Source: Spirochaetota bacterium
GTDB taxonomy: Bacteria; Spirochaetota; Spirochaetia; DSM-27196; SLST01
Assembly: GCA_048624115.1 (NCBI GenBank)
Contig: JBMCTC010000002.1
Location: forward strand, 1-34,201
Direction: 5' to 3'
Length of the DNA stretch: 34,201 nucleotides
Below, piece after piece: positions 1 to 34,201 of the stretch. Positions within the stretch are counted from its first letter, which is position 1, and each line of letters opens with the position of its first letter. The notes beneath the pieces were generated by a model. The model had not been told where the DNA came from, searched no databases, and saw only the letters and a program-made list of their open reading frames with translations. The position numbers were made by a program, and so were the translations under genes.

Positions 1-537
1 GCCAATCACGTCGTAGGTATAACTATTGCCTACGTAGACGATGTTCTGCGGCGGCGTATCGAGGCACTCTGCAAGTCGATTAAACGGCTCCGGGTGCGGC
101 TTGAGGTAACCGGACTCCTCCGTCCACTGTTCACAATCAAAGAGCTCCGCGAGACCGAGACGCTCGAGCTTTGTATGCACCGGAAAGTCTGAGCTGACGC
201 CCATCGGGAGGCCTGCTGCTTTGAGCTCTTCGAGGCAACTCCTTACACCCGGGAGGGTTCCCACGCGATCGATCACGGACTCCCACACGACGTGGAGATT
301 GTGATCGATGAAGCGCCCGGCTTCCTCGGAGCTTATTCCGAGCTCAGCCGCGAGCATCTCGCGTTCGAGCACTCGAAAATCCTCGACCGGACGAACGTTG
401 CGAACGACCTTGCGTACGCGCGCATACGCCCGGATATGGCGCGCATGAAGAAGCGCGAAGCGTAGGGATTTGAGATACATGCGAGCGTTTGAATAGAGCG
501 TACCGTCTACATCAAACGCAACGGCTCGGATTTCCAT
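1..537 (-). CDS. HAD-superfamily hydrolase (N-terminal 179 codons; C-terminus runs off the left edge)
   Basis: Open minus-strand frame, absent from the ORF track because the window edge cuts it. ATG at 537-535 directly follows the tonB-like stop (TAA 540-538). My translation starts MEIRAVAFDVDGTLYSN (HAD motif I, DxDGT). Later come GVSSD (motif II), KPHPEPF (motif III Lys) and VYVGNSYTYD (motif IV). Confidence 0.8.
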   Translation of the reverse strand, partial: MEIRAVAFDVDGTLYSNARMYLKSLRFALLHARHIRAYARVRKVVRNVRPVEDFRVLEREMLAAELGISSEEAGRFIDHNLHVVWESVIDRVGTLPGVRSCLEELKAAGLPMGVSSDFPVHTKLERLGLAELFDCEQWTEESGYLKPHPEPFNRLAECLDTPPQNIVYVGNSYTYDVIG

Positions 538-1539
538 TTACCGAATTTCATCCCGACTGATTTGTAAGGCTGCGATCGCAGTGACGTTCGGCGTACCCGG
601 AGCCGGGTCGAACCGCCAACTCTGTACTGCACGCCGCACTTTCTGGTCAGCCAGAGTATATCCCGAGCTCTGGCGGAGAATCAAGGAACCGGGGACCACG
701 ACTCCCGCGTCGTTCACATCGAAGATGATGATGTAATCAACACGAGCGGGTACCTGGCCACCGAAGTCGCTCGCCGTTAATCGCGGCAGTCTCAGCTCTC
801 CGATCGCGGCACGCGGGCCTGCTCCAACCCACTCGATAGCGTTATTCCCGGGAAGCTCCTGTCGCGAGACGTTGTCGTTTCCCGTCTGCTCAGGTCCTGC
901 GACGGACGCCGGGCCTGCTGGACTCGTGAGCGAGTTCAACAGCCGATCGAGCCGGGAGTCAAAGCCGGGAAGCGTTGCAGCTTTCTGCGCGATCGCGGTC
1001 TGCTCCGATGCCTCAAGCGTGTCGAGTGGCTGCACCACCTTGCCACTGACCACCCAGTCGGGAAGCTCCTCGCCGCTCGCCTCGTCGTCCTCGAACGAGA
1101 AGAGGTCGTCATCGGAGGTCCGAGCGGCGCCGCGGTCACTCGCACCCTGGTCTTGCCAGGGAAGCGGGTCACGACTGACCTGGGGCCCGGTAGCACCACC
1201 TTGGGTCGGCGGCGCCGGGGTTTGTGCACCGCGCGAGGGTGCCGGATCGGGCGTGGTCGCAGGCGGGGCCTCGCGTTGCGCATCCCGCGGGGGTTGGGCG
1301 GCAGGAGCTTCACGAGGTGCCGGAGCAACCTCGGCCGGTTGGGGATCAACCGGTCGCGGCTCTATCGGCTCAGGTTCCGGGTCCGGTACGTCATAATCCG
1401 GAAGCGTCACAAAGACGGGTTCGGTCTCGGGGTACGGCGTCAGATCGAAGCCAAAGATGGCCATGAGCACGAAGATGATTGCGTGAAGCCCGATCGCTAC
1501 CCCGACACCAATCAAGGAGCGATCGCGGTCGGAGAGCAT
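538..1539 (-). CDS. tonB: TonB-family energy transducer
   Basis: N-terminal TM segment (IGVGVAIGLHAIIFVLMAIFGF), then a long Pro/Glu/Ala-rich spacer (PDPEPEPIEPRPVDPQPAEVAPAP...). The C-terminus has a TonB_C-like block (ILRQSSGYTLADQKVRRAVQSWRFDPAPG). ATG at 1539-1537 shares one base with the exbD stop (TGATG). The ORF-track start at 1542 is a GTG one codon upstream. Confidence 0.8.
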   Translation of the reverse strand: MLSDRDRSLIGVGVAIGLHAIIFVLMAIFGFDLTPYPETEPVFVTLPDYDVPDPEPEPIEPRPVDPQPAEVAPAPREAPAAQPPRDAQREAPPATTPDPAPSRGAQTPAPPTQGGATGPQVSRDPLPWQDQGASDRGAARTSDDDLFSFEDDEASGEELPDWVVSGKVVQPLDTLEASEQTAIAQKAATLPGFDSRLDRLLNSLTSPAGPASVAGPEQTGNDNVSRQELPGNNAIEWVGAGPRAAIGELRLPRLTASDFGGQVPARVDYIIIFDVNDAGVVVPGSLILRQSSGYTLADQKVRRAVQSWRFDPAPGTPNVTAIAALQISRDEIR

Positions 1540-1949
1540 CACTCATCCCCCTCGAGGGTACGGAGTGCAACCCCACGGTATCCGTTGCGACGAAGGACGT
1601 CGAGTACTTGCACCATCGTCTCGTAGGGCACGGAACTGTCTCCCTCGATGATGACACTCAAGGGCTGTCCCTCGTCCTCCGGTGCGAGATCCACGAGCGC
1701 AGCTTCCATCGTCTCGAGATTCACGGGCTGCTGGTTGACGTAAATCTCACGCTGAGAGACCACGGTAACCACGAGCCGGTTAATCACTACCGGCTCACTG
1801 CTCGAGGACTCGGGCAGATCAATCGCGATACCCGGCGTCATGACAAAGGTGGAACTGAGCATAAAAAACACAACGAGTTGAAACACAACGTCGATCATCG
1901 GCACGAGGTCGACATTGGCGTTTGGAGAGAGACGTCGTCGAAACCGCAC
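1539..1949 (-). CDS. exbD: ExbD/TolR-family biopolymer transport protein
   Basis: 136 aa. MRFRRRLSPNANVDLVPMIDVVFQLVVFFMLSSTF is the canonical ExbD/TolR N-terminal TM helix with the conserved Asp. The periplasmic domain follows. The GTG start overlaps the exbB stop by 1 nt. Confidence 0.9.
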   Translation of the reverse strand: MRFRRRLSPNANVDLVPMIDVVFQLVVFFMLSSTFVMTPGIAIDLPESSSSEPVVINRLVVTVVSQREIYVNQQPVNLETMEAALVDLAPEDEGQPLSVIIEGDSSVPYETMVQVLDVLRRNGYRGVALRTLEGDE

Positions 1950-2560
1950 TAGACACCTCGCTTGAGCATGATGACCAACTCATTGACCCGGTTCTCGAGC
2001 GCGATGATCATGTGATTCACCTTGCTCACGAGATAGTTGTAGAAAATGATCGCCGGGATACTCACGATGATACCGGCAGCGGTAGTCACGAGCGCCTCGG
2101 CTATACCGCTCGCCAGCACGGCAGGATTCCCACCAACGGCGCCAAAATCGCCGAGCACACCAAACGCCTGAATGTTCCCGGTGACGGTCCCGAGCAGACC
2201 GAGCAGCGGGGTGATGTGGGCGATGGTTCCGAGGAACGAGAGGCTACGCTCCATCCTCGGGATCTCCATGTTCGCCGCATCGGTGATCATCGACTTAATG
2301 ACTTCCTCCGAGTGCCTCCGGTTCTCTATTCCGACTCGACTGAGATTGGTGATCGGACTCGGATTACTCTCACAGATGGCGAGCGCCTCTTCGAAATGCC
2401 CCTTGGCAACCGTCGCCTTGAGTCGATTGACCAGGGTCCCCTGGTCGGAGCGAATTCTGCGGAAAAACAGCAGACGCTCGATGATGATTGCCGCGGCGAT
2501 GACCGACAGCACCAGAATGATTATGAGTATGACGCCGCCGCGTTCGATGAGCGCTACCAT
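1949..2560 (-). CDS. exbB: MotA/TolQ/ExbB proton-channel family protein
   Basis: 203 aa with three predicted TM segments. Family-typical C-terminal blocks are present (LLGLLGTVTGNIQAF; AEALVTTAAGIIVSIPAIIFYNYL). A GGAGGA Shine-Dalgarno lies 4 nt upstream of the ATG. Confidence 0.9.
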   Translation of the reverse strand: MVALIERGGVILIIILVLSVIAAAIIIERLLFFRRIRSDQGTLVNRLKATVAKGHFEEALAICESNPSPITNLSRVGIENRRHSEEVIKSMITDAANMEIPRMERSLSFLGTIAHITPLLGLLGTVTGNIQAFGVLGDFGAVGGNPAVLASGIAEALVTTAAGIIVSIPAIIFYNYLVSKVNHMIIALENRVNELVIMLKRGV

Positions 2561-2569
2561 ACAGTCCTC

Positions 2570-4246
2570 CTATAGGGAAATACGAGTGAGAATCGTGGCC
2601 CGAAAACCGGGCTCAATAAAGGGAAACTCCGAGCTTGGCTGCGCACCGATCGCGGGCCGCCCCGCAAAGAGCGGCGCGAGAAGATCTTTGGCCTCGATCT
2701 CGAGATCTACACCATCGACAATGTTCACCGCACCATTGAGTGCCAACCAGGGAACACCTGCCTCAGGGAAAAACGTGAGTTCAGTTTCGGCTCCAAGTGT
2801 GATTCGGTCGTTGCTCGTCCGATACTCGACCGAGGCGGCAAGCGCGCTCACGGGGGTACCTGTGACCCGATCGAGGAAGTGACCGCGCACTCCGAGCTCG
2901 GCCTGCAGTTGCTGCCCGGGCCGAAACGCCAACTCGAACGACGATTCGATCGATTCGAGTGGCCGCTGCCGGAAGAGAATCGCCGTGACGTCCGGGTCGT
3001 ATGCGGTGGCCTCGAGTGCGTTTGCGTCCACGTGACAAGCGACGTGGCCGCGAACGTTGAGCCCGCCTGGAAGCGACCAGTTCGCTCCTCCTGCCGCATA
3101 CCAGCGCTCGTTCAGAACGAGCTCATCAGCAAAGGCGCGGCCGTCTGCCGCGAGCAGGAGGGCCTCTTGCCACTCATCGTAGTAGCGCGGCCGCATGTAC
3201 TCGAGTCCGCCTGAAAGCGTGAGCAGGAATGCATCGCCAAACAGTGACTCGAGCTCGAGATCAAACGGGTAGCGAAACGACTGCCCAAACTCCCAGAGTA
3301 CGCCTACATTTCCGTCAATGGCGAACAGCTCGTTCGGCGACACTCGGAAGCCTGTCGTCAACGCCACGTCTTGATACTCCGAGACGGCGCCTCCCGCCGA
3401 GAAAATGCCGCTGTAGGCAAGTCCCAGCCGGAGATCCACTACACCGAGCGTAAGCGTGGCAAGCGCGCCGGGTTCGAGCGATACTTCCTGGTCGCGAGGA
3501 GCCTCGTTGAGTTCACTTTTTGTGAAGATCCTGTTCGCCCAACTCCCCTGAAGTGAGCCGAGCAACTCGAACACCGGTTCAGGTCGATACCGCAACGCTG
3601 CGTTTCCGGCAAACGACCTCAGTTCCGCGCTAAAGAACTCACTCTGACCTTGCAGACCACGCTCGAGTTCATCGTAGCCGGCCTCTGCCTCGAGTGATAG
3701 CTGGTCACCTCGCGCGTCAACGCCGCCGGAAATGCGATTCTTAGTTGTAAAATAGCCGGTGCCTGGATTACGGCCCTGGAACCCATCGAGCCCCTCGTAG
3801 CCGAACTCGAGTCGAAATTCGGGCGGCGCCCCGATCTTGAAGACGGTAACCTCGCCGACAATATGATTCGACGTCCCGGCTCCGAGCCGGCCGTTTGAGT
3901 AGATGCTCTGCCCATCGGAGTCTCGAACTTCCGGTGAGGGCAGGTCGATGAGGAAGGCGTCTTCATCGATCTCGAGTTCTCCGAGTTCCGGCATTGGAAG
4001 CGAGAGAGAGCTGATTTCCAGCTCCTCTACGCTCGGAAGTTCAATCTGCAGTTCGGTCACGGCGTCTTCTTCGATTTCGAGCGCAAGCTCCGGAACCACG
4101 ATCTCGGTCTCTTCAGGTTGTCCCGGGCCCGTCTGGCCTGCACCGCGGGCCGGGGTGCCGTCCGGCGTCTGAGCCACCACGACGGGCACGGAAGCAACGA
4201 GTGCGAGAAAGAGCGCAACGATAGCCAAAACGGGGCGCTTGATCAT
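2570..4246 (-). CDS. Exported beta-rich protein, candidate outer-membrane barrel; function unknown
   Basis: 558 aa with a signal peptide (MIKRPVLAIVALFLALVASVPVVVAQ). An acidic E-L-x-I-E repeat region is followed by about 450 aa of alternating Gly/aromatic/polar pattern typical of beta-strand-rich OMPs. ATGA overlap with the upstream TPR gene, and GGAGG upstream of the ATG. Confidence 0.65.
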   Translation of the reverse strand: MIKRPVLAIVALFLALVASVPVVVAQTPDGTPARGAGQTGPGQPEETEIVVPELALEIEEDAVTELQIELPSVEELEISSLSLPMPELGELEIDEDAFLIDLPSPEVRDSDGQSIYSNGRLGAGTSNHIVGEVTVFKIGAPPEFRLEFGYEGLDGFQGRNPGTGYFTTKNRISGGVDARGDQLSLEAEAGYDELERGLQGQSEFFSAELRSFAGNAALRYRPEPVFELLGSLQGSWANRIFTKSELNEAPRDQEVSLEPGALATLTLGVVDLRLGLAYSGIFSAGGAVSEYQDVALTTGFRVSPNELFAIDGNVGVLWEFGQSFRYPFDLELESLFGDAFLLTLSGGLEYMRPRYYDEWQEALLLAADGRAFADELVLNERWYAAGGANWSLPGGLNVRGHVACHVDANALEATAYDPDVTAILFRQRPLESIESSFELAFRPGQQLQAELGVRGHFLDRVTGTPVSALAASVEYRTSNDRITLGAETELTFFPEAGVPWLALNGAVNIVDGVDLEIEAKDLLAPLFAGRPAIGAQPSSEFPFIEPGFRATILTRISL

Positions 4247-7194
4247 TGTCGGCCTCCACGAAGCAGCGTGCGAGCCTGAGAGGTAAAGGGGCTCTCTGGG
4301 AATTCCTGTTCGAGTTGCCCAACAAGTGCCTCGACCTCTGAACGGCGCCCGAGCCGCGTGTACGCCTCGGCGGCAGCGAAGATCGCTCGGGCAGTCAGCT
4401 CACCTGCTGCACCCCCGGCGGTAGCAGCTTCGAGATACGCCTCCGCTGCCTCTTGGTCCGACTCTTCGAGGCGGTGATACTCACCAATCAAAAAGAGCGC
4501 CTCTTGCGCAATCTCAGATCGCGGGGAGGCTCCCGCCTCTGAGAGAAGCGAGACAACACGACTCATGCGAGTCTGGATGGAAATCTGGTCGTACACCGCG
4601 AGGCGGCCGAGCTCGACGATCGCGCGCCCCCGCTGCGGGGAACCACGCTCGCTCTCATCGATCGTGACCAGGAGCTCCGCCTCAACCTCTCCGATGCCGT
4701 CGAGCAGAAGGACGAGTTCGTCGATCTCTCGATCGGCGTTGATCGCACGCGCCGTTTCAGGATAGGTGGAGCGCAAATGAGTAAAACGCGAGAGCGCCTC
4801 GCGATACTGGCCTCGATCTACGAGAAGCTGCGCCGATCGTGCCATCGCGTCGGAACGAAACGGACTGTCGGGGAATCGCGAGACGACTTGATCGAGCAGG
4901 AGCAAGGCGGCGGCAGCTTCGCCAAGCTCAAGACTCGAGAGCGCTCCCCAGTAGAGGGAGCCGTCGGCCTGCGAGCCGGCTGGAAAACGGCTGCGGTAGT
5001 CGAGGAATGCGTCGCGCGACGCCTCGTAGCGCCCGGCTCCGAATAGGAGCTCGCCGCGACGAAAGAGAGCGAGCTCTGAAAGTGGAGATCCGGGATAACG
5101 CGATGCGACGTCTTGGTAGGCCGATGCAGCTTGATCGGGCCTGTCGAGCCTGCCAAGCGCCTCGGCGTATTCGAACAAGGCGTCGTCGGCGAACTCCGAA
5201 TCGGGCCGGCTCGAGGCGATTCGAGAAAAAACCGTCGCGGCTTGCTGATCCGCGCCCGACGCGGCGAGCACGCGTCCCGAGAGGAACTCCGCCTCTGCCT
5301 GCAACGGCCCGTCGCCCGACGCGCCGGAAATGCGAGAGAGAAACTCGAGGCTGCGCTCGTAATCGTTCTGCTGAAAGGCGCTCCAAGCAGCGAGGTACGC
5401 GGCGCGTTCAATCAGGACGTGATCCTCATAGCGGAGCATGTAGGCCTCGAACTCATTGACGGCGCGTTGGTACTCACCGAGTCGATAGCTCGCCCATGCC
5501 TGGTAATAGGCAGCGTAGGCGCCAAGCGTGGCGTTTTCCGCGTTCGCCGCCTCGAGAAGCGAAACGGTCGATGATAGCTCCCCGCGAGCATCACGGTACG
5601 CCTCGAGGTGGAGATGACTCAAACCTTCCAAGTAACGGAACTGAGCCTCTCGTTCATCTGTCAACTCTCCCTGCTCCTCGAGTGCTTCGATCACGATCGG
5701 CGCTTCATTGACGACGCGTCGATACTCTCGCTGCTCGAAGAGCAGGTTCATGTACTCAAGAGCCGCAGCCGCGTCGGCCGGAGCCTCTGGAATGTATCGC
5801 GAGAGTGTCGCTAACGCCTCGTTTGTACGTCCGAGCCGACGGAGCACCCTACTCTTGAGTCGAAGCAGTCGGCTTCGGTACTCGGTAGCGTTTCCCGACG
5901 CGATAGCGGCATCGATCGTGGAGAGCGCCTCATCGTAGCGTTCCGCCCGCTCAAGCGCCAGTGCGATCTGATACGATATTTGCGCCTCGAGAGTGCGCGC
6001 CGTGGCTCCGGCACCGGTAGTTGCGCCATCGCGCTGCCGAGCGATCTCGGCAGCCTCTTCGAGGGCGGCGAGAGCCTCTTGCTCTGCTCCCTCACGAAGC
6101 AGAAGATTACCGAGACTGAGCAGAATCTCGTCTCTGCGCGTCTCACGATTTGGATAGCTCGAGAGATACTCACGCAGGACGCCAATCGCCGCCGCAAGAT
6201 CGCCCTGCTCCTCCCGAGCGCGCGCGAGATAGAGCGCGACCACCGGATCAATCAAGAGCGATTCGCGCAGTTCCCAGATTCTCACGAGGTACTGCTCGGC
6301 TTGCTGGTACTCGCCCTCTGCGACCCGGTCAATGGCAACACGGAGCCAGAACTGCTTGAGTACGTCGGTACGACCTGCGAGCTCGCGCTCTGCCCGGCGC
6401 ACGATCTGTTCGGGATCATCTTCAATCACACCTCGCCCGGCGAGCAGAAAGAGCCGCTGAAATGCAAGCGTGGCAAGCTCGGGAGGGCCGCCGGCAACCT
6501 CGGCGAAGAGCGTCGTTGCTTGATCGTACGAGCCTTCGAGGTAGTAGGCCTCTGCCTCGTATGCGACGACAAAAGACGCCCAGGAGTCCGGAAACGTTTC
6601 GAGTTCAATGCGGGATCGTAGCTCGAGCAGCTCTTCGGTTCGCTGCTGCCGAGCAAGAATGCTCATGAGAAGCACCACCGCCTCGGGCAGAGTCTCAGGT
6701 GGTGCGTCTTCGACAAGCGCGGCAAGGACGGTTCGGGCCTGATCGGTATCACCCGAGCCGAGATAGCTTCGTGCGAGATACAGCGACGCATCTCGAGCCG
6801 CTTCGCTACCCGCTTCCCGCGAGGAAAGAAACTCCTCGAGGAGGTCGATCGCCTCATCAAACGCTCCGAGCTCGTAGCGGATCACACCGCGCCAAAAATC
6901 AACGAGTGGGAGAAATCGAGTAGAGCGGAAGCGTCTCGCCACTCGATCGAACTGCGTGCTTGCCCGGTCCAACTGACCGGTCCGATAGAGCGATTGCCCG
7001 ATACGAAACTGGGCGTCGGGCACAAAGCGGCTACCCGGGAACTCGGTTACGAGTTCCTCGTAGAGCGCGAGGGCTAGATCAAAATCAGCGACTGCAAATC
7101 GCGTCTCCGCCTCGCGGAATAATGTTTGGTCTGCTTGCTGGGCGAATGCCACACTGCTCAATAGGAGCAGCAGGGCAAGCACACTTTTTTTCAT
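4243..7194 (-). CDS. Large exported tetratricopeptide-repeat (TPR) protein
   Basis: About 983 aa. Signal peptide MKKSVLALLLLLSSVAFAQQ (ATG at 7194; the ORF-track start at 7200 is a GTG two codons upstream). The whole length is repeated 34-aa A/L/Y/E/R-rich helical units, for example AQFRIGQSLYRTGQLDRASTQFDRV and AEALGRLDRPDQAASAYQDV. Confidence 0.8.
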   Translation of the reverse strand: MKKSVLALLLLLSSVAFAQQADQTLFREAETRFAVADFDLALALYEELVTEFPGSRFVPDAQFRIGQSLYRTGQLDRASTQFDRVARRFRSTRFLPLVDFWRGVIRYELGAFDEAIDLLEEFLSSREAGSEAARDASLYLARSYLGSGDTDQARTVLAALVEDAPPETLPEAVVLLMSILARQQRTEELLELRSRIELETFPDSWASFVVAYEAEAYYLEGSYDQATTLFAEVAGGPPELATLAFQRLFLLAGRGVIEDDPEQIVRRAERELAGRTDVLKQFWLRVAIDRVAEGEYQQAEQYLVRIWELRESLLIDPVVALYLARAREEQGDLAAAIGVLREYLSSYPNRETRRDEILLSLGNLLLREGAEQEALAALEEAAEIARQRDGATTGAGATARTLEAQISYQIALALERAERYDEALSTIDAAIASGNATEYRSRLLRLKSRVLRRLGRTNEALATLSRYIPEAPADAAAALEYMNLLFEQREYRRVVNEAPIVIEALEEQGELTDEREAQFRYLEGLSHLHLEAYRDARGELSSTVSLLEAANAENATLGAYAAYYQAWASYRLGEYQRAVNEFEAYMLRYEDHVLIERAAYLAAWSAFQQNDYERSLEFLSRISGASGDGPLQAEAEFLSGRVLAASGADQQAATVFSRIASSRPDSEFADDALFEYAEALGRLDRPDQAASAYQDVASRYPGSPLSELALFRRGELLFGAGRYEASRDAFLDYRSRFPAGSQADGSLYWGALSSLELGEAAAALLLLDQVVSRFPDSPFRSDAMARSAQLLVDRGQYREALSRFTHLRSTYPETARAINADREIDELVLLLDGIGEVEAELLVTIDESERGSPQRGRAIVELGRLAVYDQISIQTRMSRVVSLLSEAGASPRSEIAQEALFLIGEYHRLEESDQEAAEAYLEAATAGGAAGELTARAIFAAAEAYTRLGRRSEVEALVGQLEQEFPESPFTSQARTLLRGGRQ

Positions 7195-7227
7195 GATCAC
7201 AAAAGCTATCTCGATGGATTTGAATCT

Positions 7228-8481
7228 TCAATAATGGATGACTGGCGGCGCAAACGACTCGGAAAGCTCTACGCGAACCAGATGAACAAACGCGTCACGA
7301 TATCGACGATCAACCGACGCCAAGCTGGTCTCTACATTGCGTTCCATGACTACCGTCCGGAACCGTCCTGCACTGTCAAAGTACGGAAATAGAACGGCAA
7401 CGTGAACGTGTTGCTGCAGTGTCGGATTCGAGCCGAAATCTCGGCTAAACGAGGCAAGGTACGCGTGACCCGGCTCGAGCGCGGCAAGCTCGAAGAGCAC
7501 CAAGGGCAGGTGGCTCACCGGGTAGCCGAAATCCTCGAGGTAATCGACGTAGCGAACCGAGCGAACATCGGCCTGCTCGGGACTCCCCTCCCACGCGCGC
7601 CCGGGCTCGTGGCGCACGGCCACCGCGAGATTGCGCGTCCAGTCGAGGCCAAAAAAAGGATCACGAAGCTCTTCGTATCGTCGCGTCTGCTCGTTCCCAC
7701 GGTACTCGAGATGCTTTTCCTTGAGCGGCTCGATCGGCAAGAAGGAGCCATAGCGACCGCCATACAATCCATCGACGATCCACTTTGCAAAGCCGGAGCA
7801 GTTGAAACCAGGTTCTTGATCCGCCAAGGCGAGCGTCTCAATCCGCACGAGTTCGCCACGCTCGTTCATAGCCCCATCTTCTGCGTCCGGCAGCGTGTGA
7901 AGACTTGCTCGAGCCCGCTCGGTAACGAGCCGGGTAATCTGATGACGGCGATCAGACGTCTCAGGGTAGAATCGCGCCCAATCCACCTGACGGGAGGTGA
8001 CAGAAAAGAGCTCGTCGAGTGGCAACTCAAAGACCCGCTCGATCGCGAGCGGCACCGGCACTCGTCGGTGGATTTCTACGCCGGCGAGCACCACGCTCAT
8101 CTCGGAGGACTCGCCCGAAACCGGGCGTACGCGAGCAAAGAAGCCTGGATGACTTCGCAGAAAGATCTTGATCTGGCTTACCGAGCCGTTGCGCCGGTCA
8201 CGCCGCAGAACGTAGGTACCGGCGGTGTCAACCGGGTATGCCCCGTTGCGTTCTGGAGCAACAAGCGCATACATGTAATCGCGATTTGATTCGACCGAGA
8301 AGCGCGCTCGCTCGCCGCTGTTACGGCTGCGATGAACCACGGCGTCTGCCTTCCACAAGAGGTCTAGACTCGCAAACGCGATATCACGAACCTGGCGCCG
8401 AACGTCGGAGGTGTCGGGAGGAAGCTGGGAAAAGAGCTCCGTCGCAGCGAGCGAGAAGCTCCCAAGGAGCAGCAGCGCCAT
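7228..8481 (-). CDS. Exported hypothetical protein with a possible Cys/His hydrolase core
   Basis: Long ORF co-directional with its neighbours. I prefer the internal ATG at 8481 (MALLLLGSFSLAATELF, signal-like). The track start at 8640 would overlap the MerR-like gene by 113 nt. It contains GFNCSGFAKWIVDGLYG and, further on, QQHVHVAVLFPYFD. No family recognised with certainty. Confidence 0.6.
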   Translation of the reverse strand: MALLLLGSFSLAATELFSQLPPDTSDVRRQVRDIAFASLDLLWKADAVVHRSRNSGERARFSVESNRDYMYALVAPERNGAYPVDTAGTYVLRRDRRNGSVSQIKIFLRSHPGFFARVRPVSGESSEMSVVLAGVEIHRRVPVPLAIERVFELPLDELFSVTSRQVDWARFYPETSDRRHQITRLVTERARASLHTLPDAEDGAMNERGELVRIETLALADQEPGFNCSGFAKWIVDGLYGGRYGSFLPIEPLKEKHLEYRGNEQTRRYEELRDPFFGLDWTRNLAVAVRHEPGRAWEGSPEQADVRSVRYVDYLEDFGYPVSHLPLVLFELAALEPGHAYLASFSRDFGSNPTLQQHVHVAVLFPYFDSAGRFRTVVMERNVETSLASVDRRYRDAFVHLVRVELSESFAPPVIHY

Positions 8482-8527
8482 CGCTAGGCCCGCACGATTC
8501 AGAACAGATTTTACGTCGACTCTTCGA

Positions 8528-8875
8528 CTACTCACTACCCTGATTTTCGGAAGAATCGTGCGAGCTCCCGCCCCGAATTTTGCCGAGCATGTCCAAGAGC
8601 TCACCTCGGACCTCGTGGATGCTCGCGCGGGTATCCGCATGGGAATCGGAGCGTTCGAGCAATATCTGCTCGGCAGCGCCCTTTACGGTGTACCTCTTCT
8701 CTTGCACGAGATGTTTGATCCGGGCCAAAAGCTGCACATCGCTGCGGTTGTAGGTCCGCCTGCCATTTAAGTCCTTGCTCGGACTCAAGATACCGATCTC
8801 CTGCTCCCAATAACGGACGACGTGAGCCTTTACGTCGAGTGCGGCGCAGACCTGCCCGATGCTAAAGCGCTCCAT
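8528..8875 (-). CDS. Short MerR-family HTH transcriptional regulator
   Basis: 115 aa. The N-terminal MerR-type HTH and wing are present (FSIGQVCAALDVKAHVVRYWEQEIGILSP...GRRTYNRSDVQLLARIKHLVQEKRYTVKGA). There is no recognisable effector-binding C-terminal domain. The start overlaps the der stop by 1 nt (TAATG). Confidence 0.8.
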   Translation of the reverse strand: MERFSIGQVCAALDVKAHVVRYWEQEIGILSPSKDLNGRRTYNRSDVQLLARIKHLVQEKRYTVKGAAEQILLERSDSHADTRASIHEVRGELLDMLGKIRGGSSHDSSENQGSE

Positions 8876-10230
8876 TACCGTTCTCGCAACTCCAGTCGGA
8901 AGGGGATCTTTGTCATTCCGAAGTCATTTCGGATCTGATTCTTCAGGTAGCCGACGTAGCTCTCGGGAATCGCCTTTTTGTGCTTCACGAAGGCTACAAA
9001 GGTCACCGGGAGGCGATTCGTCTGGGTCATGTAGCGGAACTTCGGCCTGCCCCGGTGACCGTGCACCGGCGGCGGCGTGCGCTCGACCCAGTCTGCGAGG
9101 TGGCGATTGAGTGTTCCCGTCTCGACGCGGTGGAGCAGTTGACTCCGCACGTTCTGGATCTCTTTGAGAAGAGACGGGATTCCCGTGCCTTTCTCGGCAG
9201 AGAGCGGCAGGAGCGGCGCAAACGAGATGATCGGGAACATGTAGCGAATGCGGTCCTCTACCGCCTCGAACTGATTCGCGACGTCGGGTAAGAGGTCCCA
9301 CTTGTTGAGTCCGAGTATGAGTCCCCTGCCCCGGTCGACCACGAGGGCGGCGATCTTTTTGTCTTGCTCGCTCAAGCCCTTCTCCGCGTCCACGAGCAAG
9401 ACGACCACGTCTGCCTGCTCGATCGTATCGATCGCTCTGGTAACCGAGTAGTACTCGATGTTCTCCGATACCTTCTTTTTGCGGCGGATACCGGCCGTAT
9501 CGAGGACGTAGAAGTTTACTCCGTTCGCCTCGAACCTGCCCTCGATCACGTCGCGCGTAGTGCCGGGCACCGGAGAGACCATCGAGCTCATCGAGCCGGT
9601 GAGGCGATTGACGAGGGTCGATTTACCGGTGTTTGGCTGCCCAAGCACCGCGATTCTGATTTCACCGGGATCGCTCTCGTCCGGGGCCTGAACGTACTCC
9701 GACTCGCTCGGAAGCGCCACGAGAATGTGATCTACGAGCTCTTCGATTCCTCGCCCATGGGCGCTCGAGATTCCGATGACCGGAGTGATCCCGTACTCGT
9801 AGAAGTCCCAGACCAGGTTCTCGCGCGCTTCGGTGTCGATCTTGTTCACCACGAGCATCATTCTTTCGTTGAACGGACGCAAGCGCTCCATGAACTCGAG
9901 ATCGAGCGCCGTAACGTCGGTAGCGTCGAGTAGCAGCACAATGAGATCGCTCGCCGAGAGCACCGCGATCGCTCGCGCCGAAATGAGCTCGGCAAGCTCG
10001 TCGCGCTCGGTTGTATAGCCGCCGGTATCGACGAGCAAGACACTCCTGCCGCCGAGTTCGGCCTTTACCTCGACCGGGTCGCGCGTCACCCCGGGCGTGG
10101 CGTCGGTGATTGCTCGACGCCTGCCGAGCAGGCGGTTAAAGAGCGTGGATTTGCCGACATTCGGCCGGCCGACTATTGCAACTCGCGGAAGACGACCGGA
10201 GGTAGAGGCTTCATGCGGTTGTGACTCCAA
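8875..10230 (-). CDS. der: Ribosome-associated GTPase Der (EngA)
   Basis: 451 aa with two tandem GTPase domains (GRPNVGKST...DTGG...NKID and GQPNTGKST...DTAG...NKWD). A KH-like C-terminal domain follows. The TTG start overlaps the ptsI 3' end by 20 nt. Confidence 0.95.
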   Translation of the reverse strand: MESQPHEASTSGRLPRVAIVGRPNVGKSTLFNRLLGRRRAITDATPGVTRDPVEVKAELGGRSVLLVDTGGYTTERDELAELISARAIAVLSASDLIVLLLDATDVTALDLEFMERLRPFNERMMLVVNKIDTEARENLVWDFYEYGITPVIGISSAHGRGIEELVDHILVALPSESEYVQAPDESDPGEIRIAVLGQPNTGKSTLVNRLTGSMSSMVSPVPGTTRDVIEGRFEANGVNFYVLDTAGIRRKKKVSENIEYYSVTRAIDTIEQADVVVLLVDAEKGLSEQDKKIAALVVDRGRGLILGLNKWDLLPDVANQFEAVEDRIRYMFPIISFAPLLPLSAEKGTGIPSLLKEIQNVRSQLLHRVETGTLNRHLADWVERTPPPVHGHRGRPKFRYMTQTNRLPVTFVAFVKHKKAIPESYVGYLKNQIRNDFGMTKIPFRLELRER

Positions 10231-11953
10231 AGCGTTCTCCTACGAGGTGACGCAAGAAGCGATCAACCTCTTTGAACGATTTCATCTCCATTGCCTCGGC
10301 TACCACCTCTTCGGCCTCGCGGACCGAGAGTGAGCGAATGATGCGCTTCACTTCGGGAATACTTCCCGAGCTCATGCTCAGCTCGTCAAACCCGAGCCCG
10401 ATGAGCAACACCGTCGCAATGGGATCCCCCGCCATCTCTCCACACATTGCCACGGGAATCCCGTGCGCGTGACCGTTTTCCACGATAATACGGAGGAGCC
10501 GGAGGACACCGGGGTGAAACGGCTCGTAGAGATACGCAATCCGCTGGTTCCCCCGGTCAACCGCTATAGTGTACTGAATCAAATCGTTCGTGCCGACCGA
10601 GAAGAAGTGACTTCTCTTCGCAAGGATGTCGGTGACCATCGCCGCAGACGGTACCTCGACCATAATCCCCACCGGAACGTCGGATGCGATCTCATAGCCC
10701 TCGTCGGCAAGCTCCTTACCAACCTGATCGAGCAATTCCTGGGCCTCCTGCAACTCTTCAAGGCCTGAGATCATCGGAAACATTATGCGAAGCTTGCCGT
10801 GGACGCTACTACGAAGCAGGGCGCGCAACTGCGTCCGAAAAAGGTCGGTATTCGAGAGGCAGTAGCGAATCGCACGCCAGCCCAAGATCGGGTTACTCTC
10901 CGGGACGTCGGGCAGCTGGGGCGCCATCTTGTCGCCGCCGATATCGAGCGTTCGAATTGTCACCGGCTGACCGGGGAGCGCCTCGAGCACCGATCGATAG
11001 GCACGATACTGCTTCTCCTCGTCGGGCAACACGTCGCTCGTCATAAAGAGGAATTCGGACCGATAGAGGCCGATGCCGTCGGCGCCGTGCGTCTGTACAC
11101 CCTCGACCTCCTCGGGGACCTCAATGTTTGCCTTGAGCTGAATGACCTTTCCGTCCTTGGTCTCCGCGGGCAGATCGTGCAGTTGCATGAGTTGTACCGC
11201 GTGTTTCTGCCACTCCTGGCTCAACGCCCGATAGTGCTCGAGCGTCTCGGGGTCGGGATGGAGAATAACCACGCCGTGGTTACCATCTACGATAATGACC
11301 TCGTCCTGTTCGACGTACCGCGAGATCCGGGCCAGACCAAAGACGCTTGGAATATCAAAGCTTCGAGCAAGAATTGCACTGTGCGAGGTTCGCCCACCGG
11401 CGTCAATCGCGATGCCTTTGACCATGCGCTTGTTCATCGCGATCGCGTCGGAAGGCAAGAGGTCGGGACCGACTACGATTACCTCGGCGTCGAGTTCGGA
11501 GAGCGATTTTCGCTCCCAGGCAAGCAGATTGCTCAGCACCCGCCCGCCGGCGTCGTAGAGATCGGAGCTGCGCTCTCGCAAGGCATCGTCCTCGGAGTTT
11601 CGAAGGCGAGCGAGCAGTTGCTGGATTGTCTCGTACATCACCCACTCGGCATTGTGGTGCGTGCGTCTGATTCCACTTTCGACCTGCTCGTGAATCTCAA
11701 CGTCCTTGACCATGAGTACGTGCGAATCGAGAATCGCACGATGGCTTTCGTCGACGCCCTCGTCGTTGGAGTCGCGAATTGCGAGAAGCTCCTGCTCGGT
11801 TGCCTCGACAGCCCGATGGAAGCGCTCAAGTTCCTGGTCGATTTTGTCCGAATCGATGACGTACCGTGGCACGGCTGGGGTGTTGTGCGAGTGGAAATAC
11901 ACTTTACCAATAGCGATTCCAGGAGAGGCCGAGATACCGGTCAGTTTTTTCAT
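10211..11953 (-). CDS. ptsI: Phosphoenolpyruvate-protein phosphotransferase (PTS enzyme I)
   Basis: 580 aa. The N-terminus MKKLTGISASPGIAIGKVY matches enzyme I. The phospho-His region GGRTSHSAILARS is present. The C-terminal PEP-utilising TIM-barrel blocks are present (FSVGTNDLIQYT, CGEMAGDP). Confidence 0.95.
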   Translation of the reverse strand: MKKLTGISASPGIAIGKVYFHSHNTPAVPRYVIDSDKIDQELERFHRAVEATEQELLAIRDSNDEGVDESHRAILDSHVLMVKDVEIHEQVESGIRRTHHNAEWVMYETIQQLLARLRNSEDDALRERSSDLYDAGGRVLSNLLAWERKSLSELDAEVIVVGPDLLPSDAIAMNKRMVKGIAIDAGGRTSHSAILARSFDIPSVFGLARISRYVEQDEVIIVDGNHGVVILHPDPETLEHYRALSQEWQKHAVQLMQLHDLPAETKDGKVIQLKANIEVPEEVEGVQTHGADGIGLYRSEFLFMTSDVLPDEEKQYRAYRSVLEALPGQPVTIRTLDIGGDKMAPQLPDVPESNPILGWRAIRYCLSNTDLFRTQLRALLRSSVHGKLRIMFPMISGLEELQEAQELLDQVGKELADEGYEIASDVPVGIMVEVPSAAMVTDILAKRSHFFSVGTNDLIQYTIAVDRGNQRIAYLYEPFHPGVLRLLRIIVENGHAHGIPVAMCGEMAGDPIATVLLIGLGFDELSMSSGSIPEVKRIIRSLSVREAEEVVAEAMEMKSFKEVDRFLRHLVGERFGVTTA

Positions 11954-11961
11954 GCTGTGCC

Positions 11962-11991
11962 ATCATAAGCCTACTAAAAAAATGCTGTCAA
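11962..11991 (-). promoter_or_regulatory. Putative sigma70-type promoter of ptsI (TTGACA-N18-TATGAT)
   Basis: Minus-strand read: TTGACA (11991-11986), 18-nt spacer, TATGAT (11967-11962). The ptsI ATG begins only 9 nt after the -10, and no Shine-Dalgarno is visible. Confidence 0.4.
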
Positions 11992-12012
11992 ACATGCAAA
12001 AGTAGCGGCGAA

Positions 12013-12915
12013 GTGATTTCTCTCTCTGCCGATACTCTTTGTATGGGACAGTCGGACAAGAAGCGAAGGGCATCCATCGGATTCCTCTTTTGGATCGCCT
12101 TTATCTTGCTCGTAATCGTGATCTTTCTCGCAAATCGAAGCAATATCGAGCAGGTCGTGGAGAATACGGGAATAGTCGATGTGATCCGTGACCGGGTGAG
12201 CACCAACGACGAGCCGGCCGGCGAGGATTCGACCAACGAGGAGCCGGACAGTGAGCCCCTCGTTCTCTTTGACAGTGATCCGGAACCGCCGGCTCGCGAG
12301 CCTGCCCCAGTCGAAACGACCGAGGACACGCCGGCAGCGCCGGAGACGAACGACCCCGAAGCCCCACAGCCGCGGGTCACCGAGCCCGAACCCGAACCAA
12401 CTCCGGAAACGCCTGCAACACGCGTGACGCCAACACGACCCGAGATTCGCCCGCAGCAGCGCGAGCCCTCGCCCGACCCGACTCGACCGAACCGGCTCTC
12501 TGCCAACCTTTACTTCATCAAAGTTGCTGACAATGGCAGAACCTATCCCCAAAAAGTCGTGCGCCCTGTCTACTACGCGAGCAGCCCGCTCACCGAGACA
12601 ATCAACGAACTGCTCGCCGGTCCGTCGTCTTCAGAGCTCGAGAACGGACTGTTGAACCTGATACCGCAAGGCTCGCGCCTTCTGTCGGCTGCAGTCCGCG
12701 ACGGCGTGGCGTACCTCAACTTCAACCAGGAGTTTCGCTTCAACAACCTCGGCGCCGAGGGAACGGTCGGTCAACTCATGCAAATCATCTACAGCTCGAC
12801 CGAGTTTCCAACCGTACAACGCGTCCAGTTCCTGATCGAGGGAGAGCAACTCGACTACCTCGGTGGCGACGGTATCTTTGTAGGCGAGCCACTCGGCAGA
12901 GACGCTTTTAGCTAA
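12013..12915 (+). CDS. Membrane-anchored GerMN-domain protein
   Basis: 300 aa. Basic N-terminus plus TM (KKRRASIGFLFWIAFILLVIVIFL), then a Pro/Glu/Thr-rich linker. The C-terminal GerMN-like domain reads YFIKV...SPLTETINELLAGPSSSELENGLLNLIPQGSRLLSAAVRDGVAYLNFNQEF. The start is uncertain: GTG 12013 or ATG 12043. Confidence 0.8.
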   Translation: MISLSADTLCMGQSDKKRRASIGFLFWIAFILLVIVIFLANRSNIEQVVENTGIVDVIRDRVSTNDEPAGEDSTNEEPDSEPLVLFDSDPEPPAREPAPVETTEDTPAAPETNDPEAPQPRVTEPEPEPTPETPATRVTPTRPEIRPQQREPSPDPTRPNRLSANLYFIKVADNGRTYPQKVVRPVYYASSPLTETINELLAGPSSSELENGLLNLIPQGSRLLSAAVRDGVAYLNFNQEFRFNNLGAEGTVGQLMQIIYSSTEFPTVQRVQFLIEGEQLDYLGGDGIFVGEPLGRDAFS

Positions 12916-12956
12916 TACCGCATGTCGCTGATACCGGAGGCGCGGCCTGCCCCACG

Positions 12957-13673
12957 TTAGGCGCGACAGATGCGCGCAAAAAACTCGCGATTGCCCTTTC
13001 GCCCACGTATGGGACTCTCACAGGTACCGAGCACTTCGATACCACCGTCACGAAGCAGATCGAGCGTTTGCTGCAAAATCACCTCGGCTTGCGCATCGGG
13101 GACGGTGCCGGAGAACTCGGCGGGCGGGTTTGCCCACTCGAATTGTGGCTTGACCAATATGAGGGCGGTGCCGCTCTCGGTGAGCGAGAGCAGATGTTCG
13201 GCAGCACCGGATATCGATCGAAAGCTAAGATCGGCGACTGCGGCGTGGGCGGGTGGTTCGAGTCGGTCCACGGCAAGCAGGTTCGTGCGTTCCATCACGT
13301 GGACGCGGGAGTCGCGACGCAGCGAGTACGCGAGCTGATTGGTTCCAACGTCGACGGCGTGTACGTACGACGCTCCACGTTGGAGCAGGCAATCGGTAAA
13401 CCCGCCGGTGCTCGCTCCGGCGTCGAGCCAGACTCGGTCTGAAGCATCGACACCGAAGTAGTCGAGCGCAAAGTCGAGCTTCTCTCCCCCACGTCCAACA
13501 AATCTCGCCTCGCGTAGCTCAACTTTGGAGCCGGGGGCTACCGGAAGTCTGGGGTCTCGGATACTCGCGTTGTCTACGTAAATCTCTCCACAGAGGATGC
13601 GAGCGTGTAGCTGTTCTCGGGTAAAACCGGGGAAACGCGCGACCAGTTCGTCGAGCAAGCGTTTCGATGCCAT
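12957..13673 (-). CDS. tlyA: TlyA-family rRNA 2'-O-methyltransferase (haemolysin A-like)
   Basis: S4-like N-terminus, then an FtsJ-type SAM motif LDAGASTGGFTDCLLQRGA and VKPQFE. I prefer the ATG at 13673 (MASKRLLDELV), 4 nt after the ymdB stop. The track start at 13709 overlaps ymdB. Confidence 0.9.
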   Translation of the reverse strand: MASKRLLDELVARFPGFTREQLHARILCGEIYVDNASIRDPRLPVAPGSKVELREARFVGRGGEKLDFALDYFGVDASDRVWLDAGASTGGFTDCLLQRGASYVHAVDVGTNQLAYSLRRDSRVHVMERTNLLAVDRLEPPAHAAVADLSFRSISGAAEHLLSLTESGTALILVKPQFEWANPPAEFSGTVPDAQAEVILQQTLDLLRDGGIEVLGTCESPIRGRKGNREFFARICRA

Positions 13674-13677
13674 GGCG

Positions 13678-14469
13678 CTAGAAAAGTGATTGGAACGAGT
13701 AGCGCTCAATAGAGGTTGCCGTGCCGTCGGGACGTGCCGTTACCATCACGCCGTTTAAGGTTGCCGCATTCTCGCTGACCTCGTTTCGTAGTGGCAACTG
13801 AGTCAGCGCGCGACGGACACTCGTTTCTGGGTCAAAGCCAATCACGGCATTTCGCGGCCCGCACGAGCCGAGGTCGGTCTGAAACGCGGTGCCTTTCGGA
13901 AGAACTCTCGCGTCATTTGTCGGCACGTGTGTGTGAGTTCCAACGACAGCGGTTACTTGACCATCGAGGTAGAGCGCAAACGCCTCCTTCTCTTCGGTGG
14001 CCTCCGCGTGGAAGTCTACGAGAATGATCTGCGCCTTTCCCGAGAGCGAGGCAAGTAGGTCTTTGGCCTTCCGAAACGGACAGTCGATTGGCGCCATGCG
14101 AGTTCTGCCCTGCAGATTCAGCACCGCGACAGGCGTATCCCCCACCTGCCCGAGGTAGAGACCGTGCCCATGCGCCCCGGGCGGATAGTTCGCCGGACGC
14201 AGAACCCGCGGCTCATCGTCGAGGGTTCGAAGGACCTCTCGTTGCTGCCAAATGTGGTTTCCCGTGGTCACAACATTCGCGCCGGCCTCGAAGAACGACG
14301 CCAACAGCTCGGGCGTAATCCCAAATCCGTCACTCGCGTTCTCACCGTTCACGACGACAAAATCGGCCCTCGTGCTCTTTATTATTTGCTTCAGATGAGC
14401 AAATACCGCCCGTGACCCTGACTGACCAATCACGTCTCCCAGGATCAGGACGGTAATCTCTCGTGCCAT
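13678..14469 (-). CDS. ymdB: YmdB-like metallophosphoesterase (2',3'-cyclic-nucleotide phosphodiesterase family)
   Basis: MAREITVLILGDVIGQSG, VVVNGENASDGFGIT, TTGNH and VDFHAEATEEK match the YmdB/TIGR00282-type calcineurin-like phosphoesterase. It lies directly downstream of rny, the pairing also seen in Bacillus. The alternative GTG start at 14481 overlaps the rny stop. Confidence 0.9.
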   Translation of the reverse strand: MAREITVLILGDVIGQSGSRAVFAHLKQIIKSTRADFVVVNGENASDGFGITPELLASFFEAGANVVTTGNHIWQQREVLRTLDDEPRVLRPANYPPGAHGHGLYLGQVGDTPVAVLNLQGRTRMAPIDCPFRKAKDLLASLSGKAQIILVDFHAEATEEKEAFALYLDGQVTAVVGTHTHVPTNDARVLPKGTAFQTDLGSCGPRNAVIGFDPETSVRRALTQLPLRNEVSENAATLNGVMVTARPDGTATSIERYSFQSLF

Positions 14470-14480
14470 CTCGGCAGCCA

Positions 14481-16010
14481 CTACCGCGCGTACTCCACAA
14501 TTCGAGTCTCTCGGATCATGGTGACTTTGATTCGGCCCGGATATCGCAGTTGCGATTCAATTCGCTTTGCAATTTCCTTCGCGATCTCTTTCGCGCCGTC
14601 GTCGCTCACCTTCTCGTGGTTGACCATGATGCGAAGCTCGCGCCCCGCCTGGATTGCGTACGCCTTTTCAACGCCTTCGAAGTCTTCAGCAATCTTTTCG
14701 AGATTCTCAAGCCGCTTGATGTAGTTGTCGAGCGTCTCACGCCGAGCACCGGGTCGCGACGCGCTGAGCGCGTCTGCAATCTGCACAATTACCGACTCCA
14801 CGCAGCTGTGAGGAACGTCTCCATGGTGTGCCGCAATACAGTTCACGACACCCGGATCCTCATCGATCCGCTTTACGAGTTCGACTCCGAGTTCGACGTG
14901 ACTCGTGTCTCCGTCACTCTCGATGCCTTTTCCGACATCGTGCAAGAGTCCACCGCGTTTGGCGATGATTACATCGGCACCGAGCTCGGCGGCAAGCATT
15001 CCGGCGAGAATTGCGACTTCCTTGCTGTGCTGCAGAACGTTCTGCCCGTAGCTCGTTCGATACTGCAGCCGACCGAGTCCTCGTACCCCCTCGGGCTTCA
15101 TCTGATGCAGCCCGAGCTCAAAGAGAACCTTCTCGCCCTCTTCGTAAATCGACTGCGAGACCTCTTGAGTCGTCTTTTGAACAACCTCTTCAATTCGCGT
15201 CGGATGAATGCGTCCGTCGGTGATGAGCTTTTCCAAGCTCCGTCGGGCAATTTCTTTCCGCACCGGGTCAAAACACGAGACCACAACCGCCTCCGGCGTG
15301 TCATCGATAATGATATCCACGCCGGTGAGCGTCTCGAGCGTTCGAATGTTTCGACCCTCACGGCCGATTATGCGGCCCTTCATCTCGTCGTTCGGCAGGC
15401 TCACCGATGCAACGGTAACCTCGGCATTGACCTCGCTCGCCATTCGTTGGATGGTCGAAACGAGAATCTCTCTGCCACGACGGTCTGCCGTTACCGTTGC
15501 CTCTTGTTCGATCTTGTTGATGATGCCCTGGGCATCGCGTCGAGCTTCATTTTCGAGCGACTCGATGAGCTGGCGTTTTGCCTCTTCTGCAGTCAGGCTC
15601 GAGATGCGCTCGAGCTCCTCACGCCATCGCGCCTGATTCTCTGCGAGTTCCGCTTCTTGCTGCTCTATTAAACGTTCGCGTTCGGCAAACGTCCCTTGTT
15701 GTCTTTCAACGCTCGCTAGCTTCTGCTCTAGGTTCTCTTCCTTCTGGAGTAGCCGTTTCTCAAACCGTTGCAGGTCTGCACGTTCCTCGCGAAACGCTTT
15801 CTCCTGCTGATTCCGCTCCTTAAGAAGTTCGTCTTTTGTCTCAAGAATAAGCTCCTTCTTGAGTGCCTCTGCTTCCTTAACAGCATCTTTTTTCAGCCGC
15901 TCGGCCATTTGCTCCGAAGCGGTTAATTGGAACCTGGCGTATATCCACCGAATTAGCCAACCTAGAATTACACCAACGAGCGGAAGGACGATCCAAAGCA
16001 ATAGCTCCAT
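14481..16010 (-). CDS. rny: Ribonuclease Y
   Basis: 509 aa. N-terminal TM anchor (MELLLWIVLPLVGVILGWLIRWIY), then a Glu/Lys-rich coiled coil. KH domain GRIIGREGRNIR and HD domain (LLHDVGK...AAHHGD) follow. GGAGGGAG Shine-Dalgarno upstream. Confidence 0.95.
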   Translation of the reverse strand: MELLLWIVLPLVGVILGWLIRWIYARFQLTASEQMAERLKKDAVKEAEALKKELILETKDELLKERNQQEKAFREERADLQRFEKRLLQKEENLEQKLASVERQQGTFAERERLIEQQEAELAENQARWREELERISSLTAEEAKRQLIESLENEARRDAQGIINKIEQEATVTADRRGREILVSTIQRMASEVNAEVTVASVSLPNDEMKGRIIGREGRNIRTLETLTGVDIIIDDTPEAVVVSCFDPVRKEIARRSLEKLITDGRIHPTRIEEVVQKTTQEVSQSIYEEGEKVLFELGLHQMKPEGVRGLGRLQYRTSYGQNVLQHSKEVAILAGMLAAELGADVIIAKRGGLLHDVGKGIESDGDTSHVELGVELVKRIDEDPGVVNCIAAHHGDVPHSCVESVIVQIADALSASRPGARRETLDNYIKRLENLEKIAEDFEGVEKAYAIQAGRELRIMVNHEKVSDDGAKEIAKEIAKRIESQLRYPGRIKVTMIRETRIVEYAR

Positions 16011-16041
16011 CTTCTCCCTCCACTACTATTTGTAATGCAAC

Positions 16042-16070
16042 AAAATAGCCTGAATAGGGAATTCTGTCAA
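16042..16070 (-). promoter_or_regulatory. Putative sigma70-type promoter of rny (TTGACA-N17-TATTTT)
   Basis: In the only clearly AT-rich intergenic stretch (16011-16131). Minus-strand read: TTGACA (16070-16065), 17-nt spacer, TATTTT (16047-16042). About 30 nt of leader with GGAGGGAG precedes the ATG at 16010. Confidence 0.45.
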
Positions 16071-16131
16071 TGGAGTAATATATTGAGTTATTGGCGCAAT
16101 TAGAATTGCGGTGTAGTGGCAGGACGGGTTA

Positions 16132-16755
16132 CTACAAGTCTATGTCTGAGAGGGTGAAGCGCAGCTCAGTTGCCGTCTCCAGGTCCACTCCTTTGCGGAC
16201 ATACCGATCTCCGTCAACGTCCACAAGGACCACGTCTACGATGAGCGACGAGAGTTCGTCGGCAGCAACGCGCAATCGGTAACGTTCGGCGACTCGAAGC
16301 CGTGCATCCTCGAGAAGACTTTCGGCGGCGTCCGTTGAACGACCTCGCGGAACGACGTAAATCTCGGCGATCTCGTAGTTCGTGTCGTTGACGATGTCGA
16401 GCCAGCCAACAGAGGCGAGCGCGGCTGCACCCGTTCCAGCGGAATCTGGGCGCAGCGTCAGTCGTTGGTCTGCAGTCGGCCGCCAGCCCCACACAACAAT
16501 CTCTTGCTCATTCTCATCAATCGCTCGCAGATCATAGGCGGCAGCACCGCGCAGCGTCAGGGTGATGCTTCCGCCCGGCGCGAGCACCGAATCACCGAGC
16601 CGGTCAAGTCCCCAGGACGTCGCATCCTCGGGAGATACGTAGAGAAACACAAGTGTCACGCCGGTCTGATTGACGACCTCGAACGTCACTTGTTGAGCCG
16701 ACAGCGCGACACCGAGCGCCACGAGCACACCGCAAACAGCACAAAGCTTCTTCAT
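16132..16755 (-). CDS. Secreted protein with two tandem copies of an uncharacterised beta-rich domain
   Basis: Internal ATG at 16755 gives MKKLCAVCGVLVALGVALSAQQ, a clear signal peptide. The 149-codon upstream extension in the ORF track overlaps a plausible plus-strand gene and has no protein-like features. The mature part shows two similar halves: VTFEVVNQTGVTLVFLYVSP... and WLDIVNDTNYEIAEIYVVP... Confidence 0.6.
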   Translation of the reverse strand: MKKLCAVCGVLVALGVALSAQQVTFEVVNQTGVTLVFLYVSPEDATSWGLDRLGDSVLAPGGSITLTLRGAAAYDLRAIDENEQEIVVWGWRPTADQRLTLRPDSAGTGAAALASVGWLDIVNDTNYEIAEIYVVPRGRSTDAAESLLEDARLRVAERYRLRVAADELSSLIVDVVLVDVDGDRYVRKGVDLETATELRFTLSDIDL

Positions 16756-16812
16756 AACTGCCCTTGACCCCCGGCTCGAATATACCACCGCGACGGCGGT
16801 TGCTCCACAACC

Positions 16813-17067
16813 GTGAACACGGTAGCATGCAGTGTGGGAAAACGAGACGGAGACGAGATCATTCTCAACAACGAAATAGAAGCAAGGCTGCTCTCCTCTC
16901 TCCTCGAGGAAGAGGAGATACCGCACTTCCTTCGCAGCTATCACGATTCGGCATACGACGGAATCTTTCAGTCCCAACTCGGATGGGGCAGAATAGAGGC
17001 GGATCCGCGCCATCGAGACCGGATTAAGGAGATATTGAACGACCTTCGGGCGGAGCAGAACGGTTGA
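16813..17067 (+). CDS. Small acidic protein, DUF2007-like (putative signal-transducing fold)
   Basis: 77-84 aa, with GTG starts at 16813 or 16834. EIILNNEIEARLLSSLLEEEEIPHFLRSYHDSAYDGIF...GWGRIEADPRHRDRIKEILNDL resembles the small DUF2007 family. It sits 106 nt upstream of cysD on the same strand. Confidence 0.5.
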   Translation: MNTVACSVGKRDGDEIILNNEIEARLLSSLLEEEEIPHFLRSYHDSAYDGIFQSQLGWGRIEADPRHRDRIKEILNDLRAEQNG

Positions 17068-17173
17068 AAAGGGTCGATATCGCCCATTTAGGTGAATTTT
17101 TGATGAAATTCGGTCGGTGACCGACTGAAAACGCTGACGAAACTGTAAAGCTTGTGTATCGTTCCTCATATTC

Positions 17174-18052
17174 ATGGACCACCTAACGCTGCTCGAAAAC
17201 AAGAGCGTCTACGTCCTTCGCGAGGCGTATGCGAATTTTCGTGACCTCGCGATGCTCTGGTCAATCGGCAAGGACTCTACCGTCTTGCTCTGGTTGGCCC
17301 GCAAAGCGTTTTTTGGTCACGTGCCCTTCCCTCTCATTCACATCGACACCGGGTACAAGATCCCGGAAATGATCCGTTACCGCGACCGGCTCACCAGCGA
17401 GTGGGGCTTGACCATGATTGTCGGTCAGGACGAGGATTCGCTTCGAACCAAGCAAACGTATCCGGAGGGCAAGAAGACTCGCCTGGAGTGCTGTAAGGCA
17501 CTGAAGAGTCAGACCCTTGAGCGAACCCTCAACGCGACGGGCCCGAGAAAGATCTTTGACCAAGCCAAGAACGGCTACGTGCCGGAGACCAGCGGACAGG
17601 TGTTTTCCGGAGTTATTGCAGGCGTCCGGGCCGACGAAGAGGGTTCTCGGAGCAAGGAGCGTTACTTCTCGCCTCGGACCGGGACAAACGATTGGGAAAT
17701 CGCCGATCAACCGCCGGAGTTCTGGAACCACTATAAGACGGAGTTCGCCCCCGGCACCCATGTTCGGATTCACCCGCTGCTCGACTGGACCGAGCTCAAC
17801 ATCTGGGAGTACATCAACGCCGAGTCAATACCAACCGTCGACCTCTACTACGACCGGGGCAACGGCACCCGCTATCGATCACTTGGCTGCCAGCCCTGCA
17901 CCTTTCCCATAGAGAGCACGGCGAAGAACCCGGCGGACATTATTGCCGAGCTCAAATCGGGCAATCTCAAGAACATCGCCGAACGCAGCGGCCGCGCCCA
18001 GGACGCGGAAGACGGCGGTCTCGAGACCTTGCGCAAATCAGGATACATGTAA
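17174..18052 (+). CDS. cysD: Sulfate adenylyltransferase subunit 2
   Basis: 292 aa. PP-loop motif [17 protein letters not shown], then [11 protein letters not shown], and the conserved C-terminal LRKSGYM. The stop overlaps the cysN ATG (TAATG). Confidence 0.95.
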
Positions 18053-19935
18053 TGAACCCGAGCACCACGACGAAAGGCGGGAACACATCAGCCTATCCTC
18101 GGTTGGCGGCCGACAGAGAGCCCAGTGGCCCCATGAGCGAAGATCGGCCCACCCTGCAACTTGTCGTTGTTGGTCACGTCGATCACGGAAAAAGTACAAT
18201 TGTTGGGCGTATGCTCCACGATACCGGCTCGCTTCCAGAGGGAAAACTCGATGCGGTGCGCGCGCAGTGCGAGCGAAACTCGAAGCCGTTCGAGTACGCC
18301 TTCCTGATTGACGCCCTCAAGGAGGAGCAGTCGCAAGGCATTACGATAGACTCGGCACGCGTCTTCTTCTCTTCCCACCGCCGCGACTACATTCTCATCG
18401 ATGCGCCGGGCCACGTCGAGTTCCTGAAGAACATGGTCACCGGTGCGAGCCGAGCAGATGCCGGATTCCTCGTAATCGACGCCGCCGAGGGCATTCAGGA
18501 GAACAGCCGTCGACACGGATACCTGTTGGCAATGCTTGGCATCAAGCACTTTTCAGTGATTGTCAACAAGATGGACCTGATTGACTATGACCAGCGGATC
18601 TTCCGGCGCATTGTCAGGCGTTACCGCCGCTTTCTGAGGAGCATCTCGGTCCCAGCGGAGAACACGACCTTTATTCCGGTCAGCGGCATCGCCGGTGACA
18701 ATATCGCCGCCCGTAGCCCGCGGACGCCTTGGTACGAGGGAAAAACCGTGCTCGAGCAGCTCGACAGCTTTCCCGGAACGATCCCGAGCGATCAGCTGCC
18801 GGCCCGAATGCCGGTTCAGGGTGTTTACAAGTTTACCGCCTACGGGGACACGCGACGAATCATTGCAGGAAGCATTGCCGGCGGCACATTCTCGGTCGGC
18901 GAGGAGGTGGTCTTCTACCCCTCGGGTAAGCGCAGCCGCATACGAAGCTTCGAAGCGTTCTCAGCCGTGGCGCCGGAGACGATCACCGCACCACATGCCA
19001 CCGGGTTTTGCCTCGAAGATCAGATCTACGTCACGCGTGGCGAACTTGCAACACGCGGTAGCGACCCGCCGCCGACCGTGAGTAGCCGTCTCAAGGCGAA
19101 CATCTTTTGGCTTGGTCGCGAGGAGATGACCGAGGGCGTCGAGTACACCTTCAAGCTCGGAACGATGGCGCACAGCGTTCGCCTTCACCGTGTGATTCGT
19201 GTCTTGAGCGCCTCAAATCTCAAACCGAGCAAACGCAAACGGAGCGTGGAGCGTCACGACGTCGCGGAGGTGGAGCTTCGATTCGACGGCGATATCGCCT
19301 TTGACGAGGCGAATGTGCTACCGGCAACCGGACGCTTTGTCATTGTCAGCAACTACGACATCTGCGGTGGAGGCATTATCCAGGGGTCGGCAACCGACGA
19401 GGATGAGTGGATTCGCGAGAACGTGCGCCTTCGCAACTTTGCATGGCAGCGCAGTCTCATCCAGCCGCCGGAGCGTGCCGAGCGATACGGCCAGAAGAGT
19501 AGATTGATCGTGCTCCACGGTGACAATCCGGCTGAGACGACCTCGCTTGCCCATCAGCTCGAGCAACGGCTCTTCAACGAGGGCAAGCTCGTCTACTGCC
19601 TTGGCGCAGAGAACGTCGAACACGGCGTAAGTGCGGACCTGCAAGAGGTGCCGATGATACGCGAGGAGCACGTTCGACGCTTAGCCGAGGTCGCGCACCT
19701 CTTTTTGGACGCAGGAATCATGCTCATTGTATCGGGCATCAAGCTCACCGCCGCGGACATCGACGTGCTACGCGTGCCGGTAAACCCGGAGTCTATGCTC
19801 ATTGTCCAAGTCGGAGAACGACAAGCAAAGGGAATCGTGAATCACCTCGTGCTCGAAGGGGATTCCCGTGAATCATCGATCGAGAAGATAAAACGGGCTC
19901 TGAGGAAAACCGGAGCGATCTTCAGCCCGTATTGA
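18052..19935 (+). CDS. cysN: Sulfate adenylyltransferase subunit 1 (GTPase) fused to a degenerate APS-kinase-like C-terminal domain
   Basis: 627 aa. GTPase motifs GHVDHGKST, DAPGH and NKMD are followed by EF-Tu-like beta-barrel domains. Residues ~455-627 align by eye to CysC, but the P-loop GLSGSGKS is replaced by GDNPAETT and LDGDNVRHGL by LGAENVEHGV. Confidence 0.9.
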   Translation: MNPSTTTKGGNTSAYPRLAADREPSGPMSEDRPTLQLVVVGHVDHGKSTIVGRMLHDTGSLPEGKLDAVRAQCERNSKPFEYAFLIDALKEEQSQGITIDSARVFFSSHRRDYILIDAPGHVEFLKNMVTGASRADAGFLVIDAAEGIQENSRRHGYLLAMLGIKHFSVIVNKMDLIDYDQRIFRRIVRRYRRFLRSISVPAENTTFIPVSGIAGDNIAARSPRTPWYEGKTVLEQLDSFPGTIPSDQLPARMPVQGVYKFTAYGDTRRIIAGSIAGGTFSVGEEVVFYPSGKRSRIRSFEAFSAVAPETITAPHATGFCLEDQIYVTRGELATRGSDPPPTVSSRLKANIFWLGREEMTEGVEYTFKLGTMAHSVRLHRVIRVLSASNLKPSKRKRSVERHDVAEVELRFDGDIAFDEANVLPATGRFVIVSNYDICGGGIIQGSATDEDEWIRENVRLRNFAWQRSLIQPPERAERYGQKSRLIVLHGDNPAETTSLAHQLEQRLFNEGKLVYCLGAENVEHGVSADLQEVPMIREEHVRRLAEVAHLFLDAGIMLIVSGIKLTAADIDVLRVPVNPESMLIVQVGERQAKGIVNHLVLEGDSRESSIEKIKRALRKTGAIFSPY

Positions 19936-19962
19936 CTGAAGGGTCCATAGTGAGGGGGTGCC

Positions 19963-21237
19963 ATGCACTACAGTCTGAAGTGTCTGAGCACGGGAGCGGT
20001 GTTGACCGACGAGCTGCTCCCGTTGAGTAATCCTGCGGCGCAGGTTCCCGCGTTTCTGCGGGCAACATACAATAAGAGAGAGTTCAAACCGGGCACTGCC
20101 GACGCCGGCATTTACCGCTTTGCCGATTGGCTCCCGATTCGTCGAACGCTCGAAGGCTCGAGCGCTCCGACAACATACCGGAGCGAGGGGCTCGCCGAGC
20201 GAGTCGGACTCAAGAACCTCTTTATTACGTTTTCCGGCTACTGGCCCGAGCGGAATGCACTGATGCGAACAGGGACGTTCAAGGAGTGCGAGGCGTTTAG
20301 TGTCTGCGGACGAATGCCGGCGAATTACGACAAGACGCTTGTCGTCGCCTCGGCTGGGAACACGGCACGCGCGTTTATCCGGGTGTGCTCGGAGAACAAC
20401 ATACCGCTCCTCGTAGTTGTGCCCGAGCGTAATCTGCCCAACATCTGGAGCGTGGGCCCGGTCGGAGCAAACGTGAGGGTGGTTGCCGCCGGAGGCGATT
20501 CGGACTACTCCGACGCGATTGAGCTCTCGGGCATTTTTGCGTCGCTTCCCGGTTTTGCCGCGGAGGGCGGCGCGAAGAACGTCGCACGTCGGGACGGTAT
20601 GGGCACGACGGTTCTCTCTGCGGTTGAAGAGATCGGCGAGATTCCTCACCACTACTTTCAGGCGGTAGGCAGCGGTACCGGTGCCATTGCTGCATGGGAA
20701 GCCAATCTGAGGCTACTCGAAGCCGGCGACTACGGTGACCGTACGATGAGACTCCACGTGAGCCAAAATCTGCCCTTTACGCCGATTCATCTTGCCTGGA
20801 AGAAGCAATCGCGCGAGATTCCAAGCATGCCCGAGGCAAGCGCCCGTCGATTGATTCGACGCATAAGTGCGAAGGTTTTGGCAAACCGGAACCCGCCGTA
20901 CGCTCTGACCGGTGGGCTCTACGATGCATTGTACGAGACGCATGGTACCACCGCTGCCGTGGGGAACGTTGCAGCCGCCCGCGCCGCGCGAATCTTTCGG
21001 AGACTCGAGGGTGCGGACATCGCACCCGCGGCGGCAGTGGCGGTTGCAGATCTTATGCGTAGGGCCAGAACTGGATTAATAAAGGAAGATGAAATCGTGA
21101 TGCTCAACGTGACCGGCGGCGGCTACAAGGGCATACACAGGAGTGAGGATATTCGCCTCGTCGTTCCGGATGCAGTGGTTCATCGAGAAAACTTCCATCC
21201 GGAGGACGTGGCAAAAATCGCCCGTGAACTCTTTTGA
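19963..21237 (+). CDS. Threonine-synthase-fold PLP enzyme, cysteate synthase-like (candidate O-phosphoserine + sulfite -> L-cysteate)
   Basis: 424 aa. PLP-Lys region MRTGTFKECEAFSV (FKE rather than the FKD of threonine synthases). FSGYWPERNALM lies just upstream, with ASAGNTARAF and a GSGTGAIAAW glycine loop. N-terminus MHYSLKCLSTG..LTD. It is embedded between cysN and an alpha-oxoamine synthase. Confidence 0.65.
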   Translation: MHYSLKCLSTGAVLTDELLPLSNPAAQVPAFLRATYNKREFKPGTADAGIYRFADWLPIRRTLEGSSAPTTYRSEGLAERVGLKNLFITFSGYWPERNALMRTGTFKECEAFSVCGRMPANYDKTLVVASAGNTARAFIRVCSENNIPLLVVVPERNLPNIWSVGPVGANVRVVAAGGDSDYSDAIELSGIFASLPGFAAEGGAKNVARRDGMGTTVLSAVEEIGEIPHHYFQAVGSGTGAIAAWEANLRLLEAGDYGDRTMRLHVSQNLPFTPIHLAWKKQSREIPSMPEASARRLIRRISAKVLANRNPPYALTGGLYDALYETHGTTAAVGNVAAARAARIFRRLEGADIAPAAAVAVADLMRRARTGLIKEDEIVMLNVTGGGYKGIHRSEDIRLVVPDAVVHRENFHPEDVAKIARELF

Positions 21238-21256
21238 TATCAGCAAGGAGCAGTAT

Positions 21257-22549
21257 ATGGATCAGACAGCAGTTGTAACTGAGTCACGCGATCTCTTCGA
21301 GAAGTGCCGCAGCGACGGCGGCTACTTTGGTCTCATGAGAGCCCAAGACGATCACTACTTCACCCGACCGATTCTCCCACCAAAACCGGGCCGTCGAATG
21401 GAGTTCGACGGAATGCAGACGGTAATGTGGAGCGTGAATAACTACCTCGGGCTTGCAGGACACCCCGAGGTGCAGAAATCGGCACTCGAGGCGGTGCAAG
21501 AGTTTGGGGTAAGCTCGCCGATGGGTTCGAGGATGATGACGGGAAACACGCCCTATCACCTCGAGTTCGAAGACGCGCTTGCCTCGTTCACCCAGAAAGA
21601 GGCCGCGTTTCTCTTTAACTACGGCTACCTCGGCGTGTTGGGCACGATCCAGTCTCTCGTGGGGCCGGACGATGTCATCGTGATGGACAAGCTCGCCCAC
21701 GCATGTATCGTGGACGGGGCGTTCCTCTCTCGCGGTCAGCTTCGCGTATTCAAGCACAACAACGCCGATAGCCTCGAAACCGTCCTGAAAGCGGTCAACC
21801 GCAAGCGCAAGGGTGGCGTATTGATCCTTACCGAGGGCGTCTACGGCATGACCGGCGACCTCGCCATCCTCCCCGATGTGGCACGACTGGCACGCCAGTA
21901 CGATGCGCGCGTCTTTGTGGATGACGCGCACGGTTGGGGCGTAATGGGCGAACAGGGCCGCGGTACCGCCGACCACCTCGGAGTCCAGGACGATATCGAC
22001 GTCTACTTTGGCACCTTCGCCAAGTCGTTCGCCTCGATCGGCGGCTTCTCGGCATCGAAGCGAGAGGTAATCGATTGGATCGCCTATAACGCCCGGACAC
22101 AGGTCTTTGCAAAGAGTCTTCCAATGGTGTACGTCCAGAGCTTGCGCACGACGCTCGACCTCGTTCGGAACGCAGACGCCAACCGCGAGAAAATGTGGGC
22201 AAACAGCAACCTGCTCAAGGAGGGGCTTCGAGAGCTCGGCTTCTTTGTCGGTCCGGGCGAATCACCAATCTGTTCGGTCTTTGTGCCCGTCCGCGAAGAG
22301 ACCGTGGAAGCGGTTGGCGTTCGCACCGTCGGCTACCTGCGCAAGAACGGTATCTTCGTGACGGCAATCACCTACCCTGTCATTCCGTTGGGCCTGCTGA
22401 TGTATCGAATGATTCCAACCGCCGACCACGAGCCGGAGGACGTCGCACAGACGATCGAGGTCTTCAGAAAAATGCGAGACGAGGTGAACCTCGACACGTC
22501 GATCACGGGAGAGGACAAGGTCAAAGTCGATAAGGTTTTTGGGGCATAG
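21257..22549 (+). CDS. Alpha-oxoamine synthase family PLP enzyme (candidate cysteate-C-acyltransferase; BioF/SPT-like)
   Basis: 430 aa from the ATG at 21257, which has AAGGAG 8 nt upstream. The ORF-track start at 21143 overlaps the preceding gene. AOS motifs: VNNYLGLAGHPEV, GYLGVLGTIQSLV, DDAHGWG, and the PLP-Lys block GTFAKSFASIGG. Confidence 0.85.
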   Translation: MDQTAVVTESRDLFEKCRSDGGYFGLMRAQDDHYFTRPILPPKPGRRMEFDGMQTVMWSVNNYLGLAGHPEVQKSALEAVQEFGVSSPMGSRMMTGNTPYHLEFEDALASFTQKEAAFLFNYGYLGVLGTIQSLVGPDDVIVMDKLAHACIVDGAFLSRGQLRVFKHNNADSLETVLKAVNRKRKGGVLILTEGVYGMTGDLAILPDVARLARQYDARVFVDDAHGWGVMGEQGRGTADHLGVQDDIDVYFGTFAKSFASIGGFSASKREVIDWIAYNARTQVFAKSLPMVYVQSLRTTLDLVRNADANREKMWANSNLLKEGLRELGFFVGPGESPICSVFVPVREETVEAVGVRTVGYLRKNGIFVTAITYPVIPLGLLMYRMIPTADHEPEDVAQTIEVFRKMRDEVNLDTSITGEDKVKVDKVFGA

Positions 22550-23315
22550 CGTGCAGCGAGAGCCGCGCAAACGAAGCGACCTCGCCCGCCTCGATCAAGC
22601 GAGCGAGGGACTCGATACCGGCGATCTCCTCGCGTTCCTCTGCGATCGAATCGCGCCGGGAACCGTGAAGCTCGCCTCGAGCCTCGGCGCCGAGGATCAG
22701 GTTCTCACCCACATAATTGCGGAGCGAGCCTTGCCGATTACGGTGCTTACCCTCGACACGGGGAGGCTCTTTCCAGAGAGCTACGATCTCATGGCACGAA
22801 CGCGTGCGATGGGTGTTTCATTCGAGGTTGTCTTTCCCGACGGCCCTGCCGTCGAGGAGATGGTGCGCGCGCACGGCGTGAATCTCTTCCGGGACAGCGT
22901 CGAGTTACGCAAGCGTTGCTGTGGTATCCGAAAGGTGGATCCACTCAACAGAGCGCTCGCCGGGTGTAGTGCATGGGTCACCGGAATGAGACGCGAGCAA
23001 GCGGTTACGCGAGGTGAGATTTCGCGACTCGAATGGGATGCCGACCGGGAAATGCTCAAGGTGAATCCGCTCGCCGACTGGTCGGAGGATGAGGTATGGC
23101 AGTACGTGCGGGAGCACGACGTGCCCTATCATCCTCTTCACGACGAGGGATTTCCCTCAATTGGCTGCGCGCCGTGCACCCGAGCAGTCAAGCCGGGCGA
23201 GGATCCGCGTGCGGGTCGTTGGTGGTGGGAATCACCGGAGCACAAGGAGTGCGGTCTCCACGTGCGTGCAGCGACTGCGCAATCGTACGTGAACGTGAAA
23301 CACCTCGACTCGTAG
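22539..23315 (+). CDS. cysH: Assimilatory adenylyl-sulfate (APS) reductase, Fe-S cluster type (CysH family)
   Basis: CysH fold with C-terminal KECGLH. It also has the two Cys pairs typical of APS-specific enzymes (RKRCCGIRKV and SIGCAPCT). The start is TTG 22539 (11-nt overlap) or GTG 22551 (1 nt after the upstream stop). Confidence 0.9.
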   Translation: MGHSVQREPRKRSDLARLDQASEGLDTGDLLAFLCDRIAPGTVKLASSLGAEDQVLTHIIAERALPITVLTLDTGRLFPESYDLMARTRAMGVSFEVVFPDGPAVEEMVRAHGVNLFRDSVELRKRCCGIRKVDPLNRALAGCSAWVTGMRREQAVTRGEISRLEWDADREMLKVNPLADWSEDEVWQYVREHDVPYHPLHDEGFPSIGCAPCTRAVKPGEDPRAGRWWWESPEHKECGLHVRAATAQSYVNVKHLDS

Positions 23316-23326
23316 CAAAGCCGGGG

Positions 23327-23353
23327 GGGCGAGTCCTACCTTCGAACTCGCCC
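23327..23353. terminator. GC-rich hairpin between convergent operons (possible bidirectional terminator)
   Basis: GGGCGAGT (23327-23334) pairs perfectly with ACTCGCCC (23346-23353), with an 11-nt loop. It lies between the cysH stop (23315) and the VOC-gene stop (23336-23338), overlapping the latter. No U-tract on either side. Confidence 0.35.
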
Positions 23354-24391
23354 GAGACCGAGGAGTTTGATCATCCATCGAGGTAACGACTTCTTCGGAT
23401 CACGCTTGGTAAGGTCCAAACTCAGGCCGAGCGACTTCATAAGCGGCACCTTGTGAGTCTCTACGAACTCGATCAGCGTACCGTCGTGGTCCTCTATGTA
23501 GCTAAAGCGACCACCGGCGCTTCCCATGTCAAAGGTGTTTGCGCTATCAACGGTAAAAGCCCGCCCCATCGAGGCGCACGCCGCTGCGAGCGCGTCCATA
23601 CCCTGAACATCAAAACAGAGGTGAATAAAGCCGAGATCGCCCCAATAGCGATCGGCGAAGATCTTCTTGCCCTTCCCGCTGGTGAGTTGCACTAATTCGA
23701 TTGTGCTGGTTCCCATGAGCTCTGCAAAAGGACCTCGGCGTGGCTGCGAATGCGTGAGGAGGACGCGGCGGAACTCCGCTCCCCCCTTTGGCAAGTCGGC
23801 AAAATCGGCGTGCGAGCCGGTCACATCGTAGACCACCGCGTCATACCCGAGAATCTTCTGATAGAGCGGCAACGCGGCGTCGATGTCCGAGCTGCCGATG
23901 ATCGCACCTGCGACGCCTCCCACGGCGGCAGGTTTTCCAAACCAATCGGCGGCTTCCATAATGCAAAAGAGATTACCCTGCGGGTCGAGGGCAAAGATAC
24001 GCTCATCCCCGTCAGGGGCTTCGGTGGGCGGAACGAGAATGGCCGCCCCCGCCTCGGTCAGCTTCGCATGAGCGAGGCGGATATCGCTTGTCTTGAGCAC
24101 GCCGGCAAAGATCCCGGTATCGCCGAGAACCGGTGGCTCTTTCGGGGCCACCGGCGTCCGGCTGGTGAACTGCCAGATCTCAAAGCCCGAGCCTCCGCTC
24201 AAGTTGAGCGCGAGGACAGCGTTCCGTTTATGGACTGCACTGCCGGTGTAGCGTGTCATAAGCGGCGCCTCCGCCTCGTCTTGAAAAACCGGGACGTCGA
24301 GTCCAAATGCGATCCGGTACCACGCCCAAGCCGAAGAGACGTCGCGAACGCCGACGCCGAGCTGCTGAATGCCGCTGATCGTGTAGTCCAT
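23336..24391 (-). CDS. VOC (glyoxalase/bleomycin-resistance/dioxygenase) superfamily protein, multi-domain
   Basis: 351 aa. Repeated beta-alpha-beta-beta-beta VOC-like modules start at ISGIQQLGVGVRDVSSAWAWY, at GAIIGSSDIDAALPLYQKILGY, and at the GFIHLCFDVQGMDAL region. The ATG lies 4 nt after the stop of the upstream DUF1295-like gene. Confidence 0.75.
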   Translation of the reverse strand: MDYTISGIQQLGVGVRDVSSAWAWYRIAFGLDVPVFQDEAEAPLMTRYTGSAVHKRNAVLALNLSGGSGFEIWQFTSRTPVAPKEPPVLGDTGIFAGVLKTSDIRLAHAKLTEAGAAILVPPTEAPDGDERIFALDPQGNLFCIMEAADWFGKPAAVGGVAGAIIGSSDIDAALPLYQKILGYDAVVYDVTGSHADFADLPKGGAEFRRVLLTHSQPRRGPFAELMGTSTIELVQLTSGKGKKIFADRYWGDLGFIHLCFDVQGMDALAAACASMGRAFTVDSANTFDMGSAGGRFSYIEDHDGTLIEFVETHKVPLMKSLGLSLDLTKRDPKKSLPRWMIKLLGLGRVRR

Positions 24392-24395
24392 ACGG

Positions 24396-25295
24396 TTAGT
24401 ATACTGAAGCGTCGCCGTTACGTTCGGCCTCGGCGGCGTCGATTTCTCTACTCGCGAGACGGCGGTTCATCATGGGGATCGAGATACCCAGGAACATCGC
24501 CGTCATCGCCACAGGTCCGACGAGGGTCCAGAGTTCCACGCCGGCCGCGTACGAGAGCGCCCAAACGCCCCACCAAAAGAGCATCTCGCCAATGTAGTTT
24601 GGATGGCGAACAACGCCCCAGATTCCAGTTCGCAAGATCTTGCCCCCGGTTGAGGGGTCACTTCGAAACGCGGCGAGCTGATTGTCGGCCACCCATTCGA
24701 GACCAATCGCAGCTGTGAGCAGCAGCCCGCCTGCGACGAGCGTAAGCATCGAAAACGGGTCGGCCATTGATGCGGTTCTCTGAAGTGCAAAGGCAACCGG
24801 CACGAGCCCAACGAAGACGATAAGCGTCGGGAAAAAGTGAACTCCGATAAAGTCGATCACGATTTCCGCGCGGCCAAACTGCCCTTTGAGCATGCCGTAT
24901 CGCCAATCCTCGTCGCCGAATCCGTGCCAACGCCGTACCCAGTTCGCCGTCAGACGCACGCTCCACACGACGAAGGCGAGAAGCAGCAACGAGAGCCAGA
25001 GCACGGCACCCGTCGAGCTTCCCTCGAACGCCGCGCCGATTCCGCCTCGGTAGGCTGCAATCCAAAAGAGCACGATCACAGGCGGCGCGAGACTCCAGTA
25101 CGGATCGTACATGCTCGAGTTGCCGGACAGCCGACTCGCAACAAATACAAAGAGCGTGGCCGCCGCGTCTGCCCAGAGCGCGCGCTCGACGGGTGAGCGG
25201 TCACGCAGCCAGAGAACGACTGCCGCGCCGACAACGAATGCGGCCACGTAGGTAAAGAACACCGCGACGAGCGCTCGCCTCTTCTCACGCACCAT
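24396..25295 (-). CDS. DUF1295 / steroid-5-alpha-reductase-like polytopic membrane protein
   Basis: About 299 aa with 6-8 TM segments. The C-terminal signature [24 protein letters not shown] is shared by DUF1295, ICMT-like and sterol/polyprenol reductase families. ATG at 25295 overlaps the kbl 3' end by 11 nt; the track start at 25313 overlaps by 29 nt. Confidence 0.75.
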
Positions 25296-26475
25296 GGCCG
25301 AGCTCCTTCGCAACCGCAGTAAGCTGTTCGAGCGTATAGTCGAGCTCTTCGCGCGTGTGCGCAGCGCTCACCTGCATTCGTATACGCGCGCTACCCTTCG
25401 GGACCACGGGATACGAGAAGCCGATCACATACACGCCGCGCGCGAGCAGGAGGTCGGCCATCTCGTGGGCCAGCTTTGCCTCACCAAGCATAATCGGCAC
25501 GATCGGATGGGAGCCCCCGGGAATCGACAGGCCGATCTTTGCGACTTCGTTGCGGAAGTAGCGAGTGTTCTCTTCGAGCCGATCGCGAAGCTCGCTGCTT
25601 GATTCGAGAAGGTCGAGCACGGCTATCGACGCGGCCACAATGCTCGGCGCGACGCTGTTGCTAAAAAGGTAGGGGCGCGACCGCTGTCGCAGCAGATCCA
25701 CGACCTCTGCGTTCGCGGCGGTGTAGCCGCCGGTGGCTCCGCCGAGCGCCTTACCAAGGGTCCCGGTAATGATGTCGACGCGGTCGACCACATCGTGATA
25801 CTCGTGGGTCCCCCTACCCTTTGCCCCGAGAAAGCCCACCGCGTGGCAGTCGTCAAACATGACAAGTGCCCCGTGTTTCTCGGCGAGATCACAGATACCG
25901 GGAAGGTTTGCAATGGTTCCGTCCATCGAGAAAACCCCATCCGTCGCGATGAGCTTCACATCGGCTTCGGAAGCCTCTTCGAGCCGCTGCTCCAAATCGG
26001 CCATATCGCAGTTCTTGAAGACGTAGCGCTTGGCCTTGCAGAGGCGCACACCGTCGATGATGCTCGCGTGGTTCAAGCTGTCGCTGATGATCGCGTCTTC
26101 AGGGCCCAACAGCGTCTCAAAGAGACCACCGTTTGCGTCGAAACAGGAGGCATAAAGAATCGCGTCTTCCGTTCCCAAGAACGAGGCGAGACGCCTCTCG
26201 AGCTCCTTATGGATCTCTTGGGTCCCACAGATAAATCGAACGGACGAGAGGCCAAAACCCCATTCGTCGAGGCTCTTGCGCGCCGCCTCGATGACGCTCG
26301 GATGGTTGGAGAGGCCGAGGTAGTTGTTCGCGCAGAAGTTGATGACGTTCTTCCCGTCTGCCACACCGATCGTCGAATCCTGCGGCGTCTCGATGATTCG
26401 CTCGGTCTTATAGAGCCCCGCCTCTCGTATCTCCTGTAAGATAGATGAGAAACGCGCGCGTGCGTGAGTGTCCAT
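25285..26475 (-). CDS. kbl: Glycine C-acetyltransferase (2-amino-3-ketobutyrate CoA ligase)
   Basis: 396 aa, collinear and highly similar by eye to E. coli Kbl along its whole length. Shared blocks: [96 protein letters not shown] and [10 protein letters not shown]. Confidence 0.95.
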
Positions 26476-26504
26476 GGAACCTCCACGGGCGATTGTAGGG
26501 CAGG

Positions 26505-27137
26505 TTAGAAGATCACCGCAAGCACAATGTTCGCGGTAACCACGACGATCAGACCAATCGTGCCGAGCAGATCAGTGCGCGTAGCTGTGGGAGCGCTCTG
26601 TTCGGGCGGACCGTCGGTCTCCGCCTGCTCGCGATCAAGCGGATACATTTCGAGCAGAATACCGTCGAGGCTCTCTACGAGAGCGGCAGCCCGCACGCGT
26701 TTCTTGGCATCGAGAATATGCTCAAAGTAAAAGAAAAGACGAGCGATCATGCCGCCGAAGGTTCCGGGCAGTTTGAGGTCCGGGCGTACCGCCGAGAGCG
26801 AGATAAACACAAGACCAACGATCGCGAAGCCCTTGAGCAGGCCTTGTTCGAGCGCTCCGCGGGTTACCGGCCAGGGACCAATCTCGAACAAGACCTGGCC
26901 CACCGGAGTGAGAAGATTAAAGATGGTGATCGAGCTAACCATGATCGCGAAGTAGCCCCAACGAATTCGCTTACCAGCGAGCATGGCAAAGACCGCAAAT
27001 AGCAGCACTTGGGCGATACGGACGGTCAGGGAGGCCTGGAAGAGAAACGCCACAATCAGAACTGCTCCCGCGAGAAAGAGTGGGCGCGGGGCGATGTGGC
27101 GCGCGAGGCGGTTTGGTCGCTTCTTTCTACGCGCCAT
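26505..27137 (-). CDS. Polytopic membrane protein, function unknown (weakly CbiQ/EcfT-like)
   Basis: 210 aa. Basic N-terminus ([14 protein letters not shown]) is followed by about 5 hydrophobic segments and an acidic C-terminal tail. It overlaps the upstream Gx-type gene by 11 nt. Confidence 0.55.
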
Positions 27138-27666
27138 GCAACTGCTCTCGGAGACCGGTTATCCACGCCGAGCGAGTGTAGAAGCGCTCGGCAAAGAGCC
27201 CGACAACGAAACCGCTCGCCACGCCAAGCCCGAGGAAAACCGGGGCGATGACCCACGAGCTCTCGCCAAAGATAAACAGGACCGAGAGGGTAATCTGGAC
27301 GGCGTTGCTCGCCAATGCCCCGAACACACTCACGCCAATCAGCGATATCCAACGCCTCCCGGCGTGGTAGGCGAGCAGCATCACCAGGGCGCTCGTGAGG
27401 CTTCCCGCGGCAGAGAACAGAAACACATAGCTCGCGAGCGTGCCGTTCACGAGCCCCTGGCCCACGACCTTGAGCGTTACCAAGAGCAGGACATACCCGG
27501 GCGAAAAGAGGCCGAGACTAATGAGCACGGGGATGTTTGCCAGGCCAAGGCGGAAGAATGGAACCGGCTTCGGGAACAGATACTCAATCGTCGAGAAAAA
27601 GAGGCAGAGCGCACCGAAGAATGCAATGATGTCGAGCTTGCGTGCGCGAGAAGCTTGAGAAATCAT
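27127..27666 (-). CDS. Gx-transporter family membrane protein (Hpre_diP_synt_I-like)
   Basis: About 179 aa with 5 TM segments. LFFSTIEYLFPKPVPFFRLGLANIPVLISL is typical of the family often misannotated as heptaprenyl diphosphate synthase component I. ATG at 27666; the track start at 27672 is a TTG. Confidence 0.7.
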   Translation of the reverse strand: MISQASRARKLDIIAFFGALCLFFSTIEYLFPKPVPFFRLGLANIPVLISLGLFSPGYVLLLVTLKVVGQGLVNGTLASYVFLFSAAGSLTSALVMLLAYHAGRRWISLIGVSVFGALASNAVQITLSVLFIFGESSWVIAPVFLGLGVASGFVVGLFAERFYTRSAWITGLREQLHGA

Positions 27667-27689
27667 GACCAAAGTCTACTAAACTATTC

Positions 27690-27718
27690 TTGACGCGGGG
27701 AAAGCCTCCTGCTTCAAT
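27690..27718 (+). promoter_or_regulatory. Putative sigma70-type promoter of the PRC-barrel/patatin pair (TTGACG-N17-TTCAAT)
   Basis: TTGACG at 27690-27695, 17-nt spacer, TTCAAT at 27713-27718. AGGAGGA lies at 27724-27730 and the ATG at 27735. The ORF-track TTG start coincides with the -35 hexamer, which argues for the ATG at 27735. Confidence 0.4.
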
Positions 27719-27734
27719 TGATCAGGAGGATCCG

Positions 27735-28502
27735 ATGTTTGTTCACTTGAAGGATCTCGAGGGATTGAGGATTTCGGCCGAAGACGGCGAGATCGGGCAC
27801 GTTGCCGACGTCTATGTGGATGACCATCAGTGGGTCGTCCGCTATCTGGTTGTTGCCACCGGAAGCTGGCTCTTTGGCAAGAAAGTATTGATCTCGCCAA
27901 ATGCGGTTACAAAGCTCGACCGTTCAGGGGGTGCGATTTGCGTCGCACTAAGTAAGGAACAGGTGCGCAATAGCCCCGACATAGACACCGATCGACCGAT
28001 CAGCCGGCAGCAAGAGGCCGAGTATCACCTCTACTACAACTTCCCGCCGTACTGGGGCGGCGTAGCGCTGTGGGGGCGCTACGAGCAGCCGGGGGTCGAG
28101 CCGGATGAGACCGATGAGGAGGCGACTCATCAAGACAAGAAGTACGGAGCGAAGTGGGACAGTCATCTGCGAAGTGCACGTGAGGTGCGTGGATACCGAG
28201 TGACGGCTACCGACGGAGAAGTCGGTCATATCGACAACTTTCTCATGGAGTCCGACACCTGGGCGATTCGTTATCTCGTGATCAACACCGGAGGATGGCT
28301 CAAACGTCACGAAGTGCTCTTTATTCCGAAGCTCATTGACCGGGTGAGCTGGGCAGATGCTCGAGTCACCGTGAACACCTCGAAAGGGCTACTCGAGCGC
28401 GCACCCGAGTATCATGCGGGTCACGAGATTGACCGAACGAGTGAAATGGCGCTGTTTTCGCACTTCACTGCACACCCCTACTGGGAGGAATCGCAACAAT
28501 GA
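27735..28502 (+). CDS. Tandem PRC-barrel domain protein
   Basis: 255 aa from the ATG at 27735. There are two PRC-barrel repeats: LEGLRISAEDGEIGHVADVYVDDHQWVVRYLVVATGSWLFGKKVLISP and VRGYRVTATDGEVGHIDNFLMESDTWAIRYLVINTGGWLKRHEVLFIP. The stop overlaps the patatin ATG (ATGA). Confidence 0.8.
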   Translation: MFVHLKDLEGLRISAEDGEIGHVADVYVDDHQWVVRYLVVATGSWLFGKKVLISPNAVTKLDRSGGAICVALSKEQVRNSPDIDTDRPISRQQEAEYHLYYNFPPYWGGVALWGRYEQPGVEPDETDEEATHQDKKYGAKWDSHLRSAREVRGYRVTATDGEVGHIDNFLMESDTWAIRYLVINTGGWLKRHEVLFIPKLIDRVSWADARVTVNTSKGLLERAPEYHAGHEIDRTSEMALFSHFTAHPYWEESQQ

Positions 28503-29284
28503 GCCAGAGACGAGCCGGCTTTGGCCTCGCCCTCGGAGGTGGCGCCGCCCGGGGCGTTGCCCACATCGGCGTACTGCGAGTACTCGAAGAGGAGGGGCTC
28601 GAACCGGATTTCATCTGTGGAACCAGTGCCGGCAGCATCGTGGGAGCCCTCTACGCCGGAGGCTACCGCTGGGAGACAATAGCGGAGGTAGTCCGTAGCA
28701 CCGACTGGCGCGATATCGTTCAGCCGGTTTTTCCCAAGATGGGCCTGGTCAAGGCCGAGAAGCTTCAGCAACGCCTGAACGAGCTGCTCGACAGCCTGAC
28801 CTTCGAAGAGCTCGACGTGCCGTTCTGTGCCGTAGCCGTGGATATCATGACCGGGAAAAAGGTTCAGTTGCGAACCGGACCCGTTGCGCCGGCCGTGCGC
28901 GCGAGCTGTAGCGTGCCCGGCATTTTCGAACCGATGATCGACGGAGATCGGGTCTTGGTCGATGGCGGAATTCTCGAAGAGGTGCCCATTTACACCTGTC
29001 AGGATATGGGGGCAAAGATTGTCCTCGCGGTAGACCTGAACTCGGATCTTGCAACACCGCGCTTTCCCGAAAACGTCTTTCACGTGATCCTGGCGTCGTT
29101 TGCCGCGATTTCTCGTAATCGAGAGAAACTTGCCCACTCGCGTCGGAACGTCGTGGTTGCGCTCCCCAAGCTCGCTGAGTTCAGCTTTCACGATCTGAAG
29201 CGGCGCGAAGAGCTCATCGAGGCGGGAGCGGCCGCCGTGCGAGAAGAGTTGCCAAGGCTCAAGAAGCTTCTGCGGATGAGATAG
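28499..29284 (+). CDS. Patatin-like phospholipase (RssA/YlbK-type)
   Basis: 261 aa. Oxyanion loop GGGAARGVAHIGVL, nucleophile elbow GTSAGS (GxSxG), and catalytic Asp in VLVDGGI. Confidence 0.9.
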   Translation: MSQRRAGFGLALGGGAARGVAHIGVLRVLEEEGLEPDFICGTSAGSIVGALYAGGYRWETIAEVVRSTDWRDIVQPVFPKMGLVKAEKLQQRLNELLDSLTFEELDVPFCAVAVDIMTGKKVQLRTGPVAPAVRASCSVPGIFEPMIDGDRVLVDGGILEEVPIYTCQDMGAKIVLAVDLNSDLATPRFPENVFHVILASFAAISRNREKLAHSRRNVVVALPKLAEFSFHDLKRREELIEAGAAAVREELPRLKKLLRMR

Positions 29285-29300
29285 GGTCTAATATCGGTGT

Positions 29301-29374
<74 letters not shown>

Positions 29375-29383
29375 GATGAACAG

Positions 29384-29412
29384 ACTCTAGCGATCCGCAA
29401 TATCGATGTCAA
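29384..29412 (-). promoter_or_regulatory. Putative promoter of tRNA-Arg (TTGACA-N17-TAGAGT)
   Basis: Minus-strand read: TTGACA (29412-29407), 17-nt spacer, TAGAGT (29389-29384). The mature tRNA 5' end lies 10 nt downstream of the -10. Confidence 0.45.
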
Positions 29413-29414
29413 GC

Positions 29415-29443
29415 TTGACAGGGCAGAGCTCAGGCTTGAGAAT
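29415..29443 (+). promoter_or_regulatory. Putative promoter of the DUF4321-maf unit (TTGACA-N17-GAGAAT)
   Basis: TTGACA at 29415-29420, 17-nt spacer, GAGAAT at 29438-29443. The ATG at 29452 begins 9 nt after the -10, with no Shine-Dalgarno. Confidence 0.35.
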
Positions 29444-29451
29444 CCGCTGCC

Positions 29452-29688
29452 ATGAAGCTTTCTTCGAAAACACTCCCGGTGTTCACCCGAATTCTGGTGG
29501 CCTCGCTTGCCGTGGGGACGCTCGCGTGGGAGCTCGTGGAACGGATCATTGCACTTGCCGGCCGTACCCTCGACCTGGCCGTAGGCCCGATCGGATTCGA
29601 TGTGCACGTCGTTGCACTCTGGTTCATGCTGAACCCCGGCACGTTGCTCGGCATCCTTCCGGCGGTGCTGCTCTTTCGGAGGCTGTAG
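29452..29688 (+). CDS. Small membrane protein, DUF4321-like
   Basis: 78 aa with two hydrophobic helices (VFTRILVASLAVGTLAWELV and VVALWFMLNPGTLLGILPAVLLF). The stop is immediately followed by the maf ATG (TAGATG). As I recall, a DUF4321 gene upstream of maf is a recurrent arrangement. Confidence 0.6.
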   Translation: MKLSSKTLPVFTRILVASLAVGTLAWELVERIIALAGRTLDLAVGPIGFDVHVVALWFMLNPGTLLGILPAVLLFRRL

Positions 29689-30279
29689 ATGAATCCGATT
29701 ATCCTGGCCTCCGCCTCCCCTCGCCGCGCTGAGCTTCTGCGCCAGATAGAGTACGAACCGATTGTGATTCCGGCCGAGGTGGATGAAGAGGCGATCCGCC
29801 GAGAACAAGCCGCCGACCTCGTTCGGGCGCTTGCCCAGGCAAAGCTCGAGGCGGTCTGCGCCAGACTCGAGGAAGAGGCAGACCGGCGCGTGGCTCTGTT
29901 GCCGGTGCTTGCCGCCGATACGGTTGTCACGCGAGGCGACCGGATCCTCGAGAAGCCTACCGATCGCGCGGACGCGAGCAGCATGCTTTCACTCCTATCG
30001 GGAGGCGAGCACGCCGTAATGACAGGTGTCGCCGTCAGGTTTCCAGGAGAGCGCGAGCCGGTAGTGGCGCATGCCGAGACGGTTGTGACCTTTGCGGATA
30101 TCAACAGCGACGAAATCGATTGGTACCTCGACAGAGGAGAATGGCGAGACGTGGCCGGGGCGTATCGAATCCAGGGCGTGGCGGCCCGCTTTATCAGCTC
30201 GATCCGAGGCTCGTACAGCAACGTCGTAGGGTTGCCTCTGCACCTCGTTTACTCTATCCTTATGGGTCAACGGCCTTAG
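29689..30279 (+). CDS. maf: Maf-family nucleoside triphosphate pyrophosphatase (septum formation inhibitor-like)
   Basis: 196 aa. MNPIILASASPRRAELL, ADTVV, EKP.D...A..ML..LSG..H.V.TGV, and GAYRIQG...FI..I.GSYSNVVGLPL are all Maf signatures. Confidence 0.9.
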   Translation: MNPIILASASPRRAELLRQIEYEPIVIPAEVDEEAIRREQAADLVRALAQAKLEAVCARLEEEADRRVALLPVLAADTVVTRGDRILEKPTDRADASSMLSLLSGGEHAVMTGVAVRFPGEREPVVAHAETVVTFADINSDEIDWYLDRGEWRDVAGAYRIQGVAARFISSIRGSYSNVVGLPLHLVYSILMGQRP

Positions 30280-30362
30280 GCCGAAATCTTCCGTTACATC
30301 AATCCGATTGACAGTAACGAGAAACAGCGATGGGGCGCCACAAGAGGCGCATAGGAGGAATC

Positions 30363-31352
30363 ATGGCAGTAGTGACCATGAAGAACTTGCTCGAGTCCGG
30401 TGTGCACTTTGGACACCAGACCAAGCGATGGGATCCCCGCATGAAGAAGTTCATCTACGATGAACGAAACGGGATTCACATCATCGACCTACAAAAGACA
30501 ATCGTGTGCATTAAGGACGCGTATGAAGTCGTGCGCAAAGCGGTTGTCAACAACAAATCGGTCCTCTTTGTAGGAACCAAGAAGCAGGCGCAGCAGGCCG
30601 TTCAGACCGAAGCCGAACGCTGTGGCATGTTTTACGTCAATAACCGCTGGCTTGGCGGTATGCTCACCAACTTCTCCACGATCAAGAAATCACTTCTCAG
30701 ACTCAAGAAGATTGAGAAGATGGAGATTGATGGCACCTTCGAGAGCCTCACGAAGAAAGAGGTCGCACGCATCAACAAAGAGCGTGCTCGGCTCGAGAAG
30801 AACCTCGGCGGTATCAAAGAGATGAAGGAACTGCCGGGCATCATTTTTATCATTGACACGCGAAAAGAGCAGATTGCGGTTGCGGAGGCGCAGCGGATGG
30901 GTATTCCGATTGTCGCGGTCGTAGACACAAACTGTAACCCCGAAGGCATCGACTTTCCGATCCCGGGCAACGACGATGCGATCCGGGCGATCACGCTGTT
31001 CACGCAGATTGTTGCAAATGCGGTTATCGAGGCCGACAACGAGATTGGGCTCGAGGTCATCGAGAGCCTCCAGGACGAGGACGAACCGACGGTTGAATTG
31101 GGCGAATCGGGCGAAGAGGCTCCTCCTCGCGACGAAGAGGTCGTGACGGTTCCGCTTGCAGCAGCCGTGAAGGAAGAGACTGAAACCGAAAAATCCTCCG
31201 AAGACTCGGAGAACGTCTACACCGATCAGGACTACTCAGATTACCAGCCTGACGCCGAAGAGACCAAAGATAAAGAACCCGAACTGGAAGTCGAGGATGA
31301 GCTGGTAGACGAGGCCGGCATCGACGAGGACGAGATCCAAGAGGACAAATAG
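30363..31352 (+). CDS. rpsB: 30S ribosomal protein S2 with a long acidic C-terminal extension
   Basis: ATG at 30363 with AGGAGGA 5 nt upstream. [32 protein letters not shown] and VVDTNCNP are S2 signatures. About 96 extra Asp/Glu-rich residues follow the conserved core. Confidence 0.95.
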
Positions 31353-31410
31353 TCCCGTAGCATTTTTGACCGATTATGGTCACAACGTGTTTATACGATT
31401 CGGAGGAACC

Positions 31411-32256
31411 ATGGATATCAAAGCACAAGACGTCAAGAAGCTCCGCGAGAAGACGGGAGCGGGAATGATGGACTGCAAGAAGGCGCTCACCGAGGCAGGT
31501 GGCGACTTCGAGAAGGCAGAGAAGATACTCAAAGAGCTCGGTCTCGCAGCTGCGGCAAAGCGAGGCGGGCGGGCAACAAACGAGGGGCGTGTGTTCACGC
31601 ACATCGAGGCCAACCGCGCAGCGATCCTCGAGCTTGCTTGTGAGACCGACTTCGTCGCCCGCAACGACGACTTCGTAAAGCTGGGCAAGGAGATCGTCGA
31701 AGACATGGCGAAGAGCGGCTCGGCAAGCGACAACGCCGAATACGACGGCAAGCTCAAAGAGGCAATGACGACGATCAAGGAGAACATGACCATTCGTCGC
31801 GGCGCGCTCATTAGCATTGGCGAAGGAGAACTGGTCAAGGATTACATTCACGGCGACAGCGGAAAAATCGGCGTCCTCGTGAAAGTAAAAGCCGATAAGC
31901 CTGAGATTTTGGGCAAACCGGAGGTGCATGCGTTCGCGTTCGACGTGGCGCTGCACGTGGCTGCGTTCCGACCAACCTTTCTCTCTGCCGAACTGGCAGA
32001 CAAGAATTACGTCGCCGAGCAAGAAGAGATCTTCATGGCTCAGGCGAAACAGCTCGGCAAGCCGGAAAACGTGACCGCTGGAATCGCAAAGGGCAAGCTC
32101 AATAAGCACATGTCGGAGGTCAGCCTCCTCGAGCAGGGATTCGTGCGCGACGAGAAGACAAGCGTTGCGAAGACCGCGACTTCACTTGGCAAGAGCGTTG
32201 GAGGTACCGTAGAGGTAGTTGACTTCGTCTGCTACATGGTCGGAGAAGAGGCGTAG
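31411..32256 (+). CDS. tsf: Translation elongation factor Ts
   Basis: ATG at 31411 preceded by GGAGGA. MDIKAQDVKKLREKTGAGMMDCKKALTEAGGDFEKA is the EF-Ts UBA-like N-terminus. LACETDFVARND is also present. Confidence 0.95.
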   Translation: MDIKAQDVKKLREKTGAGMMDCKKALTEAGGDFEKAEKILKELGLAAAAKRGGRATNEGRVFTHIEANRAAILELACETDFVARNDDFVKLGKEIVEDMAKSGSASDNAEYDGKLKEAMTTIKENMTIRRGALISIGEGELVKDYIHGDSGKIGVLVKVKADKPEILGKPEVHAFAFDVALHVAAFRPTFLSAELADKNYVAEQEEIFMAQAKQLGKPENVTAGIAKGKLNKHMSEVSLLEQGFVRDEKTSVAKTATSLGKSVGGTVEVVDFVCYMVGEEA

Positions 32257-32272
32257 CCACAAGGAGGCCACG

Positions 32273-32827
32273 ATGGACAGCGTTATCAAAGAAACCGAGA
32301 GCAAAATGAAAAAGACGCTTGTCGCCCTCGATGAGGAGTTTAACACCCTCAGGACCGGACGCGCGTCAGCGGCTCTATTTGATAAAGTCAGAGTCGAGTA
32401 CTACGGAAACCCGACGCCGCTCAACCAAGTGGCGACCATTTCAGTTCCGGAGGCTCGGCTCGTGGTCATCCAACCATGGGACAAGTCGATAATCGGCGAT
32501 ATCGAGAAGGCGATTCAGAAGTCCGAGCTGTCGCTGAATCCTCAGAACGACGGCAAGGTGATTCGCATTAGCATTCCACCGCTCACAGAGGAGCGACGGA
32601 AAGAGTTCGTCAAAATGGCCAAGAATATGGCCGAGCAGAGTCGGGTGAGTCTGCGCAATGTTCGGCGCGACGCGAACGACGAGCTCAAGAGTGCCGAGAG
32701 ATCGGGCGACCTGAGCGAAGACGAGCTCAAGCGTGCAGAGGATGAAGTGCAGAAGCTGACCGATACCTACGTCGAGCAGATCAACAAGAAGCTCGAGGAA
32801 AAAGAAGCGGAGATAATGGAAATCTAA
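32273..32827 (+). CDS. frr: Ribosome recycling factor
   Basis: 184 aa from the ATG at 32273 (AAGGAGG upstream). The blocks LRTGRASAALFDKVRVEYYG, VIQPWDKS, IRISIPPLTEERRKE and RNVRRDAND are canonical RRF. Confidence 0.95.
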   Translation: MDSVIKETESKMKKTLVALDEEFNTLRTGRASAALFDKVRVEYYGNPTPLNQVATISVPEARLVVIQPWDKSIIGDIEKAIQKSELSLNPQNDGKVIRISIPPLTEERRKEFVKMAKNMAEQSRVSLRNVRRDANDELKSAERSGDLSEDELKRAEDEVQKLTDTYVEQINKKLEEKEAEIMEI

Positions 32828-33558
32828 TGTCGGACGGCCGGACGACACAGGTAGATCCTACTCGCGTACCTGGTCACATCGCCATAATCATGGACGGCAA
32901 TGGCCGATGGGCCGAAGCGCGGAATCAGCCCCGATATCGCGGCCACCGCGAGGGGCTCGTCGCTGCAAAGCGCACGGTCAAGGCTGCCCGTGATCTCGGT
33001 GTCCGATATCTCTCGCTCTACACCTTTTCTACCGAAAACTGGAAACGAACCGAGGAAGAGGTTTCGTTTCTCATGGGACTCATCTCGTCGCACCTGCGAA
33101 AGGAGTACGACTTCTACCGCGAGAACCGCGTGCGGGTGCGTCATAGCGGCGACCTGACGAGACTTCCAACTGCTCTCCAAGAGGAGATTGCAACCGTCAC
33201 GAAAGACACCGCGGAGTACGACGGGATCCAGGTGGTCCTGGCCATCAACTATGGTGGGCGCGACGAGATCGTACGATCGGTGAATCGGTGGCTCGAGAAC
33301 GGGCGCAGTGGGAGCGCCCTCACCCATGAGGCGCTCGCCGCCCACCTCGATCAGCCCGCGGTTCCCGAGCCCGATCTGCTCATTCGCACCGGCGGGGAGC
33401 ATCGACTCTCAAACTTCTTGCTCTGGCAGTGCGCCTATGCCGAGCTGTTATTTACCGACGTACTGTGGCCCGACTTCGCAAAAGAGGATCTGGCCTCGGC
33501 AATAAGGGACTATCAGAGCAGGGACCGCCGTTTCGGAGCCATCGCGTGCGCAACATAG
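32827..33558 (+). CDS. uppS: Undecaprenyl (di-trans,poly-cis-polyprenyl) diphosphate synthase
   Basis: 243 aa. HIAIIMDGNGRWA, FSTENWKR and LIRTGGEHRLSNFLLWQCAYAEL are present. The ATG overlaps the frr stop (TAATG). Confidence 0.95.
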   Translation: MSDGRTTQVDPTRVPGHIAIIMDGNGRWAEARNQPRYRGHREGLVAAKRTVKAARDLGVRYLSLYTFSTENWKRTEEEVSFLMGLISSHLRKEYDFYRENRVRVRHSGDLTRLPTALQEEIATVTKDTAEYDGIQVVLAINYGGRDEIVRSVNRWLENGRSGSALTHEALAAHLDQPAVPEPDLLIRTGGEHRLSNFLLWQCAYAELLFTDVLWPDFAKEDLASAIRDYQSRDRRFGAIACAT

Positions 33559-34201
33559 TCGCCCGAACCATCGTATTTTTCGTAGGGATTGCCGTGATCG
33601 CGGCTATGATCCTGTTTGTCTCTTTTCAGAACCACCTCTTGATCAATCTGGTTGCGGTGGTCGTGTCGGCCCTTGGAGCTCGAGAGCTCTCGGAGCTCTT
33701 TGCGAGAAAGGAGACAGGATATCAGGCGAGCGTCGTGGTTATCCCGCTGCTCGGGGCGCTGCTGCCGGCCGTTCAGCTCGCGATTTTGAACGGACTTGCC
33801 TCCGACGCTGCGCTTCAAATTGCGATTTACGTCGCGATCTCGTTAGTCCTCGTGGCCCAGGTCTTTCGAAAGAAGGAAGAAGAGTTTGGCCACACGCTCT
33901 CGAACACGGCGGCCAACGTCACCGTGCTTCTTTACCCCGGGTTCTTCCTAACCTACTTCATAAGAATTAGCGAGTTCGAGCACGCCACCGGTCTCATCAT
34001 GCTCTTTCTCGCAATCGCGTTCGCGAATGACACACTCGCATACGTCGCGGGCAGCCTCTTCAAGCTTGTGAAAGTGTATGAAAAGGGAGCCCGGTGGAGA
34101 CCGCGGGTGAGCTTGCCGGTAAGCCCAAACAAGACGCTCGTCGGCTTCCTCTTCGGCTGGCTGGGCTCGGTTGGCGCCGCCGCCATCGCTTCTGCGTTCT
34201 T
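33546..34201 (+). CDS. cdsA: Phosphatidate cytidylyltransferase (5' part; runs off the right edge)
   Basis: Open frame to the window end from GTG 33546, overlapping the uppS stop by 13 nt; it is not in the ORF track. My translation is VRNIVARTIVFFVGIAVIAAMILF..., with several TM segments and the CdsA signature SPNKTLVGFLFGWLGS near the end. Confidence 0.85.
   Translation, partial: MRNIVARTIVFFVGIAVIAAMILFVSFQNHLLINLVAVVVSALGARELSELFARKETGYQASVVVIPLLGALLPAVQLAILNGLASDAALQIAIYVAISLVLVAQVFRKKEEEFGHTLSNTAANVTVLLYPGFFLTYFIRISEFEHATGLIMLFLAIAFANDTLAYVAGSLFKLVKVYEKGARWRPRVSLPVSPNKTLVGFLFGWLGSVGAAAIASAF

What the first reader, a model, noticed from the sequence alone, without database searches (positions are those of the whole stretch)
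17174..23315. Self-contained sulfate -> sulfite -> cysteate -> acyl-cysteate operon: candidate sulfonolipid (capnine-type) pathway in a non-Bacteroidota genome
Seen in sequence: five co-directional genes are packed with a 1-nt overlap, 27-nt and 19-nt gaps, and an overlap or 1-nt gap. They are cysD, cysN with a dead APS-kinase-like domain, a ThrC-fold cysteate-synthase-like enzyme, an alpha-oxoamine synthase (AOS), and an Fe-S-type APS reductase. Nothing else in the window belongs to cysteine, threonine or biotin synthesis: no sulfite reductase, cysK/cysE, thrA/thrB or bioA/bioD/bioB. Established knowledge: cysteate synthase uses O-phosphoserine plus sulfite. In Bacteroidota, CapA (cysteate synthase), CapB/SulA (an AOS condensing cysteate with acyl-CoA/ACP to 3-dehydrocapnine) and CapC (a reductase) make capnine-type sulfonolipids. 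Inference: the operon makes sulfite as an end product, not as an intermediate toward sulfide. It then channels that sulfite into cysteate and an acylated sulfonate. I am not aware that this wiring, with the sulfite-supply genes embedded around the two committed enzymes, has been described, particularly in a spirochaete-like genome. The third-step ketoreductase (CapC-like SDR) is not visible in the window.
Basis: partly seen in the sequence, partly recalled or inferred. Interest (0 to 1): 0.85.

Follow-up and report, generated by a model that had tools for sequence, protein, structure and literature searches.

The report
Sulfonolipid-precursor operon in a spirochaete
A spirochaete genome carries a tight five-gene operon that most likely turns sulfate into sulfite, then cysteate, then the keto precursor of capnine-type sulfonolipids, a lipid class known almost only from Bacteroidota, and related gene clusters occur in many Spirochaetota and some Clostridia.

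Summary
Five co-directional, tightly packed genes encode CysD, CysN with a dead APS-kinase-like tail, a cysteate synthase, an alpha-oxoamine synthase (AOS) and an Fe-S APS reductase. The cysteate synthase scores 458 bits on TIGR03844 (cutoff 325). Its best solved relative is a cysteate synthase (439 bits), against 42 bits for threonine synthase. The AOS matches the two solved cysteate acyltransferases best (363 and 359 bits; 257 for the best serine palmitoyltransferase). It keeps the SulA-specific Lys281 equivalent. A canonical Kbl lies 3 kb away.

The cysteate synthase–AOS pair is adjacent in 20 of 21 Spirochaetota loci and 4 of 4 Bacillota loci, but in 0 of 20 Bacteroidota loci. The sulfite-supply genes are accessory. 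cysDN is present in 11 of 26 Spirochaetota loci. The Bacillota loci carry a non-homologous AprAB-type APS reductase instead. The missing ketoreductase is absent from the window but sits in the cluster in relatives. One relative also has a PlsC-type acyltransferase.

It accompanies the pair in several phyla and often pairs with an SDR. Its role is unknown.

Verdict: a new variant of a known pathway. All evidence is computational.

The parts
17174..18052 (+). cysD, sulfate adenylyltransferase small subunit
   Evidence: NF003587, 330 bits (cutoff 195); PF01507. Overlaps cysN by 1 nt.
18052..19935 (+). cysN, GTPase subunit of ATP sulfurylase, fused to a degenerate APS-kinase-like domain (about residues 460-590)
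   Evidence: TIGR02034 308.8 bits (cutoff 336) and NF004035 422 bits (cutoff 715), both below cutoff. G1 motif GHVDHGKST intact. Kinase P-loop replaced by LHGDNPAETTS. The P-loop is degenerate in all 13 clustered sequences.
19963..21237 (+). Cysteate synthase of the archaeal/Alistipes-Odoribacter type (O-phosphoserine + sulfite -> L-cysteate)
   Evidence: TIGR03844, 457.6 bits (cutoff 324.9). Best solved structure is 9k3c 'Cysteate synthase' at 439 bits; threonine synthases score 42 bits or less. 50-55% identity to homologs in MAGs labelled Odoribacter.
21257..22549 (+). Cysteate acyltransferase of the SulA/CapB/CFAT type (L-cysteate + acyl-ACP/CoA -> 3-ketocapnine + CO2)
   Evidence: Best solved structures are 28eh 'Cysteate-C-fatty acyltransferase' (362.5 bits) and 7u7h SulA (358.9 bits); SPT scores 256.6 and Kbl about 204. 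Identity: 44% to SulA, 35% to SmSPT, 31% to the window Kbl. N61, H148, K256 (PLP lysine), K286 (SulA Lys281 equivalent) and R384 are conserved. In the NJ tree it is sister to SulA/CFAT.
22551..23315 (+). cysH, thioredoxin-dependent Fe-S APS reductase (APS -> sulfite); an alternative start is TTG 22539
   Evidence: TIGR02055, 254 bits (cutoff 235); NF002537, 275 bits. CC...CxxC and ECGLH motifs are present.
23336..24391 (-). Two-domain VOC (glyoxalase/dioxygenase-fold) metalloprotein. Candidate accessory component; role unknown.
   Evidence: PF00903 and PF13669. AF2 model pLDDT 93.8. Foldseek returns only generic two-domain VOC proteins at TM 0.5-0.6. Lies within 5 kb of CS in 16/26 Spirochaetota and 3/4 Bacillota loci. 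Co-directional VOC-CS-AOS-SDR-AprAB in Bacillota. Next to K281-type FAAL-ACP-AOS fusions in L062 and L066. Paired with an SDR in many metagenome loci.

Best explanation
The window carries a biosynthetic operon for the sulfonated long-chain-base precursor of capnine-type sulfonolipids, with its own sulfite supply.

Proposed steps:
1. CysD and CysN activate sulfate to APS. The APS-kinase-like tail of CysN is inactive, so APS is not converted to PAPS by this protein.
2. The Fe-S APS reductase CysH reduces APS to sulfite.
3. The cysteate synthase replaces the phosphate of O-phospho-L-serine with sulfite to give L-cysteate.
4. The SulA/CapB-type alpha-oxoamine synthase condenses cysteate with a fatty acyl thioester, with loss of CO2, to give 3-ketocapnine.
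5. Reduction to capnine and N-acylation would be done by enzymes encoded elsewhere in this genome. Related genomes place an SDR, and in one case a PlsC-type acyltransferase, inside the cluster.

What is shown and what is inferred: gene identities, diagnostic residues and synteny are shown. Substrates, the direction of flux, acyl chain length and the final lipid are inferred.

The conserved core across Spirochaetota and Bacillota is cysteate synthase plus AOS, usually with the VOC protein. The sulfite-supply genes are an add-on that different lineages solved differently: CysDN/CysH in some Spirochaetota, AprAB-type in Bacillota.
For: - Cysteate synthase: TIGR03844 equivalog, 458 bits against a cutoff of 325. 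The best solved relative is a cysteate synthase at 439 bits; threonine synthase scores 42.
- AOS: top solved relatives are CFAT 28eh (363 bits) and SulA 7u7h (359 bits), about 100 bits above any SPT.
- Residues: the SulA-specific Lys281 is essential in SulA and is Ala in Spt (PMC9304779). It is Lys286 here. It is Lys in every clustered ortholog aligned, including the Rhodothermaceae (L062) fusion AOS domain. In one search the same column is Asn in the Kbl paralogs. N61, H148, K256 and R384 are also conserved.
- Paralog: a bona fide Kbl lies 3 kb away, so the operon AOS is not the housekeeping Kbl.
- Sulfite supply: CysH has the APS-reductase HMM score and Fe-S motifs; the CysN kinase P-loop is dead.
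- Synteny: CS-AOS is adjacent in 20/21 Spirochaetota and 4/4 Bacillota loci.
- Independent support: Bacillota loci read VOC-CS-AOS-SDR-AprA-AprB-like, with AprA at NF005331 888 bits (cutoff 557).
- Downstream steps in relatives: an SDR adjoins the pair in 7 Spirochaetota and 4 Bacillota loci. L047 reads SDR-CysDN-CS-AOS-PlsC acyltransferase-VOC. L110 from an independent scan reads SDR-CysD-CysN-CS-AOS, convergent with VOC.
- No sulfite reductase in the window or in the flanks examined.
Against: - There is no biochemical or lipidomic evidence. Every locus is from a MAG or metagenome contig; no cultured carrier was identified.
- No ketoreductase or N-acyltransferase is in the 34-kb window, so completion to capnine or a sulfonolipid in this organism is unverified.
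- The rest of the genome could not be searched. A sulfite reductase elsewhere would let CysDN/CysH serve general sulfur assimilation as well.
- cysDN and cysH are absent from most related CS-AOS loci, so the sulfite-supply wiring is not intrinsic to the system.
- Acyl chain length and donor (ACP or CoA) cannot be read from the sequence.
- CysN scores below its NCBIfam cutoffs.
Confidence: 0.75

Rival explanations
1. This is an ordinary assimilatory sulfate-reduction operon (cysDN-cysH) for cysteine synthesis. The cysteate synthase and AOS genes merely lie inside it. Sulfite goes mainly to a sulfite reductase encoded elsewhere, and cysteate/AOS chemistry is a side branch or unrelated.
For: CysD, CysN and CysH are standard assimilatory enzymes. 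The genome outside the window is unseen. Most relatives run CS-AOS without clustered cysDN/cysH, which shows that sulfite can come from elsewhere.
Against: The two committed genes sit between cysN and cysH with gaps of 27, 19 and about 1 nt, which implies co-transcription. No sulfite reductase or cysK/E was found in the window or in the flanks examined. Bacillota link the same CS-AOS pair to a non-homologous AprAB-type APS reductase. L110 and L127 also join CysDN to a K281-type AOS, next to a clear CS in L110 and a weak (28% identity) CS-like hit in L127. Repeated independent linkage is hard to explain by chance.
Confidence: 0.12
2. The pair makes cysteate and a short- or medium-chain alpha-amino-ketone sulfonate, which would be a soluble metabolite or signal (analogous to CqsA/CAI-1 or Kbl-derived pyrazines) rather than a membrane sulfonolipid.
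For: No ketoreductase or N-acyltransferase is in the window. Some relatives have TetR regulators and MFS or MATE efflux genes nearby. Bacillota carriers are monoderm, whereas sulfonolipids are described as outer-membrane lipids (PMC9304779). Chain length cannot be read from sequence.
Against: The AOS is closest to enzymes that use C15-C17 acyl-ACP (PMC9304779). Relatives cluster it with an SDR and a PlsC-family acyltransferase. K281-type AOS domains in L062 and L066 are fused to a long-chain fatty acyl-AMP ligase and a carrier domain.
Confidence: 0.1
3. The AOS is a BioF, Kbl or serine palmitoyltransferase, and the ThrC-fold protein is a threonine synthase. The cluster would then be a mixed amino-acid/cofactor locus.
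For: NCBIfam lists bioF, Kbl and SPT models with E-values of 1e-86 to 1e-92 for the AOS.
Against: All those scores are far below the curated cutoffs (309 vs 426, 297 vs 460, 298 vs 640). Solved-structure ranking and the NJ tree place the AOS with SulA/CFAT. The residue at the Lys281 position is Lys, whereas it is Ala in SmSPT and Asn in the Kbl paralogs. A true Kbl is present separately. Threonine synthase models score 69 bits or less, against 458 for cysteate synthase.
Confidence: 0.02

Closest known systems
Bacteroidota sulfonolipid pathway as in Alistipes/Odoribacter (archaeal-type cysteate synthase; SulA/CFAT; 3-ketocapnine reductase KCR/CapC; unidentified N-acyltransferase)
   Same: Same two committed enzymes. 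The cysteate synthase is 50-55% identical to homologs in MAGs labelled Odoribacter. The AOS is 44% identical to SulA, with all five active-site residues conserved, including the diagnostic Lys. Relatives add an SDR.
   Different: The phylum is Spirochaetota, and Bacillota in relatives. The genes are operonic, whereas 0 of 20 Bacteroidota cysteate-synthase loci have an adjacent AOS. Sulfate activation and reduction genes are embedded in the operon. A VOC-fold protein is a frequent neighbour. No ketoreductase is in this window.
Capnocytophaga CapA-CapB-CapC capnine pathway
   Same: Same reaction logic: phosphoserine + sulfite -> cysteate -> 3-ketocapnine -> capnine (PMC10191378). CapB is the same enzyme class as the window AOS.
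   Different: According to PMC10191378, CapA is only distantly related to the archaeal-type cysteate synthase. The window enzyme is the archaeal/TIGR03844 type. No CapA, CapB or CapC sequence was compared directly here.
Methanogen coenzyme M route via cysteate synthase (TIGR03844; Graham et al. 2009, cited in PMC4045070)
   Same: Same cysteate synthase family; the equivalog HMM is passed.
   Different: No sulfopyruvate decarboxylase (ComDE) or other CoM genes are nearby. Here cysteate is handed to an AOS rather than being transaminated. The host is a bacterium.
Assimilatory APS-reductase pathway (CysDN plus Fe-S CysH, as recalled for Pseudomonas, Mycobacterium and Bacillus; from my own knowledge)
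   Same: Same enzymes and motifs, with an APS-specific CysH.
   Different: No sulfite reductase or cysteine synthase is in the neighbourhood. The two cys blocks flank the cysteate-consuming genes, so sulfite appears to be the delivered product.
Bacterial serine palmitoyltransferase / sphingolipid pathway
   Same: Same AOS fold and mechanism, followed by a ketoreductase and N-acylation.
   Different: The amino-acid substrate determinant differs (Lys286 here, Ala in SmSPT). Solved-structure scores are about 100 bits lower for SPT.

Membership tests
Cysteate synthase (TIGR03844 equivalog) | Whole-protein score above the curated equivalog cutoff and well above threonine synthase models | tested here: met
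   457.6 bits against a cutoff of 324.9. The best threonine synthase model scores 68.8 bits.
Cysteate synthase (TIGR03844 equivalog) | Closest experimentally solved protein is a cysteate synthase | tested here: met
   9k3c 'Cysteate synthase' scores 438.8 bits over residues 3-419. Threonine synthases score 41.7 bits or less.
Cysteate synthase (TIGR03844 equivalog) | Catalyses O-phosphoserine + sulfite -> L-cysteate | not testable with these tools
   Needs an enzyme assay.
Cysteate acyltransferase (SulA / CapB / CFAT) | Lys at the SulA Lys281 position (Ala in Spt; K281A is inactive, PMC9304779) | tested here: met
   Window K286 in FAKSLPM aligns with SulA YAKSLPM and CFAT FAKSLPM. SmSPT has FSASMTP and the Kbl paralogs have FSNSVAP.
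Cysteate acyltransferase (SulA / CapB / CFAT) | AOS catalytic set: PLP lysine plus the Asn53, His140 and Arg376 equivalents | tested here: met
   K256, N61, H148 and R384 are conserved.
Cysteate acyltransferase (SulA / CapB / CFAT) | Groups with characterised members rather than with SPT, Kbl or BioF | tested here: met
   Solved-structure scores: 363 and 359 bits (CFAT, SulA), 257 (SPT), 204 (Kbl), 179 (BioF). The NJ tree places it sister to SulA + CFAT. The tree is a simple NJ tree with few references.
Cysteate acyltransferase (SulA / CapB / CFAT) | Uses cysteate and long-chain acyl-ACP to form 3-ketocapnine | not testable with these tools
   Needs an enzyme assay.
Complete capnine / sulfonolipid pathway | 3-ketocapnine reductase (SDR) present | tested here: not met
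   No homolog of the cluster SDRs is in the 34-kb window (tblastn, best E about 0.03). An SDR is present in the clusters of 7 Spirochaetota and 4 Bacillota relatives. The rest of this genome could not be searched.
Complete capnine / sulfonolipid pathway | N-acyltransferase converting capnine to a sulfonolipid | tested here: inconclusive
   None is recognisable in the window. A PF01553 acyltransferase follows the AOS only in L047. I did not find this enzyme identified for Bacteroidota in the papers I read.
Complete capnine / sulfonolipid pathway | Sulfonolipid detectable in cells | not testable with these tools
   Needs lipidomics. No cultured carrier was identified.
Thioredoxin-dependent Fe-S APS reductase (CysH, TIGR02055) | HMM above cutoff; Cys-Cys...CxxC cluster ligands; C-terminal ECGLH catalytic Cys | tested here: met
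   254.2 bits against a cutoff of 235.3. RKRCCG, GCAPCT and KECGLH are present.
Sulfate adenylyltransferase CysDN | CysD and CysN models above cutoff; GTPase motifs intact | tested here: inconclusive
   CysD passes (330 vs 195). CysN is below its cutoffs (308.8 vs 336.1; 422 vs 715), but the G1 motif is intact and it overlaps cysD.
Bifunctional CysNC (active APS kinase) | Walker A GxxGxGK[ST] in the kinase domain | tested here: not met
   The sequence is LHGDNPAETTS. Only the N-terminal 88 of 152 profile positions match.
Glyoxalase I / extradiol dioxygenase / HPPD (for the VOC protein) | Specific similarity to a characterised VOC subfamily | tested here: not met
   No NCBIfam or solved-structure sequence hit of note. 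Foldseek gives only generic two-domain VOC folds at TM 0.5-0.6 and 13-16% identity.

The most novel reading that the evidence does not exclude
Capnine-type sulfonolipid long-chain bases are made outside Bacteroidota, in a broad set of Spirochaetota and some Clostridia, from a portable gene cassette. The two-domain VOC metalloprotein would be a previously unrecognised component of this cassette. It is found beside the cysteate-type AOS in Spirochaetota, Bacillota, a Rhodothermaceae genome and a Bacteroidota MAG, and it is frequently paired with a PRK06181-family SDR. It would act on the alpha-amino-beta-keto sulfonate intermediate or its reduced product. One possibility is metal-assisted enolisation or epimerisation, or protection of the unstable amino-ketone, working with the ketoreductase. 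The invariant residues (Gln10, Glu71, His257, Glu311, and four invariant Arg) are only my reading of alignment A1 and the predicted strands as a possible glyoxalase-I-like metal site with a cationic pocket. No coordinates were inspected.
Probability: 0.3. Interest if true: 0.75.

Novelty: new variant of a known kind. Interest (0 to 1): 0.62.

Why it matters
The papers I read describe sulfonolipids as a hallmark of Bacteroidota. They tie these lipids to gliding motility, choanoflagellate multicellularity and host inflammation (PMC9304779, PMC11211663, PMC11525784).

A conserved, operonic cysteate synthase–cysteate acyltransferase pair in Spirochaetota and Clostridia would widen the taxonomic source of these lipids in sediments, soda lakes and digesters.

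It would also show that cells can dedicate sulfate activation and reduction to a lipid head group rather than to cysteine.

Because the genes are clustered here, unlike in Bacteroidota, the cluster offers candidates for pathway components that I did not find identified in the papers read. These are a PlsC-type N-acyltransferase, an SDR family and a VOC metalloprotein.

The operon is compact enough (about 6 kb, or 7.2 kb with the VOC gene) for direct heterologous expression.

Tried and rejected
- Riboswitch or leader upstream of cysD: Rfam at gathering threshold on the whole window found only a tRNA. An E-value-mode scan of 16650-17250 found nothing.
- Promoter and terminator scans gave nothing above background that defines the transcription unit.
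- VOC function by sequence: NCBIfam and solved-structure searches gave nothing useful.
- VOC function by structure: Foldseek on a high-confidence model gave only generic VOC folds.
- The idea that the VOC family is obligately linked to an AOS was tested with a VOC-centred metagenome scan and rejected. Only 6 of 80 loci have an AOS within 8 kb. The scan instead revealed an SDR-VOC pair.
- A cultured or named complete genome carrying the cluster: the two long contigs checked are metagenomic.
- SDR identity: NCBIfam and solved structures give only generic SDR names. KdsR scores 120-142 bits against a cutoff of 400.
- Literature searches for sulfonolipids in Spirochaetota, for a glyoxalase/VOC link, or for sulfate-activation genes clustered with sulfonolipid genes found nothing relevant.
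- DUF1295 (24396-25313) as the missing ketoreductase: rejected as unsupported. A homolog lies near the cluster in only 2 related loci (L005, L039). From my own knowledge, its family reduces C=C bonds, not ketones.

Full report
**Observation**

The five + strand ORFs are real and lie at the stated coordinates. The junctions are as described:
- cysD and cysN overlap by 1 nt (TAATG).
- The cysN–cysteate synthase gap is 27 nt.
- The cysteate synthase–AOS gap is 19 nt and contains an AAGGAG ribosome-binding site.
- cysH starts either at TTG 22539 (overlap) or at GTG 22551 (1-nt gap). The second start corresponds to the gene call on the identical contig of GCA_964448555.1.

Profile searches give these identities:

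| Gene | Best model | Score | Cutoff |
|---|---|---|---|
| CysD | NF003587 | 330 | 195 |
| Cysteate synthase | TIGR03844 | 457.6 | 324.9 |
| CysH | TIGR02055 | 254 | 235 |
| CysN | TIGR02034 | 308.8 | 336 (below) |
| AOS | bioF / Kbl / SPT | 309 / 297 / 298 | 426 / 460 / 640 (all below) |

CysN has an intact GTPase G1 motif. Its C-terminal APS-kinase-like domain has LHGDNPAETTS in place of the Walker A loop. That loop is degenerate in all 13 clustered sequences. CysH carries the Fe-S ligands (CC…CxxC) and the ECGLH catalytic motif.

Nothing else in the window belongs to sulfur, threonine or biotin biosynthesis.

**What the two central enzymes are**

The ThrC-fold protein matches a solved 'Cysteate synthase' (9k3c) at 439 bits. 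No threonine synthase scores above 42 bits.

The AOS matches 'Cysteate-C-fatty acyltransferase' (28eh) at 362.5 bits and Alistipes finegoldii SulA (7u7h) at 358.9 bits. The best serine palmitoyltransferase scores 256.6 bits, Kbl about 204 and BioF about 179.

Radka et al. (PMC9304779) showed that the only active-site difference between SulA and Spt is Lys281, which is Ala in Spt, and that K281A is inactive. In the HMMER alignment this position is Lys in the window protein: FAKSLPM, against SulA YAKSLPM and SmSPT FSASMTP. The PLP lysine and the Asn53, His140 and Arg376 equivalents are also conserved, as K256, N61, H148 and R384.

A bona fide Kbl (TIGR01822, 651 bits, cutoff 493) lies at 25285-26475 on the other strand. 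It has Asn at the diagnostic position. The operon AOS is therefore a distinct paralog, 31% identical to that Kbl and 44% identical to SulA.

**Where else the cluster occurs**

The window is identical to a contig of MAG GCA_964448555.1. The closest AOS and cysteate synthase homologs come from Spirochaetota MAGs.

A scan of species-representative genomes with the cysteate synthase returned 57 loci. I mapped the window proteins onto them:

| Feature | Spirochaetota | Bacillota | Bacteroidota |
|---|---|---|---|
| AOS directly after cysteate synthase (loci with ≥1.5 kb downstream) | 20/21 | 4/4 | 0/20 |
| VOC within 5 kb | 16/26 | 3/4 | 0/25 |
| cysDN | 11/26 | 0/4 | 0/25 |
| cysH | 4/26 (also the window itself and the copies of its contig, L001-L004) | 0/4 | 0/25 |
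| AprA | 0/26 | 4/4 | 0/25 |
| SDR | 7/26 | 4/4 | 1/25 |

The Bacteroidota set includes MAGs labelled Odoribacter (a genus that produces sulfonolipids, PMC9304779) at 50-55% identity.

In an NJ tree, all these AOS orthologs form one clade that is sister to SulA + CFAT and separate from SPT and Kbl. All carry the diagnostic Lys.

**The sulfite-supply layer**

cysDN and cysH are accessory rather than constant (table above). The four Bacillota loci (Ruminiclostridium, Thermoclostridium and relatives) instead read VOC–CS–AOS–SDR–AprA–AprB-like. The AprA call is firm (NF005331, 888 bits, cutoff 557). So a non-homologous APS reductase has been attached to the same pair in a second phylum.

An independent VOC-centred metagenome scan turned up two more linked arrangements:
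- L110: SDR–CysD–CysN–CS–AOS.
- L127: CysN–CysD–(a weak, 28%-identity CS-like hit)–AOS(K281).

No sulfite reductase was seen in any flank I annotated. The linkage is an optional add-on rather than a fixed part of the system.

**The missing steps**

No SDR of the cluster type is in the window. In relatives an SDR sits directly after the AOS (L015, L017, L021, L048, L051) or beside the cysteate synthase or cysDN genes (L035, L039, L047). These SDRs fall into two subfamilies, PRK06179-like and PRK06181-like. Neither can be named more precisely; solved structures give only generic SDRs.

L047 is the fullest cluster: SDR–CysDN–CS–AOS–PF01553 acyltransferase–VOC. The acyltransferase is a candidate for the N-acylation step.

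The gene at 23336-24391 (-) encodes a 351-aa two-domain VOC-fold protein. Evidence that it belongs with the pair:
- It lies within 5 kb of the cysteate synthase in 16/26 Spirochaetota loci.
- It is co-directional and tightly spaced upstream of the cysteate synthase in Bacillota; in L021 the aligned regions are only about 14 nt apart.
- In Rhodothermaceae bacterium RA it follows a 1126-aa FAAL–ACP–AOS fusion and a fatty-acid hydroxylase. In a Bacteroidota MAG it sits between a similar fusion and an SDR. The AOS domain of the Rhodothermaceae (L062) fusion is of the K281 type; the L066 fusion was not checked for this residue.

Evidence limiting that view:
- The AF2 model is confident (pLDDT 93.8), but Foldseek returns only generic two-domain VOC proteins: monomeric glyoxalase I, GLOD4, PcpA and uncharacterised proteins, at TM 0.5-0.6 and 13-16% identity.
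- In a VOC-centred sample of 80 metagenome loci, only 6 have an AOS within 8 kb. The family is therefore not obligately AOS-linked.

That sample did show something else. In 21 loci an SDR hit lies within 300 nt of the VOC gene. In 18 of those it is a co-directional ortholog of the L066 SDR at 39-52% identity.

I regard the VOC protein as a candidate accessory enzyme of long-chain-base metabolism with an unknown reaction. The glyoxalase-I-like ligand set (Gln10, Glu71, His257, Glu311) and the four invariant arginines are only my reading of the alignment and the predicted strands.

**Comparison with what is known**

The chemistry is the known sulfonolipid route: phosphoserine + sulfite → cysteate → 3-ketocapnine → capnine → N-acyl capnine (PMC10191378, PMC11211663).

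The window's cysteate synthase is the archaeal/TIGR03844 type used by Alistipes and Odoribacter. PMC10191378 describes Capnocytophaga CapA as only distantly related to that type.

Loose homology surveys have listed candidate genes in 13-21 phyla (PMC11211663, PMC11525784). They used E-value thresholds of 1e-20 and 1e-5. These are very permissive for such large enzyme families, and I judge (without testing it) that they do not separate these enzymes from ThrC, Kbl and BioF relatives.

I found no paper in the searchable library that reports sulfonolipid genes or lipids in Spirochaetota, a clustered sulfate-activation module, or a VOC partner.

**Verdict**

This is a new variant of a known pathway:
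- The committed enzymes are the known ones.
- The phyla are new.
- The pathway is operonic rather than dispersed.
- Sulfite supply is optional and embedded.
- There is a conserved accessory protein of unknown role.

Everything here is inferred from sequence. No cultured carrier was found, and the rest of the genome could not be examined.

Noticed in passing
window 25285-26475 (-): A bona fide glycine C-acetyltransferase (Kbl; TIGR01822, 651 bits, cutoff 493), a second AOS paralog 3 kb from the operon. No threonine dehydrogenase was seen beside it. It is syntenic in several Spirochaetota relatives (L005, L009, L010, L023, L026).
   Followed up: partly
window 24396-25313 (-): A DUF1295 / steroid-5-alpha-reductase-like membrane protein lies between the VOC gene and kbl and overlaps kbl by 29 nt. 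A homolog sits in the same position in L005 and about 5 kb from the cluster in L039. A possible lipid reductase, but there is no evidence that it belongs to the pathway.
   Followed up: partly
window 16132-17202 (-) and 16813-17067 (+): Upstream of cysD there is a hypothetical protein with no family match (called as 207 aa on the identical GCA_964448555.1 contig) and an 84-aa + strand ORF. In nine related Spirochaetota loci the position divergent from the cysteate synthase is taken by a TetR-family regulator instead.
   Followed up: partly
L015 13457-15515; also L014, L017, L021: Bacillota clusters end with an AprA-type adenylyl-sulfate reductase alpha subunit (NF005331, 888 bits) and a 103-aa two-[4Fe-4S] ferredoxin resembling AprB. 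A dissimilatory-type enzyme appears to have been recruited to a biosynthetic cluster.
   Followed up: partly
L047 12796-14076 (+): A 426-aa PF01553 (PlsC/LPLAT) acyltransferase lies directly after the AOS. It is a candidate capnine N-acyltransferase. It has no NCBIfam match.
   Followed up: partly
L062 3692-7072 and L066 4429-7956: Fusion proteins of about 1130-1175 aa combine a fatty acyl-AMP ligase, a carrier domain and an AOS. In the Rhodothermaceae genome (L062) the AOS domain carries the SulA-type Lys. The fusions lie next to the VOC gene, and to a fatty-acid hydroxylase (L062) or an SDR (L066).
   Followed up: partly
L067 9383-12724 (-): A 1113-aa fusion combines 2-oxoacid dehydrogenase E1 (E1_dh, transketolase domains), a lipoyl domain and KAS III. 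It lies between the VOC gene and a CS-AOS-PAPS_reduct block. It may supply branched-chain primers.
   Followed up: no
L080-L149 (VOC-centred metagenome loci): A conserved SDR->VOC gene pair. In 18 loci a PRK06181-family SDR (39-52% identical to the L066 SDR) lies co-directionally within about 220 nt upstream of the VOC gene, mostly with no AOS nearby.
   Followed up: partly
L011 289-2203: The one Spirochaetota locus with enough downstream sequence where the cysteate synthase is not followed by an AOS. It is preceded by a divergent CysH-like gene (33% identity).
   Followed up: no
L127 4168-5025 (-): A ThrC-fold gene only 28% identical to the window cysteate synthase lies between CysDN-like genes (31-34% identity) and a K281-type AOS. 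It may be a second, different type of cysteate synthase.
   Followed up: no
window 27690-29374: A PRC-barrel protein (27690-28502), a patatin-like phospholipase (28499-29284; RssA-like, 144 bits, below cutoff) and a tRNA (29301-29374, -). The rpsB-tsf-frr-uppS block follows. The region between rny and rpsB is a conserved chromosomal slot in this spirochaete family (L005, L068, L069).
   Followed up: no

Follow-up and report, generated by a model that had tools for sequence, protein, structure and literature searches.

The gene at positions 19963 to 21237 on the forward strand of the 34,201-nucleotide stretch of DNA analysed here (the window) encodes a PLP-dependent protein derived from threonine synthase, located among sulfur genes. 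This raises the question of which reaction the protein catalyses and, should its product be cysteate, for what purpose a spirochaete would synthesize this sulfonate. A sequence-only reading had proposed a cysteate synthase, an enzyme that it considered unusual in a host described as spirochaete-like. The spirochaetal affiliation stood, the nearest named relatives being Spirochaetota, Spirochaetaceae or Spirochaetales MAGs, but the rarity did not: cysteate synthase exceeded the family cut-off in 26 of the 41 genomes of the order and in 24 of 401 across the phylum, and the NCBI and JGI pipelines already give this name to the gene in spirochaete MAGs. Our literature search found no link between spirochaetes and sulfonolipids or other cysteate lipids. 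The DNA comes from an uncultured organism represented by a MAG of 88% completeness, and is present in microbial-mat metagenomes of two studies; a search of sequencing runs listed no RNA data set containing it.

Results

The open reading frame starts with ATG, preceded 6 nt upstream by a GAGGGGG ribosome-binding site, and encodes a protein of 424 amino acids (hereafter CS) that was called identically in four independent assemblies. Its signature block (residues 90–114, FSGYWPE...TFKECEAFSV; positions 20230 to 20304, forward strand) consists of FSGYWPERNALM at residues 90–101 and RTGTFKECEAFSV at residues 102–114, both present in the translation exactly as first quoted, and includes the PLP lysine K107 (nucleotides 20281–20283), which aligned to its PLP-binding counterpart K61 in the threonine synthase of Thermus thermophilus. 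CS scored 457.6 bits against the NCBIfam cysteate synthase model TIGR03844 (cut-off 324.9; model positions 1–394 of 398), whereas the best threonine synthase model, NF006050, reached 68.8 bits (cut-off 303) and TIGR00260 (thrC) 23.2 bits (cut-off 167.1). Among 14 control genomes, TIGR03844 exceeded its cut-off only in M. acetivorans. The protein also aligned without gaps over 417 residues to the cysteate synthase CapA2 of Alistipes finegoldii (PDB 9k3c, 438.8 bits). Foldseek matched its AF2 model (pLDDT 96.3) to this structure with TM 0.97, rmsd 1.1 Å and 49% identity, while the next-best matches were threonine synthases, with TM of about 0.6 and 18–23% identity. Profile scoring and structure prediction, the computational checks suggested earlier, hence support the cysteate synthase candidate, which belongs to the ThrC-derived 'archaeal/CapA2' type. 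Natural fusions of CS family members to a PAPS/APS reductase and to a SerA-type dehydrogenase support the predicted substrates, sulfite and O-phosphoserine.

Comparison with T. thermophilus threonine synthase (1uim/1v7c) revealed a common PLP fold-type II architecture, a phospho-amino-acid substrate (predicted for CS), the PLP lysine, the S-x-G-N-T loop and an arginine aligned with R160 of ThrC. In contrast, CS has some 75 additional residues that form an N-terminal domain, its PLP-phosphate loop reads GSGTG instead of GNAGN, and its lysine motif is T-F-K-E-C-E-A, as opposed to S-F-K-D-R-G in T. thermophilus and A-F-K-D-F-G in the ThrC of its own genome. The proposal that FKE versus FKD tells cysteate from threonine synthases nevertheless failed family-wide. 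Of 101 family rows, 62 have E and 28 have D directly after the lysine. E is found throughout the 69 rows from named or related genomes, which constitute the Bacteroidales/Spirochaetota portion of the tree; FKD occurs in 26 deeper representatives, including so-named cysteate synthases of Methanomassiliicoccus and of a gammaproteobacterium. Because of these 26 representatives we rejected FKE as a family-wide discriminator, the difference being clade-specific. On the alignment evidence, the near-invariant mark of the family is rather FK-x-x-E-A, with E110-A111 (kept in 93 and 91 of the 101 rows, respectively) in place of the R/F-G of ThrC. F106, K107, E110, A111, G132, N133, T134, N206 and R210 were invariant across a 30-member alignment, and so was the G236...G240 loop. 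The GYWPE block, also put forward as typical of cysteate synthases, proved to be the family consensus without being strict (G 97, Y 72, W 66, P 90 and E 63 of 101), and CapA2 itself reads GYYPA. In annotation, the FKE-versus-FKD rule is unreliable, and FK-x-x-E-A or the TIGR03844 score is the better guide.

CS is the central gene of a five-gene operon in the order cysD', cysN', CS, CFAT and CysH, with intergenic gaps of 27, 19 and 1 nt. The first product, CysD' (17174 to 18052, forward strand), is a divergent small subunit of sulfate adenylyltransferase, scoring 330.2 bits with NF003587 (cut-off 195) and only 222 with TIGR02039 (cut-off 396.6). CysN' (18052 to 19935, forward strand) combines the GTPase subunit of this enzyme with a degenerate APS-kinase-like domain (roughly residues 455–627), and remained below the cut-offs of TIGR02034 (308.8 bits, cut-off 336.1), NF004035 (422, cut-off 715) and apsK (45.4, cut-off 138.7). 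The kinase-like domain carries HGDNPAETTS in place of the P-loop and, judged from its sequence, is dead. A canonical cysD-cysNC-cysQ set lies separately on another contig, C159 (CysD, 415.8 bits; CysNC, 911 and 240 bits). The last gene, starting 1 nt past the CFAT stop (22551 to 23315, forward strand; 254 aa according to the gene callers), encodes an Fe-S APS reductase CysH of the thioredoxin-dependent type, with 254.2 bits against TIGR02055 (cut-off 235.3), CC at residues 123–124, CxxC at 206–209 and the ECGLH motif. The earlier description of the flanks as sulfite-producing, and not thrA, thrB or hom, was therefore borne out by the CysD-like, CysN-like and APS reductase genes.

The gene that starts 19 nt past the CS stop (21257 to 22549, forward strand) encodes a CapB/SulA-like alpha-oxoamine synthase of 430 amino acids, the cysteate fatty-acyltransferase CFAT. 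It scored 362.5 bits against crystallised CapB (PDB 28eh) and 358.9 against SulA (7u7h), compared with 256.6 for the best SPT and 204 for Kbl, so that its match to the crystallised enzymes stands about 100 bits above any SPT, Kbl or BioF. [quoted passage not shown] The CFAT assay of that study detects a 3-ketocapnine-type product at m/z 364 with palmitoyl-CoA. The mutation F113A lowers COCFAT activity to <10%, while F113Y represents a conservative change. The protein is thus a clear orthologue of CapB/SulA and a predicted cysteate acyltransferase.

Downstream, on the reverse strand, a tandem VOC (glyoxalase-fold) protein with Pfam Glyoxalase domains is encoded (23336 to 24391), for which searches against the PDB and NCBIfam gave no informative match. 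In 16 of the 20 loci compared among relatives, this gene adjoined CS-CFAT, rearrangements of gene order notwithstanding, and in one family (f49) it was co-directional and directly after CFAT. It is a conserved neighbour and a possible pathway partner. The rest of the window is devoted to housekeeping functions (der, ptsI, an FtsJ-like methyltransferase, ymdB, rny, rpsB, tsf, frr, uppS and cdsA), and the annotation, which covered the entire window, revealed neither an SDR nor an acyltransferase gene for the 3-ketocapnine reductase and N-acyltransferase steps.

The association of CS and CFAT extends well beyond this locus. Both genes occurred in 26 of the 41 genomes of the order, CS alone in 3, CFAT alone in none and neither in 12. 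The genomes with CS and no detectable CFAT orthologue were G036, G029 (with a split CS) and G013 (with a fragment); cysteate may therefore have other fates in some lineages. CFAT directly followed CS in 17 of 20 relatives' loci and in all 11 named Spirochaetota loci with enough contig, and the complete five-gene operon recurred outside the order, in families f65 and f66. Distant CS-positive genomes had a CFAT orthologue elsewhere in the genome (5/5). In trees of CS (FastTree, IQ-TREE), the Bacteroidales CapA2-type enzymes grouped in a single supported subclade that lay among the Spirochaetota branches, with archaeal representatives on deep branches. Monophyly of the 31 Spirochaetota rows versus Bacteroidales was not rejected by the AU test (p = 0.48), and therefore we claim no direction of transfer.

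None of the 12 genus genomes examined (completeness 90% or more in 8) yielded a siroheme sulfite reductase (NIR_SIR domain), although in drafts this does not prove its absence, and a search for sulfite oxidase found none. The negative search for siroheme sulfite reductase, together with the separate canonical cysD-cysNC-cysQ set, suggests that the operon is a branch dedicated to turning sulfate into sulfonate.

Discussion

Taken together, our results indicate that this PLP-dependent, ThrC-type cysteate synthase probably acts midway in a pathway, encoded by the five operonic genes, that leads from sulfate through sulfite and cysteate to 3-ketocapnine. CysD'N' would convert sulfate into APS, with the dead kinase domain preventing its further conversion into PAPS, and the Fe-S APS reductase CysH would then reduce APS to sulfite, which cysteate synthase would fix onto phosphoserine supplied by SerC (present in the genome, 483.8 bits). 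In this reaction, O-phospho-L-serine would form an external aldimine on K107 and lose phosphate to give an aminoacrylate, to which sulfite would add to yield L-cysteate, a chemistry reportedly established on the Methanosarcina acetivorans enzyme by Graham et al. in 2009. Finally, CFAT would condense cysteate with acyl-ACP or acyl-CoA into 3-ketocapnine, the first intermediate committed to capnine-type sulfonolipids.

Other functions of CS have to be weighed against this reading. A ThrC paralogue that serves as a further threonine synthase and lies beside sulfur genes by chance would account for the common fold and PLP-lysine context (18–23% identity, TM about 0.6), but it is scarcely credible given that every ThrC model scored far under its cut-off (23–69 bits versus 167–421), that E-C-E-A follows the lysine instead of D-R/F-G, that a bona fide thrC (283.7 bits) is located on contig C3, and that the window annotation shows no hom, thrA or thrB nearby. 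A member of the cysteate synthase family acting with another nucleophile or substrate, for instance on O-phosphoserine and sulfide to give cysteine, or with thiosulfate, so that the product would not be cysteate, is also very unlikely. Promiscuity is frequent among PLP fold-type II beta-replacement enzymes, and cysteine synthesis is not fully explained in this organism, given that the search for a siroheme sulfite reductase was negative and that the CysK-like gene fell slightly short of its cut-off (323.9 bits, cut-off 350.95). However, the equivalog score well over the TIGR03844 cut-off, the 49% identity and near-superimposable fold with the crystallised cysteate synthase of a proven sulfonolipid producer, the existence of fusions to APS/PAPS reductases, and an operon predicted to supply sulfite rather than sulfide and to consume cysteate all argue against it.

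The most serious competitor, though itself improbable, accepts a genuine cysteate synthase and assigns its product to coenzyme M, to taurine or another sulfonate osmolyte, or to a non-lipid natural product. The founding members of TIGR03844 function in coenzyme M biosynthesis in Methanosarcinales, in keeping with the match over cut-off in M. acetivorans; sulfonate osmolytes are plausible in a microbial-mat habitat, and in three related genomes CS is present but no CFAT orthologue was detected. Against these points, a CFAT orthologue is the very next gene of the operon, the adjacency or co-occurrence of CS and CFAT is nearly universal in the phylum, and, as regards coenzyme M, a search of the genome (88% complete) for ComD (TIGR03845), the sulfopyruvate decarboxylase, gave no hit.

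The proposed sulfonolipid route via 3-ketocapnine has known parallels in Bacteroidota. CS resembles CapA2 of A. finegoldii (9k3c/9k3o) in family, fold and FKE-x-EA lysine motif, and differs from it in reading GYWPE where CapA2 has GYYPA and in the phylum of its host. With the Methanosarcinales enzymes of the M. acetivorans type it shares the equivalog family derived from threonine synthase and the predicted reaction (O-phosphoserine and sulfite giving cysteate and phosphate); those enzymes are distant within the family, however, and are followed by sulfopyruvate and coenzyme M formation, whereas here an acyltransferase follows. Liu et al. in 2022 are said to have placed CapA in the capnine pathway of Capnocytophaga ochracea, where it would perform the same reaction and the same pathway role, the provision of cysteate for CapB. 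Yet the CapA of Capnocytophaga belongs to a separate, distantly related enzyme type, while Alistipes and Odoribacter use the ThrC-derived 'archaeal type' (PMC10191378), and A. finegoldii is a proven sulfonolipid producer (PMC10191378). On this description CS, being of the archaeal/CapA2 type, is set apart from CapA. The previous attribution of the ThrC-derived type to the CapA of Bacteroidota at large thus holds for Alistipes and Odoribacter but was imprecise for Capnocytophaga.

Compared with the Bacteroidota sulfonolipid pathway (Cys/CapA, CFAT/CapB/SulA, KCR/CapC and an N-acyltransferase), the first two enzymes are clear orthologues. On the other hand, the genes described here are operonic with a dedicated sulfate to APS to sulfite module including the kinase-dead CysN', and the conserved VOC-fold neighbour has no counterpart there. 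None of 62 Bacteroidota loci, examined over 6 kb on either side, had CFAT beside CS, whereas CS in the window is close to CFAT and to sulfite-supply genes. This linkage provides stronger genomic support for the function of ThrC-derived cysteate synthases than is available in Bacteroidota, where the genes are scattered. In addition, the operon suggests a source of sulfite for cysteate, namely a paralogous, APS-only sulfate activation in a host in which no sulfite reductase was found.

Overall, these data place the first two sulfonolipid enzymes in a second phylum, in one operon with its own sulfite supply. We are inclined to infer, with less assurance than for the role of CS itself, that mat-dwelling, free-living Spirochaetota make capnine-type sulfonolipids from sulfate by means of a self-contained operon, with the VOC protein possibly acting as an undescribed pathway enzyme. 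Sulfonolipids are membrane lipids that participate in gliding motility, in host immune signalling via TLR4 and in the induction of multicellularity in choanoflagellates, and a 2023 review considered them confined to Bacteroidota. If Spirochaetota do produce them, the APS reductase of these organisms would serve sulfonate biosynthesis instead of sulfide assimilation, and sulfonolipids would not be a hallmark of Bacteroidota but a trait of long standing in several lineages of spirochaetes.

Identity of the cysteate synthase gene

The ORF at 19963–21237 (+) starts with ATG, comprises 424 codons and carries a GAGGGGG ribosome-binding site 6 nt 5′ of the start. Its product (CS), called identically in four independent assemblies, contains both peptide blocks on which the sequence-only reading had proposed a cysteate synthase, FSGYWPERNALM (residues 90–101) and RTGTFKECEAFSV (residues 102–114), with K107 as the PLP-block lysine. 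The profile-HMM comparison suggested with that proposal favoured it: CS scored 457.6 bits against the NCBIfam cysteate synthase equivalog TIGR03844 (cut-off 324.9; model positions 1–394 of 398), versus 68.8 bits for the highest threonine synthase model (cut-off 303) and 23.2 bits for the thrC model TIGR00260 (cut-off 167.1). TIGR03844 is specific, Methanosarcina acetivorans being the sole genome among 14 controls to exceed its cut-off.

Structure prediction, likewise suggested, agreed. The AlphaFold2 model of CS, obtained from a 30-sequence family alignment (pLDDT 96.3, pTM 0.94), was matched by Foldseek to PDB 9k3c, ‘CapA2 from Alistipes finegoldii in complex with PLP’, with a TM of 0.97, an rmsd of 1.1 Å and 49% identity, whereas every threonine synthase remained near TM 0.6. 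By sequence, 9k3c (‘Cysteate synthase’) gave 438.8 bits over 417 residues aligned gapless, versus at most 42 bits for threonine synthase structures. Moreover, a bona fide thrC (TIGR00260, 283.7 bits) lies on another contig of the same genome. The HMM scores, the lysine motif and the separate thrC thus rule out a ThrC paralogue, as far as sequence allows. The closest named relatives of CS belong to Spirochaetota MAGs, and the NCBI and JGI pipelines already label them cysteate synthase; the gene is a new member of a known family that annotation pipelines recognise.

Active-site residues and motif

Comparison with Thermus thermophilus ThrC showed that K107 occupies the position of the PLP lysine K61, that the substrate loop S84-T85-G86-N87-T88 corresponds to S130-A131-G132-N133-T134, and that R160, a phosphate ligand of ThrC, aligns with R209, a correspondence that fits a phospho-amino-acid substrate. 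On the other hand, D62-R63-G64 is replaced in CS by E108-C109-E110, followed by A111, and the PLP-phosphate loop GNAGN by GSGTG.

Over 101 family rows, F106 (97), K107 (96), E110 (93) and A111 (91) were near-invariant, while position 108 was E in 62 and D in 28. The FKE (not FKD) motif, initially taken as a mark of cysteate synthases, holds within the Bacteroidales/Spirochaetota part of the family tree, where all 69 rows from named or related genomes carry E, but not family-wide, because 26 deeper representatives read FKD, including Methanomassiliicoccus and gammaproteobacterium proteins named cysteate synthase. Judged from the alignment, the family hallmark is FK-x-x-E-A. The grouping of the ThrC-derived enzymes with ‘CapA of Bacteroidota’ was also imprecise: the cysteate synthase of Alistipes and Odoribacter is a homologue of the archaeal enzyme, whereas Capnocytophaga CapA is a different, distantly related enzyme (PMC10191378). 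CS belongs to the former type.

Two further features of the alignment deserve mention. In the N-terminal domain, the consensus of the family includes the pattern C-x-x-C-G ... C-P, of which CS (residues 1–30, 19963–20050) and A. finegoldii CapA2 retain the first cysteine alone (C7), so that any N-terminal metal site was probably lost in their clade. P0175, a Methanosarcinaceae cluster representative named cysteate synthase, reads T-F-E-E-L-S-A instead of T-F-K-E-x-E-A, and the glutamate at its PLP-lysine position could reflect misalignment or a non-catalytic paralogue.

Operon organization and sulfur routing

CS is the third of five co-directional genes, with gaps of 27, 19 and 1 nt. It is preceded by a CysD-like gene (17174–18052, +; NF003587, 330 bits) and a CysN-like gene (18052–19935, +), whose C-terminal APS-kinase-like domain reaches 45 bits (cut-off 138.7) and has HGDNPAETTS in place of the P-loop. 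It is followed by an alpha-oxoamine synthase (21257–22549, +) matching CapB/SulA and by an APS reductase (22551–23315, +; TIGR02055, 254 bits, cut-off 235) with the CC...CxxC iron-sulfur cysteines and ECGLH. The alpha-oxoamine synthase scored 362.5 bits against crystallised Capnocytophaga ochracea CapB (28eh) and 358.9 against A. finegoldii SulA (7u7h), compared with 256.6 for the top serine palmitoyltransferase and 204 for Kbl. Moreover, of the 18 residues that, according to PMC13692747, line or shape the PLP-cysteate pocket in the C. ochracea enzyme, 15 are identical, including N52, G114, Y115, H139, C141, H219, T247, K250 and K280, the differences being A82S, F113Y and M277V. These comparisons identify it, at the sequence level, as an orthologue of the cysteate fatty-acyltransferase (CFAT).

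The same genome (G000) has a second, canonical sulfate-activation cluster on contig C159 (L133:1720–6411), with cysQ, a pfkB-family kinase, cysD (TIGR02039, 415.8 bits, cut-off 396.6) and a truly bifunctional cysNC whose APS kinase is intact (NF004035, 911, cut-off 715; apsK, 240, cut-off 138.7), and metK adjacent. CysD′ and CysN′ of the window fall below the matching cut-offs that these genes pass, and are therefore divergent, specialised paralogues. The operon would encode a dedicated APS-only branch, from sulfate through APS and sulfite to cysteate, alongside a PAPS branch for other purposes. The genome encodes SerC (483.8 bits), the source of O-phosphoserine. A search of the genome, which is 88% complete, detected neither a siroheme sulfite/nitrite reductase (NIR_SIR) domain nor a molybdenum sulfite oxidase, and NIR_SIR was found in 0 of 12 genomes of the genus, 8 of them at least 90% complete. 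Natural fusions of cysteate synthase to a PAPS/APS-reductase domain (P0196, 670 aa, archaeal, Thermoplasmatota/Euryarchaeota MAGs) and to a SerA-type D-2-hydroxyacid dehydrogenase (P0151, 756 aa) support the assigned substrates. Two other homologues, P0122 (740 aa) and P0144 (577 aa, Methanospirillum), have N-terminal extensions without a Pfam match.

The operon is adjoined by a gene for a tandem VOC (glyoxalase-fold) protein of 351 aa (23336–24391, −), for which neither PDB nor NCBIfam gave an informative match. Of 20 loci in relatives, 16 have this gene beside the CS–CFAT pair. It remains adjacent where the order is rearranged, as in family f5, where it is on the CS side; in family f49 (L126) it follows CFAT in the same direction after 46 nt. 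The protein could be a pathway enzyme not yet described, or the arrangement may be mere conserved synteny, since RNase Y is likewise conserved nearby. At 24396–26475 (−), the gene for a DUF1295 membrane protein is overlapped by a bona fide kbl (TIGR01822, 650.8 bits), and with the VOC gene that follows they form a convergent operon; Kbl–VOC adjacency recurs within the family, and tdh is absent from the window. Annotation of the window revealed neither a 3-ketocapnine reductase nor an N-acyltransferase, its remaining genes being housekeeping. The DNA derives from microbial-mat metagenomes, and no RNA runs containing the sequence were found.

Distribution and fate of cysteate

Within the order, 26 of 41 genomes have a TIGR03844 match above the cut-off, as do 24 of 401 genomes sampled evenly over the phylum; such a match was found in none of the three largest families (0/50, 0/75 and 0/38) and in all 17 genomes of one family of another class. 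CFAT lies directly 3′ of CS in 17 of 20 loci of the order (one further locus ends at the contig edge) and, among 80 named genome loci, in each of the 11 from Spirochaetota whose contig extends far enough and in one Fidelibacterota locus, the two counts overlapping since the named loci partly come from the same genomes. CFAT was found within 6 kb either side of CS in 0 of 62 Bacteroidota loci. The complete five-gene operon also occurs outside the order, in families f65 and f66. In f27 and f40 CS is solitary, and a CFAT orthologue (50–55% identity, paralogues at most 35%) is encoded elsewhere in 5 of 5 genomes tested. The cysD′N′ and cysH flanks are variable, being present in most of the family and missing in one same-genus genome (L032).

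Among the 41 genomes of the order, 26 have both CS and CFAT (at least 53% identity), three CS or a CS fragment alone, none CFAT alone and 12 neither, a co-occurrence that we give as a pattern, with no statistic, because related genomes are not independent. Two of the CS-only genomes belong to family f8, CS being split in one of them, and the third is incomplete (L020/G036, G029, G013); in G034 (L035) the two genes lie on different contigs.

These CS-only genomes are consistent with cysteate being destined for coenzyme M or osmolytes, which is possible in principle, and family f8 may use cysteate for another purpose. For the window, however, ComD was not found in the genome, and the operon partner CFAT favours the lipid route. 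A nucleophile other than sulfite is unlikely for CS, given the equivalog score, a predicted fold near-identical to that of the cysteate synthase in 9k3c and a gene context that would produce sulfite. On balance, the analysis bears out the initial observation and supports reading the gene as a cysteate synthase.

Phylogeny

In FastTree and IQ-TREE phylogenies, Spirochaetota CS sequences spread over several deep branches, and those of Bacteroidales group in a single supported subclade that lies among spirochaete branches bearing the operon. Monophyly of these Spirochaetota was not rejected by the AU test (p = 0.48), and we therefore conclude no direction of transfer. Three CS loci whose contigs were assigned to Oscillospiraceae, Thiohalospira and Lentisphaerae bins (L047, L062, L070) fall inside the Spirochaetota/Bacteroidales clade, which could be due to horizontal transfer or to misbinning of short contigs.

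Implications

A 2023 review describes sulfonolipid synthesis as confined to Bacteroidota (PMC10191378), and two surveys with very permissive thresholds reported homologues across many phyla; our literature search found no paper tying spirochaetes to cysteate synthase or sulfonolipids. The interest of the gene lies in its context, a self-contained predicted sulfate-to-3-ketocapnine operon in a phylum without known sulfonolipid production.

Follow-up and report, generated by a model that had tools for sequence, protein, structure and literature searches.

A predicted cysteate-C-fatty acyltransferase in a sulfate-to-cysteate operon of a spirochaete

The window, a stretch of 34,201 nucleotides from a spirochaete known from a MAG alone, carries an operon that leads from genes of sulfate activation through a cysteate synthase gene and a gene of the alpha-oxoamine synthase (AOS) family to an APS reductase gene (Table 1). 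The AOS gene runs on the forward strand from an ATG at position 21257 to a TAG ending at 22549 and encodes a protein of 430 amino acids (P0001). The stop codon of cysD overlaps the start codon of cysN (ATGA), and the APS reductase gene, which starts with TTG, shares its first 11 bases with the 3' end of the AOS gene. A cysD gene at this position is found only in near kin of the window (loci L001–L003). An Rfam scan of the region upstream of cysD at gathering thresholds returned a single tRNA and no riboswitch, and the counts from a promoter and terminator scan were near chance.

Table 1. Features of the operon and its surroundings (coordinates refer to the window)
Feature	Position	Strand	Evidence or remark
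cysD-like sulfate adenylyltransferase small subunit, first operon gene	17174..18052	+	NF003587, 330 bits (cut-off 195); PF01507
cysN-like GTPase subunit with degenerate APS-kinase-like domain	18052..19935	+	GTP_EFTU, GTP-eEF1A_C; partial APS_kinase
Cysteate synthase (O-phosphoserine + sulfite -> cysteate)	19963..21237	+	TIGR03844, 458 bits (cut-off 325)
Shine–Dalgarno-like AAGGAG	21245..21250	+	Six bases 5' of the AOS ATG; read directly from the sequence
Cysteate-C-fatty acyltransferase-like AOS (P0001)	21257..22549	+	CapB/SulA/CFAT clade: profiles, PDB scores, pocket, trees
cysH, Fe–S thioredoxin-dependent APS reductase (APS -> sulfite), last operon gene	22539..23315	+	TIGR02055, 254 bits (cut-off 235)
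VOC protein of two modules (glyoxalase fold), encoded convergently to the operon	23336..24391	-	PF00903, PF13669; candidate accessory enzyme
Comparator Kbl (glycine C-acetyltransferase), outside the pathway	25285..26475	-	TIGR01822, 651 bits (cut-off 493)

The APS_kinase match of the CysN-like protein is partial (46 bits, profile positions 3–88 of 152), and its Walker A site reads HGDNPAETTS. Because the motif GxxxxGK[ST] is absent, the kinase domain is probably dead, and the CysN fusion would not be expected to convert APS to PAPS. The first-pass annotation had placed the AOS gene between a cysteate-synthase-like gene and an APS reductase gene, and the curated profiles bear out both assignments. 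The best PDB match of the cysteate synthase is 9k3c ("Cysteate synthase", 439 bits), with threonine synthases scoring at most 42 bits, and the APS reductase has the motifs CC (RKRCCG), CxxC (GCAPCT), and KECGLH. Copies of the reductase above the cut-off occur only in one family (f1), where they always adjoin the AOS gene. A siroheme sulfite reductase (NIR_SIR) was found neither in the organism's own genome, which is 88% complete, nor in any of 14 genomes of its family, and among 41 genomes of the order in only two; apart from the cysteate synthase, no consumer of the sulfite is thus in sight.

P0001 displays the three AOS hallmarks that had been recognized in the first-pass annotation (SVNNYLGLAGH, VDDAHGWGVMG, and YFGTFAKSFAS) and matches PF00155 with 145 bits. 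Its PLP lysine, K256 (codon 22022–22024), lies inside GTFAKS and aligns with K250 of CapB; P0001 has the PLP-dependent fold-type I architecture, including the lysine that forms the Schiff base (K250 in CapB, K251 in SulA), and its catalytic residues do not depart from those of ordinary decarboxylating AOS enzymes. The other functions that had been considered for the gene, BioF, Kbl, and serine palmitoyltransferase (SPT), all fail at the NCBIfam cut-offs: P0001 reaches 298, 290, and 230 bits with the SPT equivalogs (cut-offs 640, 500, and 670), 309 bits with BioF TIGR00858 (426), and 297 and 247 bits with the Kbl profiles NF005394 (460) and TIGR01822 (493).

The best solved relatives of P0001 are both cysteate-C-fatty acyltransferases (CFATs) and align over nearly the full length of the protein: CapB of Capnocytophaga ochracea (CO-CFAT; 28EH/28FA; PMC13692747) scores 362.5 bits with 28EH (aligned residues 11–411), and SulA, the cysteate acyl-ACP transferase of Alistipes finegoldii (7U7H; PMC9304779), scores 358.9 bits. 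All non-CFAT structures remain at or below 257 bits, with 256.6 bits for the best SPT (Sphingobacterium multivorum, 3A2B), which has the fold-type I scaffold and the PLP chemistry of an AOS in common with P0001, and 204 bits for Kbl, so that the CFATs lead any SPT by about 100 bits. The pattern is reversed in a third, SPT-like AOS encoded on another contig (C35) of the same genome, which scores 399 bits with SPT and 199 bits with CFAT.

Phylogenetic analysis placed P0001 in one clade (SH-aLRT 99) with 14 spirochaete and 16 Bacteroidota CFAT orthologues, and a second tree again grouped it with Bacteroidota CFAT orthologues (SH-aLRT 97); the trees held these orthologues and not the characterised CFATs, so that for CapB and SulA themselves the connection comes from the PDB scores. 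The SPT-like clade (SH-aLRT 99), which includes the paralogue on contig C35, and the Kbl clade (SH-aLRT 100) both stand apart. The SPT-like reference rows were set by score (440–517 bits) and the PDB match of the genome's own paralogue, not by curated membership, and the curated SPT profile NF047600 had no match above cut-off in 41 Bacteroidota genomes. The spirochaete CFATs form a subclade that is set off from those of Bacteroidota by a long branch (stem 1.48). An AU test rejected a topology that unites the spirochaete and SPT-like clades (delta lnL 48, p 0.00076); this grouping had been chosen after inspection of the tree.

The comparison of the side-chain pocket, based on the residue list of PMC13692747, also aligns P0001 with the CFATs. 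SulA K281 (CapB K280') is contributed by the partner protomer, is replaced by Ala in SPT, and is required for activity (Radka et al., PMC9304779); P0001 has K286 (codon 22112–22114) at this position, which is occupied by Lys in all 31 rows of the CFAT clade, Ala in all 14 SPT-like rows, Asn in Kbl (including that of the window), and Thr in BioF. Four more discriminating residues, Y122, E193, F251, and A255, are of the CFAT type, whereas SPTs have Thr, Asp, Met, and Ser; together with C150 they match the remodelled CFAT pocket (F113, C141, E187, F245, and A249 in CapB). In CapB numbering, P0001 and CapB have the residues for catalysis and cysteate contact in common (N52, G114, Y115, H139, C141, E187, D216, H219, F245, T247, A249, K250, F278', and K280') and differ at F113 (Tyr in P0001), A82' (Ser), and M277' (Val). 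The second-shell site A82' is the exception to the CFAT pattern, since the corresponding S91 of P0001 is Ser as in SPTs, a residue that also occurs in 2 of the 16 Bacteroidota CFATs. R384 aligns with an arginine of both CapB and SulA and presumably corresponds to Arg376 of SulA, which was named as conserved by Radka et al. (PMC9304779). Specificity is not dictated by the first shell of residues on its own (PMC13692747), so the pocket comparison supports the assignment but does not prove it.

The PDB scores, the position in the CFAT clade, the AU test, and the diagnostic lysine with four further pocket positions lend computational support to the proposal, made in the first-pass annotation from the gene neighbourhood, of a CapB/SulA-like chemistry with cysteate. 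We consider it highly likely that P0001 is a PLP-dependent CFAT whose substrate is supplied by its own operon. The predicted step, which joins cysteate and a fatty acyl chain, is very probably the first committed step in the formation of sulfonolipid membrane lipids. In the proposed pathway, CysD and CysN would convert sulfate to APS, the Fe–S APS reductase would reduce APS to sulfite, and the cysteate synthase would form cysteate from sulfite and O-phosphoserine. L-Cysteate would then displace K256 from PLP to give the external aldimine, the C-alpha carbanion would attack the thioester of a long acyl chain (bound to ACP or CoA), and the loss of CO2 would yield 3-ketocapnine (2-amino-3-oxo-alkane-1-sulfonate), the first sulfonolipid intermediate. 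The substrate, the product, and the acyl donor, as well as the later reduction and N-acylation and the presence of sulfonolipids in the cell, are predictions from sequence. No candidate emerged for a 3-ketocapnine reductase or an N-acyltransferase; the genome encodes 22 generic SDRs, none of them linked. An SDR near the SPT-like gene was considered for the reductase, but it is a generic FabG-like SDR and lacks support for this role.

P0001 is predicted to catalyse the same reaction as CapB, but it comes from another phylum, falls in a subclade of its own, and extends about 20 residues beyond the aligned region; its identity to the named CapB orthologues of Flavobacteriaceae is just 44–46%. Environmental Bacteroidota have been reported to possess a different cysteate synthase, CapA (PMC10191378), and in 76 Bacteroidota loci no TIGR03844 gene was found within a distance of 7 kb; the 45 sampled Bacteroidota genomes yielded none either. 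The notion that Bacteroidota never possess an archaeal-type cysteate synthase was nevertheless rejected, as both Alistipes and Odoribacter have one (PMC10191378). In Alistipes, SulA is paired with an archaeal-type homologue (PMC10191378), which is the same type of cysteate synthase as in the spirochaete operon. However, SulA stems from gut Bacteroidales, and we found no operon in the literature in which its gene accompanies genes for activating sulfate and reducing APS. SulA prefers acyl-ACP. The closest relative of P0001 outside the spirochaetes is P0126 (1127 amino acids; a protein from a Rhodothermaceae MAG is in its 90% cluster), which, like P0128 and P0129, is a predicted FAAL-ACP-CFAT fusion protein. 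It shares 54% identity with P0001 (clade SH-aLRT 96) and agrees with it at the diagnostic lysine and in the pocket, but its N-terminal side is fused to a ligase of the AMP-binding type and to a carrier-protein domain, whereas P0001 stands alone. No cysteate synthase of the TIGR03844 type is present within 10 kb of this fusion in its Rhodothermaceae-like contig (L139).

The association between cysteate synthase and AOS is conserved across the spirochaete order. The synthase gene lies directly upstream of the AOS gene in all 27 spirochaete loci, which represent about ten families, and the two genes are co-present or co-absent across 41 genomes with three exceptions; in the lineage of the window, the pair is flanked by CysD, CysN, and the Fe–S APS reductase. 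The VOC gene adjoins the AOS gene in most of the spirochaete loci and is gained or lost with it across the 41 genomes. A VOC homologue with 53% identity is located directly downstream of the FAAL-ACP-CFAT fusion in the Rhodothermaceae-like contig. A general role of VOC proteins as CFAT partners was rejected, as none was found in five CFAT-holding Bacteroidota genomes. The AF2 model of the VOC protein (pLDDT 91) has two-domain glyoxalase I, GLOD4, and PcpA as its nearest folds, which are generic matches (TM ~0.55); its matches in the Atlas are unnamed VOC clusters, and a PDB sequence search gave no match. Being conserved in two phyla, this partner is a concrete candidate for a missing or new step of the pathway. 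It is conceivable, if rather unlikely, that the spirochaete CFATs and the sister Rhodothermaceae-like FAAL-ACP fusions constitute a second sulfonolipid branch outside Bacteroidota, in which a metal-dependent two-module VOC protein would be obligatory and act on the alpha-amino-beta-keto sulfonate (for example by epimerization or isomerization, or in forming a Salinibacter-type head group), leading to a class of end products distinct from capnine and sulfobacins.

A related but even less probable reading accepts cysteate as the substrate and lets the pathway end in a modified, non-capnine sulfonolipid, with a head group like that of Salinibacter ruber and the VOC protein acting on the alpha-amino-beta-keto intermediate. 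The structure of the Salinibacter sulfonolipid presumed here is backed by an indirect remark in a review. The affinity of P0001 to the fusion P0126, with its link to Rhodothermaceae, would fit such a product, as would the presence of the VOC gene next to the CFAT gene in both phyla and its absence from the five Bacteroidota genomes; moreover, the Salinibacter lipid is unusual and has been likened to the sulfamisterin-type inhibitors of SPT (PMC2444003). However, the chemistry of the product cannot be read from the sequence, the catalytic residues are those of an ordinary decarboxylating AOS, and the fold match of the VOC protein is generic. The long stem of the spirochaete clade leaves some room for the use of a different amino acid with an anionic side chain (homocysteate, cysteine sulfinate, or O-phosphoserine, for example) or of a short acyl chain, which would yield a soluble aminoketone sulfonate and no lipid. 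We regard this as very improbable, given that cysteate and long chains are the preferred substrates of each of the six characterised CFATs (PMC13692747), that the upstream gene exceeds the curated cut-off for cysteate synthase, and that the fatty acyl-AMP ligase and ACP of the sister fusion point to long acyl chains.

There is similarly little to be said for a serine palmitoyltransferase that produces 3-ketosphinganine for sphingolipids: although SPT-type enzymes are the next-nearest relatives of P0001 (257 bits) and S91 is SPT-like, the three SPT equivalog cut-offs are missed widely, the diagnostic position holds Lys and not Ala, and the AU test rejects a grouping with SPTs. In addition, an SPT-like gene is present elsewhere in the genome, and the invariant upstream neighbour of the AOS gene is predicted to make cysteate, not serine. 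The probability that P0001 is a BioF or a second Kbl is close to nil, as it misses the cut-offs of both, falls outside the Kbl clade (SH-aLRT 100) that holds the real Kbl of the window, and has no biotin genes nearby in the window; generic AOS similarity and the JGI name of its homologues ("glycine C-acetyltransferase") are the only points in favour.

The preferred assignment of P0001 as a CFAT is of interest because a survey of gut genomes attributed 99.99% of the sulfonolipid pathway to Bacteroidota (PMC11525784), whereas a CFAT-clade enzyme and a cysteate synthase are conserved in about ten families of one spirochaete order, in a host genome that also has an SPT-like gene. We found no report of sulfonolipids in spirochaetes in the literature. 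Should the organism indeed produce such lipids, sulfonolipids would be known from a second or third phylum, assimilatory sulfate reduction would serve a lipid head group and not cysteine, and the database name "glycine C-acetyltransferase" would have to be corrected.

The gene to which that name rightly applies lies 2.7 kb away. The first-pass annotation had recognized it as a bona fide Kbl distinct from P0001, and this view is sustained: it shares 65% identity with Kbl of Escherichia coli, forms a clade with it (SH-aLRT 100), exceeds the cut-off of TIGR01822, and is only 31% identical to P0001. The close spacing of two AOS genes, which had been singled out as uncommon, is real but carries little weight, since the second gene encodes an ordinary Kbl in a syntenic block that is kept across the order.

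P0001, the alpha-oxoamine synthase (AOS) under study, comprises a single full-length Aminotran_1_2 domain (Pfam) and contains the three AOS motifs named in the first-pass annotation, including the PLP lysine (K256) within GTFAKS. It falls below the cut-offs of all curated NCBIfam equivalogs, i.e., BioF (309 bits; cut-off 426), Kbl (NF005394, 297 versus 460; TIGR01822, 247 versus 493), and the serine palmitoyltransferases (SPTs) of the CFB (298 versus 640), Beta (290 versus 500), and Alpha models (230 versus 670). The top PDB matches, both over almost the whole length, are CapB of Capnocytophaga ochracea (28EH; 362.5 bits) and SulA of Alistipes finegoldii (7U7H; 358.9 bits), the sole two cysteate fatty acyltransferases (CFATs) in PDB, followed by the best SPT (256.6 bits) and Kbl (204 bits). 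Together with the placement in the CFAT clade, residue K286, and the cysteate synthase encoded upstream, these matches make the earlier proposal of CapB/SulA-like cysteate chemistry very likely right. The finding is real, and the CFAT reading is correct with high probability; P0001 would then be a new CFAT, from a phylum new to the family and within a variant pathway layout.

The phylogeny of the AOS family points in the same direction. In a tree of 51 rows (IQ-TREE with LG+C20+F+G4, quick search), a single clade with a long stem (SH-aLRT 99) unites P0001 with 14 orthologues from spirochaetes and 16 CFAT orthologues of Bacteroidota (named ones from Flavobacterium, Mesonia, Polaribacter, and others among them). 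It is separate from an SPT-like clade (SH-aLRT 99) and from a clade comprising the Kbl homologs of the window and E. coli (SH-aLRT 100). A tree constrained to unite the spirochaete and SPT-like clades is 48 log-likelihood units worse, and the AU test rejects it (p 0.00076); the tested group was named after the tree had been seen.

The same affiliation is apparent in the active site. The one clear active-site difference between SulA and SPT is K281 of SulA, contributed by the partner protomer; SPTs carry Ala at this position, and the K281A mutant is inactive (Radka et al., PMC9304779). Among the contacting and discriminating residues taken from the 2026 CapB–cysteate structure (PMC13692747), P0001 is CFAT-like at five positions and SPT-like only at S91, and it retains the universally conserved catalytic residues N61, H148, D222, H225, T253, K256, and R384. 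Because swaps of first-shell residues did not switch CapB to serine use (PMC13692747), the pocket is corroborative rather than decisive.

Pocket residues of P0001 and other AOS groups, mapped via HMMER and MAFFT alignments
CapB	P0001	CFAT clade	SPT-like	Kbl	BioF
K280'	K286	Lys (31/31 rows)	Ala (14/14 rows)	Asn	Thr
F113	Y122	Phe/Tyr	Thr	Ser (Ala in 1 row)	Ser
E187	E193	Glu	Asp	Asp	Glu
F245	F251	Phe	Met/Thr/Val/Ser	Thr	Val
A249	A255	Ala	Ser	Gly	Gly
A82'	S91	Ala (Ser in 2/16 Bacteroidota and all spirochaetes)	Ser	Val	Ser

The genome, a 3.18-Mb MAG (88% complete) whose relatives carry Spirochaetales or Spirochaetaceae in their titles, encodes three AOS paralogues, whose contrasting best matches each point to a different known function. 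P0001 is only 31% identical to the nearby Kbl, which in turn shares 65% identity with E. coli Kbl, in agreement with the earlier view that P0001 is the more divergent of the two. An E. coli-type tdh partner of Kbl is absent from this MAG (best TIGR00692 match 170 bits; cut-off 458). The third paralogue, which falls into the SPT-like clade, mirrors P0001: its top match in PDB is the SPT of Sphingobacterium (399 bits, versus 199 bits for CFAT), and it scores 497 bits with NF047600 (cut-off 640), and has Ala at the position of the CFAT lysine. The presence of an SPT-like gene beside a CFAT gene in one genome suggests that the organism may make both sphingolipids and sulfonolipids, which are mutually exclusive in Bacteroidota according to a review.

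The cysteate synthase and APS reductase that had been proposed to flank P0001 both exceed their cut-offs (TIGR03844 and TIGR02055). The synthase matches the PDB entry 9k3c ("Cysteate synthase") with 439 bits and threonine synthases with at most 42 bits. It adjoins the AOS in all 27 spirochaete loci (about ten families; AOS identity down to 52%), and the two genes share presence and absence across 41 genomes of the order, apart from one genome of 71% completeness and two in which the synthase occurs alone. Two genomes of family f8 in the same order (G029 and G036) encode a cysteate synthase of the TIGR03844 type (316 and 479 bits) and lack a CFAT-like AOS at E<=1e-60 and a homolog of the VOC protein; cysteate may serve another use there. 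Among the loci compared, CysD and CysN are confined to the window and its close relatives (L001–L003). Fe-S CysH above the cut-off is restricted to the family of the window, always within this operon, and is absent from a congeneric genome of 96% completeness. In view of this narrow distribution, the sulfate-to-sulfite module is a lineage-specific addition to a conserved core of cysteate synthase and AOS. A search for NIR_SIR sulfite reductase gave no match in the MAG or in the 14 genomes of the family and detected the enzyme in only two of the 41 genomes of the order, as compared with 11 of 14 control genomes, which would leave the cysteate synthase as the only visible sulfite sink in these incomplete genomes. 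No family match was obtained for the longer ORF upstream of cysD, and no Rfam element lies between cysD and the two upstream ORFs.

Features of the P0001 locus and compared loci
Feature	Position	Strand	Remarks
ORF upstream of cysD	16132-17202	-	weakly conserved, 32-42% identity in L001-L003
Small divergent ORF	16813-17067	+	adjoins preceding ORF
Operon	17174-23315		five genes, closely packed or overlapping
cysD	17174-18052	+	operon
cysN, fused to APS-kinase-like domain	18052-19935	+	operon
APS-kinase relic of CysN (C-terminal)	19414-19935	+	no Walker A loop; reads HGDNPAETTS
Cysteate synthase	19963-21237	+	TIGR03844, 458 bits (cut-off 325)
AAGGAG	21245-21250		six bases ahead of ATG of P0001
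P0001 (AOS)	21257-22549	+	ATG start, 430 aa, stop-free
cysH (Fe-S APS reductase)	22539-23315	+	CC...CxxC and KECGLH motifs
VOC protein	23336-24391	-	two modules, 351 aa; convergent with operon
DUF1295 membrane protein	24396-25313	-	overlapped 29 bases by 3' end of Kbl gene
Kbl	25285-26475	-	TIGR01822, 651 bits (cut-off 493)
SPT-like AOS	G000:C35:5846-7063 = L082:1477-2694	-	third AOS of the genome
P0126 fusion	L139:10001-13384		
VOC homolog	L139:13438-14553	+	53% identical; 50-100 bases downstream of fusion, same strand
Sulfite-oxidase-family molybdoenzyme	L139:19836-21002	-	~6 kb from fusion, transposase gene between

In the proposed pathway, CysD and CysN would activate sulfate to APS; no PAPS would be made because the kinase domain of CysN appears dead, and its relic may have a structural or APS-channelling role. 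CysH would reduce APS to sulfite, which the cysteate synthase would combine with O-phosphoserine to L-cysteate. P0001 would then condense L-cysteate with a long-chain acyl-ACP or acyl-CoA to 3-ketocapnine, releasing CO2 and the free thiol; acyl-ACP is the donor preferred by SulA (PMC9304779). For the later ketoreduction and N-acylation, no enzyme was assignable in the genome, which encodes 22 SDRs; the SDR beside the SPT-like gene is generic.

The pairing of an archaeal-type cysteate synthase with a SulA-like AOS matches that reported for Alistipes and Odoribacter, whereas environmental Bacteroidota use CapA instead (PMC10191378). The latter accords with the absence of TIGR03844 genes within 7 kb of 76 CFAT genes of Bacteroidota and from 45 sampled genomes of that phylum. 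The spirochaete system differs from known sulfonolipid systems in its phylum, in the addition of sulfate activation and APS reduction to the operon, and in the VOC partner and the coexisting SPT-like gene. In a survey of gut genomes, 99.99% of the prioritised pathway genomes were Bacteroidota (PMC11525784); Salinibacter, a known sulfonolipid producer (PMC2596770), is now placed in Rhodothermota. A full-text literature search yielded no paper tying sulfonolipids to spirochaetes. P0001 is an extension of known chemistry and not a system of a new kind.

Among 1.84 billion cluster representatives, only about six 50%-clusters match P0001 with more than 350 bits. Three of these are fusions of a fatty acyl-AMP ligase (FAAL), a carrier protein, and a CFAT-like AOS (about 1050–1130 aa). 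One of them, P0126, is 54% identical to P0001, and its 90% cluster includes a protein from a Rhodothermaceae MAG. A second tree places P0126 with the spirochaete clade (SH-aLRT 96), inside a larger clade that includes the CFATs of Bacteroidota (SH-aLRT 97). The CFAT lysine is present in P0126, P0128, and P0129, which are likely self-loading sulfonolipid synthases outside Bacteroidota; no paper describing such fusions was found. Their ligase and carrier domains would favor a carrier-bound long acyl chain as the donor in the spirochaete/fusion branch. The molybdoenzyme gene near the P0126 fusion may be a coincidence.

The most novel lead of the analysis is the linkage to the VOC protein. At most spirochaete loci, rearranged ones among them, its gene is a neighbour of the AOS; its distribution over the 41 genomes matches that of the AOS, also within two genera whose members differ. 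In L139, a Rhodothermaceae-like contig, the VOC homolog follows the P0126 fusion. Such adjacency in two phyla, with the genes arranged differently in each, speaks for a functional link between the VOC protein and CFAT. No VOC gene was found in five CFAT-containing genomes of Bacteroidota, which places it outside the classical pathway. The confident AF2 model (pLDDT 91) is closest to monomeric two-domain glyoxalase I, GLOD4, and an uncharacterised Bacillus metalloprotein (TM ~0.55). The invariant residues Q9/Q10, E71, H257, and E308 may correspond to the metal-binding Gln-Glu-His-Glu set of human glyoxalase I. Metal-assisted proton transfer beside the ketone of the aminoketone would be chemically plausible, if speculative, and the basic C-terminal helix (residues 338–347) may mediate membrane association. 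The adjoining DUF1295 gene is missing at this position in most other loci; it occurs also in a genome of the same genus (G008; L088/L135), and a more distant copy lies ~3.6 kb off in L126.
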